The notes under the pieces: model-generated
Database searches by the model: none
What the model was told of the DNA's origin: nothing
The model's input: only the letters and a program-made list of their open reading frames with translations
Assembly (NCBI GenBank): GCA_022616535.1
Contig: JAKEEM010000035.1
Span: 718-64,717 of the forward strand
Source: Chlorobiota bacterium
GTDB taxonomy: Bacteria > Bacteroidota > Ignavibacteria > Tepidaquicellales > OLB5
Reading direction: 5' to 3'
Length of the DNA stretch: 64,000 nt
Made by a program: the position numbers and the translations under genes
Shown here: piece after piece, positions 1-64,000 of the stretch
How the letters are laid out: every line of letters begins with the position of its first letter
Position numbering within the stretch: position 1 is the stretch's first letter

Positions 1-1
1 A

Positions 2-2008
2 TCAACCAACGGCGGCACAAGCTGGACATTTATCGGACTCGCTAACTCATACAGCTTCGGAAACATCACAATTAATCCGACAAACTCACAGATAATTTAC
101 GCAGCAGCTGTCGGCTCAACGAGGAGAAAAAATAATGAACGCGGAATTTACAAATCAACCAACGGAGGCGCAAGCTGGTCGCAATCGCTTTATGTTGCTG
201 ATTCCGTCGGAGCTATCGATGTTGTTTTAGACCCTTCAAACCCAAATAAAGTTTTTGCTGCAATGTGGGAAAGGCAAAGACGCGAAGATTATATTAAATA
301 CGGCGGTCCTATGACTGCGCTTTATGTGACAACCAACGGCGGCTCGAGCTGGAATGTTGTTACAGGCGGCTTCCCTTCGAATGCTTCGGATTTAGGAAGG
401 GTTTCACTTGATATATGTGCTTCAAACCCCCAGGTTATTTATGCTCTTACTGCTTATGCAAACGGCAATTCAAGGGGACTTTATAAATCCACCGACGGCG
501 GAACAAGCTGGGTATTGATAAATTCCTCAGTAGGGTCTTCATCAAACTATGCATGGTTTAACCGTATATGCAAAGTAAGTCCAACTGATGCAAATAACGT
601 TTACTGCGGCGGCTTGAATATGCAGCGTTCAACCAACGGGGGAACAAGCTTTATATCCGTGTCTGCCTCGCATGTTGACCAGCACGCTGCCGCTTATTCT
701 CCGTCCAATCCAAATTTTGTCGTAATAGGGAATGACGGCGGCATCGATTACTCAACAAACGAGGGAGCGTCATGGCTTGCAAGCACAACACTTCCAGTAA
801 CACAGTTTTATGCAGGAGATATAGATAACAATAATCCCAACACGGTTTTAGGCGGAACGCAGGATAACGGGACAATCAGAACCTTCGGCGGTGCAGGAAG
901 CTGGAGCTCAATCTACGGCGGCGACGGCTTTTACTGCCTTGTGGATTATTCCAATCCCCAGAGAGTTTATGCTTCATCACAAAACGGAGGACTCGGACGC
1001 TCGACAAACGGCGGCTCAAGTTTTGTGGGTGCTACTTCCGGACTTGACAGAACATATACCAACTGGATGACTCCCTATGTTATGGATAAAAATGACCCCT
1101 TAACGCTTTACTGCGGGACTTACAAGATTCACAAAACTACTAACGGTATGCAAAGCTGGACTCCGATTAGCCCCGATTTAGCTAACGGTCACATCCAAAA
1201 TCTTGGAACCGTTACAACTGTTGATGTTGCAAAAACCAATCCAAACGTAATTTACTGCGGAACCGATGATGCAAACGTCTGGGTAACGACTAACGGCGGC
1301 GGCAACTGGACCAAAATTATAAACGGACTTCCCTACAGGTGGGTTACAAGAGTAACTGTTCACCCGAATCTTGACAACGTTTGCTATGTTACATTATCAG
1401 GCTACAAAGTTGATTCAACCGGAGCGCATGTTTTTAAAACGTCAAACTACGGGGCGGTGTGGACTTCGATTTCGAGCAATCTACCCGATGCACCGGCAAA
1501 TGATATTGTAATCGACCCTGTTTTTACCTCCACACTTTATCTGGCAACTGATGTAGGGGTAATGATAAGCACAAATGACGGTGCAAGCTGGGCATTGCAC
1601 AGCCAGGGGATTCCCTCAAGTGTTCCCTGTCATGATTTAGTTCTCCACAACGGGACAAGGCGGCTTGCAGTATTTACCCATGGCAGAAGCGCTTATATTA
1701 CGGATATTACGCCAGTAGGAATTACCAACAACAATGAGTTTCCTGAAGGGTACAGTTTATTGCAGAATTATCCCAACCCGTTTAATCCGGCAACCAGAAT
1801 AAAATACAGCATTCCCGAAGATAATTTGGTTTCTATAAAGGTGTTTGATATCACAGGCAGGGTAATAGCAAACTTAGTGAACAAAAACCAAAAGCGAGGT
1901 GTTTACGAAGTTGAATTCAGCGGAAGGGATTTTGCTTCGGGAGTCTATTTTTACAGGCTGGAAACCCGAGACTTTACCGAAACAAGAAAGATGATTTTGA
2001 TAAAATAA
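2..2008 (+). CDS. 5'-partial BNR/VPS10-type beta-propeller (glycosyl hydrolase-like) protein with T9SS C-terminal sorting domain
   Basis: The frame is open from base 2 (STNGGTSWTFIG...). Many S/T-x-D/N-G-G-x-S/T-W Asp-box repeats; ends in QNYPNPFNP...SGVYFYRL...KMILIK. Confidence 0.85.
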   Translation, partial: STNGGTSWTFIGLANSYSFGNITINPTNSQIIYAAAVGSTRRKNNERGIYKSTNGGASWSQSLYVADSVGAIDVVLDPSNPNKVFAAMWERQRREDYIKYGGPMTALYVTTNGGSSWNVVTGGFPSNASDLGRVSLDICASNPQVIYALTAYANGNSRGLYKSTDGGTSWVLINSSVGSSSNYAWFNRICKVSPTDANNVYCGGLNMQRSTNGGTSFISVSASHVDQHAAAYSPSNPNFVVIGNDGGIDYSTNEGASWLASTTLPVTQFYAGDIDNNNPNTVLGGTQDNGTIRTFGGAGSWSSIYGGDGFYCLVDYSNPQRVYASSQNGGLGRSTNGGSSFVGATSGLDRTYTNWMTPYVMDKNDPLTLYCGTYKIHKTTNGMQSWTPISPDLANGHIQNLGTVTTVDVAKTNPNVIYCGTDDANVWVTTNGGGNWTKIINGLPYRWVTRVTVHPNLDNVCYVTLSGYKVDSTGAHVFKTSNYGAVWTSISSNLPDAPANDIVIDPVFTSTLYLATDVGVMISTNDGASWALHSQGIPSSVPCHDLVLHNGTRRLAVFTHGRSAYITDITPVGITNNNEFPEGYSLLQNYPNPFNPATRIKYSIPEDNLVSIKVFDITGRVIANLVNKNQKRGVYEVEFSGRDFASGVYFYRLETRDFTETRKMILIK

Positions 2009-2070
2009 TGTTAAAGCCCTTCTCAGTCAGAATAAGAAATTTATATCATTTGATATCATTAAATTATTTT

Positions 2071-3246
2071 ATGCATTGGCGTATATTTAAGAGACCTTTT
2101 GTTTTTTTTCTTTTGTTTTTATCAGGAAGTTTGTTTTTAATCGGCTGTTCCGGTATTAAGGTCGAGCAGAGAATTACGCTCCAGCCGGGTGACTGGGTTA
2201 TGGCGGGAGGCTCGCCTGAGCAGAAAAATGTTTCCGCTTATTCGCTTGAGCCGCCGCTGAATCTTATGTGGGATTTCTCGCTTGAAGGGGGAGTTTGTCC
2301 CAGCGGGATATCCGTTGCCGATGCCGTAGTTTTTGTTAACGTTCTGAAAGGGGAAATGCTTACAATAGATGTTTCAACCGGCGGTAAAATCGGGCATATC
2401 GGCTTCCTTGGTAAAGATGCAAATTCAGCTCCGCTGATTTTTGGAACAAACGTGATTGTCTCATATGCAGGAGATAAGAAATACTCTCTTGCATCGTATG
2501 ATTTATCGAAAGGTGAAATTAACTGGCGCCGGAATTACGGGTATATTCAAACATCACCAATAATGGTGGACGGATATATTTATTTCGGCAATCTTTATGG
2601 CTCTTTTTACAAAGTAGATGCCTCGACAGGACAAAGAATGTGGAAGTATACCTCGAAATCCCCGGTTCACTCCACCTGTGCTGTAAGCAGTGAAAGGGTT
2701 GTCTTCGGCAATGATAACGGCTTTATATCTTGTTTAAGCACTTCGGACGGCTCTTTGATTTGGAAGATTGAAACCGGAAAACCTGTCATTTCAACTCCAA
2801 TGATTAATGAAGATATTGTTTATATAGGGGGAGACGATTCGAATTACTGCTCAGTTAAAATTTCAGACGGCTCAATCATTTGGAAAAATAACATTCATTC
2901 CAAAATTATCGGCGGCTCGGCTCTTTTTAGAAACGAAGATGTTATATTCGGCTGCGTCGACGGAAGCGTTTATTCTTTAAATACGGCTGGGGGAACCATA
3001 AACTGGAAGTTTAATACCAAAGGAACGATAACTTCATCGCCTATTGTTTCGGGGAATTTTATTTACATCACTTCATATGACAGCTACATTTATTCTCTTG
3101 AAGGAAGCTCCGGCGGGCTCATATGGAGCTATCAAATGGAAAATAAATCCAAAACAACACCCGTCGTTTGGAAAGATTACCTGTTTGCCGCAGCCGATGA
3201 TATTCTTTACTGCTTTACTAATAAAGTAATTGAAAAGAAGAAATAA
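2071..3246 (+). CDS. PQQ-like (BamB-like) beta-propeller lipoprotein
   Basis: Lipobox-like LFLIGC and repeated G-x-x-x-W propeller motifs with SSP/STP. ATG 2071 is preferred over 2008 because it places the signal peptide at the N-terminus. Confidence 0.75.
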   Translation: MHWRIFKRPFVFFLLFLSGSLFLIGCSGIKVEQRITLQPGDWVMAGGSPEQKNVSAYSLEPPLNLMWDFSLEGGVCPSGISVADAVVFVNVLKGEMLTIDVSTGGKIGHIGFLGKDANSAPLIFGTNVIVSYAGDKKYSLASYDLSKGEINWRRNYGYIQTSPIMVDGYIYFGNLYGSFYKVDASTGQRMWKYTSKSPVHSTCAVSSERVVFGNDNGFISCLSTSDGSLIWKIETGKPVISTPMINEDIVYIGGDDSNYCSVKISDGSIIWKNNIHSKIIGGSALFRNEDVIFGCVDGSVYSLNTAGGTINWKFNTKGTITSSPIVSGNFIYITSYDSYIYSLEGSSGGLIWSYQMENKSKTTPVVWKDYLFAAADDILYCFTNKVIEKKK

Positions 3247-3808
3247 AATACTGTCGTTTTATTTATTGATGTTTTGCCCGCTCTTTATTTTCGCACAATC
3301 TGGGGACTCGCTTAAGATTGATTATAATTATATCAATTCTATACCACAGAACGCCGAAGTATATATTAACAGTGAGCTTACAGGAAATACACCCCTGCAT
3401 TTTAAGTGGAATGATTTGCTTTTCCCGAAACAGGTGAAAATAAAATTAAAGGGGTATGCCGATCATACAGAAAGTGTCGGTGAATTTGTTATAATAAATA
3501 AAACGGTTAATTTAGTTCTTCTCAATGGAACGATTAATCCAAATCTCGTTAAAGAGGATAAAGCAACATATTTTGATAAACCTAGAAAAATTGTCCCCAT
3601 TGTTATTTCATCTCTGCTGACTGCTGGGGCGGGGATATCAGCTTATTACTTTAAATCACTTGCCATAGAAAACAGGGATTTTTATGAGGACTTCGGTGAC
3701 CAGTCCGCATTGGACCGAAAAAAGAAATATGACCTTATCAGCGGTATCTCGCTTGCGGTGTTTCAGGTTGGCTTAGGGGTTCTGGTTTACTTTTTATTGA
3801 TTGATTGA
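3230..3808 (+). CDS. PEGA-domain membrane protein
   Basis: INSIPQNAEVYINSELTGNTPL and KLKGY PEGA motifs; signal peptide and two C-terminal hydrophobic segments. Confidence 0.65.
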   Translation: MKRRNKILSFYLLMFCPLFIFAQSGDSLKIDYNYINSIPQNAEVYINSELTGNTPLHFKWNDLLFPKQVKIKLKGYADHTESVGEFVIINKTVNLVLLNGTINPNLVKEDKATYFDKPRKIVPIVISSLLTAGAGISAYYFKSLAIENRDFYEDFGDQSALDRKKKYDLISGISLAVFQVGLGVLVYFLLID

Positions 3809-4552
3809 TTAAACCCTCCCAACTTTCATTTTTAAGTCCCATTTTATTTCTTTCTTATGATTTTCATCACCCCACGCAATTTGAAAATCATCAAAAATAG
3901 TTCCAATCGGGTTTTTACCGTTTGCCTTAATGTAATTTTGAGTCGATGACCAGGTGTAGAGATAGCTTAAATATTCTTTTAAATTCCACATGAGCCTTAT
4001 TTCAAAATTTGGCGGCTCAATTTTTGTAAATGGGAAATCTATCATTTCTTCAAAATTCAGCGCTTTTTTTATCTCTTCAGGCCAATAGTTTCCAATTATG
4101 TCTTGGAAAAACCGTCCGAAAACCATATCTACGACAGGCTCAATAGCGTTATTACCGTAAAGCCAAATTGCAATTACACCACCGGGCTTAAGTATCCTTC
4201 GGGCTTCGTCATAAAACCGGGCTGTATTAAACCAATGAATTGCCGTTGCAACTGTTATTAAATCTGCTGATTTAGTTTCAAGACCGCTTGATTCCGCAGG
4301 TGCTATCTTATATTTGATTTTCGGGTGCTGTTCGGCATGCTCAATTTGCGAGGCGCTTGCATCGGTTGCAATTATTTCATCAAAATAGGGAGCCAGCCCC
4401 ACCGCAGCTTGCCCGTTGCCTGTTGCACAATCCCACGCCAGCTGATGCTCATTTACAAGTGTGCTTAAATATTCAAAAAGCTCCGGCGGGTATTTGGGTC
4501 TGAATTTCGCGTATTCCTTTGCCTGTGATGAAAAATAATCCTTAAACTCCAT
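3809..4552 (-). CDS. Class I SAM-dependent methyltransferase
   Basis: WDCATGNGQ motif I, DLITVATAIHWF, LKPGG. Confidence 0.85.
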   Translation of the reverse strand: MEFKDYFSSQAKEYAKFRPKYPPELFEYLSTLVNEHQLAWDCATGNGQAAVGLAPYFDEIIATDASASQIEHAEQHPKIKYKIAPAESSGLETKSADLITVATAIHWFNTARFYDEARRILKPGGVIAIWLYGNNAIEPVVDMVFGRFFQDIIGNYWPEEIKKALNFEEMIDFPFTKIEPPNFEIRLMWNLKEYLSYLYTWSSTQNYIKANGKNPIGTIFDDFQIAWGDENHKKEIKWDLKMKVGRV

Positions 4553-5568
4553 TACTTATATGAAAAATGTTTTGATATACGGCTAAAGCTTTCATCATAC
4601 CTGTATTGAATATTCATATGCCCGTCGTTAAACTCCTGATGGAAATATTTTATACCGTTTTTCCTCAGCTTATCCGAGAACATCCTCGCACCAGCCTGCA
4701 GATTAAACTCGTCTCTTGTCCCGCAGTCTACAAAAATCAACTTAAGCTTTTTAAGGTTTCGTTTATATTTTTCAACAAGCCTTACAGGGTCAAACTTCAG
4801 CCACCGGTTCCAAATCTTCGGTATAATTTCCGCTGTATAAATGTCAAACGGCAAATCGAAGTTATATTCCTTTCTTTTGGGATTGGGTGAATAGCAGGCG
4901 GACATTCCGATTATGTTCAAAATATTGAAAAAGTCCTTGGGCTTCGGCTGTTTAAAGTTTATCTGCGTTTTAATGAAGTTTGACAATGCTCTATGCCCTT
5001 TGCCGTATCTTTGTATTTGCACTACGAAGTCGGGAAAATCTTTCATGTAGCAGTATTCAAATGCGGAATCTCCGGAGTGAGTTACCATTAATCCGAAAAT
5101 ATTCGGATACCTCATCGCAAGCCACATTGCTCCATACCCGCCGGAGGATTTTCCTATAATGCATCTTGAGCCGGGCTTTGGAATTGTCCGGAAATTTGAA
5201 TCTATATACGGAACGATTTCCCTGATGATGTAATCTTCATATCTTCCCGTTGCAGCTGAATTTACATACTGCGAGCCGCCGTATTTTGTAAAGCAATCAG
5301 GCATTACAACAATCATCTCTTTGATTTTTTTCGTCTTAATCAGGCGGTCTAGCCGCTGTTGTATGTTTTCCGAATACCCGGAAACATTCATATTCATCGC
5401 ACCAAATCCTGTAAATCCTGCAATAAGATACACTACCGGAAATTTTTTGTTCGATTTCCCGTACGACGCAGGCAGGTAAATAAATACGTCTCTGATATTA
5501 GGGTCTTTTAAAGGGTTGTTTTTTAGGATTTTACTTTTGTGTTTTAGTACTTCTACGCGGCTTTGCAA
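4552..5568 (-). CDS. Putative esterase (alpha/beta hydrolase, enterochelin esterase-like)
   Basis: IYLPASY, GKSSGGYGA nucleophile elbow, DCGTRDEF and FNDGH catalytic Asp/His; TTG start. Confidence 0.8.
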   Translation of the reverse strand: MQSRVEVLKHKSKILKNNPLKDPNIRDVFIYLPASYGKSNKKFPVVYLIAGFTGFGAMNMNVSGYSENIQQRLDRLIKTKKIKEMIVVMPDCFTKYGGSQYVNSAATGRYEDYIIREIVPYIDSNFRTIPKPGSRCIIGKSSGGYGAMWLAMRYPNIFGLMVTHSGDSAFEYCYMKDFPDFVVQIQRYGKGHRALSNFIKTQINFKQPKPKDFFNILNIIGMSACYSPNPKRKEYNFDLPFDIYTAEIIPKIWNRWLKFDPVRLVEKYKRNLKKLKLIFVDCGTRDEFNLQAGARMFSDKLRKNGIKYFHQEFNDGHMNIQYRYDESFSRISKHFSYK

Positions 5569-5585
5569 TGTTTTAAGAATTTAAT

Positions 5586-8682
<3,097 letters not shown>

Positions 8683-8710
8683 TGGATTGTAAAGCCTCCT
8701 TATAACTCTA

Positions 8711-9457
8711 TTATTTTTTGCTCCCTGAAAATACCCTGAATAGCTTCAAAACAGGGTCGTAAAACCGGTCAACAACGCGCTCCTTTATTGGAATTATTCC
8801 ATTATCGGTAATTTTAATGCTTTCGGGGCAGACTTCCGTGCAGCACTTGGTTATATTGCAGTAGCCCGAGCCGTATTCGTTCTTAATCGCAGGTATCCTG
8901 TCCTCAGTATCAAGCGGGTGCATTTCCAGGCTTGCAAGACGTATCATAAAACGCGGACCTACAAACTTATTTTTCTTTTCCTGGTCCCGCAATATATGGC
9001 AAACGTTTTGGCACAAATAGCATTCTATGCATTTGCGGAATTCCTGAACACGGTCAACATCTTCCTGCTGCATCCTGTATTTAGCACCGTTCTCCCTTGG
9101 TTTTGGCTTAAACGGCGGGATTCGTTTATTCTGCTCGTAATTCCAGGATAAGTCCGTAACAAGGTCTTTAATTACCGGAAAAGTTTTCACGGGCCGGACT
9201 GTAATTTGCGAATCTTCTTTGTAATCGGTTACTCTGTCCATACAGGCAAGCTTAGGTTTTCCGTTGATTTCCATGCTGCATGAGCCGCACTTGCCCGCCT
9301 TGCAATTCCACCTCAGCCCAAGGTCATTTGCCTGGTCCGCCTGTATAAGCTTAAGCGCATCAAGTACAACCATTCCCTCATCGATAGAAATTTTGTAGTT
9401 TACAAAATCACCGCCTTTTGAATTGCCCCGCCATATTTTAAAATTACGCTCTATCAT
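8711..9457 (-). CDS. sdhB: Succinate dehydrogenase/fumarate reductase Fe-S subunit, mycobacterial Sdh1 (Rv0247c)-like
   Basis: RWNCKAGKCGSCSMEING..C, CIECYLCQNVC and CNITKCCTEVCP cluster motifs. Confidence 0.88.
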   Translation of the reverse strand: MIERNFKIWRGNSKGGDFVNYKISIDEGMVVLDALKLIQADQANDLGLRWNCKAGKCGSCSMEINGKPKLACMDRVTDYKEDSQITVRPVKTFPVIKDLVTDLSWNYEQNKRIPPFKPKPRENGAKYRMQQEDVDRVQEFRKCIECYLCQNVCHILRDQEKKNKFVGPRFMIRLASLEMHPLDTEDRIPAIKNEYGSGYCNITKCCTEVCPESIKITDNGIIPIKERVVDRFYDPVLKLFRVFSGSKK

Positions 9458-9488
9458 AAATTATAATTTTAAATTCATTTTTTATCAT

Positions 9489-11315
9489 TCATTTTTCAAG
9501 CTCTTCAATTTTTGCATAAGCAATTTCGGCAAGCTCTTTCGGAGGCGAAGGTCTTTCAATCTTTTCTATTTTCATGCTCCCGTCCTTATTTTTACTTATT
9601 GTAATGATATATTTCAGCCATTCATCGCGTTCACCGGGGAAATCAAGCCGTGTATGGGCGCCGCGGGATTCTTCACGCATCAGTGCTGCAAGTGTTACGG
9701 CTTCAGCAGAAATCAGCAAATTCCCGATGCTTAGCGCTTCATGCCATCCCGGGTTATACTGGCTTGCTCCCACAGCTTTTACTTTTGCTGCGCCATGTTT
9801 TATACGCTCCAATTCCAATATCGCAGTTTTCAGTTCTTCCTCTGTTCTCACTATATTAACATACCGGTTCATCACGTCCTGCAGGTCTTCATGAATCAGG
9901 TAAGGATTTGTTCCGCTCTCCCGGTTTAGAATGTCAGTCGCGTTTTTTATTATTTCATTTACCTGTGAGGCATCTATATTCGGCTTGTTTGATAAGCTGT
10001 TGACATAATTTTTTGCTCCTAATCCCGCCAGCCGTCCGAAAACCAGTATATCCGAAAGCGAATTGCCGCCGAGGCGGTTAGACCCGTGCATTCCTCCCGA
10101 GCACTCCCCGCAAGCAAATAAGCCGGGTACTCTTGACATCTGCGTGTCTGAATCTACACGCACCCCGCCCATAAAATAATGCAGTGTCGGTCCCACTTCC
10201 ATAGGTTCCTTTGTTATATCTAAGTTAGCCAGAACTTTAAACTGATGATACATTGAAGGAAGCTTTTTCTTGATTTTCTCCGCAGGTATCCTTGTAGCTA
10301 TATCAAGGAAAACCCCCCCGTGCGGTGAGCCCCTGCCTTCGTTTATTTCCTTTGTAATGGCTCTAGCAACTTCATCGCGGGTAATAAGCTCTGGCGGCCT
10401 GCGTGCAGTTTTGTCTCCTGCAAGCCACCGGTCACCCTCTTCCTCTGTATCTGCGGTTTCAGGGGCAAACTTTTCGGGGACATATCTGAACATAAAACGT
10501 TCTTTCTCGCTGTTTAATAGTATTCCTCCGTCGCCTCTGACTCCTTCTGTAACAAGAATCCCTTTTACTGAATGCGGCCATACCATCCCGGTTGGGTGAA
10601 ATTGGGTAAATTCCATGTTTATCAGCTCAGTGCCCGCATGATATGCTAATGCATACCCGTCGCCTGTATATTCCCATGAGTTGGATGTAACCCTCCACGC
10701 TCTTCCTGCACCGCCTGTAGCGAGAATGACAGCTTTCGCTTTAAATAAAATAAATTCGCCTGAATCGCGCCAGTAGGCAATTAGTCCCGAAATCCTTTCA
10801 CCGTCTTTTAATAAACCCAATGCAGTGCATTCCATGTAAACTTTTATATTTTCCCTGTGCACTGCGTAATCCTGGAGAGTTCTTATTATCTCAAGGCCTG
10901 TTCTGTCTCCCACGTGCGCAAGCCTGGGGTAACGGTGCCCGCCGAAATTCCTCTGGTTGATTAACCCGTCTTTAGTTCTGTCGAATACAGCTCCCCACTC
11001 TTCAAGCTCGTTGACCCTGTCTGCCGCCTCTTTTGCGTGATGCTCTGCCATTTTCCAGTCGTTGAGGAATTTCCCGCCCCTCATAGTATCACGGAAATGT
11101 ATTTTCCAGTTATCACGCGCATCTGCATTGCCAAGCGATGCAGCAACACCGCCTTCAGCCATAACCGTGTGAGCTTTTCCAAGCAGTGATTTGCATACTA
11201 CTGCAGTGCTCATTCCCTGAACAGAGCATTCTATCGCGGCGCGCAGCCCTGAACCGCCGGCACCAACTACAATTACATCGTGTTCAAATGTCTGAAGCTC
11301 TTTTATATCAATCAT
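9489..11315 (-). CDS. sdhA: Succinate dehydrogenase/fumarate reductase flavoprotein, Sdh1 (Rv0248c)-like
   Basis: GAGGSG, KAHTVMAEGG (covalent FAD His), QFHPTG, HYFMGG, HGSNRLGGNSL, ESRGAH. Confidence 0.9.
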   Translation of the reverse strand: MIDIKELQTFEHDVIVVGAGGSGLRAAIECSVQGMSTAVVCKSLLGKAHTVMAEGGVAASLGNADARDNWKIHFRDTMRGGKFLNDWKMAEHHAKEAADRVNELEEWGAVFDRTKDGLINQRNFGGHRYPRLAHVGDRTGLEIIRTLQDYAVHRENIKVYMECTALGLLKDGERISGLIAYWRDSGEFILFKAKAVILATGGAGRAWRVTSNSWEYTGDGYALAYHAGTELINMEFTQFHPTGMVWPHSVKGILVTEGVRGDGGILLNSEKERFMFRYVPEKFAPETADTEEEGDRWLAGDKTARRPPELITRDEVARAITKEINEGRGSPHGGVFLDIATRIPAEKIKKKLPSMYHQFKVLANLDITKEPMEVGPTLHYFMGGVRVDSDTQMSRVPGLFACGECSGGMHGSNRLGGNSLSDILVFGRLAGLGAKNYVNSLSNKPNIDASQVNEIIKNATDILNRESGTNPYLIHEDLQDVMNRYVNIVRTEEELKTAILELERIKHGAAKVKAVGASQYNPGWHEALSIGNLLISAEAVTLAALMREESRGAHTRLDFPGERDEWLKYIITISKNKDGSMKIEKIERPSPPKELAEIAYAKIEELEK

Positions 11316-11335
11316 ACCTTAATTTTAATTTCTTC

Positions 11336-12136
11336 TTAGATTCCCCACGTATTGTAATCTTTAATAATACCCATTGACACCATTCTAATATAAAAATCTG
11401 TAAAGCCAACCCAAAAAAGGCTAAGCCAAGCAAACAGCTGGTGCCTCTCGTTAAGGTAAGTGACTTTTTTCCACAAGCCGAATTTTGTTTTTGAACAGGA
11501 AAAACAATCAGTTTGCCCGCCTATTAAATGACGGAATGAGTGACATCCGAGAGTGTATAATGCAAGCATCGTCGGGTTGATTAGCAGCACCAATGTGCCA
11601 ATTCCCGCACCGAATCCGCCTTTATAAAAGAATGCCTGAGCTGCGTCATAATACAAAATGAATAGAAATATTATTGCTGTATAAAGCGCGTAGCGGTGAA
11701 AGTTCTGGAACGTTAAGAGTCCTGTTTCGCCTTTATAATTTTTTTGAGGAAATGCGCCGACTGCACATGCGGGGGGCGACCATGTAAACGCGCGGTAGTA
11801 TGCCTTGCGGTAGTAGTAACATGTTAAACGGAAAGATAACGGAAATATCAGTATTAAAACAGCTGGTGATGAAGGCAGAAGAAAAAAGTTTGGCCACCAT
11901 GCGGGCCATGCGCCGAGCAGTGAGTGTGATAAAGGAGCGCCGCCGGGTATCCCCGTTTTTACATATACAAGGGGCGAGTAAAAAGGTGAAAGATAAGGTT
12001 CATAATAATAGTAAGCGCCCTGCATTCCTGCCCATGTGCTGTATGCTATAAACGCGCCAAGTCCAACTAAGACTGCAACGGGCTGCAGCCACCAGTTATC
12101 AGCCCGGTATGTAAAACCGATAGAATTATTATTCAT
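11336..12136 (-). CDS. Sdh1-type (Rv0249c-like) membrane anchor subunit
   Basis: Several TM segments; YLSPFYSP, FRLTCYYYRKAYYRAF, QNFHRY, GCHSFRHLIGG, ERHQLFAW; lies directly upstream of the Sdh1-type flavoprotein. Confidence 0.8.
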   Translation of the reverse strand: MNNNSIGFTYRADNWWLQPVAVLVGLGAFIAYSTWAGMQGAYYYYEPYLSPFYSPLVYVKTGIPGGAPLSHSLLGAWPAWWPNFFLLPSSPAVLILIFPLSFRLTCYYYRKAYYRAFTWSPPACAVGAFPQKNYKGETGLLTFQNFHRYALYTAIIFLFILYYDAAQAFFYKGGFGAGIGTLVLLINPTMLALYTLGCHSFRHLIGGQTDCFSCSKTKFGLWKKVTYLNERHQLFAWLSLFWVGFTDFYIRMVSMGIIKDYNTWGI

Positions 12137-12160
12137 ATTTACTGCTGCTATGCTTCTGTG

Positions 12161-12868
12161 TTATATTTCTCTCTTGCTCAACTCCTGCTTAAGCTCTGAA
12201 ATATGCCAGGTGATATTAATTTCTTTCGGACAGGATTCAATGCAATTAAAAATTGTGTGGCATCTCCATATTCCGTTGGGGGTATCTATAATGTCAAGCC
12301 GTTCATCGGCAGCTTCGTCACGCGTGTCAGCTATAAAGCGGTATGCCTTTAAAAGGGCGGCGGGACCGATATAGTTTTCATTGGTCCAGGTTGAAGGGCA
12401 GCTAGTGGTGCAGCAGGCGCATAAAATGCATTTTGCCGCTTCGAATAATTTTTCAGCATCGTCATTGGACTGAAGCCGTTCCCTGTCAAGGGGTGCAGGT
12501 GTATTATTGATTAAATACGGCTTGACTACGGCATTTTTTTCATAGAAGTCGCTCATATCAAGAACCAGGTCTTTAATTATCGGCAGTGAAGGCAGGGGTT
12601 CAATTGTGATTGGTTTTTTTGTGTTTATATCTTTAAGAAGGGTTTGGCATGCAAGGTGATTTTTGCCGTTTATTCTCATACCGTCGGAGCCGCAGATGCC
12701 GTGCGCGCAGGAGCGCCTGAACGAAAGGCTTCCGTCATGCTCCCATTTAATCTTGTGCAGGCAGTCAAGCACAGTCATGTTTTGATGCGCATCGAATTTA
12801 TAGTCTTCGTAATGCGGCTCGCTGTCTTTTTCCGGGTTGTATCTTAATATTCTGAAAATTACTTCCAT
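12161..12868 (-). CDS. sdhB: Succinate dehydrogenase Fe-S subunit (canonical type)
   Basis: RRSCAHGICGSDG..C, CILCACCTTSCP, CHTIFNCIESCP. Confidence 0.92.
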   Translation of the reverse strand: MEVIFRILRYNPEKDSEPHYEDYKFDAHQNMTVLDCLHKIKWEHDGSLSFRRSCAHGICGSDGMRINGKNHLACQTLLKDINTKKPITIEPLPSLPIIKDLVLDMSDFYEKNAVVKPYLINNTPAPLDRERLQSNDDAEKLFEAAKCILCACCTTSCPSTWTNENYIGPAALLKAYRFIADTRDEAADERLDIIDTPNGIWRCHTIFNCIESCPKEINITWHISELKQELSKREI

Positions 12869-12871
12869 ATT

Positions 12872-14632
12872 TTAATACTTTCTCTCCATGGGTTCAAATC
12901 TTGTCTTTACGACTTTTTTATAGGCAATCTTTGTTTCTTCCCCATCGCTGCTTTTCCGGATAAACGTGTGCTTCATCCAGTTTTTGTCGTCTCTGGCTGG
13001 AAAATCTTCCCTGTCGTGAGCGCCTCTTGATTCAGTTCTGTTCAGCGCGCTGTCATTGATGGCTTCCGCAATATCAAGCAGGTTTGCCAGTTCTATTGTT
13101 TCAAGCAAATCGGTATTGAATACTTTGCCCTTATCCTGAACAGTTATATTGTTATACTTCTGCTTTAATTGTTTGATAATGCTTTTCATTTGCTTCAAAT
13201 CGGCTTCATTTCTGAATATACCGCATTTTTCCATCATGTTTTCCTGAAGCTCTCTTCGTATTGCAGAGGTTTTTTCATTCCCCGCCTGGTTAAGCAGTCT
13301 GGCCAATGTTGAATTAGCTCTTTCTTTCGGGTCTGAGTCAAAATCGGTATAATCGGCAGTCTTTAAAAACTCAGCGATTTTTTTACCGCCGCGCCTTCCG
13401 AAAACAACCAAGTCCAAAAGTGAATTTGTCCCCAGTCTGTTTGCCCCGTGGACAGACACACACGCGCATTCACCCGCAGCATAGAATCCTTTTACAGTGT
13501 TGCCCTTATGGTCGGCAAGGACTTCAGTGTCGTAATTCGTAGGAATCCCTCCCATTGCATAATGCGCTGTCGGCTGAATCGGTACCGACTCTTTTGTCGG
13601 CTCAACACCCAAATATGTTCTCGCAAAACCGGTTATTTCTGGAATTTTCTCGTCTATCACTTCTTTGCCTAAATGAGTCAGGTCTAAATTAATGTAATAA
13701 GTTCCGTCGCTGCCTAAAATTCCGCGTCCCGCCCTTATTTCGGAAATAATTGCGCGCGATACCATATCTCTCGGAGCAAGGTCCTTTACTATAGGGGCGT
13801 AGACCTCCATAATCGGCTCATTTTTGTTATTCCTTAAAATCCCGCCTTCGCCTCTGGCTGCTTCGGAGACCAGAATCCCCAGCCGCCAAAGGCCTGTAGG
13901 GTGGAACTGGTAAAACTCCATATCCTCAAGAGGAAGCCCCGCCTGATAAGCAAGAGCGCATCCGTCACCAGTGCCTACGTGAGCATTCGATGTTATTCTG
14001 TAAACCCTGCCGTATCCGCCCGTTGCAAACATCACGCATTTTGCATGGAAGACGTGAATATCCGAAGTGGCAATATCTAATGCGGTTACCCCTTTACATG
14101 TGTTGTCTTCTATTATCAAATCCGTTAAAAAGTATTCGGAAAAAAAGTTTACCTGGTTCTTTATACAGGTTTCGTAAAGTGTTTGCAGCATAACGTGCCC
14201 TGTTCTGTCTGCAGAATAGCACGCACGCTTTACAGGTATCCGTTTTGAATTCGGGTCGTTTGGATTTTCGGGCTTCGTATGCCCGCCGAACTTCCGCTGG
14301 GCAATTTTGCCTTCCGGCGTTCTTGAAAAAGGCATTCCCATATGCTCAAGCTCTATGATTGCTCTCGGTGCGTCCTGGCACATTATTTCTATTGCGTCCT
14401 GGTCGCCAAGATAATCCGAGCCTTTCACGGTATCAAACGCATGGTTTAGCCACGAGTCATCTTCTTCATTCGATAACGCTGCGCATACGCCTCCCTGTGC
14501 TGTTCCCGTATGCGAGCGGGTCGGAAACACTTTTGAGATAACTGCGCAGGAGTATTCTTTTGGTATTTCAACGGCAGCGCGAAGTCCTGCTCCACCTGCG
14601 CCCACTATAACAACATCAAATTTGTGTATCAT
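12872..14632 (-). CDS. sdhA: Succinate dehydrogenase flavoprotein subunit (canonical type)
   Basis: GAGGAG, RSHTGTAQGG, QFHPTG, HYAMGG, HGANRLGTNSLLD, ESRGAH. Confidence 0.93.
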   Translation of the reverse strand: MIHKFDVVIVGAGGAGLRAAVEIPKEYSCAVISKVFPTRSHTGTAQGGVCAALSNEEDDSWLNHAFDTVKGSDYLGDQDAIEIMCQDAPRAIIELEHMGMPFSRTPEGKIAQRKFGGHTKPENPNDPNSKRIPVKRACYSADRTGHVMLQTLYETCIKNQVNFFSEYFLTDLIIEDNTCKGVTALDIATSDIHVFHAKCVMFATGGYGRVYRITSNAHVGTGDGCALAYQAGLPLEDMEFYQFHPTGLWRLGILVSEAARGEGGILRNNKNEPIMEVYAPIVKDLAPRDMVSRAIISEIRAGRGILGSDGTYYINLDLTHLGKEVIDEKIPEITGFARTYLGVEPTKESVPIQPTAHYAMGGIPTNYDTEVLADHKGNTVKGFYAAGECACVSVHGANRLGTNSLLDLVVFGRRGGKKIAEFLKTADYTDFDSDPKERANSTLARLLNQAGNEKTSAIRRELQENMMEKCGIFRNEADLKQMKSIIKQLKQKYNNITVQDKGKVFNTDLLETIELANLLDIAEAINDSALNRTESRGAHDREDFPARDDKNWMKHTFIRKSSDGEETKIAYKKVVKTRFEPMERKY

Positions 14633-14647
14633 TCTGTTCTTTCCTGA

Positions 14648-16276
14648 TTAATTCATTTCCCTGATAGCTTTCAGCAGCTCGGCTTTCTTTTTATTTTCTT
14701 CAGGCGTATATGTATAAATGCTTTTTAAATCCATATAATAAAGTATCGCATCAAATTTCTTGCGTTCTTTAACGGCTATAAGCCCGAGATAATAGGGTAT
14801 GTCTAAATAGTAAGTCGAACCGTAATAAGTAAGCTCCCTGTCATACGCCTGCTCAATATATTTTTTTGATTTCCTGTAATCGTTATACTTATAAAAATAA
14901 ATTGCCCCAATTTGTATGTATGCCTGTGTGTAACCGGAGTCTTTCTTTATAATTCTCCTGTATTCTCTAATGGCTGTTTTATATTTCCCCATCTTTTCGT
15001 GCAGGTTCGCAATTTGATACTGCACATAAATATCACCGGTGTCTTTTGTAAGCATCTTCTCATAAAAAAGCAATGCCTTTTTATATTCTTTTGAAGTCGA
15101 ATACGCATTTGCCAGACTCGATGACAACAGCCCAAGCAGGCTGTCTGATTGAAATCTTGTCCTTATTGTATCGTAGAGGTTTTCTGCACGGCTGAAGTTT
15201 TCCGTGTAAACATATAAATCCATAAGCTGTTCGTAAACCTGAAACGAATCCGGAGCAATATTTAGGCATTTGAAATAGAACATTTCGGCTTTGCTGAAGT
15301 TTACCTTGGCAATTGAATCCTGCTTTACAACAAATGTATCCGCCGTTTTCATAGTATCTTTCTGCTTAACGTAATACCAGTTATAGGTTGCCTCTGATTT
15401 ATAGTTATTAGCCAGCTTTAAATTCGAAAAATACAGGCTTTCTTCCCTTTTTTTCCTTGCTTCCTCGTTGTTATCAATGTTTGCAAGGTCTATTGAATTC
15501 ATAAAGTAAACAAAGCTGTTCACTGCAATGGCAAAATTCAGGTTTCCATAGCCGGTGTATGTGTAAGTCGTAATGCCAATTACCTCACCTTGCTTGTTGA
15601 ATAGCGCCCCCCCGCTGTTGCCGGGTGATATTGCCGCAGTTAATTGTATGACTTTTTCGAAGCTCTTTTCAATCGGTATATATGACACCGGGTCGGTGAA
15701 GGAGACTTTTTCGTTATCGCGGATGCCTGCAACTATCCCCTGTGAAATAGTGTATTCATAGCCCAAAGGACTCCCGATGGCAAAAACTTCCTGCCCGACT
15801 TTTACAACATCCGAATTTCCGAATTTTATGGTCGGGAACTTCCTTCCGTTGGGTGATTTAATCCTGATAATAGCCATATCGTTTTTCTCGTCTATTATCA
15901 AAAGCTCCGCATCATAAAAAACCCCGTCGCTGGTTTTTACAAGCAGGCTGTCGATTCCGTCAACAACGTGATAGTTGGTGCCGATTAGCCCGTCTTCGGT
16001 GAATATAAAACCGCTCCCGTTTAATAAAGTAGTATCTTTGTACGAATATGAATAATATGAGTAGTAGTTATCCGTATGATACCATATAGATATCAGCGAG
16101 GGCTTGTTCATCTCAATTATCTGCTCTGCATTGAAATAAGAGGAAGTGTCCGCCAAAAATTTATTTGACTGCACGTTCCCCGGTTTTTTATCCTGTGAAA
16201 GAGTTAACGCTGAGCTGATTAATAATACCGTAAGAAAAAAATGTTTCAGCAAGTTATAAGTTACTTTCCTTTCCAC
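14648..16276 (-). CDS. Secreted trypsin-like (S1C) serine protease with C-terminal TPR repeats
   Basis: Signal peptide; GSGF, TNYHVV, DMAII and GNSGG triad motifs; TPR-like helices in place of PDZ. Confidence 0.8.
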   Translation of the reverse strand: MERKVTYNLLKHFFLTVLLISSALTLSQDKKPGNVQSNKFLADTSSYFNAEQIIEMNKPSLISIWYHTDNYYSYYSYSYKDTTLLNGSGFIFTEDGLIGTNYHVVDGIDSLLVKTSDGVFYDAELLIIDEKNDMAIIRIKSPNGRKFPTIKFGNSDVVKVGQEVFAIGSPLGYEYTISQGIVAGIRDNEKVSFTDPVSYIPIEKSFEKVIQLTAAISPGNSGGALFNKQGEVIGITTYTYTGYGNLNFAIAVNSFVYFMNSIDLANIDNNEEARKKREESLYFSNLKLANNYKSEATYNWYYVKQKDTMKTADTFVVKQDSIAKVNFSKAEMFYFKCLNIAPDSFQVYEQLMDLYVYTENFSRAENLYDTIRTRFQSDSLLGLLSSSLANAYSTSKEYKKALLFYEKMLTKDTGDIYVQYQIANLHEKMGKYKTAIREYRRIIKKDSGYTQAYIQIGAIYFYKYNDYRKSKKYIEQAYDRELTYYGSTYYLDIPYYLGLIAVKERKKFDAILYYMDLKSIYTYTPEENKKKAELLKAIREMN

Positions 16277-17064
16277 TCAGGTTTGCGTTTTTCGATAAAT
16301 GCATTCATTCCTTCTTTCATATCCTCGGAAGCAAAGAGCAGGTAAAAGGCTTTACGCTCGTATTCAAGTCCGCCCTCAACAGTGGTATCGAATGCTTTTA
16401 ATATTGCATCCTTCGCCATTTGAACTGCAATCGGAGGCATTGCGGCGATTTCCTTTGCAAGCGCCTGCGCTTCCTCAAGGTAAATCTCATCGTCTGCAAT
16501 TCTTGTAACAAGCCCAGCTTCGAACATTTCACGGGCTGAGTACATTCTTCCCGTCAGAATCATTTCCATTGCTCTTGCTTTTCCGATTGCTCTTGTAAGT
16601 CTTTGAGTTCCGCCTGCGCCGGGGATAATGCCGATTTTAATTTCCGGCTGTCCGAATCTAGTTGATTCAGCTGCCACAATCATATCGCATGTCATCGAGA
16701 GCTCGCACCCGCCGCCTAAAACATAACCCGATGTTGCGGCAATAATCGGTTTTTTGATTTTGCGGATTTTATCCCACACGGCAAACTGGTCGCGAATGTG
16801 CATATCTATCGCGCCTTGTGTTGCCATTTCCTTAATATCCGCGCCCGCTGCAAATGCCTTTGCACTGCCGGTGATTATAATACATCCAATTTCCGTCTCT
16901 TTGTCAAATTGTTCCAGCGCACCAAGCAGCTCACCCATTAATTCGATATTTAACGCATTTAAAACATCAGGGCGATTAAACTGGATTTGCCCAACCTTGA
17001 GTCCGCCCGGGTTATCTATTTTTGTAACAATTATGTTTTTGTAGGCGGGATTGCTTGCCATCAA
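16261..17064 (-). CDS. Enoyl-CoA hydratase (PaaF-like crotonase)
   Basis: AFAAGADIKE, GGGCEL, FGQPEI, PGAGGTQRL. Confidence 0.9.
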   Translation of the reverse strand: MMASNPAYKNIIVTKIDNPGGLKVGQIQFNRPDVLNALNIELMGELLGALEQFDKETEIGCIIITGSAKAFAAGADIKEMATQGAIDMHIRDQFAVWDKIRKIKKPIIAATSGYVLGGGCELSMTCDMIVAAESTRFGQPEIKIGIIPGAGGTQRLTRAIGKARAMEMILTGRMYSAREMFEAGLVTRIADDEIYLEEAQALAKEIAAMPPIAVQMAKDAILKAFDTTVEGGLEYERKAFYLLFASEDMKEGMNAFIEKRKPEWKGK

Positions 17065-17138
17065 TTAATAGATTTGCTTATTAAACAGCAAAAATACAGA
17101 AAATTGCATATAGTTACAATGGAAATTCAGTTTAGAAA

Positions 17139-17305
17139 GTCATACCCGAGAAGTCGGATATCCAGAGCTTAAGTTTCAAATATCAATTAGTTTAGCCTTG
17201 GATGAAATTTTACTATAAATATAACAGACAATAATATAAATATTTACTTATTTTTTTACTCTGGAGTTCGCTTTGGCCTGCCTTCTGCATACACGCGCAA
17301 ATGAC
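17139..17305. repeat. Degenerate inverted pair of GTCAT...TCCAG / CTGGA...ATGAC palindromic repeats
   Basis: GTCATACCCGAGAAGTCGGATATCCAG at 17139-17165 and CTGGAGTTCGCTTTGG..CGCAAATGAC at 17261-17305 have complementary ends. Confidence 0.45.
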
Positions 17306-17313
17306 AAGGAGAA

Positions 17314-18201
17314 TTACTCTATTATCATCGCTTTTTGGGGCTTACTGAAATTACGCCACAGAATCGCGCCGAAAATTATTACACCCCCGAGTATTGAGTA
17401 AACCGAAGGCACCTCGCCAATCCCGATAAACACCCAAATCGGGTTGAAAATCGCCTCGAGCGTTGCTATTATCATCGATTCGGTTGCCGATACATACTTT
17501 ATTCCTTCGTTAAAAATCATATAGCTTATGCCGATCTGTATTGCTCCCATATAAACAAGGATTAACCCTTCATTCACAGTTATTTCAAAATTGGGGAAAA
17601 TAATAATTGAAGCAATTACAGCAACAAGAGCATTTCCGGTTATAACGTAATTCAAAGTATTTTCGGATTTGTGTATGACTTTTTTATATTTCAAAAGCAG
17701 GCTGAACATTGCAAAACAAATTCCGGACCCGATTGCAATCAAATTTCCATAAATACTGCCAATTTCAAGCCTTCCGAAGAAAAATAAAATCATTCCGCCG
17801 ATACATATAATAATTGTTATAACGTTCTTCGGCTCAAACTTAGTTTTTAAAAATATCGGTTCAAGTACGACTAAATATATCGGAGCCGTGAACTGAAGAA
17901 AAATTGCATTTGCAGCGGTCGTCATTTTTGTTGCGGCTACAAACAGTATCAGAATGCCTGCATAAAATACTGCGGCAAAGTTTGAAACTTTATCGAACTC
18001 AAATTTTAATTTTTTACCGCGTAGCAGGCATATTGAATAAACGGTAATCGCGGCAATTGCAGATCGGTACAGTGAAATCTGAAACGCATTGATTGTTAAG
18101 TACTTAATAAAAAAACCACTTGTGCTCCACAAAAATGCAGTGACGGAAATATAAATCAAGCCCTTGCGGTGCCTGGGAATTTTCTCCAAAAGGGATTTCA
18201 A
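17314..18201 (-). CDS. DMT/EamA family transporter
   Basis: About ten TM segments in two repeats; AANAIFLQFTAP, LEAIFNPIW. Confidence 0.88.
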   Translation of the reverse strand: MKSLLEKIPRHRKGLIYISVTAFLWSTSGFFIKYLTINAFQISLYRSAIAAITVYSICLLRGKKLKFEFDKVSNFAAVFYAGILILFVAATKMTTAANAIFLQFTAPIYLVVLEPIFLKTKFEPKNVITIIICIGGMILFFFGRLEIGSIYGNLIAIGSGICFAMFSLLLKYKKVIHKSENTLNYVITGNALVAVIASIIIFPNFEITVNEGLILVYMGAIQIGISYMIFNEGIKYVSATESMIIATLEAIFNPIWVFIGIGEVPSVYSILGGVIIFGAILWRNFSKPQKAMIIE

Positions 18202-19016
18202 GCGGATTTTCTCCCTGCCGCGTTTACAAGAATGGGGGAGAAAAAAACTGTGTCAGGATTTTGCTTGTGTTCATTCCAGTCATTAAGCATAGCATCGCCT
18301 GTATTCTGCTTAATAATTTCCATATCAATCATTTGCTGAACGTGAACATTGAAAAATCTATCCGCCCACTGAAGTACACCGCTCGCGGGTCCCCCCGCTA
18401 AAACAACTGGGCGATAGTGCACCAGTTCGATGTTTCGTTCTCTAAACATTTTAGGAAATTTTGCGCCGATATACGGGTCGCCTCCCCCGTGTTTCCAGTA
18501 AGCACGGACTGTTTCAGCCATGTTTTCAAAAGCACCTCCTCTTGGGTAGAGCGAAAGCCCTTCGTACGCATAATCCATAAAGGCAATTATGCCCCCCGTA
18601 GCAAGTGATTTTAAAAGCTTATCCATAAATAAATCGGGGTTAGGTACAAATGCGATAACCCATCTTGCAAAAATCACGTCATAATAATTTTCAGGCAGTT
18701 CGGCGTCCTCAGCAGCGCTTTGGATTGCTTTTGTATTATTCCAGCCTTTCTCCTTGCATTTATTTACAAAGTAGTTTAGGTAAAATTCCGATGGCTCAAG
18801 AGCGGTTACTTCCCCTGTTTTGCCCACTTTCTCAAGGAATTCAAACGAAACAAATCCCGGTCCTGAGCCGACGTCAAGGATTTTCCATCCCTTTTGGATT
18901 TGGAGTTTTTCCAAAAAGGTGTCTGTGACTTCTTTCCATACTGAGTGCTGGAATTCAAGCCGGTTTAGCTCATATTCGCTTATGCCCAGTATGTATTGGT
19001 CTGATTTTTTATTCAT
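18198..19016 (-). CDS. Class I SAM-dependent methyltransferase
   Basis: ILDVGSGPG motif I; YILG..E.ELNRLE.Q N-terminus. Confidence 0.85.
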   Translation of the reverse strand: MNKKSDQYILGISEYELNRLEFQHSVWKEVTDTFLEKLQIQKGWKILDVGSGPGFVSFEFLEKVGKTGEVTALEPSEFYLNYFVNKCKEKGWNNTKAIQSAAEDAELPENYYDVIFARWVIAFVPNPDLFMDKLLKSLATGGIIAFMDYAYEGLSLYPRGGAFENMAETVRAYWKHGGGDPYIGAKFPKMFRERNIELVHYRPVVLAGGPASGVLQWADRFFNVHVQQMIDMEIIKQNTGDAMLNDWNEHKQNPDTVFFSPILVNAAGRKSA

Positions 19017-19140
19017 AATTAATTTGCAATATTGTTTTATTTGTAACTCAAATCAATATAAAAATAATTTTAGAGGTACCAAATTCTCCACCGATAAATG
19101 AACGGGGAATTTGTTTTTTAAAATAATTATTTTCGCGGCA

Positions 19141-20009
19141 ATGAATATCTGGCTTGGCAAAAAAAGAGGGTATTTAACCGATTGGATTACACAAAAATGG
19201 GTTCGGTTTACGGGCAACAAAGCTGATTTACGGAGTGAACGATTGCTCCTTGGTCCGATGGGCGATACTGAAAAAATCGGGGAAGATTTTTATAAACAGG
19301 TTACCTCGGATGAAAACCTAGAAATTGTTACCGATGAAAATAATTCCGGCTTGTTAAAAAATCTGGATGTTTTAAAAAACAGCTCTCTCCAAAACTTTAA
19401 TCCCAAGGTAAAGGATTTCTATGAACGTACAATTAATTACGAATTTGATGTTTGGTCCGAATGGGTGGGATTTTTCAAGCCGTTCGGGCGGCTGCTTGCT
19501 GTAATTTTTCCAAACGGCTCCAGCAGCTTAACGTTCCGCTTTCTCCATTGGATACAAGCCGTGGGGTTACGAGTGAAATCATACAATTAAAGGATAAATC
19601 GACCGGTGAAGCCTTTTACCGAATATGGCTTCGGAAAAAAATTGTCGCTGGTGACGTAATTTATGCCGGCTGCTACGGCTGGTGCAAGCCGCCCAATGTT
19701 AATTATAACTGTACCAAAGTTGTTTTTCCTCTTCCAAACGGCAACTGCACGGTTATTATGACTCCAACAACCGGTGATGACGGCTCACTTAAGCTTGTCT
19801 CAAATGGCAGCAGATACGGCGACCCGGGATTTTATTTCACAATCAAAAATAGCGAGGGCGTTTATTACGCAAGGTTTGTAAAAACAATGAGGGAAACAAT
19901 TCACGTATATGTGGATTCACAAGGGGTTTTAAGAACCGACCACACCCTTACAATATGGAAAAGAACGTTTCTAAAGCTCCATTACAAGATATTTATAAAG
20001 AGTTATTAA
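19141..20009 (+). pseudogene. Hypothetical protein split by a 1-nt frameshift (pseudogene or assembly error)
   Basis: ORFs 19111-19590 and 19452-20009 join as ...LLAVIFSKRLQQLNVPL... if the T5 run at 19505-19509 is T6. Confidence 0.7.
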
Positions 20010-20128
20010 GTTTGTTAAGTTCATTAAGTTTAGTGAGTACATTGAGTTTAGTGAGTTCATTAAGTTTATTGAGTTTCAAAACCTTATAACTTTACGAACT
20101 TTATAAATCTTATTAACTTTATAAACTT
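20000..20128. repeat. Inverted array of degenerate 9-bp tandem repeats
   Basis: AAGTTTGTT AAGTTCATT AAGTTTAGT GAGTACATT GAGTTTAGT GAGTTCATT AAGTTTATT, then AACTTTATA-like units of opposite polarity. Confidence 0.8.
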
Positions 20129-20191
20129 AAATTTTTTACTCTTTTTAATATCATTAATATTTCGGAAATTTGAGAGTTTTAAAGCCAGTTT

Positions 20192-20626
20192 ATGACAAAA
20201 GGTGTCCTAAATAACTACAAAACCGAAGAAATCAGGGAAAATCAAAATCCTGTGGTGAGATGGATTTTGATTATTAGCGGTTTCGTTTTAATCGGAATCG
20301 GAATACTCGGAATGTTCCTGCCTTTACTTCCTACAACGGTTTTTTTTATTCTTGCTGCATGGTGTTTTGCAAGAAGCTCCGGAAAATTCTACTACTGGCT
20401 TCATCATAACCGTTTGTTCGGGAAATATCTTAGGGATTATTCCTCCGGCGGGGGGATGAGTGTAAAATCGAAAATTTATTCAATTTTATTTTTGTGGACG
20501 GGCATACTTGTATCGGCAATTTTATTAACCGAGAATTTGTATGTTAGAATCCTTTTGCTTGCAATAGCAGTTGGAGTTACGTGGCACATTGCTTCATTAA
20601 AAACAATAAAAGAGACAGAGAATTAA
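20192..20626 (+). CDS. YbaN/DUF454 family inner membrane protein
   Basis: GILGMFLPLLPTTVFFILAAWCFARSS signature. Confidence 0.9.
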   Translation: MTKGVLNNYKTEEIRENQNPVVRWILIISGFVLIGIGILGMFLPLLPTTVFFILAAWCFARSSGKFYYWLHHNRLFGKYLRDYSSGGGMSVKSKIYSILFLWTGILVSAILLTENLYVRILLLAIAVGVTWHIASLKTIKETEN

Positions 20627-20641
20627 AATGTTTGGAGTTAA

Positions 20642-21676
20642 ATGCCAAGAATAGAAAAACTTTCACGGGAGCTGCAGAAAGCAGACAATGAGCTTTTAAA
20701 TGAGCTTCGCCCCCATACGTTTGCTGAATTTGTAGGGCAGGAGAAAATTAAAGGCAATATCAATATTTCAATTCAAAGCTCTAAGAAAAGAAAAGATTCA
20801 CTTGACCATATTTTATTTACGGGTCCGCCCGGACTCGGCAAAACAACTCTCGCTTATATAATAGCCGGCGAAATGAATTCGCGCATAATAACAACAGCTG
20901 GACCAGTTCTGGAAAAACCCGGTGATATTGCCGGTATGCTTACGAAACTTGAGCCAAAAGACATTTTATTTATAGATGAAATCCACCGGACACCCAAAGT
21001 GGTGGAGGAATACCTTTACTCCGCTATGGAGGATTACAAGCTGGATATCATTATTGACCAGGGACCCGGCGCGAGGAGCGTAAGTCTTCAGCTTGAGAAG
21101 TTTACGTTAATCGGCTCTACCACGCGCTCCGGCTTATTAAGCTCGCCTCTGCTTGACAGGTTTGGAATGCGCTGCCGGCTGAATTATTATAACGTTGATG
21201 AGCTTACAGAAATCGTAAACCGTTCTGCAGGGATTTTGAAAATTAAAATCGAACCTGAAGGCGCTGAGTTAATCGCCAAGCGCTCGCGCGGAACGCCGAG
21301 AATTGCAAACCGTCTGCTTAAGCTTACGCGTGATTTGGCGGTGGTCAAAAATAAAGGCTTTATCACACGCGGAGTTGCAGATGAATGCTTGAATAACTGG
21401 GAAATCGATCACCGGGGGCTTGACGAGCTTGATAAAAAAATTCTAACCACAATAATTGATACCTATAACGGCGGTCCGGTCGGATTAAATTCAATAGCCG
21501 TATCCGTTGGCGAGGAATCAGGCACAATCGAGGAAGTCTACGAGCCCTTTTTGGTTCAGGAGGGCTTTATCAGGCGGACATCGCGCGGAAGGGAAGCAAC
21601 GGATTTAGCTTATGAGCATCTGGGAATTCAGAAAAAGAAAAAGAAATCGCCTAATCAGAACAGCTTGTTTGATTAA
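20642..21676 (+). CDS. ruvB: Holliday junction branch migration helicase RuvB
   Basis: LRP..F.EFVGQ, GPPGLGKTTLA, FIDEIHR, RGTPRIANRLL, YEPFLVQEG. Confidence 0.97.
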   Translation: MPRIEKLSRELQKADNELLNELRPHTFAEFVGQEKIKGNINISIQSSKKRKDSLDHILFTGPPGLGKTTLAYIIAGEMNSRIITTAGPVLEKPGDIAGMLTKLEPKDILFIDEIHRTPKVVEEYLYSAMEDYKLDIIIDQGPGARSVSLQLEKFTLIGSTTRSGLLSSPLLDRFGMRCRLNYYNVDELTEIVNRSAGILKIKIEPEGAELIAKRSRGTPRIANRLLKLTRDLAVVKNKGFITRGVADECLNNWEIDHRGLDELDKKILTTIIDTYNGGPVGLNSIAVSVGEESGTIEEVYEPFLVQEGFIRRTSRGREATDLAYEHLGIQKKKKKSPNQNSLFD

Positions 21677-21722
21677 TAAATTTAATTTCTTCTCTCAATT
21701 GGAGCAGGGGGTGAGGTTTTAA

Positions 21723-22337
21723 ATTAAAAAGCTTCCTAAAGATTTTTACCTCCAAAAATGCCTTAAAGCGGCGAGGGATTTGCTCGGTAATGTCATAATG
21801 CGAAAAAAAGGGAGGAAAGTTTATGCGGGAATTATCGTTGAAACCGAAGCTTACCTTGGCTCAAAAGACGCTGCTTCGCATGCATACAGTGGGAAGACAA
21901 AACGAAATGCTTATATGTTTTCCGAAGGCGGGGTAGCGTATGTTTACTTTACCTATGGCAACCATTACTGCTTAAATGTTGTGGTTGAAAAAGAAAATAC
22001 AGCTCACGCTGTATTAATCAGAGCTCTTGAACCTATCAAAGGCATCGAGCAAATGAAAAAAAACAGAAATACTGGAAATATTTATAATTTAACAAGCGGT
22101 CCGGGCAAGCTGACACAGGCATTCGAAATTGACTTGAAGCTCAACGGTGCTGATTTAACGGGCGATGAGCTTTATATATGCGAAAATAATACTAACAGAA
22201 GATTTAAAATAAAAAAATCAAAAAGAATAGGGATTACTAAAAACGCGGATAAATTGTTCAGGTTTTATGCAGCAGACAGCCCCTTTGTTTCAGGCATTAA
22301 TTCAAATTCAATATTGAGGGAAAATGCTCAGCGTTAA
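21723..22337 (+). CDS. mpg: DNA-3-methyladenine glycosylase (AAG/MPG family); start codon uncertain
   Basis: IVETEAY, DAASHA, YVYFTYGNHYCLN, VLIRALEP, SGPGKL, RIGI. Family-like N-terminus KLPKDFY extends upstream of TTG 21780 to ATT 21723. Confidence 0.88.
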   Translation: MKKLPKDFYLQKCLKAARDLLGNVIMRKKGRKVYAGIIVETEAYLGSKDAASHAYSGKTKRNAYMFSEGGVAYVYFTYGNHYCLNVVVEKENTAHAVLIRALEPIKGIEQMKKNRNTGNIYNLTSGPGKLTQAFEIDLKLNGADLTGDELYICENNTNRRFKIKKSKRIGITKNADKLFRFYAADSPFVSGINSNSILRENAQR

Positions 22338-23082
22338 TAACTTAGTTAAAATATATCCAAACGACACCAGAGCGCTTGATGATGTGTCATTCAAAATCGA
22401 AGAAGGCGAAATCTGCGGCTATTTGGGACCTAACGGAGCGGGCAAAACCACAACAATAAAGATTTTGTCTGCAATGATAAGCCCAACCTCGGGAAGCGTG
22501 GTTATAAACGGCTACAATGTTTTTGAATACCCCAATAAAGTAAAAAAAATCATTGGCTATGTTCCTGAATCAGGGGCGCTGTTTCTTTCACTTACGCCTT
22601 ATGATTTTCTTGAGTTCGTGTGCAAAATGTATGATATGGATAAGAGAATTTATAACAAGAGGATTTTTAACTTTATGGAGCTGTTCGATTTGAAAAACGA
22701 AATCAGAACTCCGATGCACGCTTTTTCAAAAGGTATGAGGCAGAAGGTTCTTATTATTTCTTCTTTAATCCATGACCCCGATATAATACTTTGGGATGAG
22801 CCTTTGAGCGGGATAGATTATAATACGACCAATGTTATCAGAAACATCGTTAAGGAACTTTCCTCGGCAGGGAAGATTTTCTTTTATTCTACTCACGTTG
22901 TAGAAAGTGTCGATAAAATCTGCACACGGATTTTGGTTCTGAACTCCGGTAGAATTGCATTTGACGGTGAAATAGATAATCTTAACGGCAGAACTGTAGA
23001 AGAGATTATGAAAAAATACGCAGATTCCGGCGACATGCACGAAAAAATTTCGGGGCTTTATAAAAATATTTCCTCTTCATAA
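22324..23082 (+). CDS. ABC transporter ATP-binding protein (CcmA/NatA-like)
   Basis: GPNGAGKTT, FSKGMRQK, LWDEP, STH. Confidence 0.9.
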   Translation: MLSVNNLVKIYPNDTRALDDVSFKIEEGEICGYLGPNGAGKTTTIKILSAMISPTSGSVVINGYNVFEYPNKVKKIIGYVPESGALFLSLTPYDFLEFVCKMYDMDKRIYNKRIFNFMELFDLKNEIRTPMHAFSKGMRQKVLIISSLIHDPDIILWDEPLSGIDYNTTNVIRNIVKELSSAGKIFFYSTHVVESVDKICTRILVLNSGRIAFDGEIDNLNGRTVEEIMKKYADSGDMHEKISGLYKNISSS

Positions 23083-25014
23083 GTGAAATACTTTCCAATT
23101 CTGCTATTAGCCTCAATTTTTGCCCTCAACATTGTTGTTTATTCGCAAACTGATTTTACCGAAATACAGACCTTTATTGACTCCAATATTACCAGAAATT
23201 TTTTAAACACAAATTTTGATAATAGTCTGCTTTCTGCTAATTATATCTCACGTTTAAATTATTACAACAGATTTAAGAAAATTAATTTTTATTTTAAAAA
23301 TTATTATTCTTCTTCGGTTACAAAGCTTGCGCAAAATCTTTACAGGGATTTCGACAACGTTAAAGCAGGCTCAGGCTATAATGTGAGTGACAACTTAAAC
23401 ATATCAGTAAATTATCTGGGTCAGTTTTTTTCAGACGACAAAAGCTTTCAGCTTAAGGGAACGTCCTCTAATATGGGGTATTTAAACGCTTTGTATGACA
23501 GGACTATAGGCGGCTCGCAGATTTATTCATTTGTTAATGCGGGCTATAAGGCCGAAGAACAGATTGGGGAATTCAACAATGGACCGAGCATTTTGGGGGA
23601 GTTTAACATTTACGGATTAAATATTTCCGATTTTATTGTAGACGGTCAGCTTAAGCTCGGATATGAATCGCTTGACCCGAGGAAAAAAAGCCTTGCTTAC
23701 ACACGGCTTTATTTCGAAAGGTCGTTCGAAAATAACCTTGCCAGAAACGAGTTCGACGGGGTTTTTTCAAGGATAAGAAAAGATTTTTATTTTCCGGCGG
23801 ACAACAATTCCAAAGTTCAGTTCGGCATAAATAACAATATAGAAAAACGAGTTGAAAATATATTTAAATTCTTCGACAGGTTCGATTACTCGGTTTCAAA
23901 AAATATCGATTTCTATTTAACCTTAAATCCCTATTACAGGAAGGTTACAAAGGAAAATTTTTATATTCCCGTTGTTCCAACCCTTGCCCCGAGCATTTAT
24001 GATACCGATATTCAGGAGCTTACAGTAGCGGGAGATGTGGCATTAAACCTAAGCTTTGACAAGATAAACTACCAGATTAAAGCCGCTTATAAAGAACGGG
24101 ACGAAAAGCATTTTCTCTTAAACCCCGGCAGAGTAGCAAGCAACTTCGTTAATCGGATTCAGGACCAGGAAGCTACAAAGAATAACCATTCGTCAATATT
24201 TCAGCTTAACTCAAACCTGTATTATAATTTGAACCTGATGAACAGACTTGAGCTTTTTGCAAACGCTTCGATCCTTACATACGATACTCCCAGCAGGGAG
24301 AATTATGATGACAGGGACGAGCTTGGAATTATAATTTATCTTGCACACAGGTTTAATAATTTAAAAAATCTTATTTTAACAACTTCGGCTGATTTAAACC
24401 TTTATCATACAGTTTACATTTTTGCACAGAAAAGCTCCAATAACAATTGGAACAGGATTCTGCGTTTTACAAGCAGAAGCTATTTTACTCCGGCGGACTG
24501 GTTCAGAAACGTCGGTACATTCAGTGTTCTTGCCAACTACACCGTTTATGATTTCGAGGATATTGTTTCCTCGGTCCAAAGCTATTCGTTTCGCCAGCTT
24601 AATTTAAAGGATTCGGCGATAGTGAATTTTTCGAAGCATTTTGGCGTAGATATCTTCGGCGAGATTAAGCTCTACGAAAGGGGTGAGCTGAACTGGCGTG
24701 AGTTCTCGCAAAGACCAATTAACTATTTTGAGGATAAAATTATTAATTCTGAATTAAATTATTTTTTTAATAAATTTATAACTATCTCTGCAGGCTACAG
24801 GTTTTTTGAGCAAAGAAGATATAATTACATCGCAGGCGAGCGGGTTTTCGATACGTTTATTAGGACAACAGGACCCTTTGCAAGGCTAAGGGTTGAGTGG
24901 AAGCGCAATTCAAGAATTGAGGTTCTGGGTAGCTATGATTATTACCGCTACGGCGATGAAACGCCCTCAAGCCAAAACGAAAACGTTTACATAAATGCAG
25001 TATTTAACTTTTGA
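23083..25014 (+). CDS. Hypothetical outer-membrane beta-barrel-like protein
   Basis: Signal peptide, alternating aromatic beta-strand pattern, C-terminal YINAVFNF beta-signal. Confidence 0.6.
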   Translation: MKYFPILLLASIFALNIVVYSQTDFTEIQTFIDSNITRNFLNTNFDNSLLSANYISRLNYYNRFKKINFYFKNYYSSSVTKLAQNLYRDFDNVKAGSGYNVSDNLNISVNYLGQFFSDDKSFQLKGTSSNMGYLNALYDRTIGGSQIYSFVNAGYKAEEQIGEFNNGPSILGEFNIYGLNISDFIVDGQLKLGYESLDPRKKSLAYTRLYFERSFENNLARNEFDGVFSRIRKDFYFPADNNSKVQFGINNNIEKRVENIFKFFDRFDYSVSKNIDFYLTLNPYYRKVTKENFYIPVVPTLAPSIYDTDIQELTVAGDVALNLSFDKINYQIKAAYKERDEKHFLLNPGRVASNFVNRIQDQEATKNNHSSIFQLNSNLYYNLNLMNRLELFANASILTYDTPSRENYDDRDELGIIIYLAHRFNNLKNLILTTSADLNLYHTVYIFAQKSSNNNWNRILRFTSRSYFTPADWFRNVGTFSVLANYTVYDFEDIVSSVQSYSFRQLNLKDSAIVNFSKHFGVDIFGEIKLYERGELNWREFSQRPINYFEDKIINSELNYFFNKFITISAGYRFFEQRRYNYIAGERVFDTFIRTTGPFARLRVEWKRNSRIEVLGSYDYYRYGDETPSSQNENVYINAVFNF

Positions 25015-25421
25015 TGAAAAAAAAAGCAATTGAAATCAGCTCAAGCCGCAGCGAGATAAAAAAAGTCGAGGAATTGTTTCTTGATGTTAATGAAGAATTT
25101 AAGCTTCCCGATGAGGATTACCGGCGATTAATGATTGCCGTTACCGAGATTTTAATGAACGCAATAGTTCACGGCAACAAGGAAAACTATACGAAGAAGG
25201 TTCTTATAAGCGTTGAATACAATAATGAAAAAATGAAAGTCGTTATTAATGACGAAGGAAAAGGATTTGAAATCGAGTCACTGCCTGACCCTACGCTGAA
25301 GGAAAACCTTATGGAAGTTCACGGCAGGGGAATATTTATAGCTAAATCGATGGTGGATGAGTTTGAATACAGGCTAAGTGATAATGGCTCTGAATTTATT
25401 TTGGTTGTAAAGAAAAAGTAA
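25014..25421 (+). CDS. Anti-sigma factor / Ser-Thr kinase (RsbW-like HATPase)
   Basis: EILMNAIVHGN N-box, DEGKGF, HGRGIFI. Confidence 0.85.
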   Translation: MKKKAIEISSSRSEIKKVEELFLDVNEEFKLPDEDYRRLMIAVTEILMNAIVHGNKENYTKKVLISVEYNNEKMKVVINDEGKGFEIESLPDPTLKENLMEVHGRGIFIAKSMVDEFEYRLSDNGSEFILVVKKK

Positions 25422-25440
25422 TGCATAAAATTCTGAATCG

Positions 25441-26052
25441 TTGCCCTGGCGGCCGCGAAAGAATCTCATACAACACCGGCTCATAATTTTAAACTACAAT
25501 CTTGGCAATAAAATTTTAATTATCGGTCCGAACGGGAGCGGGAAAACCACATTTGGCAGAAAACTCTCTCAAACGCTTAACTTGCCTTTTTATGAACTGG
25601 ATTTTTATTCATGGCAGCCTGACTGGAAAGAGACCGATTACAGTGAATTCAGAAATATAACAGAGCAAATTACATCACAAAACAGGTGGATTGTTGACGG
25701 CAATTATGCACGTAACCAGGATATAACCATACCCCGGGCCGATACAATTATTTGGCTCGATGTTCCTCAACTTGTATCTGTTTATCGAACCCTCAAGCGT
25801 TCGGTTATTAGAGCAATTACAAAAGAACCACTTTGGCATAATAACAGTGAAAGCTTCAGAAGACTTTTCTCCAAAGATTCTGTAATGATTTTTGCACTCT
25901 ATTCATATAAAAGAAAGAAATCAAGATATGAGAAATTTATGAGGGTTAAATTTAAAGAGAAAAATTGGGTTAGAATCCGTAATAAACGTGATGAAAGAGA
26001 ATTTTGGAGATTCGTACATTCATCTGATTGCTTAAAACATCCGATTGAATAA
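25441..26052 (+). CDS. Adenylate kinase-like P-loop protein (topology modulation protein/FlaR family); start uncertain
   Basis: IIGPNGSGKTT, WIVDGNY, ADTIIWLD. Confidence 0.8.
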   Translation: MPWRPRKNLIQHRLIILNYNLGNKILIIGPNGSGKTTFGRKLSQTLNLPFYELDFYSWQPDWKETDYSEFRNITEQITSQNRWIVDGNYARNQDITIPRADTIIWLDVPQLVSVYRTLKRSVIRAITKEPLWHNNSESFRRLFSKDSVMIFALYSYKRKKSRYEKFMRVKFKEKNWVRIRNKRDEREFWRFVHSSDCLKHPIE

Positions 26053-26119
26053 CCAGTGTGGTACCATATATGCCTGCTCGTTCCGCAGGCAGGCGGCCCC
26101 TGCATAATGCAATCCGAAA

Positions 26120-27052
26120 TCACAGCTCAAGCTTATCTAAAACATCCATAACTTCTTTTACAGATTTGGCTGATTCGTTCACAAGCTTCATTTCATCACC
26201 GGAAAGCTTTAGCTCAATAATTTTTTCGATACCTCCTTTGCCCAAAATAACCGGCACGCCAAGATAAATACTCTTTAAGCCGTATTCGCCCTCAAGCCAT
26301 GCGCAAACTGGAAAAACTCTCCTCTGGTCTTTTAATATAGCTTCGACCATTTGCGCTGCGGCTGAGCCGGGCGCATACCAGGCGGATGTTCCAAGCAGAT
26401 TTACAATCTCTCCGCCCCCTTTTTTGGTCCTGTCTATAATCGCGTCTAATTTTGCTTTATCGATTAATTCTGTAACCGGAATGCCGCCTATTGTAGTGTA
26501 TCTCGGCAGAGGAACCATTGTATCGCCATGACCGCCCAATAGGACTGCCTGTATATCTTTTGGCGAGACCCTCAGCTCATCGGCAAGAAAAGCTTTGTAT
26601 CTCCCCGTATCAAGTATTCCCGCCATACCGAACACTCTTTTGCTTGGGAATTTCGAATTGATGTATGCGCAGTAAGTCATTACATCAAGCGGGTTGGAAA
26701 CCACTATAAGAATTGTATTTGGCGAGTGCTTCACAACATTTTCAGTTACTGATTTTACAATTTTGGCGTTTGTTGAAATTAAATCGTCCCTGCTCATACC
26801 TGGTTTTCTCGGCAGACCCGAAGTTATAACAACAACTTCGGAATTTGCGGTTTTTGAATAATCATTAGTCGTTCCAACGAGACGTGTATCATACATATTT
26901 ATTGCAGAGGTTTCCCAAATATCAAGCGCTTTTCCTTCGGCAAAGTTTTCTTTAATATCCAATAAAACGACTTCATTTGCAAGCTCGTGGTGAGCTATTA
27001 CTTCAGCGCAAGTTGCGCCCACATTTCCCGCTCCGATTACCGATACTTTCAA
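26120..27052 (-). CDS. mdh: Malate dehydrogenase (LDH-like)
   Basis: GAGNVG, TSGLPRKPGMSRDDL, SNPLD, GGHGD; TTG start. Confidence 0.95.
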   Translation of the reverse strand: MKVSVIGAGNVGATCAEVIAHHELANEVVLLDIKENFAEGKALDIWETSAINMYDTRLVGTTNDYSKTANSEVVVITSGLPRKPGMSRDDLISTNAKIVKSVTENVVKHSPNTILIVVSNPLDVMTYCAYINSKFPSKRVFGMAGILDTGRYKAFLADELRVSPKDIQAVLLGGHGDTMVPLPRYTTIGGIPVTELIDKAKLDAIIDRTKKGGGEIVNLLGTSAWYAPGSAAAQMVEAILKDQRRVFPVCAWLEGEYGLKSIYLGVPVILGKGGIEKIIELKLSGDEMKLVNESAKSVKEVMDVLDKLEL

Positions 27053-27142
27053 TTTATATTTCCGTTAAGTTTTGGGGTCTATTAATTAAAAAGCAAAGAG
27101 TGAACCCATGTCCACTCCTATTTAACATCTTTTTTAAAAAAC

Positions 27143-27418
27143 TTACTTGGATTCAATTTTAGACTCTACGGGCAATACGCTGATTTTTTTCTTTGACCTG
27201 CTGTGATTGGTGAACTTAACTTTACCTTCAATCAAAGAAAAAAGCGTGTCGTCTTTTCCTTTGCCCACGTTAAGCCCGGGAAAGAACTTTGTTCCTCTCT
27301 GCCTCACAAGAATGCTTCCAGCCGTAACAAGCTCGCCCCCGAATCGTTTTACTCCAAGCCTCTGCGAATTTGAATCGCGCCCGTTTTTTGTGCTTCCTAA
27401 ACCTTTTTTATGTGCCAT
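27143..27418 (-). CDS. rpmA: 50S ribosomal protein L27
   Basis: [24 protein letters not shown]. Confidence 0.98.
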
Positions 27419-27451
27419 TGTAGATCAATTAAGAATTACGAATTAAAAATT

Positions 27452-27472
27452 ACCTGCCTGCTGCAGGCAGGC
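27452..27472 (+). repeat. Palindromic element ACCTGCCTGCTGCAGGCAGGC, copy 1
   Basis: Same 21-mer at 27822-27842 and, reverse-complemented, at 34620-34640. Confidence 0.9.
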
Positions 27473-27475
27473 GAA

Positions 27476-27784
27476 TTATTTTATTGAGTTAATTTCGATT
27501 TCCGTATACTGCTGGCGGTGGCCTTTGGTTCTTTTATAACCTTTCCTTTTTTTCTTCTTGAAAACAATAACCTTGTCATCCTTTACATGTCCAAGAACCG
27601 TTGCGTCAACTTTCATCGAAAGGTTCGGCTCACCGACTTTAAATGATTTGTCGTCTTTGCTGTACATTAATACATCGCCAAAGGTGACTTTTGCTCCGGC
27701 TTCTTCCTTAAGCTTCGGTACAAAAATCCTGTCGTTTTCCGAAACCCTATACTGCTTTCCTTTTATATTTACTATTGCAAACAT
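27476..27784 (-). CDS. rplU: 50S ribosomal protein L21
   Basis: MFAIVNIKGKQYRV, KGHRQQYT. Confidence 0.98.
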   Translation of the reverse strand: MFAIVNIKGKQYRVSENDRIFVPKLKEEAGAKVTFGDVLMYSKDDKSFKVGEPNLSMKVDATVLGHVKDDKVIVFKKKKRKGYKRTKGHRQQYTEIEINSIK

Positions 27785-27821
27785 TGTATTTAATGATTTT
27801 AAATTTCTATTTCACTATTCC

Positions 27822-27842
27822 ACCTGCCTGCTGCAGGCAGGC
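27822..27842 (+). repeat. Palindromic element ACCTGCCTGCTGCAGGCAGGC, copy 2
   Basis: Identical to copy 1. Confidence 0.9.
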
Positions 27843-27868
27843 CACTTCACTATTTTCGCTCTTTGGTG

Positions 27869-27941
27869 TGGAGCTAAGGAGGATCGAACTCCTGACCTTC
27901 TGAATGCCATTCAGACGCTCTCCCAGCTGAGCTATAGCCCC
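27869..27941 (-). tRNA. tRNA-Ala(GGC)
   Basis: Reverse complement GGGGCTATAGCTCAGCTGGGAGAGCG-TCTGA-ATGGCAT-TCAGA-AGGTCAGGAGTTCGATCCTCCTTAGCTCCA; G3:U70 pair; no encoded CCA. Confidence 0.96.
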
Positions 27942-28054
27942 CTTAAATTGGTAAAATCACTTTATGATTTTAAGGAACTACAAAATTAGCAATAAATTAG
28001 CCCAATTTCAAACCAAAATATTAACAAAATCAGTAAAATCATTCATTTTTGCAA

Positions 28055-28465
28055 TTAAAAATGCATGGGCAGATTTTGCTTTTGCCACTCCTCAATTCCC
28101 CCAGCAATATAATGAACATTTGGAAAATTCAGCTCTTTCATCAGCTCAAACGTATTTGCACTCCATTTATTGTTTTGTGAATATATTATATATGTCTTTT
28201 TTCTGTCCAGTTTCTCGATTTCATCGGGGAAAGTTGTCCGCTCGTAATCCATTAAAACTGCGCCTTGTATGTGAATTTTATCGTACTGGACCTTAGTTCT
28301 TACGTCAAGAAGGACGATATCTTCATCACCCTTGTGTTTTTTAAGGAAATTATATGCTTCTTCAACTGTGATTTTATCACCCGATAAGGAGGGGAAAAAA
28401 TATTCACATGAAGTAAAAATTACTGAAATTATTAATATAACAAAAATGCTTCTCAATATTTGCAT
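28055..28465 (-). CDS. Rhodanese-like domain lipoprotein
   Basis: Lipobox FTSC; LLDVRT, HIQGA, IAGGIEEW; active-site loop reads YSQNNKWS. Confidence 0.8.
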   Translation of the reverse strand: MQILRSIFVILIISVIFTSCEYFFPSLSGDKITVEEAYNFLKKHKGDEDIVLLDVRTKVQYDKIHIQGAVLMDYERTTFPDEIEKLDRKKTYIIYSQNNKWSANTFELMKELNFPNVHYIAGGIEEWQKQNLPMHF

Positions 28466-28769
28466 TTATTTAAACATACCGTTAAAATAGTATTTTTTTG
28501 ACTCATAAATCAATTTTGAAAAAAGTTTATTAAAATTCAACTTAAAAAGGCAAAAATGGCGGCTTAGAATTGTAACAAAAAATACTACACAACTATCATA
28601 CAATGTGCTATTTTTCAGTGAAGCGTTGAGTATTATTTTTGTTGCAGTAATTGGCCCTTATGTTTATCAGGATGTTAAACAGGATATGAATCAGGTAAGC
28701 CCCTTACGATTTTCAAAGCAAAACCCTTATGAAATGAGGTAACAACCCTTATAAGTTTTAAAGATTTTA

Positions 28770-28813
28770 AAAACCGGCTCAAAAGAGAAATCTAAAGGCC
28801 GGTTTTGCTTTTT
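28770..28813 (+). terminator. Putative intrinsic terminator
   Basis: AAAACCGGC...GCCGGTTTT stem followed by GCTTTTT. Confidence 0.55.
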
Positions 28814-28885
28814 CAATCCCCGGACTATCTAATCCCTCCTCTAAAATTCAATATTTTTTATAATGTTTTATGCATAATTTAGCTT

Positions 28886-30103
28886 ATGCTAATGAGAGCA
28901 GTTATATTACTTATTGTCCTTTTTACGGCATTTAGCTCGAGATTTGATTCCCACCAATCGGGAGAGTTTAAGCTCGGCAATGAAGTTTTGCTGGATAATA
29001 TTGAAATTTTGAAAAATAAAAATGTCGCTCTTCTTACAAACCAAACAGGAATACTTCCTTCCGGTACACACATTGTTGACGCGCTTATTGATAAGAAAAT
29101 AAATGTCGTTAAGATTTTCTCGCCTGAGCACGGCATAAGGGGCGATGAGAATTACTCAAACATTGACGAAAAAACCGAAATACCAATTGTTTCGCTTTAC
29201 GGCGGGAAAAATAAGCCGTCTAGCGGTGATTTGAAAAACGTCGATATTATCATTTACGATATTCAGGATGTAGGGGCAAGGTTTTACACATACACATCTA
29301 CACTTTACTACATGCTTGAATCAGCAATCCAAAACGGCAAGACTGTTATTGTCTGTGACCGACCAATTATTATCAATCCTGCTTACACAGACGGATTTAT
29401 GCTTGAGCCGGAGTTTGAATCGTTTGTAGGACTCGTCCCCGCACCCGTTTGCTACGGAATGACCTGCGGCGAGCTGGCCATTTATTTATGCAATTATGTT
29501 TTTAATAACACCGATTACTTGAAAGTCTACGAAATGCAGAATTATTCACGCTCAACCGATTACAATGCCCTAAATCTTCCGTGGGTTAAGCCCTCGCCCA
29601 ATATGCTGAGCCCCCAAACAGCAGTTTGCTACCCCGCAACCTGTTTTCTTGAAGGCACTAATGTATCCGAAGGCAGGGGAACGGCAAAGCCGTTTGAATA
29701 TTTCGGCGCGCCGTGGGTAAATTCCGAACTGCTTGCAAAAGCACTTAATTCATATAATCTAAGCGGAGTTGTATTTGAACCCGTAACATTTACTCCGAGC
29801 GAAAAAATATCCTCATACCCGCCAAAGTTTTTTAACAAGACTTGCTATGGGGTTTACATTAATGTAACCAATAAAAGCGCATTTGAGCCGGTCAAAGCAG
29901 GTACAGCGATTTTGATTGAGCTGCATAAAAACTTTCCGGAATTTAAGTTTAATAAGGCTCATTTTATCGATAAGCTTGCGGGCACTGACAAGCTGCGTAA
30001 ATCCGTTACCGAGGGCAAAAGCTTAAGTGAAATCAATTCGCTTTGGAAAAGCTCTTTAAATGAATTTAATTTAAAAAGAGAAAAAATTTTATTATACAGG
30101 TAG
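28886..30103 (+). CDS. Exo-beta-N-acetylmuramidase NamZ family (DUF1343)
   Basis: LLTNQTG, FSPEHGIRG, DIQDVGARFYTY, PSPNM, SEGRGT.PFE. Confidence 0.9.
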   Translation: MLMRAVILLIVLFTAFSSRFDSHQSGEFKLGNEVLLDNIEILKNKNVALLTNQTGILPSGTHIVDALIDKKINVVKIFSPEHGIRGDENYSNIDEKTEIPIVSLYGGKNKPSSGDLKNVDIIIYDIQDVGARFYTYTSTLYYMLESAIQNGKTVIVCDRPIIINPAYTDGFMLEPEFESFVGLVPAPVCYGMTCGELAIYLCNYVFNNTDYLKVYEMQNYSRSTDYNALNLPWVKPSPNMLSPQTAVCYPATCFLEGTNVSEGRGTAKPFEYFGAPWVNSELLAKALNSYNLSGVVFEPVTFTPSEKISSYPPKFFNKTCYGVYINVTNKSAFEPVKAGTAILIELHKNFPEFKFNKAHFIDKLAGTDKLRKSVTEGKSLSEINSLWKSSLNEFNLKREKILLYR

Positions 30104-30127
30104 TTTATACAGTTAGCCGAAAAAACT

Positions 30128-33085
30128 ATGCTTAAGGAAGAACTAAAATCAATTTTCAGGAAATACAAAAGCGACAGCGAAATTTATCACGATTTGGCAC
30201 AATATCATGTGAGGGAGATTCTTCTTGTTACATCCCTATACGATGCGTTTATTCTTGAGGAGGAGGAAAGGCTGAACGAAAAAATATTCGGTGAGTATTA
30301 TAATCTCGATTTGGTTAACGTCCCGAGAATAACCAACGCCTCCGATGAAAACGAAGTGGAAACTCTGCTTAAGCAGAAGTATTTTGATTTTGCCATAATT
30401 ACTATGAGGACGCAGAATATAACTCCAATTGAGCTTGCGGAGAAAATCAAAAAAATAAGGCCAAAGCTGCCAGTTTTTCTGCTCCTTTACGATAACAGCG
30501 ATATCGCATTTGTGAATCAGATGAGGGATATGATTGATATTTTCGAGAAAATTTTTGTTTGGAACCGCGATACAAAAGTGTTTCTTGCCATTACCAAATA
30601 TTTTGAAGATAAAAAGAATGTTGAAATCGATACCGAAGTGGGGCTTGTCAGGGTAATTCTTCTTGTCGAAAACTCAATTAGGTATTACTCGCGCTACCTG
30701 CCGGTGCTGTATAATGAAATTATCAAGCAGACGCAGCGGCTTATTACGCTGGACGGGCTTGACGGAATGAGAAAAATACTAAGGATGCGTGCAAGGCCCA
30801 AAGTCCTAATGGCGGTTAATTATGAGGAAGCAATTGAAATTTACGAGAAGTACAAGGAGTATCTGCTATGCGTAATATCGGATGCAAGGTTCCCCCGTGA
30901 AGGCAAAATAAATGAAGAAGCCGGCATAAATCTCCTTGAGCGTGTTAAAACTGATGGCGGTGATATTCCATTTCTTCTTCAGTCATCAGAAGGAAATTTT
31001 GAAAAGGTCGCCTCTAAGCTTGAGGTTTCGTTTATAAATAAAAACTCAGATACCTTATCGGAAGACTTAAAGGATTTTGTCGTCAATAACCTCGGGTTCG
31101 GAGATTTTATTTTCAGGGATAAGGAGGGAAATGAAATCGTAAGAGCTGCTTCGATTGCTGAGTTTAAAGACTATCTTGAAGCGGTGCCGGCGGACTCGGT
31201 CTTATACCACGGAAGCAGGAACCATTTTTCGGCATGGCTAATGGCAAGGGGCGAAATCAGAATTGCAGAACAGCTTCAGCCCATTAAGGTATCGGATTTT
31301 CCGGGCGCAGAGGAGGTAAGGAAATACTTGATTGAAGTTATACGCAATGTTGAGCCGAGCGTCTCACGCGGGGGGGTGGTTGATTTTGAGGAAGAGGATT
31401 TCTTTGTGGAAGATGATTTAATCCTTAGGCTTTCAAACGGCTCCTTTGGAGGCAAGGGCAGAGGAATAGTTTTTATAAATACGCTGATTCAGGCAAAGGA
31501 GCTTTTTAAGGAAGTTGATGGTGTATCGATAAAAATTCCAAGAACTGCAGTTGTAGGAGTTGAAGAATACGATAACTTCCTTGATAAAAATAACTTAAGA
31601 AAGATTTACCTTAAATCCGGCTACGATGCCTTAAAAAAACGATTTTTAAAATCCGAGCTATCCAATGAGCTGAAATTCAAGCTCCGCTCATATCTTAAAA
31701 AAGTTAAGGTTCCCCTTGCAGTCCGCTCATCGGGAATGTACGAGGACTCAATCTCCGAGTCGTTTTCCGGTATTTATCAGACTTATCTTATACCCAACAA
31801 TCACCCCTCGGTCGACGAGCGCCTTAAAAACCTTACCGATGCTATTAAGCTTGTTTACGCTTCCGTGTTTTCGAAGCACTCAACTGCATATTTCGATGCC
31901 ATTAATTACAGAATCGATGAGGAAAAAATGGCGGTCGTTATTCAGGAGATTGCCGGAAAAGATTTCGAGGATACATTTTTCCCCAATATATCGGGAGTTG
32001 CCCAGTCATACAACTTTTACCCAATATCGCGCTTTAAGCCGGAGGACGGCATCTGCGTAGCCGCACTTGGACTCGGTAAATATGTGATTGACGGCGAAAA
32101 GGCATACCGCTTCTGCCCGAAGTTTCCGAAAATAGATATCATATCTCCCGAAGACCAGATTAAAGACACCCAGTCTTTCCTGTATGCAATCGATATGAAA
32201 AAACAGCTTGCCAATCTTGTTGAGGGCGAGGACATTACTTTGAAAAAGGTCGATATCAGTGAAGCCGAAAAGTTCGGGGTGCTTGAGGGCATCGCATCGG
32301 TTTGGGACCCGCAGGACAAGAAAATGAAAACAGGACTTAACTTTCCCGGTCCAAGAATAATAAATTTCGGCGGTGTGCTGAAGCTTAACACTTTCCCGCT
32401 TGCGCAGATTTTAACAAGACTGCTTGAAATCATTGAAAGCTCAATGGGTCTTCCCGTTGAAATTGAGTTTGCCGCAAATTTAAACAGCGGCAAACCGGCT
32501 TTTTACGTCCTGCAGCTTAAGCCGCTTATCAGAAGCTCGGAATACTTTTCAATCGAAACGGGCGAAATAAAAAAAGATGAGCTTGTACTTTATACCGAAA
32601 GGGGAATGGGCAACGGAAAGATTGACTATATAACCGATATAATCTACGCAGACCCTGAGAAGTTCAACAAATCCGAAACAGTCCAAATGGTGCATGAAAT
32701 TGAAAAGCTGAACGAAAAAATGCGTGGCGAAAACAAAAATTATATATTAATCGGACCCGGCAGGTGGGGAACCCGCGACAAATGGCTCGGTATTCCCGTT
32801 GTGTGGACGCAGATTTCAAAAGCGAAAATAATTGTTGAGACAGACCTTGCGGATTTTAAAGTCGATGCCTCGCTCGGCTCGCATTTCTTTCATAACATTA
32901 CGTCTATGAATATCGGCTACTTCACGGTTCACAGCACAAACGGCGAGGCGTTTATTGACTGGGGCTGGCTTAAAAGCATTACGCCGTTTGAAACCACGCA
33001 GCACTTCACTCACCTTAAGTTCGCTCAGCCTCTTGTAATCCTTATGGACGGCAAAAAGAGCATTAGCTTGATTAAGAAGAATTAA
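30128..33085 (+). CDS. Receiver-domain / PEP-synthase (PPDK_N) ATP-grasp fusion protein
   Basis: REC-like ILLV strands and CVISDARFP; GGKGRG, LAVRSSG..EDS, MAVVIQE and EIEFA ATP-grasp motifs; C-terminal SLGSHFFHN. Confidence 0.85.
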   Translation: MLKEELKSIFRKYKSDSEIYHDLAQYHVREILLVTSLYDAFILEEEERLNEKIFGEYYNLDLVNVPRITNASDENEVETLLKQKYFDFAIITMRTQNITPIELAEKIKKIRPKLPVFLLLYDNSDIAFVNQMRDMIDIFEKIFVWNRDTKVFLAITKYFEDKKNVEIDTEVGLVRVILLVENSIRYYSRYLPVLYNEIIKQTQRLITLDGLDGMRKILRMRARPKVLMAVNYEEAIEIYEKYKEYLLCVISDARFPREGKINEEAGINLLERVKTDGGDIPFLLQSSEGNFEKVASKLEVSFINKNSDTLSEDLKDFVVNNLGFGDFIFRDKEGNEIVRAASIAEFKDYLEAVPADSVLYHGSRNHFSAWLMARGEIRIAEQLQPIKVSDFPGAEEVRKYLIEVIRNVEPSVSRGGVVDFEEEDFFVEDDLILRLSNGSFGGKGRGIVFINTLIQAKELFKEVDGVSIKIPRTAVVGVEEYDNFLDKNNLRKIYLKSGYDALKKRFLKSELSNELKFKLRSYLKKVKVPLAVRSSGMYEDSISESFSGIYQTYLIPNNHPSVDERLKNLTDAIKLVYASVFSKHSTAYFDAINYRIDEEKMAVVIQEIAGKDFEDTFFPNISGVAQSYNFYPISRFKPEDGICVAALGLGKYVIDGEKAYRFCPKFPKIDIISPEDQIKDTQSFLYAIDMKKQLANLVEGEDITLKKVDISEAEKFGVLEGIASVWDPQDKKMKTGLNFPGPRIINFGGVLKLNTFPLAQILTRLLEIIESSMGLPVEIEFAANLNSGKPAFYVLQLKPLIRSSEYFSIETGEIKKDELVLYTERGMGNGKIDYITDIIYADPEKFNKSETVQMVHEIEKLNEKMRGENKNYILIGPGRWGTRDKWLGIPVVWTQISKAKIIVETDLADFKVDASLGSHFFHNITSMNIGYFTVHSTNGEAFIDWGWLKSITPFETTQHFTHLKFAQPLVILMDGKKSISLIKKN

Positions 33086-33312
33086 GTTTGCGGATTTGTT
33101 GCTCTTATTTTATAGTGTTAACAAGAAGCCGACGATGAATACTGTTTTTAAAATATGTGTCCAATTCCTTAACATACTTGCTGATCTAACAGGATTAACT
33201 TATCAGCAGGTAAATGTAACCATATTTTGTATACTTTGGCCCGTAAATAATTGTTTATCTGATTAAAATAGTTTTCAAAAAGTTCTTTAAACGCTTAGTA
33301 TAATTATGCCTT

Positions 33313-33660
33313 TTAATCAGGCTCAACATCCGTTGCATGGAAATAATCTCCATGCGAATGTCCTGTAAGTGTTACGGTTTTAGTATTATTAATTCCGGGC
33401 GGAAGCTCTTTGCCAAGAGTTACTTTCTTTTCAATGCCTTTTTTATCTTTAACAAAAAACGTTACCCCGCCATCCTGATTTGAGGTGAATCCCTTTTCCT
33501 GAATTACCTCCACCTTAATATTTTTGTTGGCAGTACTGTTAATATCGAAGTCATCAAACGATCCCGTTCCCTCTTTTGATGTAAAATAAACACTGTATGC
33601 AAGATATACCAGAAATAAAATTATTATTGCCAGTATTACTGTCTTTTTTGATTTTGTCAT
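33313..33660 (-). CDS. Membrane-anchored OB-fold protein, CcmE-like
   Basis: Single N-terminal TM helix; TFFVKD..G....V, P.G......VTLTG......FHATDV pattern. Confidence 0.5.
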   Translation of the reverse strand: MTKSKKTVILAIIILFLVYLAYSVYFTSKEGTGSFDDFDINSTANKNIKVEVIQEKGFTSNQDGGVTFFVKDKKGIEKKVTLGKELPPGINNTKTVTLTGHSHGDYFHATDVEPD

Positions 33661-33811
33661 GATTTAAGTCCAGAAAAAAAATAATTCTAAAATGATTTCT
33701 ATGATTGGCTTAATGATACAAAAATAATAAAATAAGGCAGAATAACCGAATTTTGTTACTCCTTTGTTACTCGCCAAAAAATAAATTCAATAGGGACAGA
33801 TACTTGCCTTA

Positions 33812-34543
33812 TTAACTAGGGTTTGTTGCCCACACCGTTGCCTCTGTTATAAAACCTCTGTCATCCAATTCAAGCATGCTTATGATTGTATGAGCAATGT
33901 CTTCGGCTACAAGCTTTGTGGGGTTGATTTGTTTTTCTTCGCCGTGTTTAATAAAGCTTTTAAGCCATGTGGCTGAGTTATAGGAAAAATCTGTCTGCAC
34001 TTCGCTTGGATTTACGAGCATAACGCGGATATTGCTTTTCCTTAATTCCGCGCGCCAGCATTCGGTCATTCCCGCAAGCGCAAATTTCGATGCAACGTAA
34101 GGCGTGCCGTTTGCATAGCCCTTAGTTCCCGCTGTCGATGAAATGTTAACAATGTTGCCGTATTTTTGCTTAATAAAATGTTTTGACGCCTCGCGAGCGC
34201 AAAGCATTGCGCCTGTCAGATTCACAGCGAGCATCTTATTGAATTTTTCAAGCTCAATTTCCGATATATGTGCAAAATATCCGAATGCGGCATTGTTAAT
34301 CAGCACATTAAAATCACCAAGCTCTTTAACAACAGTTTTCACCATATCAACAACGTCTTTTTCAACGCTCACATCAGCCTTCACAGCCAGCGCGCCGAGT
34401 TCTTTTGCCGCATTATTTAGATTCTCTGAATTTCTTCCGCAAATTGCGACTTTTGCGCCTTTATCGATAAGCGCCTTTGCCGTTGCGTAGCCGATTCCCA
34501 AGCTTCCGCCGGTTACAAGTGCCTTTGCATTTTTTAAATTCAT
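33812..34543 (-). CDS. Short-chain dehydrogenase/reductase
   Basis: TGGSLGIG, NNAA, YVASK. True start is ATG 34543 with an AGGAG SD; the longer ORF call runs into the REP element. Confidence 0.9.
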   Translation of the reverse strand: MNLKNAKALVTGGSLGIGYATAKALIDKGAKVAICGRNSENLNNAAKELGALAVKADVSVEKDVVDMVKTVVKELGDFNVLINNAAFGYFAHISEIELEKFNKMLAVNLTGAMLCAREASKHFIKQKYGNIVNISSTAGTKGYANGTPYVASKFALAGMTECWRAELRKSNIRVMLVNPSEVQTDFSYNSATWLKSFIKHGEEKQINPTKLVAEDIAHTIISMLELDDRGFITEATVWATNPS

Positions 34544-34601
34544 TTTAACTCCTTTGTTAGGACTACAATATAAAAAAAATTTTGTAAAATCCCTATTGAA
34601 T

Positions 34602-34682
34602 GTAGGGGACGACCCTTGTGCCTGCCTGCAGCAGGCAGGTCGTCCCAAAAAAATAGGACAAACACACGGGTTTGTCCCTTAC
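34602..34682. repeat. Inverted doublet of GTAG-type REP hairpins (REPIN-like) with a nested 19-bp palindrome
   Basis: GTAG-GGGACGAC-CCTTGT-G[19 bp]TCGTCCC, then on the other strand GTAA-GGGACAAAC-CCGTGT-GTTTGTCC. Confidence 0.8.
34620..34640 (-). repeat. Palindromic element ACCTGCCTGCTGCAGGCAGGC, copy 3
   Basis: GCCTGCCTGCAGCAGGCAGGT is the reverse complement of copies 1 and 2. Confidence 0.9.
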
Positions 34683-34702
34683 TGAATAAATGGAATACCA
34701 AT

Positions 34703-34735
34703 AATAAACCCCGAGCCAAAAAGCACGGGGTTATT
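34703..34735 (-). terminator. Putative terminator downstream of gdhA
   Basis: AACCCCG..CGGGGTT stem with an A/T-rich tail on the minus strand. Confidence 0.55.
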
Positions 34736-34739
34736 GAAC

Positions 34740-34808
34740 ATTGCTTTATTGTTTTATTATCCTATTATCTTATTGTTTATTGTCCTATTGTCTTTTTGCT
34801 TTATTGGT

Positions 34809-34810
<2 letters not shown>
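34740..34810. repeat. Degenerate 8-bp tandem repeat (ATTGTCTT-like)
   Basis: ATTGCTTT ATTGTTTT ATTATCCT ATTATCTT ATTGTTT ATTGTCCT ATTGTCTT TTTGCTTT ATTGGTTT. Confidence 0.75.
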
Positions 34811-36242
<1,432 letters not shown>

Positions 36243-36303
36243 TTATTACACAAAATTAGCGGTTTTAACTCATTTTAAACAATGATTAAAATCATATATA
36301 ATA

Positions 36304-36336
36304 CCCTCACCCTTAGCCTCTCCCAAAGGGAGAGGG
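36304..36336. repeat. CCCTCACCC...CCTCTCCC-AAA-GGGAGAGG palindromic repeat
   Basis: Perfect 8-bp stem at 36317-36335 preceded by CCCTCACCC; a degenerate inverted relative lies at about 21690-21716. Confidence 0.6.
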
Positions 36337-36363
36337 CGCTGACATTTTAATTAGAACCTATCG

Positions 36364-37839
36364 TTAAATATTCACTTTTTCCAGCTCATCGGCTTTTTCA
36401 AGAAGCCAGAGCTTGTGCCTGAAATCCATATTCATGTTCTCTTTTATTTCCTTTTTAATAATATATAAATTATCCGGGCTTCCGGAGGATTTAATTTTTA
36501 CCAGCATTCCGAGGTAATTAAGGAAATTTGTGTGATAGCCCCTGATTAGCTCAGTAATTATTTTTTCATTTTTAAGGTAATGTCTGTATGTATCCATAAG
36601 CGAAAAAAATGAATCGTATTGGTTTGTTTCGTAATATATTTTAATAAGGATAAATTTTGTGGATAGCTTGAATAGCGGAAATGCGCTTGATACTTTGTTT
36701 AAATGCTCAAGCGATTTGTTATACTCCTTCTTTTCTAAATAAAGCATAGCATTGCTTAGCTCAAGCGTGTCATCTCTCATCTCGCCTTTTATCTCTTTGC
36801 CGTGGGTAGAAATAAAGTTTTCGATATAATCGTGTTCCTTCGCAATCAGCCCTATTACTATAAAGTTTCTGAAAAAGATTAAGCCCATTCCGGCCTCATC
36901 TGAATCACTTTTATAGAGCTTTTTCTCTAAAGCCTCTGTATAAAGATTAAAAGCTTCACGAAGAAATTTTAAATTCCCAGTCTTTAGCTGCATCAGGCAA
37001 TATTCTATTACATAATGGAATCTCGAGGATTTTTCGGCCGAATGCAATTTTTCAAAATTTTTGAAAGTGTATTCTTTCAACCGGGGATAGTAATAGTCGT
37101 TTTCTGGATAGCGGTGGCCCATAAACATGTAATAATAATACAATACAAAATCATGATATTCATTTTTTTCAGCCGGCAGGCTGTTTATGAATTCTTCGAA
37201 GTTGAAATATCTGATAAACAATTCCGCCGATGAGCCGGTGAATTCATAATTAAAAGACATTTTGTCAACAAGCATTCCATGATACAGCACTACCAGCTTA
37301 ACAATAAAGGAATAAATAAAGTAGTCGCCGTAATCTACTGTGTTTCTGTGTATTTTATCCTGCCTGTTTCTGTTAAGGCTAAAATTAATCATTAATTCCT
37401 CAAGCATTGCTTTCCTGTTAAAAAATTCTTTATTCAATTTTTCAGCATTAAGGAAAATCTTCGCATCACGGTATTCCTTTTCGAATAAATTATCGGCAAA
37501 ATGCAAATCCAGTTTTTTTAAATAATGGTATTTGAATGCAAAAGTGTCTCCCATTAAACCCGATACGGTTAAAAACTGCTTGCCGAGATTATAAAGGTAT
37601 GCGCTGTGAAGAATCATAGTGTTCGGGTCGTATTTCCTGTCCGGATACAGCTTTTCAAAAACTGTTTGTTTGCTTACTTCTTCTTTTTTGAAATCAGGAT
37701 ATGATTTTCTCAAAATATCATACAGCCTTATTACATCTTTTCTGTTGTTGTGAAAAGGCGAGCGGACGAATTTCCCGAACTCCCTTAACTCGTGCCTAGA
37801 TAAACATTTTAAAAAACTGATTATTTTAGTGTTTTGCAT
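36364..37839 (-). CDS. Hypothetical all-alpha protein (putative HTH-like N-terminus plus TPR-like C-terminus)
   Basis: N-terminal LS..ELREFGKFVRSPFHN...LY..L.K.YP pattern, no signal peptide, TPR-like helices, ends WLLEKADEL. Confidence 0.65.
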   Translation of the reverse strand: MQNTKIISFLKCLSRHELREFGKFVRSPFHNNRKDVIRLYDILRKSYPDFKKEEVSKQTVFEKLYPDRKYDPNTMILHSAYLYNLGKQFLTVSGLMGDTFAFKYHYLKKLDLHFADNLFEKEYRDAKIFLNAEKLNKEFFNRKAMLEELMINFSLNRNRQDKIHRNTVDYGDYFIYSFIVKLVVLYHGMLVDKMSFNYEFTGSSAELFIRYFNFEEFINSLPAEKNEYHDFVLYYYYMFMGHRYPENDYYYPRLKEYTFKNFEKLHSAEKSSRFHYVIEYCLMQLKTGNLKFLREAFNLYTEALEKKLYKSDSDEAGMGLIFFRNFIVIGLIAKEHDYIENFISTHGKEIKGEMRDDTLELSNAMLYLEKKEYNKSLEHLNKVSSAFPLFKLSTKFILIKIYYETNQYDSFFSLMDTYRHYLKNEKIITELIRGYHTNFLNYLGMLVKIKSSGSPDNLYIIKKEIKENMNMDFRHKLWLLEKADELEKVNI

Positions 37840-37974
37840 AAGTTTAGCTTTAAATATTTTTTTATGATATGTTTTGCCGGTAATCTAACTCGTAATTTAA
37901 GCTTTCCAGTCTTTTTTTACAATATATTTATTCACTTGTATTATGGAATTGTGCAAGGATTCAGTAAAAATTTC

Positions 37975-38007
37975 TTTGACATACCCTTAAAAAATAGCTT
38001 ATATTTG
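37975..38007 (+). promoter_or_regulatory. Bacteroidota-type promoter (TTTG-N21-TATATTTG)
   Basis: TTTG at 37975-37978 and TATATTTG at 38000-38007, upstream of ATG 38030. Confidence 0.5.
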
Positions 38008-38029
38008 ACAATAACTGAAGGATAGGTAA

Positions 38030-38401
38030 ATGAAAACAAAGCTCTCATTTGTTTTACTTTCATTTTTGCTTCTTGCTATGCACTTCTTGATAACAGGTTT
38101 TCAGTTAAACGGGAATACAAACGACTCGGCTGAACCGCGCAGGCTGAAATATTTATACGTTGTTGAAACGGATTTGTCCGTAAGGGAATTTTTCGATGTT
38201 TTCTGCGGGAGGCTGATTGCTAAATATAACTGGTACAAAGTTTCTGCGAATTTGAGCGGGGATGAAATATACACCGGCATTTTCAGCTTCCGTGATAATT
38301 CGAAAAATTTCTGGCGGTGCGAAGTAAAAATTAAAAAAGTAAGAAATACGTCAAATAAAATATCCGTTGAAATGGTAGTGAGCCCTTATTTGGAAACTTG
38401 A
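38030..38401 (+). CDS. Small exported hypothetical protein
   Basis: AGGA SD, MKTK plus hydrophobic signal peptide; 123 aa. Confidence 0.6.
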   Translation: MKTKLSFVLLSFLLLAMHFLITGFQLNGNTNDSAEPRRLKYLYVVETDLSVREFFDVFCGRLIAKYNWYKVSANLSGDEIYTGIFSFRDNSKNFWRCEVKIKKVRNTSNKISVEMVVSPYLET

Positions 38402-38461
38402 GCTGTTCATGTTGTTTGGGATGTGAATACAAATAAAAATTTATTAATAAAGGGTATCACT

Positions 38462-40111
38462 ATGAAAAAATTAATTATTTTTTTGGCTGTAAGCTCTTTG
38501 TTTATGATTTCTTCATTAATGATTTCGAAAGCGCAGGTTTCCGAGCAGTGGGTTCAAAAGTACAACGGCCCCGGCAGCGCTGAAGATGCCGCGACAAGCA
38601 TTGCTGTCGATGCTTCGGGAAATATATACGTTACGGGATACAGCACAGGCAGCGGCAGCGGCCATGATTACACCACAATTAAATACAGCCCTTCGGGAAG
38701 CCAGCAGTGGGTCGCAAGGTATAACGGTCCCGGAAATGCATTGGATGAAGCGCTTGCAATTGCTGTCGATGCGGCTGGCAATGTTTACATTACAGGAAGA
38801 AGCGCTGCGGGCTCAACAGAATATACTTATGATTACGCGACTATAAAATATAATTCGTCCGGCACCCAGCTTTGGGCGGCAAGGTATAATAGCCCGGTAA
38901 ACGGGCAGGATGTTGCTTTTGCCATAGCAGTTGACTCCGAAGGAAATGTTTACGTAACGGGTCAGAGCGGCCATCCCGCCTTAGACTCCGATATCGGTAC
39001 AATAAAATATAACTCAGCAGGGGTTCAGCAGTGGGCTGTTGAGTACGATTTAACGGGTAATTGGGATACAGGTCTTTCCATTGCAGTTGATAATCTGAAT
39101 AATGTTTACGTTGCGGGATTTCACAGCACTAACTGGGGCACAGCTTACTTAGATTATGTAACAATTAAATATAACGCGCAGGGGATTCAGCAGTGGACCA
39201 GAGGCTACAACGGGGCAGGCAATAATTCCGACAATGCTATTGTTGTAGGTCTTGATGGCTCGGGGAATGTTTATGTAACCGGGTTCAGCACCGGACAACC
39301 CGGACAAGTTTACGATATTGCAACGATTAAGTATAATCCCTCAGGCGACCAGCAATGGGTGCAAACATACAGCTCGGGCAGCCCTTCAATCGATGTTCCG
39401 CGTGCGATGAAAATAGATGAATCAGGCAATGTATATATAACCGGGGCTATTTCCTTCGATATCGGGACTTTGAAATATAATTCAAACGGTGTTCAGCAAT
39501 GGGTTGCAAGGTATGATTTCAACGGCAATTTTGATGCTGCGCGCTCGATTGCAATAGACGGGCAGGGGAATTCGTATGTTACCGGAGTCAGCGGGAAAGC
39601 GCCGAATGAATCATTGAACGACTACGCCACGATTAAATACAGTTCCTCCGGTGCTCAGCAGTGGGTTCAAAGATACGACGGCGCGGCAAGTGACTGGGAT
39701 GAGGCTTATGGCATTGCCATTGATAACTCAGGTAATGTTTACGTTGCGGGCTACAGTAACGAAAATGCCGGTCTCAATGATATTACTACAATAAAATATT
39801 CACAAACAGTCGGTATTAATGTAATTTCAAGCGAAGTTCCAAATTCATTCTCTTTATTCCAGAATTATCCCAACCCGTTTAACCCTGTTACAAAAATCAG
39901 ATTTAACGTAGCGTCCGTTCCCCGAACGGACATTAAATTGGTTGTATATGATGTTGCAGGCAGAGAGATTACAACTCTTGTTAACCAGCAACTTAACCCC
40001 GGCACTTATGAAACCGAATGGGACGCTTCAAATCACACAAGCGGTATTTATTTTTACAGAATTACGGCAGGTGATTATTCCGAAACAAAGAAAATGATTT
40101 TAATAAAGTAA
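38462..40111 (+). CDS. SBBP-repeat beta-propeller protein with T9SS CTD
   Basis: Signal peptide from ATG 38462; seven W..RYNGP..D.A.AIAVD..GNVYVTG.S...DY.TIKY repeats; [12 protein letters not shown]. Confidence 0.88.
   Translation: MKKLIIFLAVSSLFMISSLMISKAQVSEQWVQKYNGPGSAEDAATSIAVDASGNIYVTGYSTGSGSGHDYTTIKYSPSGSQQWVARYNGPGNALDEALAIAVDAAGNVYITGRSAAGSTEYTYDYATIKYNSSGTQLWAARYNSPVNGQDVAFAIAVDSEGNVYVTGQSGHPALDSDIGTIKYNSAGVQQWAVEYDLTGNWDTGLSIAVDNLNNVYVAGFHSTNWGTAYLDYVTIKYNAQGIQQWTRGYNGAGNNSDNAIVVGLDGSGNVYVTGFSTGQPGQVYDIATIKYNPSGDQQWVQTYSSGSPSIDVPRAMKIDESGNVYITGAISFDIGTLKYNSNGVQQWVARYDFNGNFDAARSIAIDGQGNSYVTGVSGKAPNESLNDYATIKYSSSGAQQWVQRYDGAASDWDEAYGIAIDNSGNVYVAGYSNENAGLNDITTIKYSQTVGINVISSEVPNSFSLFQNYPNPFNPVTKIRFNVASVPRTDIKLVVYDVAGREITTLVNQQLNPGTYETEWDASNHTSGIYFYRITAGDYSETKKMILIK
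39908..39931 (+). repeat. GTAG REP-like hairpin in frame within a T9SS CTD
   Basis: GTAG-C-GTCCGTTC-CCC-GAACGGAC; encodes VASVPRTD. Confidence 0.75.
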
Positions 40112-40167
40112 ATTAATTACAAATAAATTATTTATAAGCAGCTTTTTCATAGAAAGGCGGAGGCATA

Positions 40168-41838
40168 ATGTTCAAAGCATTTCTTATAGTCATAATTGCT
40201 TTCATGCTGGAGACGGAACTTAATGCTCAAACCGCCCGGACGATGGTTTTGAGTGACAGCGTGCAGACCGGCTGGGTCAGACAGTACATTTCAGGATATA
40301 CTCCTCCATTTGACTTTGCATATGCAATAGACCTTGACGCTTCAGGAAATATTTATGTAACAGGTTCAAGTTACGGCTCTGATCAGCAGCCGGATTTTGT
40401 TACAATAAAGTACAATAGTTCCGGCGATACACTTTGGGTGCGGCGCTACAATGGTCCGGGAAATAATTGGGATATTGCTCGGGCTATTACTATCGATGCC
40501 GCTGGGAACGTATATGTGGCCGGAGAAACATACAGTGAAAGCACGGATTTCAACTACGCTACCATCAAATATGACGCGGGGGGAAATCAAGTATGGGTCG
40601 TGCAGTACAATGGCACATCGAACAACGACGATGGCGCGCTTGCCCTTACTGTCGATGGTTCGGGGAACGTGTATGTGACAGGCCATAGCTGGCAGGCCGG
40701 AACGTCGTGGGATTACGCAACGATTAAGTATAATAGTGCAGGTGTGCAGCAGTGGGTCGCACGCTATAATGGCCCCGGAAATATTGCAGATTTCGCAGTT
40801 GCACTTGGCATTGACCCATCGGGCAATGTTTACGTGACAGGAACCAGCGATGACCTTTCGGTTAACTTCTTTCCAGCTTATGCGACAGTGAAGTACAACT
40901 CAAGCGGAGTCCAGCAGTGGGTTGCCAGGTATAATGTACTGTGGAGCTATGCAAGTGCCATTGCAGTGGACAATTCGGGCAACGCATACGTGACGGGCCG
41001 CAGTTACGCGCTGGGCACCTACTACGATTACGCCACGGTAAAATATAATACTTCGGGAGCTCAGCAATGGGTTTCCAGGTACAACGGCCCGGGAAATTCC
41101 GATGATTATGCAACGTCTATTGCAATTGACGGTTCAGGTAACGCATACGTAACCGGGGAAGCTTTTTTTGTACCTAACGAAGGTTCCGATTATGCCACTT
41201 TAAAATACAATTCATCGGGTGTCCAGCAATGGGTTGCAAGATATAACGGCCCTGCAAGTTCAGTTGATGTAGCCAATGATATAGTAGTTGACGGAGCGGG
41301 GAATGTATATGTCACGGGAGAAAGCAGGGGCCTCGTAACCGAGGATGATTACGCCACAATAAAATATAACTCCTCGGGAGTTGAACAATGCATCGCCCGG
41401 TACAATGGTCAGGGCAATACTTTCGACCTCGCATCTGCCCTTGCTGTTGACGCATTGGGCAATATATATGTGACAGGAAGAAGCACTCAAACAGGAGGAA
41501 GCATAATTACAACCATCAAGTATGTGCTTGTTCCGGTTTCAGTGCAGGGGCAGAATACAGAAATACCTTTGGGGTTTTCACTTGAACAGAATTATCCCAA
41601 CCCGTTTAATCCAATGACAAAAATCCGATTTAACGTAGCGTCCGTTCTCCGAACGGACATAAAACTGGTTATATACGATATTACTGGCAGTGAAATAGCA
41701 GTTCTTGTTAACCAACCATTACAGCCCGGCACTTATGAAGCCGAATGGGATGGTTCAAACTATCCAACCGGGATTTATTTTTACAGAATTACTGCAGGTG
41801 ATTATAACGAAACAAAGAAAATGATGTTTATTAAATAG
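40168..41838 (+). CDS. SBBP-repeat beta-propeller protein with T9SS CTD (tandem paralog)
   Basis: GGAGG SD; same seven-repeat architecture and CTD as the upstream gene. Confidence 0.88.
   Translation: MFKAFLIVIIAFMLETELNAQTARTMVLSDSVQTGWVRQYISGYTPPFDFAYAIDLDASGNIYVTGSSYGSDQQPDFVTIKYNSSGDTLWVRRYNGPGNNWDIARAITIDAAGNVYVAGETYSESTDFNYATIKYDAGGNQVWVVQYNGTSNNDDGALALTVDGSGNVYVTGHSWQAGTSWDYATIKYNSAGVQQWVARYNGPGNIADFAVALGIDPSGNVYVTGTSDDLSVNFFPAYATVKYNSSGVQQWVARYNVLWSYASAIAVDNSGNAYVTGRSYALGTYYDYATVKYNTSGAQQWVSRYNGPGNSDDYATSIAIDGSGNAYVTGEAFFVPNEGSDYATLKYNSSGVQQWVARYNGPASSVDVANDIVVDGAGNVYVTGESRGLVTEDDYATIKYNSSGVEQCIARYNGQGNTFDLASALAVDALGNIYVTGRSTQTGGSIITTIKYVLVPVSVQGQNTEIPLGFSLEQNYPNPFNPMTKIRFNVASVLRTDIKLVIYDITGSEIAVLVNQPLQPGTYEAEWDGSNYPTGIYFYRITAGDYNETKKMMFIK
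41635..41658 (+). repeat. GTAG REP-like hairpin in frame within a T9SS CTD
   Basis: GTAG-C-GTCCGTTC-TCC-GAACGGAC; encodes VASVLRTD. Confidence 0.75.
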
Positions 41839-41866
41839 GCATATATTAATTCATAATCTTTCATTA

Positions 41867-41893
41867 GGGCAAATCTACCGATTTGCCTTTTTT
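41867..41893 (+). terminator. Intrinsic terminator
   Basis: GGCAAATC-TACC-GATTTGCC followed by a T run. Confidence 0.75.
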
Positions 41894-41961
41894 ATTGCCA
41901 TTAATTTCATTGCCATATATTCTTGTCTTTCCTTTTTCAAGATTTTAATTGAAATTAAACA

Positions 41962-42878
41962 ATGCGCATAAAGAAATTTACCTGTTTAAACTGCGGAGCG
42001 CCGAAGGTTAATGAATATAAATCGCCCTATATTGTTTGCGATTACTGCGGCTCATTTACCGATATTGACTTCACGCTCGGAATGAACTTCTGGAACCAGT
42101 CGCCCCTGGACAACGTCGGCTACGCGTTCAATAAAATTGATTATATGAGCCGGATGCAGTATGCATTGCAGAAAAAAGATAAGGAAGAATACCGGCGGCT
42201 TCAGCGGGGATGGGACTACTACTACCGCACTTATCCTGCATACCTGCCTCCATCGATTGATGACGGCTATAAGTACCGAGATTACCTTGATGTGTGCGCG
42301 GATTCAAGCACAGAGGCGGGATTTGACCCCAAGTATCACGAGCACGCTCTGAAACAGCAGCAATTGCAGCAGCAGCTTACGTATAATTACGTTAACGGAC
42401 AGCCCAAAGTGAACGGTGAGCAGTTTTTTAAGCTGGCGGAATTTTTCATCGGTGTTACAAAGGAAGGATTCAAAGTATTTTATGAAAATCCCAAATATGC
42501 CGTTATGCATGAGCTGCTGCCTGAGCAAGTTCATCTTAAAATGAAACTTTCGATGTTCGTGCAGGCGTGGATTCCTTACCTTACCGATGAGGACGTGGAG
42601 AAGTTTTTGAAAATGACGGGCTTCAGCATGCAGTATGTGGAGATTGAAAAACCCCGGGGAAAAGCGGGGGAGTGTTCCAACTGCAAAGCTGAAATTTATG
42701 TTCCCGAGGGCTCCTACAAAGTCTACTGTGAAAAATGCCATCGCACAACTAAGGTTCAGCCCGTATTTAAATGCATGTCATGCGGTGCGGAAAACAAAGT
42801 GCCCGATAACCCGGGCAGCCAATCGATTGCGAGTTCTGCGGCGTTGAAAACCGATTAATTCAAAGATTGTTCGGCTGA
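41962..42878 (+). CDS. Multi zinc-ribbon hypothetical protein (1-nt frameshift near the 3' end)
   Basis: CLNC/CDYC, CSNC/CEKC and CMSC knuckles. One extra A at 42817 restores PGKPIDCEFCGVENRLIQRLFG* and supplies the missing CxxC. Confidence 0.7.
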
Positions 42879-42893
42879 AAATTTTATTTTATA

Positions 42894-43397
42894 ATGAAAA
42901 AAATAATAATTATTTTTTTGTTTTATGGCTGTCCGGTGTTTGCACAGTGGCCGGGTTATTTTTACACTTTTGAATTAAAGGACTCACTCGGCAATATTAT
43001 CGATTCGACTAGCAAGAATTATATTATGAAAACTGTGCCGGCAGATGATAAAGATGTAATACTGGGGATTAGAATATGCGATGACAATAAGACATGGCGG
43101 TTTTATGAAGGCGGCTATGGTGATTTGAACAAAATACAAAAGCTGAGAATTGTGAAAACCGTTGACGAATATGATGAAATTATGATTATTGAATTTCCCG
43201 GCACTCTTTCCGGGGGCGAACAAAAGCATTACATGAATTTATTTGCGGGCACTCTTATTTTTAAAAGGGGAGCTTACACGGTTAAGCTTCCCGAAAAAGA
43301 TGCTGAATGGGATAACCTGAAGGAAATTAAAATCTGTCCGGACGGTGTAAATGATTACTCTTTTTTTGATATTAGCAGATTTCAGAATAGCAAGTAA
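42894..43397 (+). CDS. Exported hypothetical protein
   Basis: MKKIII..VFA-Q signal peptide; 167 aa. Confidence 0.65.
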   Translation: MKKIIIIFLFYGCPVFAQWPGYFYTFELKDSLGNIIDSTSKNYIMKTVPADDKDVILGIRICDDNKTWRFYEGGYGDLNKIQKLRIVKTVDEYDEIMIIEFPGTLSGGEQKHYMNLFAGTLIFKRGAYTVKLPEKDAEWDNLKEIKICPDGVNDYSFFDISRFQNSK

Positions 43398-43467
43398 GTC
43401 AAGTCAATTTACCTCATGTATGATTCGCTTGATTAATGGATTGCCATGATTTTGCTAATTATCCGAT

Positions 43468-44886
43468 TTAAATAACCAGGATTTTTTCTTCTGTCATTTC
43501 CTTAATTGCGTAGCGCACGCCTTCGCGTGTATTGCCTGAATCCTTCACGCCCCCGTAAGGCATTGCATCCATTCTGTAGGAGGAGGGTTCGTTAATAATC
43601 ACTCCCCCCGTGTGAATATTGTTATATGCGTAGAGTATGTTCTGCATGTTATTAGTAAATACCGCTGCCTGAAGCCCGAAGCGTGAATTATTGATTTCAC
43701 TTACAGCTTCTTCAAATTTGGAGAATTTATCAATTGTTATCACCGGTGCAAATACTTCATTGCACTTTACATTTGCCGAGTTTGGAGCGTTTTCGATTAC
43801 AGTTGGCTCCAGCACTGCACCGTTTCTTGAGCCGCCTGTCGGAACATTTGCGCCGGAATCTTTTGCTTCGGCAATCCATTTTTCCGCGCGAGTTGCTTCT
43901 GCTTCGGTTATCATTGGTCCGGAGATTGTATCTTCATCGTACGGGTCGCCGAATTTTACTTTCTTTGTTTCATCAATCATCTTTGAGCGAAATTCATCAT
44001 ATACTTTTTCATGTACATAAACTCTTTGAACCGAAATACAGCTTTGTCCCGCCTGTGCAAATCCCCCGATTATTATTTTGGAAACCGCCGTATTTATATC
44101 AGCATCATCGTTGATTATTACGCCGGCGTTTCCGCCAAGCTCAAGCGAAATCCGCTGTTTGCCGGATTTATTTTTGATGCCCCATCCGACATCACTGCTT
44201 CCTGTAAAGCTTATCAATTTTATTCTGCTGTCCGGAATGTGCCTGTCCATATTGCTTCCGGAAAGTGTCAAAACGTTAATCGAATGGGGTATGCCAAGCT
44301 CATTGCATGCTTCAAAAATAATTTTCCCAAGCTCAATTCCGCAGAGCATTGAATTTGAGGAGGGCTTAATTAAAATCACATTCGATGATGCAAGGGCGGG
44401 AGAAACCTTGTGCGCAACGAGATTAACCGGGAAATTCCATGGAGTAATTCCGAGCACTAAACCCAAAGGGAATCTTCTGACTATCCCCATTTTATTTTCA
44501 GAACCTTTGAGCAAATCAAGCGGCAAAACTTCGCCGTTAATTCTTGAGCATTCTTCTGCTCCCAATCTGAATGTGAGGGCTGCACGGTCAATCTCAATCA
44601 TTGAAAACCTTATTGGTTTTCCCGTTTCATCTGTGATAAGTTTAGCAAGTTCTTTTTTTCCTTCCGCAATTTTTTCAGATACTTTATACAAAAGCTCCTG
44701 CTTTTTGTATGTCGGAAGGTTTTTGTACTGTTCAAATGCTTTGGTTAAATATTCAGCTGATTGCCCGAAATGTTTTTCCGATGCTAAATATACTTCGCCT
44801 ACTGTTTTGTTTGAAAAAGGATTAACGATGGTTTTGACTTTATCGGATGAAGAAAATTCTTTTGCTGAAATAAATTTTTTGGGCAT
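43468..44886 (-). CDS. Aldehyde dehydrogenase family protein
   Basis: ITPWNFP, FTGS, LELGGN, GQSCIS catalytic Cys, EVFAP, PYGGVKDSG. Confidence 0.93.
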   Translation of the reverse strand: MPKKFISAKEFSSSDKVKTIVNPFSNKTVGEVYLASEKHFGQSAEYLTKAFEQYKNLPTYKKQELLYKVSEKIAEGKKELAKLITDETGKPIRFSMIEIDRAALTFRLGAEECSRINGEVLPLDLLKGSENKMGIVRRFPLGLVLGITPWNFPVNLVAHKVSPALASSNVILIKPSSNSMLCGIELGKIIFEACNELGIPHSINVLTLSGSNMDRHIPDSRIKLISFTGSSDVGWGIKNKSGKQRISLELGGNAGVIINDDADINTAVSKIIIGGFAQAGQSCISVQRVYVHEKVYDEFRSKMIDETKKVKFGDPYDEDTISGPMITEAEATRAEKWIAEAKDSGANVPTGGSRNGAVLEPTVIENAPNSANVKCNEVFAPVITIDKFSKFEEAVSEINNSRFGLQAAVFTNNMQNILYAYNNIHTGGVIINEPSSYRMDAMPYGGVKDSGNTREGVRYAIKEMTEEKILVI

Positions 44887-44919
44887 AAATATAAAAGATG
44901 TATATTCAAAAATACAAAT

Positions 44920-44948
44920 AAAAAAGGGGATTGAAAACTCAATCCCCT
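44920..44948 (-). terminator. Intrinsic terminator
   Basis: AGGGGATTGA-AAAC-TCAATCCCCT with a T run on the minus strand. Confidence 0.8.
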
Positions 44949-44994
44949 GAAAAGATTGTTCGCCTCGAGCGGAGCCGAAAGATAAGCCGAAACT

Positions 44995-45525
44995 CTATAG
45001 ATTTTTGGTTTCTTTGTTTTTTGTTTCCTTGTTTGGAGTGCACTGTTTTTTGCCGTCGCATCCTTCTTTCTTATCTCCGGTTTTCTTATCGCCTGATTTT
45101 ACGCCGTCTTTTGTGCATCCTTTGCCGGAGCAGTCATAATTTTTATCGTTTACATATGCGGAAATATTTTCTGCATTTGTTTCACCTGCGGCATAATAGA
45201 CAGTCACATTTGTCATCTTTGATACACTGCAGGTCGGGCTGAATTTTATTTCTTTTACACCGGCAATTGTTAGCAGGTCGACTTGCAATTCGCTTTTCAT
45301 TTCATCACAGCAAGCCTGGTCGGTAGTAAACTCGTAGGTTTCATAATCACCGCCCGCTTTCAGAACTTTGTTTTTAACATCTTTGTTTCTGTCATCACAG
45401 GCAGTTTTATTTGTGCACGTTTTGCCGTCTTTATCATTAGCCGCGAGAAAGTTCTGGTTTAAGTAAAAGAAAGTGAGTGCAAAAACAATTGTTAATGATG
45501 CGATTGATAAGATTTTTTTGTTCAT
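44995..45525 (-). CDS. Exported Cys-rich protein with HMA-like domain
   Basis: Signal/TM segment; ACCDEMKSELQVDLLTIAGVKEIKF resembles an HMA fold; Cys/Lys-rich flanks. Confidence 0.5.
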   Translation of the reverse strand: MNKKILSIASLTIVFALTFFYLNQNFLAANDKDGKTCTNKTACDDRNKDVKNKVLKAGGDYETYEFTTDQACCDEMKSELQVDLLTIAGVKEIKFSPTCSVSKMTNVTVYYAAGETNAENISAYVNDKNYDCSGKGCTKDGVKSGDKKTGDKKEGCDGKKQCTPNKETKNKETKNL

Positions 45526-45848
45526 CAGGAAACTCTCCTCTGCTGATTTTATGGTTTGGTAGTTAAATAAACCTTTTGGCTTTCAAATTGGTTTCAAAAA
45601 TATGGTATTTTTTTAATAGTTGAAAGTGGTTACAGAAAATTTTGTTTAACATATTATAATTACAGTTATTTAAATTTAGAAAGAATTCAGCCTTAATTTA
45701 AGATAAGGTTTTAGATAAGGTTTAAAATTAGTTTTGTAATGAATGAAATTTCAATAATAATATCAATATTAATAAGGAGCAAAAAATGTTATCAAGCATA
45801 TTCGAAAGCTAATACAATAAAACAGCTGTTATTATCCCCTGGTATAGT

Positions 45849-45890
45849 GCGGTGATTTCTTTGGCTTAATCCGAAGAATTGCCGCTTTTT
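45849..45890 (+). terminator. Putative intrinsic terminator upstream of the mutase gene
   Basis: GCGGTGATTTCTTTGG-CTTAAT-CCGAAGAATTGCCGC-TTTTT. Confidence 0.65.
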
Positions 45891-45961
45891 AATTTATAAG
45901 ATAAATCATATTATTTAAAATAGTTTATGGTTATTTTTACGCTTGTAAAATAGCGTAAATT

Positions 45962-47542
45962 ATGAAAGAACTAAAACAACGCAAAGAAAAATTTGTTACT
46001 GATTCAGGAATAAAAATTCCGCCTTATATCGAAGAAAATTCTGAGAATTACAAAACAAAACTTGGCAGTCCGGGTTCGTTTCCGTTTACAAGGGGAGTTC
46101 ACGAGCAAATGTACAGAAGCCGTTTCTGGACAATGCGCCAGTATGCGGGTTTCGGAACTGCGGAGGAATCAAATAAACGCTATAAATTTTTGTTAGAGCA
46201 GGGTACAACCGGTTTATCCGTAGCATTCGACCTTCCAACGCAAATAGGTTTTGACAGCGATAATCCGGCAGCAGAAGGAGAAGTCGGAAAGGTCGGAGTA
46301 GCAATTGATACACTTAAGGATATGGAAATTCTTTTCGACGGAATTAAATTGGAAAAAATCAGCACGTCTATGACAATCAATGCATCTGCCGCTATACTTC
46401 TTTGCATGTATATTGCAATTGCTAAAAAGCAGGGCGCGGATTTAAAAAAGCTTTCCGGCACCGTTCAAAACGATGTCCTGAAAGAATACATTGCAAGAGG
46501 AACGTACATCTATCCTCCGAAACATTCGATGAGACTTATCACGGATATTTTTGCGTGGTGCTATGAAAATGTTCCGAGCTGGAACACAATTTCCATCAGC
46601 GGTTATCACATACGCGAAGCCGGCTCAAATGCAATTCAGGAGGTAGCTTTTACGATGGCAAATGCAATTGCATACATAGAGGCAGCAATTGGGCGGGGAC
46701 TCGATGTGGATAAGTTTGCATCAAGACTTTCATTTTTCTTTAACGGACAGATTAACTTTCTTGAGGAGGTTGCAAAGTTCCGCGCCGCCCGCAGAGTCTA
46801 CGCTAAAATTATGAAGGAACGATTCAAAGCCAATAGCGAAAAAAGTATGATGCTTCGCTTCCATTGCCAGACTGCCGGCTCATCGCTAACAGCCCAGCAG
46901 GTTGAAAACAATGTAATAAGAACTACGATTGAAGCCATGGCGGCGGTTTTGGGGGGATGCCAGTCACTTCACACAAATTCAAAAGACGAAGCACTTGCTT
47001 TACCCACTGAGGATTCAGTTATCACTGCTTTAAGGACACAACAGGTTATAGCGTTTGAAAGCGGCGTTGCTGATACAGTCGATGCTCTTTCGGGTTCATA
47101 TTATATTGAATACCTTACCGATAAAATCGAGGAAGGTGTGTGGAACTATTTAAATAAGATTGATGAAATGGGCGGCGCTGTTAAATGTATTGAGTTGAAT
47201 TTCCAGCAGGATGAAATTGCGGAAAACGCTTATGAATTTGAAAAAGAAATAGAAAGCGGTGAAAGAGTTATAGTCGGAGTAAACCGCTTTAACGATGCAG
47301 AGCACGAGGAAAATCTTGATTTGCTGAAGATAGACGAATCTATTCAGAAAAAACAAATTGAAAAGCTTAATGAAGTGAAAAGGACAAGAAATAACGAGGC
47401 AGTAAAAGCTAATCTGGATTCACTGAAAAAAACTGCCGGCACTGATGAGAATATTATACCGTATATTTTAAATTGCGTTGAAAGTTATTGTTCAATTGGC
47501 GAGATTTCGAACTCCCTGCGCGAAGTCTGGGGGGAGTATTAA
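45962..47542 (+). CDS. Methylmalonyl-CoA mutase, substrate-binding large subunit (split type, no B12 domain)
   Basis: [18 protein letters not shown] (Tyr), KEYIARGT (Arg) are MCM-type specificity residues; [17 protein letters not shown]; no DxHxxG motif. Confidence 0.9.
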
Positions 47543-47552
47543 ATAACAATTT

Positions 47553-48263
47553 ATGTTTCAAAAAGTCGTTTGGATTACAGGTGCATCAACAGGTATAGGG
47601 TTTGAACTTGCAAAAGCTTTCGCAAAAAGCGGCTATATCATAATAGCAACTGCAAGGCGTAAATCACGCCTCGTAAGCCTTGTAAGCGAAATACGCTTTG
47701 CCGGGCACGAAGCTTACGCATTTGTTTGCGATGTAAGCTCCGAAAGGAGCGTAATTTCAACAAGGAAAAAAATTCTTGAGAAATGCAAATCAATAGATGT
47801 GCTGGTTAATAATGCAGGCGTTACGGTTTTTAAATCATTTATTGATACGAAGACTTACGATTACGACAATGTTTTAGATACAAATCTGCGCGGAAGTTTC
47901 TTGACTTCAAAAGCTGTTCTGCCTGTGATGATAAAGAGAAAGAAGGGGCACATCATTAATATTGTTTCAACTGCTGCAAATACTGTTTTTACGGAAAGCG
48001 CGGTTTACTCTGCTTCCAAGGCGGGGCTGCTGGCAATGGCAAATGTATTAAGGGCGGAAATGAGGAAATGTAATGTTAGGATTTCAAACGTTTTTCCGGG
48101 GGCAACCGATACCCCGATGTGGAGTCCCTTAACAAGACAGAAATACAGCAGAAGAATGATGACCCCTAAAGAAGTTGCCGATATTGTTGTGCAGATTGCA
48201 AACCAGCCGAAGAAAATTGTAATGGAAGACGTGGTTATCAGGCCTATAAAAGGAGACCTCTAG
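47553..48263 (+). CDS. Short-chain dehydrogenase/reductase
   Basis: TGASTGIG, NNAG, YSASK. Confidence 0.9.
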   Translation: MFQKVVWITGASTGIGFELAKAFAKSGYIIIATARRKSRLVSLVSEIRFAGHEAYAFVCDVSSERSVISTRKKILEKCKSIDVLVNNAGVTVFKSFIDTKTYDYDNVLDTNLRGSFLTSKAVLPVMIKRKKGHIINIVSTAANTVFTESAVYSASKAGLLAMANVLRAEMRKCNVRISNVFPGATDTPMWSPLTRQKYSRRMMTPKEVADIVVQIANQPKKIVMEDVVIRPIKGDL

Positions 48264-48346
48264 ATTTCGGATTGAAGATTGCAGATTTCAGATTTTTTAT
48301 TGCTGCAGCCAATGGCTGCCTTGCTTTTTAATAATTAAAATCTTTA

Positions 48347-49081
48347 ATGAAGTTACTAAATAAAGTTGCCGTAATTACAGGTGCAGGAAAAGGTATAGGG
48401 AAATCAGCCGCCGAGCTTTTTCTAAAAGAAGGAGCCAAGCTTGTTCTTTCAAGCAGGAACAGGAGAGACTTTGAATTATTTGAATTAGAAAATAATCCGA
48501 AAAAAGAAAATATAATTTTTGTTCCCGGTGATATTTCAAAGGTTGAAACTGTGAATAAAATAATAGATGAGACGATTTATAAATTCGGCAGAGTAGATAT
48601 ACTTGTGAACAACGCCGGGTTTGGAGTATTCGATAATCTTGTCGATTCAAAGCTTGAAGATTTCGATGCGATGTTTAACACTAACGTTAGAGCACTCTAT
48701 CTATTAACCAGGGGCTTCCTGCCGTATATGGTTAAGGAAAATGCCGGGACAATAATTAATATAGCCTCAATAGCGGGCAAGCAGGGCTTTGCAACTGGCT
48801 CAATATACTGTGCAACTAAGCATGCAGTAATGGGGCTTTCGCGGGCGCTGATGTTTGAGCTAAGGCAGTATAATATCAGAGTCGTTGCAGTTTGCCCGGG
48901 AAGCGTTGCAACGGATTTCTTCAGGAGCGACTCGAAAACGGTGCTTTCCTCACGGAAAGAATCAGTACTTCAGGCAAAAGACGTAGCCGAAAGCATTCTG
49001 TTCTCGTGTACATTGCCGGGGAATGCCACTGTGAGTGAAATCGAAGTAAGGCCAACTAATCCAATTAAAGTAAAGCGATAG
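48347..49081 (+). CDS. Short-chain dehydrogenase/reductase
   Basis: TGAGKGIG, NNAG, YCATK. Confidence 0.9.
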   Translation: MKLLNKVAVITGAGKGIGKSAAELFLKEGAKLVLSSRNRRDFELFELENNPKKENIIFVPGDISKVETVNKIIDETIYKFGRVDILVNNAGFGVFDNLVDSKLEDFDAMFNTNVRALYLLTRGFLPYMVKENAGTIINIASIAGKQGFATGSIYCATKHAVMGLSRALMFELRQYNIRVVAVCPGSVATDFFRSDSKTVLSSRKESVLQAKDVAESILFSCTLPGNATVSEIEVRPTNPIKVKR

Positions 49082-49085
49082 AAAT

Positions 49086-49111
49086 AAAAAACCCCGAATT
49101 TCTTCGGGGTT
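49086..49111 (-). terminator. Terminator of groESL (possibly bidirectional)
   Basis: AACCCCGAA-TTTC-TTCGGGGTT with an A6 flank. Confidence 0.75.
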
Positions 49112-49153
49112 CAATCTTATAAATCTGGCGAATCTTATAAACCTGCAAATCGA

Positions 49154-50800
<1,647 letters not shown>

Positions 50801-50815
50801 TTATCCTTTCTTTTT

Positions 50816-51106
50816 TTATTTACCGATAATTGCGTAAACGTCGCTTTCGCGCATTATTAAGTAATCTTCATCATTAACCTTAACTTCGGTTCCGCTGTAT
50901 TTGCCGTATAAAACTTTATCGCCGACTTTTAACTCCATTGTAATTTTCTTTCCTGCATCATCTGTTCTTCCGGGTCCAACTGCTATTATTTCGCCTTCCA
51001 TAGGCTTTTCCTGGGCAGTATCAGGCAAAATGATACCGCCTTTAGTCTTTTCTTCAGGAGCATTGGGTTTTACTATAACCCTGTCTCCAAGTGGCTTTAA
51101 ATTCAT
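50816..51106 (-). CDS. groS: Co-chaperonin GroES
   Basis: [26 protein letters not shown]; ATG 51106 has an AGGAGG SD. Confidence 0.97.
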
Positions 51107-51159
51107 TTTTAAACCTCCTAAGTTATTGTTTATTAAAAAATTGTTTTTTTGGGATTTAA

Positions 51160-51186
51160 TTAGCACTCGCTAATTATGAGTGCTAA
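51160..51186. promoter_or_regulatory. CIRCE element (HrcA operator)
   Basis: Perfect TTAGCACTC-N9-GAGTGCTAA upstream of groES. Confidence 0.97.
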
Positions 51187-51318
51187 AATAATATAATTAT
51201 TTTTTGAAATCAATGGTTCCAATTATGCACTATCCGTGTAGGAAAACCTATACTACATAATTGAAAATTATTCATTATATTTAAGTAAATATTATCACAC
51301 TAATACAGGAGGATAAAA

Positions 51319-52194
51319 ATGAAACGCCTCTTACTCCTTTTGTTCATTGCAGCTCTTACATGGAATTTTAATAAATCGTTTTCATGGGATTCAACAGCAG
51401 CAAAATTTTATCCGCTTGCAGTTGGAAATTTATGGTCTTATCGTCATGTTAACTTCGCACAATTTTCCTGTGTCCCGATGAGTTATTATGACTATGTTGT
51501 AAAAATTGATTCTCTTGTTTCAAGACCTAATGGGAAATGGTATTTTAAATTCAGTGATGGGAGTTTAAGGAGAGTAGATTCAATAACAATGAACGTATAT
51601 GCTTATTACACAAGCGGCGAGTGCTTAATGGACAGCCTTTTTGCCAGGAAAAATGATACAATAGGAAACTGCACGTCACCTCGTCCGATAGTTACAGATA
51701 CGACGCATGTTATGTTTGCAAACACAGACAGGCGCAAACTGAGAATGCAGCAAATGTTAATTGGAGTATTTTATTATGAGCTTGTTGAAGGTCTTGGATT
51801 ATTTCATAGAATCTCGTGTGAGGGAGGCGGCTATCAAATTGGATTAAATGGCTGTATAATAAATGGAATTCAGTATGGGCAAATATTGGGATTTAACCAA
51901 ATCAACTCTGAGGTTCCCGATAAATTCTCTTTGTCCCAAAACTATCCAAACCCGTTTAATCCTTCAACGAAAATTCGCTTTGACATTGCTTCTGTAGGGA
52001 CAGTTCACCGAACTGTCCGCTTAATAGTTTATGATGCACTTGGCAGAGAAATTCAAACTTTGGTTAATGAACAACTCACCCCTGGAACTTACGAAGTTGA
52101 TTTCGATGGAAGCAATTTACCAAGCGGGGTATATTATTACAAATTGGAAACAGAATTATTTACCGAAACAAAGAAAATGGTTTTAATAAAATAA
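51319..52194 (+). CDS. Secreted T9SS cargo, variable-loop family member A
   Basis: AGGAGG SD, signal peptide, FYPLAVGNLWSY...[22 protein letters not shown]. Confidence 0.8.
   Translation: MKRLLLLLFIAALTWNFNKSFSWDSTAAKFYPLAVGNLWSYRHVNFAQFSCVPMSYYDYVVKIDSLVSRPNGKWYFKFSDGSLRRVDSITMNVYAYYTSGECLMDSLFARKNDTIGNCTSPRPIVTDTTHVMFANTDRRKLRMQQMLIGVFYYELVEGLGLFHRISCEGGGYQIGLNGCIINGIQYGQILGFNQINSEVPDKFSLSQNYPNPFNPSTKIRFDIASVGTVHRTVRLIVYDALGREIQTLVNEQLTPGTYEVDFDGSNLPSGVYYYKLETELFTETKKMVLIK
51994..52018 (+). repeat. GTAG REP-like hairpin in frame within a T9SS CTD
   Basis: GTAG-GGACAGTTC-ACC-GAACTGTCC (perfect 9-bp stem); encodes VGTVHRTV. Confidence 0.8.
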
Positions 52195-52197
52195 TAT

Positions 52198-53463
52198 ATG
52201 AATAAAATAATTCTATTTACTTTTTGCTGTATATCTACTGTTAGCCAAAACAGAGCTCAATGGACAGCTGTAGGAAATGTTGGTAATACCATCGATATTT
52301 CAGTAGTAAATGCATCAACTATATGGACGGCTTATAATCTCAATGTATATCTTTCAACAAATGGAGGAGCTAATTTTACCTCAAATTTTTTGGGACCTAA
52401 CCAATTATTTGCTGTATGGGGTATCAGCGCAACTACGTGTTATGCAGGAGACCAGGAAGGCAGAGTCTCAATAACTACTAATGGCGGTTTAAACTGGCAG
52501 GTTGTGCTAAATGCAGGTGGTCCGGAAGGATTTATAAATGATATCGTGTTTTCGCGAACCAATCCTATGATTGGAATGGTATTTAGCGATCCACCTACGG
52601 GAGCGGGTGGAAATGTTTGGCTAGCAAAAACAACTAATGGAGGAAATTCGTGGAGTATTGGAAGCGGCCCTACATCAGCCGGCTTAGTGGGGTCTGTTAA
52701 TTCATTAATGATAATAGATGACCAGTTTTATGGATACGGGTTAAACGGATATAGCCTAGTCAGAATTACAACTAATGGTGGCACTAACTGGCTTTCTCAA
52801 AATCTTGGCACAGGCAGTGGTGATGTAACATCATTGGCTTTCAGCTCTGATAAGATGTCGGGAATAGGATGCAGGTATTTTGGACAGAACATAGCCAAAA
52901 CTACTAATACAGGAGAAAATTGGATAACTCAAAATATAGGGTCATCACAAGCAATAGTGCAATGTAAATGGATTGAGGGAACTGATATAATATATTTATC
53001 AAATGGCCTGATTAGAAAAAGCACAGATAGAGGCAATACATGGAATATAATGACAACCGGAGGGCTTACAAATATAAGATTTATAGATTTTTACAAATCC
53101 GGGAATAACATTTACGGTTATGCAGTGGCTATTTCTGGCGAGGTGTTAAAATTAATTGATAATGTAATGGGCATTCAAACAATAAGTTCAGAAATACCCG
53201 ATAAATTCTCATTATCACAAAACTATCCCAACCCGTTTAATCTAACAACAAATATCAAATTTCAAATCCCAAAATCCGGCTTTGTTAAGCTAACCGTTTT
53301 TGATGTTTTGGGTAAAGAAATTCAGGTATTGATTAACCGGCAACTTTCGCCGGGAACTTATGAAGCTGATTTTGAGGGAAGTAGTCTGCCAAGCGGGGTT
53401 TATTATTATAAAATTGAAACCGATGTTTATGTTGAAACAAGAAAAATGGTTTTATTAAAATAG
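52198..53463 (+). CDS. YCF48/BNR-like beta-propeller with T9SS CTD
   Basis: Repeated TTNGG.NW Asp boxes; CTD. Confidence 0.8.
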   Translation: MNKIILFTFCCISTVSQNRAQWTAVGNVGNTIDISVVNASTIWTAYNLNVYLSTNGGANFTSNFLGPNQLFAVWGISATTCYAGDQEGRVSITTNGGLNWQVVLNAGGPEGFINDIVFSRTNPMIGMVFSDPPTGAGGNVWLAKTTNGGNSWSIGSGPTSAGLVGSVNSLMIIDDQFYGYGLNGYSLVRITTNGGTNWLSQNLGTGSGDVTSLAFSSDKMSGIGCRYFGQNIAKTTNTGENWITQNIGSSQAIVQCKWIEGTDIIYLSNGLIRKSTDRGNTWNIMTTGGLTNIRFIDFYKSGNNIYGYAVAISGEVLKLIDNVMGIQTISSEIPDKFSLSQNYPNPFNLTTNIKFQIPKSGFVKLTVFDVLGKEIQVLINRQLSPGTYEADFEGSSLPSGVYYYKIETDVYVETRKMVLLK

Positions 53464-53469
53464 TTGAAA

Positions 53470-54398
53470 ATGAAAAATTTCTTACTTGCTCTGTTTATTA
53501 TTTCCTTTACAGGGAATTTTAATAAATTTTTTTCACAGGATACAAGTATCGTTAAGTATCTGCCTCTGAAAGTTGGTAACATTTGGGTTTACAACTGGTC
53601 AGGTGTAGGGAATCAGAGTGTAAGTTGAAAATTGTTTCTTCGGCTCAATTCAACAACCATACCTATTATTATTTTGAACAGTTTGGAAATCCCTGCACTT
53701 GTGCTCAATATAGTTATTCGCCATTTTTGATACAGTTAGATAATCCAATTAGGATAGATAGCTCAACTGGCAATATTTTCTGGCGATCCACCACATGCGG
53801 CTGGCATTTTGAAGAAAGCCTTTATGATTCTCTCAAAATGACGCCCGGGGGTTTTGTAAGCAATTCTTGTTTTCTCGTATCAATTCAGGATACAAATAAT
53901 ATATTAGTATTTGCTATACCAGCAAAATCAAAAACCGCCGGACAACCTTTACCTACATATTATAAGTTCAGACGCTATGCACAGAATTTTGGGTTGGTGT
54001 ATTCTATTCAGGGCTGTTCATTTTCAACTACGTGCAGATATACTATTAAAGGTTGTGTATTAAATGGCACAGTTTATGGAGACACAGCATTTCTGGTAGG
54101 AATTAAGCAGATTAATTCTGAAATTCCTGAGCAGTTTACACTTTCCCAAAACTACCCAAACCCCTTCAATCCGTCAGCTAAAATCAATTTCGAAATTCCA
54201 AAATCCGGATTTGTGAAGCTGGTTGTTTTTGATGTTTTGGGCAAAGAAATTCAGGTTTTAGTTGACTGGGTGCTTTCACCGGGAACATATGAAGCTGATT
54301 TTGACGGCAGCAATTTACCAAGCGGTGCGTATTACTATAGGCTTGAAACGGGGCAACTTATAGAAACGAAGAAAATGGTTTTAATAAATAATATGTGA
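53470..54398 (+). pseudogene. Secreted T9SS cargo, variable-loop family member B (frameshifted)
   Basis: ATG 53470 MKNFLLALF...YLPLKVGNIWVY joins ORF 53583-54398 if G3 at 53608-53610 is G4. The end VLINNM* becomes the usual VLIK* with one more A near 54386. Confidence 0.75.
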
Positions 54399-55357
54399 TG
54401 AATAAAATATCAATTGTTACAATATTACTGTCGACCTTCCATGTTTTGGCCCAGGATACAAGCATTACGCAGTATTTACCACTGCAGGTTGGAAATATTT
54501 GGGTTTACCAGTGCAGTCAAAACGGCCAACCTCCTATGTGCGGCGTTTGTTCAAAGAAAATTAGAGTAAATATCACAAGTGCTAACATTATAAATGGTAA
54601 TAGGTATTTTCAGAGTCAGGTAAATACAATACATATTTTCGGTTCATGTCCCGGCTGTTATAGTAACTTGCCGAATTTCAGTTCAAATTTAAGAATTGAT
54701 TCACTTACTGGCAACGTACTTGAATATTTGACCAACGGAGGATGTCCATACAGGCCAAACGAAAAACTTCATGACAGTCTTAAAGCGCGGCTATATGATT
54801 CAATCCGTTATGATTGCCAACCGCCGCAGCAATGGAATGCATACGTATGCAGGGATACGAATAATATAATTATTTTTGGTCAAAGCAGGCAAGCGAGATT
54901 ATATAGTATCCAGTTACTTGAAGGCGGGGGGGGGGAAGAAGATATGTGAAAGGAATAGGGATTGTCAGCAGCGGGTCGGTCTCTGCGTTTTGTAATAATA
55001 ACACTATATTATTGGGTTGTGTAATTAACGGAGTTGTTTATGGGGATACTGGTTTTATGGTTGGTATAAATCAAATTTCTTCTGAAGTCCCCGAAACTTT
55101 TTCACTATTCCAAAACTACCCCAATCCGTTCAATCCGTCAACAAAAATTAAGTTTCAGATTCCAAAGTCTGGTTTTGTAAAACTGACGTTTTTTGATGTT
55201 TTGGGGCAAAGAAATTCAGGTTTTAGTAAACCAAGAGCTTTCGCCGGGAACGTATGAAGCTGATTTTGATGGAAATAATTTGTCAAGCGGGGTATATTAT
55301 TACAAATTGGAAACAGAATTATTTACCGAAACGAAGAAAATGATTTTGGTAAAATAA
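54398..55357 (+). pseudogene. Secreted T9SS cargo, variable-loop family member C (two frameshifts)
   Basis: YLPLQVGNIWVY...; the G10 tract at 54926-54935 needs G11 or G8 to read [10 protein letters not shown]; G4 at 55203-55206 needs G3 to read LGKEIQ...KMILVK* ending at 55357. Confidence 0.78.
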
Positions 55358-55382
55358 ATAAAACACCATGTTTTATCATTAT

Positions 55383-55411
55383 AAAAAGGTAGGGTTAAAC
55401 CCTACCTTTTT
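55383..55411. terminator. Bidirectional intrinsic terminator
   Basis: AAAAAGGTAGGG-TTAAA-CCCTACCTTTTT. Confidence 0.8.
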
Positions 55412-55557
55412 GTTTTCTAATGATTGAATAAAGTTAGCATTTGCAGTTACTTAAAGGAACAGTTTATTATTAAAAATTTTTTTATATTTGAAAATTACCA
55501 CAAAAAACATGTTAACAACTATATTAATTAACTATAAATTAATTACGGGTAACGTAT

Positions 55558-57378
55558 ATGAAAAAAACATTACTTCTTCTGATTTTTGTCTTTGCTTTAA
55601 TCAACGGAATTTATTCAGGCACTTACAAAAAATACTTCAAATACGTTGAACCCGTTCCTGGCGCAAAGCTTGTAAATAAGGAAGTTAGTATTATTATCCG
55701 ACCTTATGAATTTATAAATATAGAAAGCATTTTGAAAAGAGGGTCGGTAAATGTATTTGGTTCATTAGGCGGTTCGTATAACTTAAAAGTAATAACAAGC
55801 GATGACAATAAAACCATTATACTTCAGCCTTTAAAAATGTTTGGTCTGGGTGAAACCGTGACTGTGAAATTCAATTCTACAATTAAAACTGAAAATGGTA
55901 AAAATATAAAGCCATTTTCGTACTACTTTGAAATTAAAACAAGTGAAGTCAGTTTGCCCGAGAATTTTGCTTTTGAAAGTGAAATTAACTTTAAAGAAAT
56001 TTTAAAACAACCAAATGGATACTACTTCAATGATATGGTAAGTAATTTTCCTAATATTTACCTTAATTACTATAATGGACCCTCAAGAGGACGCATTTTT
56101 ATGAGCAATTTTGCATTTAGCCCTCAAGTTCCCAACACTCCGCATTTGATAATACTTAACAATGACGGACAGCCATTCCATTCTATTCAAATGCCAGCCA
56201 ACTGTTTAGATTTCAATGTTCAGCCAAACGGAAACTTAACTTACTACACCTTTACTCACGGAGGCAAGTATTATGAATTGGATTCAAGCAGTTATGCGGT
56301 AGTAGATAGTTTTTACTGCGGACTCGGCGACTCGACAGACTTGCATGAACTTAGACTTCTCCCCAACAGGCATGCTCTTTTGATGAGCTATGACCCTCAA
56401 ATAGTTGATATGAGCCAGATTGTCGAAGGAGGATATCCGTTTGCAACTGTGATAGGTCTGATCATTCAGGAGATTGACGCTAATAAAAACGTGGTTTTTC
56501 GCTGGAGGAGCTGGGACCACTTTCGAATTACAGATGCTACCCATGAGGATTTGTTAGATACTGTAATAGATTATGCTCACGGCAATGCAATTGAGCTTGA
56601 TAACGACGGAAATTTATTGATTTCATCACGACACATGGATGAAATTACAAAAATAAACAGGACAACAGGGGAAATTATCTGGCGTCTCGGGGGCAAGAAT
56701 AACCAATTCACATTTATTAATGACCCAATTAAATTTTCATATCAGCACGCTATAAGGAGAATAAGCAATGGAAACATTACTTTGTTCGATAACGGGAATT
56801 ACCATACACCGCCATTTTCAAGGGCAGTTGAATACAGGCTCGATGAAGGTAACAGAAGGGCAACCCTTGTTTGGGAATACAGAAACAATCCATCTGTTTA
56901 CGGATTGGCGATGGGGTTTGTTCAAAGATTGGATAATGGAAACACTTTGATAAGCTGGGGTTCCACAAATCCTACAGTTACAGAGGTTAGGCCTAACAAA
57001 TCGAAAGTGTTAGAAATATCACTTCCCCCGGGTGTTTTTACATACCGTGCATTCAAATATAAGTGGAAAGAAGGAAGCGACGGACAAATCATTCCTTCTG
57101 GTTACTATCTTAATCAAAATTTTCCTAATCCTTTTAACCCAAGCACGAGTATAAAATTCGGGATTCCGAACTTAAACTCAAACAACTCATCTGTACACGT
57201 TAAACTTAAAGTTTATGATATAATGGGAAGGGAAGTAGCCATCCTTGTCGATGAAAATCTTTCACCTGATTCTTATCGTGCTGAATTCAACGGCAGTAAC
57301 CTATCAAGCGGTATATACTTTTACAAATTGATAGCGGGTGATTTTACCGAATCTAAGAAAATGGTTTTAGTAAAATAG
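55558..57378 (+). CDS. Aryl-sulfate sulfotransferase (ASST) family protein with N-terminal Ig-like domain and T9SS CTD
   Basis: DLHEL, DYAHGNAI, ISSRH, WRLGGK, QHA, LFDNG, YRAFK motifs; CTD. Confidence 0.85.
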   Translation: MKKTLLLLIFVFALINGIYSGTYKKYFKYVEPVPGAKLVNKEVSIIIRPYEFINIESILKRGSVNVFGSLGGSYNLKVITSDDNKTIILQPLKMFGLGETVTVKFNSTIKTENGKNIKPFSYYFEIKTSEVSLPENFAFESEINFKEILKQPNGYYFNDMVSNFPNIYLNYYNGPSRGRIFMSNFAFSPQVPNTPHLIILNNDGQPFHSIQMPANCLDFNVQPNGNLTYYTFTHGGKYYELDSSSYAVVDSFYCGLGDSTDLHELRLLPNRHALLMSYDPQIVDMSQIVEGGYPFATVIGLIIQEIDANKNVVFRWRSWDHFRITDATHEDLLDTVIDYAHGNAIELDNDGNLLISSRHMDEITKINRTTGEIIWRLGGKNNQFTFINDPIKFSYQHAIRRISNGNITLFDNGNYHTPPFSRAVEYRLDEGNRRATLVWEYRNNPSVYGLAMGFVQRLDNGNTLISWGSTNPTVTEVRPNKSKVLEISLPPGVFTYRAFKYKWKEGSDGQIIPSGYYLNQNFPNPFNPSTSIKFGIPNLNSNNSSVHVKLKVYDIMGREVAILVDENLSPDSYRAEFNGSNLSSGIYFYKLIAGDFTESKKMVLVK

Positions 57379-57404
57379 AGCATAAAAATATCGGTTCAAT
57401 CTTG

Positions 57405-57428
57405 GGGGCATTTGCCCCTTTTATTTTT
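57405..57428 (+). terminator. Intrinsic terminator
   Basis: GGGGCA-TT-TGCCCC short GC hairpin followed by a T-rich run. Confidence 0.6.
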
Positions 57429-57512
57429 GAGCAAAGGTTTTTAAAATTTATTGCAGGGAACTATTTAGGATTTTTCAGTGATTAAATCTTTGTTTTTAAT
57501 TATTTTTGCAAA

Positions 57513-59258
57513 TTGATATATCTCAGGTGCTTAATTCCATATCTAAAAGTCTATAAAAAGAAGCTTTTCCTTGGCTTTTTGGTTATTGCAATGAGTGCAA
57601 TTTTTACCAACCTGATCCCCTTGGTGATTTCAAAAGCCGTTGATGATATTAAAGCTCACCTTGCATATGGCTTGCTTTGGCAATACGCCTCCCTAACCGT
57701 TTTATTGGCTTTAATAAGCGGTTTTTTCCTTTTCCTGACAAGACAAACTATAATAATCGTGTCGCGAGAAATTGAAAATGACTTAAGAAATGATTTTTTA
57801 GGTCATATTTTAATACAAGATATGCGGTATTTTCATTATCATCCAACTGGAGAAATTATGGCTCTTGCGACCAATGATATTTCCGCCGTTCGTAACTTTT
57901 TAGGTCCCGGAATTATGTATACTTCGGAAACAATTGTCAACTTTATACTTGCCATTTCCTTTATGATATCACTCAATTTTGAGCTCACCCTAGTTGCAGT
58001 TTTACCCATTCCATTGATTTCGTATGCGGTCTATAAGATAGGCAAAAGCATAAATCATAAATTTGAGCTTGTGCAGGAACAGTTCTCGGTTCTAACTACC
58101 AAAGCCCAGGAGAATCTTTCCGGAATAAAAGTTGTAAAAGCCTACGTCCGTGAAAACAGTGAAATCGAAAGTTTCAGGAGATTATCACTGGATTACATGA
58201 AGAAAAACCTGAAGCTTGCTAAAGTTCAGTCATTTTCTTTTCCAATGATGTTCCTGCTTACGGGCTTCTCGGTGATGATTGTGTTATTTGTCGGTGGAAA
58301 TAAGATAATAAACGAAGTTATGACAATAGGCGAACTCACAGCATTTATAATTTATCTGGGGCTTTTAACCTGGCCGATTATTTCTCTCGGATGGATAATA
58401 AATCTCACTCAAAGGGCTGAAGCTTCTATGAAGCGTTTATGCGAAGTATTTGACAACAGACCCTCAATAGAAGATAGTTCTAGTATTACTAACAGCATTA
58501 TTCCAATTAAAGGCGAAATCGAGTTTAAAAATGTTAATTTCAGGTATTCTAAAGAGCTGCCGTTTGTTTTAAAAGACATTAATCTTAAAATAAATTCAGG
58601 CGAAACGCTGGGTATTATAGGCCATACCGGTTCGGGTAAGACAACTCTTGTTAATTTAATTCCAAGATTATTCGAGGTTAAAGAAGGAGAATTGCTGATA
58701 GGCGGAAAGGACATAAAAACATTCCCCTTCAAAAGCCTCAGAACTTCAATCGGCTATGTTCCGCAGGAAACGTTTCTCTTTTCCGAAACTATTGAAAATA
58801 ACATCGCTTATTCTGAGCAGAATTTTGAAAAGGATAAAGTAATTCAGGCTTCCCAAATATCGCAGATTTATAAGGATGTTGATAATTTTCCTAAGAGATT
58901 TGAAACACTGCTTGGCGAAAGAGGAATTAACCTATCGGGCGGTCAAAAACAGAGAACTTCCATTGCAAGGGCAATACTGGCAGACCCTAAAATTCTCATT
59001 TTAGATGATGCTTTTTCTGCAGTTGATACATATACTGAAGAGGAGATATTAAACGGACTGAAAGAAATTATGGAGAGAAGAACAGCCATCCTTATCAGCC
59101 ATAGAGTTTCTACGCTTAAAAATTCCGATAGAATAATCGTCCTGAGTGACGGAATGATTGCAGAAACGGGGTCGCATGAGTCGCTTATCCAGCAGGAAGG
59201 TATTTACGCAGATATTTATTTCAAACAGCTTTTAGAGGAGGAATTGAAAGAGCTTTAA
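57513..59258 (+). CDS. Heterodimeric ABC exporter subunit (MdlA/YheI-like)
   Basis: TMD plus NBD; GHTGSGKT, LSGGQKQR, degenerate Walker B LDDAFS. Confidence 0.92.
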   Translation: MIYLRCLIPYLKVYKKKLFLGFLVIAMSAIFTNLIPLVISKAVDDIKAHLAYGLLWQYASLTVLLALISGFFLFLTRQTIIIVSREIENDLRNDFLGHILIQDMRYFHYHPTGEIMALATNDISAVRNFLGPGIMYTSETIVNFILAISFMISLNFELTLVAVLPIPLISYAVYKIGKSINHKFELVQEQFSVLTTKAQENLSGIKVVKAYVRENSEIESFRRLSLDYMKKNLKLAKVQSFSFPMMFLLTGFSVMIVLFVGGNKIINEVMTIGELTAFIIYLGLLTWPIISLGWIINLTQRAEASMKRLCEVFDNRPSIEDSSSITNSIIPIKGEIEFKNVNFRYSKELPFVLKDINLKINSGETLGIIGHTGSGKTTLVNLIPRLFEVKEGELLIGGKDIKTFPFKSLRTSIGYVPQETFLFSETIENNIAYSEQNFEKDKVIQASQISQIYKDVDNFPKRFETLLGERGINLSGGQKQRTSIARAILADPKILILDDAFSAVDTYTEEEILNGLKEIMERRTAILISHRVSTLKNSDRIIVLSDGMIAETGSHESLIQQEGIYADIYFKQLLEEELKEL

Positions 59259-59277
59259 AATATGACTGACTTTAATT

Positions 59278-61083
59278 ATGGCAGACGAGCAGAATAAAAA
59301 AGTTAACGAGCACGAAGAGCACGAGGATGAAATTCTGGGCAAGGCATACGATGCCAAGCTGATGAAAAGACTCATCAGGTATTTAAAACCATATTCAAAT
59401 TGGGTTATAATTGCAATTATATTTACTGTAGGGGTTGCACTCTTAAGCACTGTAAGACCTTACTTAACTAAGATTGCTATCGATGATTATATTCTGAATA
59501 AAGATTCCATTGGTCTGAGAAATATAATTTTAATTCTCTTCGGAACGCTGGTTTTTCAGGGTGTTGTCCAGTATGTTATGACTTATTTAACACAATGGAT
59601 TGGCCAGAAGACGATATTTGACCTTCGAATGGGGCTTTTTGAGCATGTGCAGAAGCTTTCGATGAGCTTTTTCGATAAAAATCCGGTTGGCAGGCTTGTT
59701 ACCCGTCTTACAAATGATATCGAAGTATTAAATGAAATGTTTTCTTCGGGTATCGTAATGGTATTCGCAGATGTATTTATTATTGGGGGTATTTTGTTTT
59801 TTATGTTCAGTTTAAGCTGGCAGTTGAGTTTAATTGCACTCTCTGTCGTTATACCTCTAATTTATGCTACAATTGTGTTCAGGCGCAAAGTACGCTCGGC
59901 ATTTCGCGACGTTAGGTTTTTCCTTGCAAAAATGAATGCGTTTCTGCAGGAGCATGCAAGCGGAATTCTTGTTGTTAAAATATTTAATAAGGAAAGAAAA
60001 ACGCTCGAGGATTTTAAGAAGATTAATTATGACCATACAAAAGCAAATAAAAGATCGGTTCTATACTACTCAATTTTTTTCCCTGTTGTTGAGTTAATCG
60101 GCGCCATCTCGGGGGGACTTATAATATGGTATGGCGGAGGGGAGGTTCTGCACGGTATTCTAACAATTGGCATTTTGATATCATTTATCCAGTATTCCGA
60201 AATGTTTTTCAGGCCGATAAGAGATTTATCCGAAAAATATAATATTATGCAGACTGCAATGGCTTCATCGGAAAGGATTTTTAAGCTTCTTGACAGAAAA
60301 GCAGCAATTTCTGATGCTGAAAACCCAATGGAGCTTAAAGATGTAAAAGGAAATATAGAATTCAGAAATGTCTGGTTTGCATATATAAATGAAGACTATG
60401 TATTAAAGAACATATCATTTACAATTAAGCAAGGGGAAAAAATTGCATTTGTAGGTGCAACTGGTGCCGGCAAGACATCGGTAATGAATTTGATTTGCAG
60501 GTTTTATGATATTCAAAAAGGGGAGATTTTAATTGACAATGTTAACATTAAAGATATACAGCAATCCGATTTGAGGAAAAATATTGGGCTTGTTGTTCAG
60601 GATATATTTTTGTTTTCCGATTCAATTGCAAACAATATAAGCTTAAATAATAATCGGATTAACCCTGAAAAAATTAAACAGGCGGCAAAAATAATAGGAA
60701 TTAATTATTTTATAGAGCGGCTTCCTTTAAATTACGAACAAAACGTGAAAGAACGCGGCATAACTCTTTCGCAAGGACAGAGGCAGCTGATTACATTTGC
60801 GCGGGCGCTTGCATATAATCCTAAAATTTTAATTCTTGACGAAGCCACCTCCAGCGTTGATACCCACTCCGAAATTTTGATACAAAGAGCAATTGATAAG
60901 CTCATGGAAGGAAGAACATCCATAATTATTGCTCACCGCTTATCCACAATTCAAAAATGCGATAAGATTATTGTTATGCATAAGGGCGAGATAAGGGAAA
61001 TTGGAACTCACCAGGAGCTTTTGGAGCTCGGAGGGATTTATTCAAAGCTCTACCAGCTCCAGTACAAGGAATCCTTAGCTTGA
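59278..61083 (+). CDS. Heterodimeric ABC exporter subunit (MdlB/YheH-like)
   Basis: GATGAGKT, degenerate signature LSQGQRQ, LDEATS, IAHRLST. Confidence 0.92.
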   Translation: MADEQNKKVNEHEEHEDEILGKAYDAKLMKRLIRYLKPYSNWVIIAIIFTVGVALLSTVRPYLTKIAIDDYILNKDSIGLRNIILILFGTLVFQGVVQYVMTYLTQWIGQKTIFDLRMGLFEHVQKLSMSFFDKNPVGRLVTRLTNDIEVLNEMFSSGIVMVFADVFIIGGILFFMFSLSWQLSLIALSVVIPLIYATIVFRRKVRSAFRDVRFFLAKMNAFLQEHASGILVVKIFNKERKTLEDFKKINYDHTKANKRSVLYYSIFFPVVELIGAISGGLIIWYGGGEVLHGILTIGILISFIQYSEMFFRPIRDLSEKYNIMQTAMASSERIFKLLDRKAAISDAENPMELKDVKGNIEFRNVWFAYINEDYVLKNISFTIKQGEKIAFVGATGAGKTSVMNLICRFYDIQKGEILIDNVNIKDIQQSDLRKNIGLVVQDIFLFSDSIANNISLNNNRINPEKIKQAAKIIGINYFIERLPLNYEQNVKERGITLSQGQRQLITFARALAYNPKILILDEATSSVDTHSEILIQRAIDKLMEGRTSIIIAHRLSTIQKCDKIIVMHKGEIREIGTHQELLELGGIYSKLYQLQYKESLA

Positions 61084-61086
61084 GAA

Positions 61087-61680
61087 TTGATTAGCAAAAT
61101 TTTTATAGCTTCCCGCAATAAAGGCAAGATTAAGGAAATAAAAAATTACCTTGACGGTTTGGATATTTCTTTTTCTTCACTGCTTGATACTCCGCGTATT
61201 GAAAATATTGAGGAAACAGGAAAAACATTTGAGGAAAATGCACTGATAAAGGGCCGATCAGTTTATAATGAGGTCAAAATTCCAGTTCTTGCGGATGATT
61301 CCGGTTTGGAAGTTGACTGCTTAAAAGGTGAACCGGGGATTTTATCCGCGAGATATGCAGGAAAAAACTCGGATGATAAAAAAAACTGCGAGAAGTTGCT
61401 GAAAAATTTAGAAGAAGTCACTGGCGCCGGTAGAAGTGCCAAATTCAAATGCATTTTGGTTTATCTCGATGAAGGAGGACCTAAGTATTTTGAAGGCGTG
61501 TGCAAGGGTATAATAATTGAAGAAACCAGAGGACAAAACGGTTTCGGTTATGACCCTATTTTTGTTCCCGACGGTTTTTCAAAAACATTTGCTGAACTTG
61601 ATTTTGAAACAAAAAGCAGAATTTCACATAGGGGGATTGCTTTAAAAAAGCTTAGAGAATATCTTACTGCAAATAACTAA
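61087..61680 (+). CDS. rdgB: Non-canonical purine NTP pyrophosphatase (RdgB/HAM1)
   Basis: ASRNKGKIKE, EETGKTFEENA, ADDSGL, GFGYDPIF, ISHRG. Confidence 0.95.
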   Translation: MISKIFIASRNKGKIKEIKNYLDGLDISFSSLLDTPRIENIEETGKTFEENALIKGRSVYNEVKIPVLADDSGLEVDCLKGEPGILSARYAGKNSDDKKNCEKLLKNLEEVTGAGRSAKFKCILVYLDEGGPKYFEGVCKGIIIEETRGQNGFGYDPIFVPDGFSKTFAELDFETKSRISHRGIALKKLREYLTANN

Positions 61681-61711
61681 AATTTACATTGAAGGTTCTA
61701 AATGTGAAGTT

Positions 61712-61719
61712 TATATTTG
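61712..61719 (+). promoter_or_regulatory. TATATTTG -7 promoter element upstream of tRNA-Thr
   Basis: TAnnTTTG ends 8 nt before the tRNA, with TTG about 20 nt upstream. Confidence 0.45.
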
Positions 61720-61727
61720 TATTCTTT

Positions 61728-61800
61728 GCTGGCGTAGCTCAGCTGGTAGAGCAGCGCACTTGTAATGCGCAGGTCGGGGGTTCAAGTCCCTTCGCCAGCT
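61728..61800 (+). tRNA. tRNA-Thr(TGT)
   Basis: GCTGGCGTAGCTCAGCTGGTAGAGCA-GCGCA-CTTGTAA-TGCGC-AGGTCGGGGGTTCAAGTCCCTTCGCCAGCT. Confidence 0.96.
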
Positions 61801-61898
61801 CTTTAAAACCCAAAATGAATAAAACTCGGGTTTTGCTTAAATTTTTTGAAAAAGTACCCTTAGTTGCTTTCTAAGTTTCGCTAAAGGAGGGGTCCATT

Positions 61899-63671
61899 TT
61901 GCCAACAGCCAAAGTTCTTGTCGTTGAAGATGAGTCCATAACTGCTAAGGAGATTCAGAAGAGTCTCGAGCGGCTTGGCTACTCGGTTGCAGCGGTAACC
62001 GATAACGGTTTGGATGCTATTAATTTAGCAAAGCAGACAAACCCTGATTTAGTTTTGATGGACATTGTTTTAAAGGGGCCAATTGACGGAATCAAAGCGT
62101 CGGCAAAGATTAACGAGCTGCAAAAAATACCGATTGTTTATTTAACCGCCCATCAGGATGAGGAAACTATAGAACGGTCAAAGCAAACAAATCCTTACGG
62201 CTATTTGCTGAAACCATTGAATGAGCGTGATTTAAACTCCTGCATAAGACTGGCTTTGTACCGTCATGAAATGGAAGGGAAGCTTAAAGAAAGTGAAGAC
62301 CGCTTTAACGCTTTAACGGAGGTTGCCCTTTCGGCAATTATAATTATTTACGGCGATAAGTTTATTTATGCAAACCCTCATGCTGAAGCGCTGACCGGTT
62401 ATAATTTTCATGAATTGAAAAATATGAATTTCTGGGATGTTGTTCATCCTGATTTCAAAGAGCTGGTTAAACAGAGGGGACTTGCAAGGCAGCGCGGTGA
62501 AAACGTTCCCGCTTCTTATGAATTTAAAATCGTAACTAAATCGGGAGAAGAAAAGTGGGTTCAAACATCGGCTACGCTGACCGAATATGAAAGCAAAAAA
62601 TGCACCCTTGCAATAGTTTTCGATATTACCGAAAGAAAGTATGCAGAGGGAATACTTAAACAAAGTGAAGAAAAGTTTCGAGCAGTCTCCGAATCGACCC
62701 CCGCGCAAATTGTTATTTATCAGGGCAATAAATTTGTTTATGTTAATCCGTATTCCGAAATAATGTCAGGTTATTCCAAAGATGAGCTTTTAAAAATTAA
62801 TTTTTGGGACCTCGTTCATCCTGAATACAAAGAGCTTGCGCGCCAAAGGGGGCTCGCAAGACAAAACGGCGAAGACGTTCCGAGCAATTACGAATTAAAA
62901 ATAATAACAAAGTCCGGTGAAGAAAAATGGCTCGATTATTCAGCAAAAGTAATAGACTATAACGGAAAGCCCGCCATTCTAGGAATTTCTGTTGATATAA
63001 CCGCCCGTAAAAAAATTGAACAGCGCCTGCAGCAATCATTAAGCGAAAAAGAAATACTGCTTAAGGAAATTCACCACAGAGTTAAGAATAATCTTCAGAT
63101 TGTTACAAGTTTGTTAAAGCTGCAGTCAAGCTACGTTGATGATGAAAAAGTGAAGCTGTTATTTAAAGAAAGCCAGAACCGTGTTCAGTCCATGGCTTTA
63201 ATCCACCAGAAGCTTTACCAGACAAAGGATTTATCGCACATTGATTTCAAGGAATACATCGAGACGCTTGCCCTTCATCTTCAGCACTCATACGGAGTGC
63301 TTGAGGACAAGGTAAAAATTATCATCGATGTTAAAAATCTCGAAATGCCGATAGATAATGCTGTTCCGGCGGGACTAATCATCAACGAGCTTATTTCGAA
63401 CTCGCTTAAATATGCTTTTCCCGGCGGTGAAAGCGGAAAAATTTTCATTAACCTTGCATTCGATGACATCGAAAAAGAATACTGGCTCTCCCTCAGAGAT
63501 ACAGGTATCGGAATCCCATCAGATTTTGATTTTAAAAATGCAAACACTTTCGGCCTGAAGCTTGTAACAACGCTTGTAGAACAAATGGGCGGTTCTGTTG
63601 AGCTTGTTTCCTCAGGCGGCTGCGAGTTCAGAATTACATTCAAAAGTTCAGACTACAAAACAAGAGAGTAA
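61899..63671 (+). CDS. Hybrid REC-PAS-PAS-HisKA_2 histidine kinase
   Basis: VLVVEDE, DLVLMDI, KP receiver; two PAS/PAC domains; EIHHRVKNNLQ H-box; NELISNSLKYAF, DTGIGIP. Confidence 0.9.
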   Translation: MPTAKVLVVEDESITAKEIQKSLERLGYSVAAVTDNGLDAINLAKQTNPDLVLMDIVLKGPIDGIKASAKINELQKIPIVYLTAHQDEETIERSKQTNPYGYLLKPLNERDLNSCIRLALYRHEMEGKLKESEDRFNALTEVALSAIIIIYGDKFIYANPHAEALTGYNFHELKNMNFWDVVHPDFKELVKQRGLARQRGENVPASYEFKIVTKSGEEKWVQTSATLTEYESKKCTLAIVFDITERKYAEGILKQSEEKFRAVSESTPAQIVIYQGNKFVYVNPYSEIMSGYSKDELLKINFWDLVHPEYKELARQRGLARQNGEDVPSNYELKIITKSGEEKWLDYSAKVIDYNGKPAILGISVDITARKKIEQRLQQSLSEKEILLKEIHHRVKNNLQIVTSLLKLQSSYVDDEKVKLLFKESQNRVQSMALIHQKLYQTKDLSHIDFKEYIETLALHLQHSYGVLEDKVKIIIDVKNLEMPIDNAVPAGLIINELISNSLKYAFPGGESGKIFINLAFDDIEKEYWLSLRDTGIGIPSDFDFKNANTFGLKLVTTLVEQMGGSVELVSSGGCEFRITFKSSDYKTRE

Positions 63672-63762
63672 GTTTTGATTTTTTAAAGTTTAACACAATT
63701 CCCTTGCAATAATTAGCCGGTTTTTCTATTTTATTACAACGAATTTAAAAAGGAGGTATTTT

Positions 63763-64000
63763 ATGTACATCCTTAGTAAAATTGATGCCTGGGCTGAAAG
63801 GCATCATCCGAAATGGATTGACGTACTCAGAATTCTCCTCGGTTTAATCCTCCTCTACAAAGGTCTTTATTTCATTTCCAACACACAGGCAATCGTTGCA
63901 CTTTTGCAAAACACGGAGTTTGAGCTGTGGGCAATTACGATTGCGCATTATGTAGTCGCAGCACATATTATGGGCGGACTCTTAATAGCCATCGGGCTAT
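63763..64000 (+). CDS. DoxX family membrane protein, 3'-partial
   Basis: AGGAGG SD; HHPKWIDVLRILLGLILLYKG...AHIMGGLLIAIGL; open to the window end. Confidence 0.75.
   Translation, partial: MYILSKIDAWAERHHPKWIDVLRILLGLILLYKGLYFISNTQAIVALLQNTEFELWAITIAHYVVAAHIMGGLLIAIGL

Follow-up and report, generated by a model that had tools for sequence, protein, structure and literature searches.

Copies of a 19-nt hairpin in a Chlorobiota genome are probably ultra-small insertion elements moved in trans

The DNA analysed here, a stretch of 64,000 nucleotides from a Chlorobiota bacterium that we call the window, contains three exact copies of the 19-mer CCTGCCTGCWGCAGGCAGG, found by exact match search on both strands. 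Copy 1 (27453..27471, plus strand) lies in the spacer between rpmA, encoding ribosomal protein L27 (27143..27418, minus strand; PF01016, E 6e-37), and rplU, encoding ribosomal protein L21 (27476..27784, minus strand; PF00829, E 9e-37). On the other side of rplU, copy 2 (27823..27841, plus strand) occupies the spacer to a tRNA-Ala(GGC) gene 27 nt away (27868..27941, minus strand; ARAGORN; Rfam RF00005, 63.5 bits). Both have T as the central base on the plus strand. Copy 3 (34621..34639) is on the minus strand, with T central there and A on the plus strand, and splits a host hairpin, GGGACGA...TCGTCCC, read from the sequence (34607..34646). The 21-mer made up of A, the 19-mer and C is identical at all three sites, the third being inverted, and 100 dinucleotide shuffles gave 0 matches to the 19-mer, confirming the threefold identity reported in the first-pass annotation.

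That annotation had also held that taking out the 19 nt restores the host pattern at each site. Without them, site 1 reads AATTA|CG within a run of AATTNNN heptamers (in gene orientation, its target is aattcg^taattttt), site 2 reads ATTCCA|CC between ATTTCACT-like octamers, and site 3 becomes the hairpin GGGACGA-CCCTTGTG-TCGTCCC, with a 7-bp stem and an 8-nt loop. Host restoration is plausible but soft here: a 28-nt comparison found no empty paralogue of any of the three sites in the genome. The filled sites recur in independent public runs, copy 1 in run X4 (record 8, spanning 27272-27562 with 0 differences) and copies 2 and 3 in run X6 (record 26, spanning 27769-28130, and record 31, spanning 34497-34671). 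In run X3, a strain about 95% alike is filled at 34621 as well (record 7). The covered parts of the public runs held no clean empty allele of any of the three sites; in one X3 contig 27419-27473 is missing, but undetermined bases take its place and the gap does not amount to a precise empty site.

Two degenerate relatives that had been pointed out in the window do exist. The one at 17277..17295 (plus strand), read from the sequence, matches the 19-mer at 15 of 19 positions and is a possible decayed copy; it may be a relic or due to chance. The other (26072..26094, plus strand), also read from the sequence, is a related hairpin, GCCTGC-TCGTTCC-GCAGGCAGGC, with the same arms around a 7-nt loop, and is one of 122 extra half-sites genome-wide.

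The 19-mer forms the stem CCTGCCTG(C)/(G)CAGGCAGG, a palindrome that is perfect except for its single unpaired central base. As this base is T or A depending on the strand, the 19-mer has a polarity. A genome-wide count, which the first-pass annotation had asked for, gave 36 exact copies in the source genome (G000), 53 with at most one mismatch and any central base, and 71 loci with at most three mismatches. Of the exact copies, 33 are clearly intergenic and 3 fall into doubtful ORFs; the nearest two are 370 bp apart, and REPIN-like inverted doublets do not occur. The genes beside the copies, judged by eye, are mostly housekeeping genes (nusG-, rplK-, rpsS- and def-like). A nuclease or transposase gene, which the first-pass annotation had advised looking for beside the motif, did not turn up among those neighbours of the 36 copies that were read.

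Pairs of empty and filled sites show that the 19-mer is an insertion. In the source genome, 11 of the 53 copies sit in a repeat of which an empty paralogue exists, as against 0 of 60 random controls, and one site has nine empty paralogues, five of them exact. In a gammaproteobacterial genome (G041), the copies of an IS630-like element have a site A that is empty in 1 of 6 and a site B that is empty in 3 of 7, the filled form of site B being longer by exactly 19 nt. In some genomes, insertions are recent. The same genome shows one deletion between two 19-mer copies. Orthologous sites in relatives, for which empty forms had been predicted, agree: the rplU-rpmA spacer is filled in the source genome and in G012, and empty in 10 of 11 relatives, 6 of these 10 being congeners of G012, while the spacer between tRNA-Ala and rplU lacks the 19-mer in both relatives that share this synteny (G014 and G001). 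The copy in the rplU-rpmA spacer of G012 is at the same target as copy 1 of the window, in opposite orientation. Repeats of 2-5 nt in the flanks are as frequent as in shuffled sequence. Insertion is therefore of exactly 19 nt and without target duplication, as had been claimed.

Precise insertion at A^C, in contrast, did not hold up. Across phyla, the base 5' of the T-central 19-mer was G in 80, A in 30, C in 15 and T in 3 of 128 contexts, those from one genome or from kin not being independent; 110 of the 128 thus have a purine at position −1, with positions −2 to −6 near even. The source genome shows the same preference (G 21, A 10, T 5; n=36), and A^C is a special case of it. With the T-strand as reference, the element is placed 3' of a purine. 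Purines on both sides were more frequent than pyrimidines on both sides (37 contexts against 9, p=4e-5; 13 against 3 in the source genome alone).

Target sites are more prone to folding than random spacers: mean folding energy is −7.0 kcal/mol for empty sites and −5.1 kcal/mol for random spacers (p=0.006). Among the targets are REP-like and NTS-like hairpins, displaced tRNA gene fragments and AT-rich quasi-palindromes, and NTS-type hairpins are restored when exactly 19 nt are taken out. The proposal that the element targets other repeats therefore stands in so far as copies are often inside repeats or hairpins, but an empty paralogue was found for only 11 of 53, and a general link to tandem arrays was not seen: mean flank periodicity equalled that of random spacers, and only 3 of the 53 sites are in clear tandem arrays. 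We also considered miniature inverted-repeat elements (MITEs), which have terminal inverted repeats, a target duplication and usually more than 50 bp, and rejected this assignment for an element of 19 nt without duplication.

The distribution of the 19-mer is very patchy, with identical letters in many phyla. Among 41 relatives of the source genome, copy number ranges from 0 to 80; G012 has 45 copies and its 15 congeners have 0-2 each. In a phylum sample, 8 of 301 genomes contained it, and exact copies were found in records whose titles name at least 11 groups of phylum level, cultured isolates included, as well as in chromosome-level assemblies. G041 has 438 copies, and two further genomes, G043 and G042, have 27 and 22. 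The viral contigs in our collection comprise only 8 stretches, whose neighbour genes were uninformative. Literature searches with the 19-mer in both forms and with two inner pieces gave only unrelated eukaryotic matches, and those on small dispersed repeats (SDRs) and on GIY-YIG, tRNA genes and palindromes found no description of this element.

Taken together, the three 19-mers of the window are probably copies of an ultra-small, non-coding, hairpin-forming insertion element that is moved in trans. The earlier proposal of a minimal non-autonomous mobile element is borne out by its 19 non-coding nucleotides, its empty and filled sites and its patchy distribution. An enzyme outside the window had been proposed too, and the window's contig indeed has no candidate gene of the two families that we searched (PF01541, PF01797). 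We suppose that a sequence-specific, horizontally spreading enzyme would move the 19-mer as single-stranded DNA: it would excise the hairpin, or copy it, at the stem base and then join it into exposed single-stranded DNA.

The leading candidate for this enzyme would be a small single-domain GIY-YIG nuclease, similar to Ssn, from cassettes lodged at tRNA genes. In G009, a displaced copy of tRNA-Leu is split by an exact 19-mer at GGTAGA^CGCGC beside a GIY-YIG gene, and this occurs twice (L205, L207). The same split, at GGCAGA^CGCAC, is found in tRNA-Leu in G005 (L130), where the GIY-YIG gene is adjacent and the 19-mer stands on both sides of the tRNA-nuclease unit. In the source genome, a 19-mer lies inside a displaced copy of tRNA-Gly (contig C20), and in G280, which has only 3 copies, a displaced piece of tRNA-Leu has one in its T-arm, at a distance of 31 nt from the nuclease gene. 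Overall, 5 of the 40 small GIY-YIG loci examined have an exact 19-mer within about 200 bp, where our own arithmetic gives an expectation of about 0.3, and variant CCTGCCTG...CAGGCAGG hairpins occur at 3 of 30 GIY-YIG loci taken from the phylum sample.

Chenal et al. (2025; PMC11893778), in the accessible part of the paper, describe Ssn nucleases with NTS/SRM hairpin repeats and liken the NTS-ssnA-NTS layout to an IS. Like the repeats described there, the 19-mer belongs to the directional hairpin repeats of ∼20-50 nt that are dispersed in numbers reaching into the hundreds, and some of its copies neighbour genes for small single-domain GIY-YIG nucleases. A mini nuclease beside a 19-mer is 37% identical to an NTS-flanked nuclease; with NCBIfam, the mini nucleases matched no family above cut-off, and a sequence search of the PDB with a mini nuclease returned only the UPF0213 proteins 1zg2 and 1ywl. 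We rejected an assignment to the SRMs, because 0 of 36 copies with their flanks fit the degenerate pattern published for them (PMC11893778); the genome has 14 matches elsewhere. Further, the 19-mer itself inserts into NTS-type hairpins, while SRM insertion is not shown in print in the accessible part of that paper, the main text of which, to the same extent, mentions neither tRNA genes nor the 19-mer sequence.

Several results weigh against a GIY-YIG enzyme. Small GIY-YIG loci had no 19-mer nearby in G012 (0 of 10, in spite of its 45 copies), in G001 (0 of 6) and in G030 (0 of 1); isolated copies in six low-copy genomes were within about 1 kb of a GIY-YIG gene in 0 of 9 cases; and G044, with 8 copies, gave no PF01541 match. 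The GIY-YIG family is present in 191 of the 301 phylum genomes, as against 8 with the exact 19-mer. In a protein tree, whose columns are too few for assigning hairpin types to nuclease clades, the hairpin label clusters weakly (8 changes, 9.5 when shuffled, 45 of 500 shuffles being as low), and the closest relative of the 19-mer-linked tRNA-Leu nucleases, on contig C38 of the source genome, carries a different hairpin. The adjacency could arise from displaced tRNA pieces being tolerant, structured landing sites alone. We consider a small GIY-YIG cassette nuclease as mover a real possibility that stays well below an even chance, with a Y1/HUH transposase less likely still. More tentatively, single-domain GIY-YIG enzymes might be transposases of their own hairpins; an 80-residue enzyme at a tRNA gene would then excise a 19-nt hairpin from single-stranded DNA at the foot of the stem and rejoin it elsewhere.

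The same cassettes permit another explanation, in which the 19-mer would be the end or scar of a GIY-YIG cassette lodged at a tRNA gene, and solo copies would mark where such a cassette had integrated, been excised or attempted homing without success. Its recurrence at one position of the displaced tRNA-Leu copy in G005 and G009, its presence within the displaced tRNA pieces of contig C20 and G280, and the bracketed unit in L130 would fit. Yet displaced tRNA-like sequence holds only 2 of the 53 copies in the source genome, a third match being the true neighbouring tRNA-Ala. Solo copies in IS genes, NTS hairpins and spacers are an exact gain of 19 nt with no other cassette sequence, and sister cassettes have quite different hairpins at the same place, which makes a scar unlikely.

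Mobilisation by an HUH/Y1 enzyme was the mechanism favoured in the first-pass annotation. A REP-type element moved by a RAYT or an IS200/IS605-type Y1 (HUH) transposase encoded elsewhere in the genome would account for a short extragenic palindrome with dozens of copies and without target duplication. REPs are lineage-specific and have a conserved, GTAG-like tetranucleotide beside the hairpin. The 19-mer is identical across phyla and has only a purine at −1 in place of a conserved tetranucleotide. Five RAYT-like genes of about 153 aa are present in the source genome, each flanked by its own ∼20-nt hairpins, so that tiny REP-RAYT pairs do operate there; none of the five is flanked by the 19-mer. 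REP/REPIN elements with their RAYT transposases (Bertels and Rainey 2011; PMC3116915, accessible part) resemble the 19-mer in being short, non-autonomous extragenic palindromes with many copies, but differ in having a cognate RAYT, whereas the 19-mer flanks none and forms no REPIN doublets.

Among the relatives, PF01797 is present in 36 of 41 and shows no relation to the copy number of the 19-mer. A weak Y1-like match lies about 410 bp from a 19-mer in G042, but PF01797 found no match at E≤0.01 in G041, with its 438 copies and its recent, polymorphic insertions (an enzyme that has diverged strongly, or one on a plasmid, being possible there), or in G043 with 27 copies. For IS200/IS605 elements, the hairpins at the left and right ends differ and both are required, as is a specific target of 4-5 nt, whereas the 19-mer is one 19-nt hairpin with a preference only for a purine at −1; the two share hairpin recognition, strand polarity and the lack of target duplication. 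IS200/IS605 insertions have an orientation bias with respect to replication; in the first 1.015 Mb of G041, the part in which strand bias was looked for, the plus strand has 91 T-forms and 76 A-forms, and no bias was seen. Overall, we consider the HUH/Y1 explanation quite unlikely.

Alternatively, the 19-mer could be a fixed functional motif kept or created in place, as a protein-binding site, a terminator or regulatory hairpin, or the product of a methylation or repair ratchet. Its palindrome, perfect but for the central base, would suit such a role, as would the location of its copies in the source genome in intergenic DNA or doubtful ORFs. It also contains GCWGC and CTGCAG, which are known as restriction and methylation sites. 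An intrinsic terminator was rejected, a T-run following 6 of 36 copies as compared with 16% of random positions, and no Rfam family overlaps the 19-mer. Orthologous spacers of relatives lack it, IS transposase genes and other repeats are interrupted by exactly 19 additional nucleotides, and copy number varies from 0 to 45 within one genus, so this explanation is already hard to hold and we consider it highly improbable.

Finally, finding one identical short palindrome across numerous metagenome bins might hint at an oligonucleotide contaminant, for instance a palindromic adapter or linker, but a sequencing or assembly artefact is scarcely conceivable, because contigs of independent runs from two studies hold the same filled sites, cultured isolates and chromosome-level assemblies carry the 19-mer, and its orthologous and paralogous positions are fixed.

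An insertion element moved in trans would have one of its closest parallels in cyanobacteria. The small dispersed repeats SDR4-6 of Nostocaceae, 21-27 nt long as compared with 19 nt, were reportedly described by Elhai et al. in 2008 (Genome Res 18:1484). Like the 19-mer, they are tiny repeats without coding capacity whose behaviour is that of mobile DNA; both go into another short palindrome at a precise point, both are patchy among relatives, and an enzyme is known for neither. As given in the accessible parts of the respective papers, SDR5 inserts between nucleotides 3 and 4 of HIP1 (PMC4390886) and SDRs are reported only in Nostocaceae (PMC5861425), whereas 19-mers with exactly the same letters come from at least 11 groups of phylum level.

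Were a hairpin of 19 nt indeed mobile, it would mark the lower size limit for mobile DNA and point to an undescribed activity, the sequence-specific cutting and joining of single-stranded hairpins. The 19-mer breaks or reshapes IS elements, REP-like repeats and tRNA-linked cassettes and has mediated a deletion in G041, and in this way contributes to small-scale genome change in many phyla. Because cultured isolates carry it, the question can be tested at the bench. Should the GIY-YIG enzymes prove to be transposases of their hairpins, no smaller mobile DNA than the 19-mer would be known, and GIY-YIG would make up a novel class of enzymes for transposition, spreading across bacterial phyla. Ssn-type nucleases are sought as tools that act on single-stranded DNA; a link between them and the 19-mer would, if real, give these enzymes a natural role and provide ready-made pairs of enzyme and site.

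The palindromic 19-mer CCTGCCTGCTGCAGGCAGG, a hairpin with a single central base, matches exactly at three sites of the window, as the first-pass annotation had observed. The first two copies, with the central T on the plus strand, lie between rpmA and rplU (window 27453–27471) and between rplU and tRNA-Ala(GGC) (27823–27841); the third, with the central A on the plus strand, sits inside a small hairpin in the spacer that separates the genes for a short-chain dehydrogenase and a glutamate dehydrogenase (34621–34639). Extended by one base on each side (A...C), they are identical 21-mers, the third being inverted. The window is C58:718-64717 of the source genome (2.89 Mb, 77 contigs, 38.7% G+C), which contains 36 exact copies, 16 with the T on the plus and 20 with the T on the minus strand; relaxed searches yield 53 copies (at most one mismatch, any central base) and 71 loci (at most three mismatches). 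Since 100 dinucleotide-preserving shuffles produced no match even with three mismatches allowed, and since filled window sites recur unchanged in contigs of independent public sequencing runs (X4 record 8, X6 records 26 and 31), the feature is real. In a strain from a further run, X3, which is about 95% alike, site 34621 is filled too. One X3 contig joins window 27418 to 27474 with unknown letters between, and in a related strain the whole heptamer-plus-19-mer stretch upstream of rpmA differs.

The first-pass annotation had taken the 19-mer for a mobile insert and proposed a search for empty sites; pairs of empty and filled sites indeed occur among paralogous sites of the source genome, among insertion sequence (IS) copies of a gammaproteobacterial chromosome (G041) and in the orthologous rplU–rpmA spacer. 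For eleven of the 53 copies in the source genome, one or more empty paralogues exist (at most three mismatches in 28 nt), whereas 60 random removals of 19 nt yielded none; nine empty paralogues, of which five match exactly, belong to the copy at C58:65259, just beyond the window. In G041, where seven IS630-like copies are 94–100% alike, the first 19-mer site is empty in one of six, the second is empty in three of seven and filled by exactly 19 nt in the other four, and the third, retained in six copies, is filled in every one of these. The seventh copy (L157, G041:C1:2072433-2072672) has lost about 100 nt between two 19-mer sites and retains just one 19-mer; it appears that the hairpins mediate deletions. 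The rplU–rpmA spacer carries the 19-mer at aattcg^taatttttaatt in the source genome and in opposite orientation in its relative G012, and is without it in the other 10 relatives of the comparison, which include six congeners of G012. The copy between rplU and tRNA-Ala is missing in both relatives with tRNA-Ala–rplU synteny; no empty allele of the three window sites was found in the public-run contigs.

Known hairpins also become whole again when exactly 19 nt are taken out. In three copies of the source genome, and in copies from several other phyla, the element interrupts an NTS-type repeat (GTCATTCCCGC-N4-GCGGGAAT) at one spot. The source genome has 16 NTS-like repeats in all (at most three mismatches to GTCATTCCCGCGAAAGCGGGAAT; e.g. 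C41:82125, C69:20071, C72:46674), whose motif is the one described for Neisseria SsnA, here in an unrelated phylum. Direct repeats of 2–5 nt on the two flanks occur at the shuffled rate, so there is no target duplication, in agreement with the first reading of the three window sites.

The distribution of the 19-mer is patchy. It occurs exactly in 16 of 41 relatives, copy numbers over all 41 running from 0 to 80, and within one genus G012 has 45 copies vs 0–2 in its 15 congeners. Of 301 genomes sampled evenly across the phylum, 8 contain it, the source genome among them and the other seven with 1–4 copies. A control pattern, the 19-mer read backwards, had no matches in the relatives, the phylum sample or the set G041–G045, in which the 19-mer has 438 (G041), 22 (G042), 27 (G043), 8 (G044) and 2 (G045) copies. 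A one-genome-per-species scan found at least 125 stretches with it; record titles among the matches listed include Gammaproteobacteria, Desulfobacteraceae/Thermodesulfobacteriota, Bacteroidota (with isolates of Algoriphagus, Pedobacter, Robertkochia and Perlabentimonas), Ignavibacteria, Acidobacteriota, Brocadiaceae, Latescibacterota, Dehalococcoidia, Armatimonadota, Elusimicrobiota, Caldithrix and Bipolaricaulota. Viral contigs held only 8 such stretches. Together with the empty and filled sites, this makes it well supported that the 19-mer is an insert that is or was mobile.

The 19-mer recurs with AT-rich flanks (aattaaaaatta...cgaat) over about 37 nt at 86–97% identity in several genera (window 27441–27477; C28:25907 and C30:11901 of the source genome; G001:C491; G012:C119 and C93; G003:C33; G004:C24), which points to a strongly preferred target or else to a moving unit slightly larger than the 19-mer. 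Relatives with the same arms and other centres (C, none, CC or a second 12-nt hairpin) are found in the source genome at C40:15499, C68:17668, C21:73228, C30:11908, C50:20197, C11:125921 and C25:56356, and form with the 19-mer a family of nested micro-hairpins. A longer repeat, agtgggattgtgactCCTGCCTGCcttgtgggcgtacc, located mostly at contig ends (C8:9020, C9:323 and 59725, C16:19873, C24:2459 and 47892, C28:56734, C42:72, C48:445, C49:194, C51:35054, C58:65248), has the CCTGCCTGC arm in common with the 19-mer, contains it in one copy, and probably represents one end of an IS or MITE that was not assembled.

All 36 exact copies of the source genome are intergenic, often 3–100 bp from a gene end, with three overlapping doubtful ORFs; the adjoining genes, where read, are mostly ordinary housekeeping genes. 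The frame shift caused by a 19-nt insert may explain this absence from genes. In G041 the 19-mer does occur inside IS transposase genes, and at one such site an adjacent 1-nt deletion keeps the frame open, the insert reading TCLLQAG. Empty sites fold more strongly than random spacers (mean −7.0 vs −5.1 kcal/mol, Mann-Whitney p=0.006; 39% vs 19% at or below −8 kcal/mol), and in 9 of 128 contexts across phyla, 6 or more of the 8 flank positions are complementary. Tandem arrays are no general target.

Read along the strand with the central T, 128 distinct contexts taken from other genomes have G before the element in 80 cases, A in 30, C in 15 and T in 3, and after it C in 45, G in 37, T in 37 and A in 9; in the source genome (n=36) the preceding base is G in 21, A in 10, T in 5 and never C. 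Purines on both sides outnumber pyrimidines on both sides by 37 to 9 (p=4e-5), and by 13 to 3 in the source genome (p=0.02), p-values that are rough because contexts from one genome are non-independent. The element thus has a polarity, and the A^C target rule of the first-pass annotation turns out to be a special case of the three window sites. As the flank bias is coupled to the central base pair, the sole asymmetry of the element as double-stranded DNA, it argues for insertion by a strand-specific, probably single-strand, process.

Single-domain GIY-YIG enzymes bind hairpin repeats (NTS/SRM) as single-stranded DNA and cut a few bases upstream, according to Chenal et al. (PMC11893778), who liken the NTS-ssnA-NTS layout to an IS. 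The source genome has six small GIY-YIG genes, one of them broken (C18:43285, C38:3489, C40:16474 and 16891, C20:18843, C10:38598), each adjoining a tRNA gene (Asp, Leu, Met, Gly, Ile). At most of them a partial, displaced copy of the tRNA is interrupted by a GC-rich hairpin (seen at Asp, Leu and Gly), and the units have the look of selfish cassettes residing in tRNA genes. An exact 19-mer interrupts the displaced tRNA-Gly copy on C20, the displaced tRNA-Leu of L130 in G005 (at GGCAGA^CGCAC, with the 19-mer on both sides of the unit) and those of L205 (CAA) and L207 (TAA) in G009 (at GGTAGA^CGCGC); in G280, which has only three copies, a displaced tRNA-Leu piece 31 nt away from the GIY-YIG gene carries it in the T-arm. 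Within about 200 bp, 5 of 40 small GIY-YIG loci (G000, the source genome, and G001, G005, G009, G012, G030) have an exact 19-mer, against about 0.3 by chance according to our arithmetic, and at one of the five it is nested in an NTS hairpin. Among 30 GIY-YIG loci of the phylum sample, 23 adjoin a tRNA gene and three carry variant CCTGCCTG...CAGGCAGG hairpins, others having TCCCGCTAAAGCGGGA, TCCGTCAGCTGACGGA or further types. The mini nuclease shares 37% identity with an NTS-flanked one and resembles the UPF0213 proteins 1zg2 and 1ywl. The GIY-YIG cassette may be the home of the hairpin and its entry route into genomes.

Alternatively, the displaced tRNA pieces may be no more than structured landing sites that tolerate the insert. 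Against a link with the nucleases, displaced tRNA-like sequence hosts only 2 of the 53 copies in the source genome, and no 19-mer was found near the small GIY-YIG loci of G012 (0/10), G001 (0/6) and G030 (0/1). None of nine isolated 19-mers in low-copy genomes is close to a small GIY-YIG gene, the PF01541 profile had no match in G044, and the family is present in 191 of the 301 phylum genomes, the 19-mer in only 8. The hairpin label also clusters only weakly in a 69-row tree (8 changes vs 9.5 after shuffling, 45 of 500 shuffles being as low), although 6 of its 10 labelled rows group within two tRNA-Leu clades of good support.

At L140 (G041:C1, ~2534050-2534095) a 96-aa GIY-YIG gene is followed, about 200 bp on, by a (CCTG)6 tetranucleotide run joined to a 19-mer-like hairpin; the hairpin arm can expand as a microsatellite. 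Two arrays at L159 (G086:C19:516158-517916) and L185 (G260:C1) comprise five identical mini GIY-YIG units in tandem at 382-bp spacing beside tRNA-Asn, and five copies of tRNA-Leu(CAA), of which three have a CCTGCCTG-type hairpin of 20 nt in their D-loop.

The HUH/Y1 enzyme proposed in the first-pass annotation fared less well than its mobile insert. The source genome does encode five RAYT-like Y1 genes (C24:9295-9753, C25:22820-23284, C76:13788-14252, C76:48447-48908, C10:82867-83148), four about 153 aa long and one truncated to 93 aa; each has its own flanking hairpins of about 20 nt (19–22 nt; GGACTGTTCCCCGAACAGTCC, the CGACAGRCATTCYTGYCTGTCG group, GTCCGTTCTCCGAACGGAC), making several tiny REP-RAYT pairs. 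The 19-mer flanks none of the five, PF01797 is present in 36 of 41 relatives without relation to 19-mer copy number, and at E≤0.01 it had no match in G043 or in G041 with its polymorphic insertions. Movement by a Y1/HUH enzyme is therefore unlikely, though a diverged or plasmid-borne one may be involved. A role as terminator was rejected, a T-run following 6 of the 36 copies vs 16% of random positions.

The 19-mer lacks defining features of REP/RAYT, IS200/IS605, SRM, MITE and terminators; no Rfam family matches it, and none of its 36 copies fits the SRM pattern published in PMC11893778. Judged by behaviour, its closest analogues are the small dispersed repeats (SDRs) of Nostocaceae, of which SDR5 inserts between nucleotides 3 and 4 of HIP1 (PMC4390886); in PMC5861425, SDRs are said to be confined to Nostocaceae, whereas the 19-mer is letter-identical across phyla. 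Our literature search found no paper with its sequence, and no account under SDR or GIY-YIG/tRNA-gene/palindrome themes. To our knowledge, it is smaller than any mobile hairpin known in print. We infer that a sequence-specific enzyme which spreads horizontally, perhaps an Ssn-like GIY-YIG nuclease, would cut and join it as a single strand, and rate the 19-mer as a very small, directional mobile hairpin shared letter for letter across phyla.
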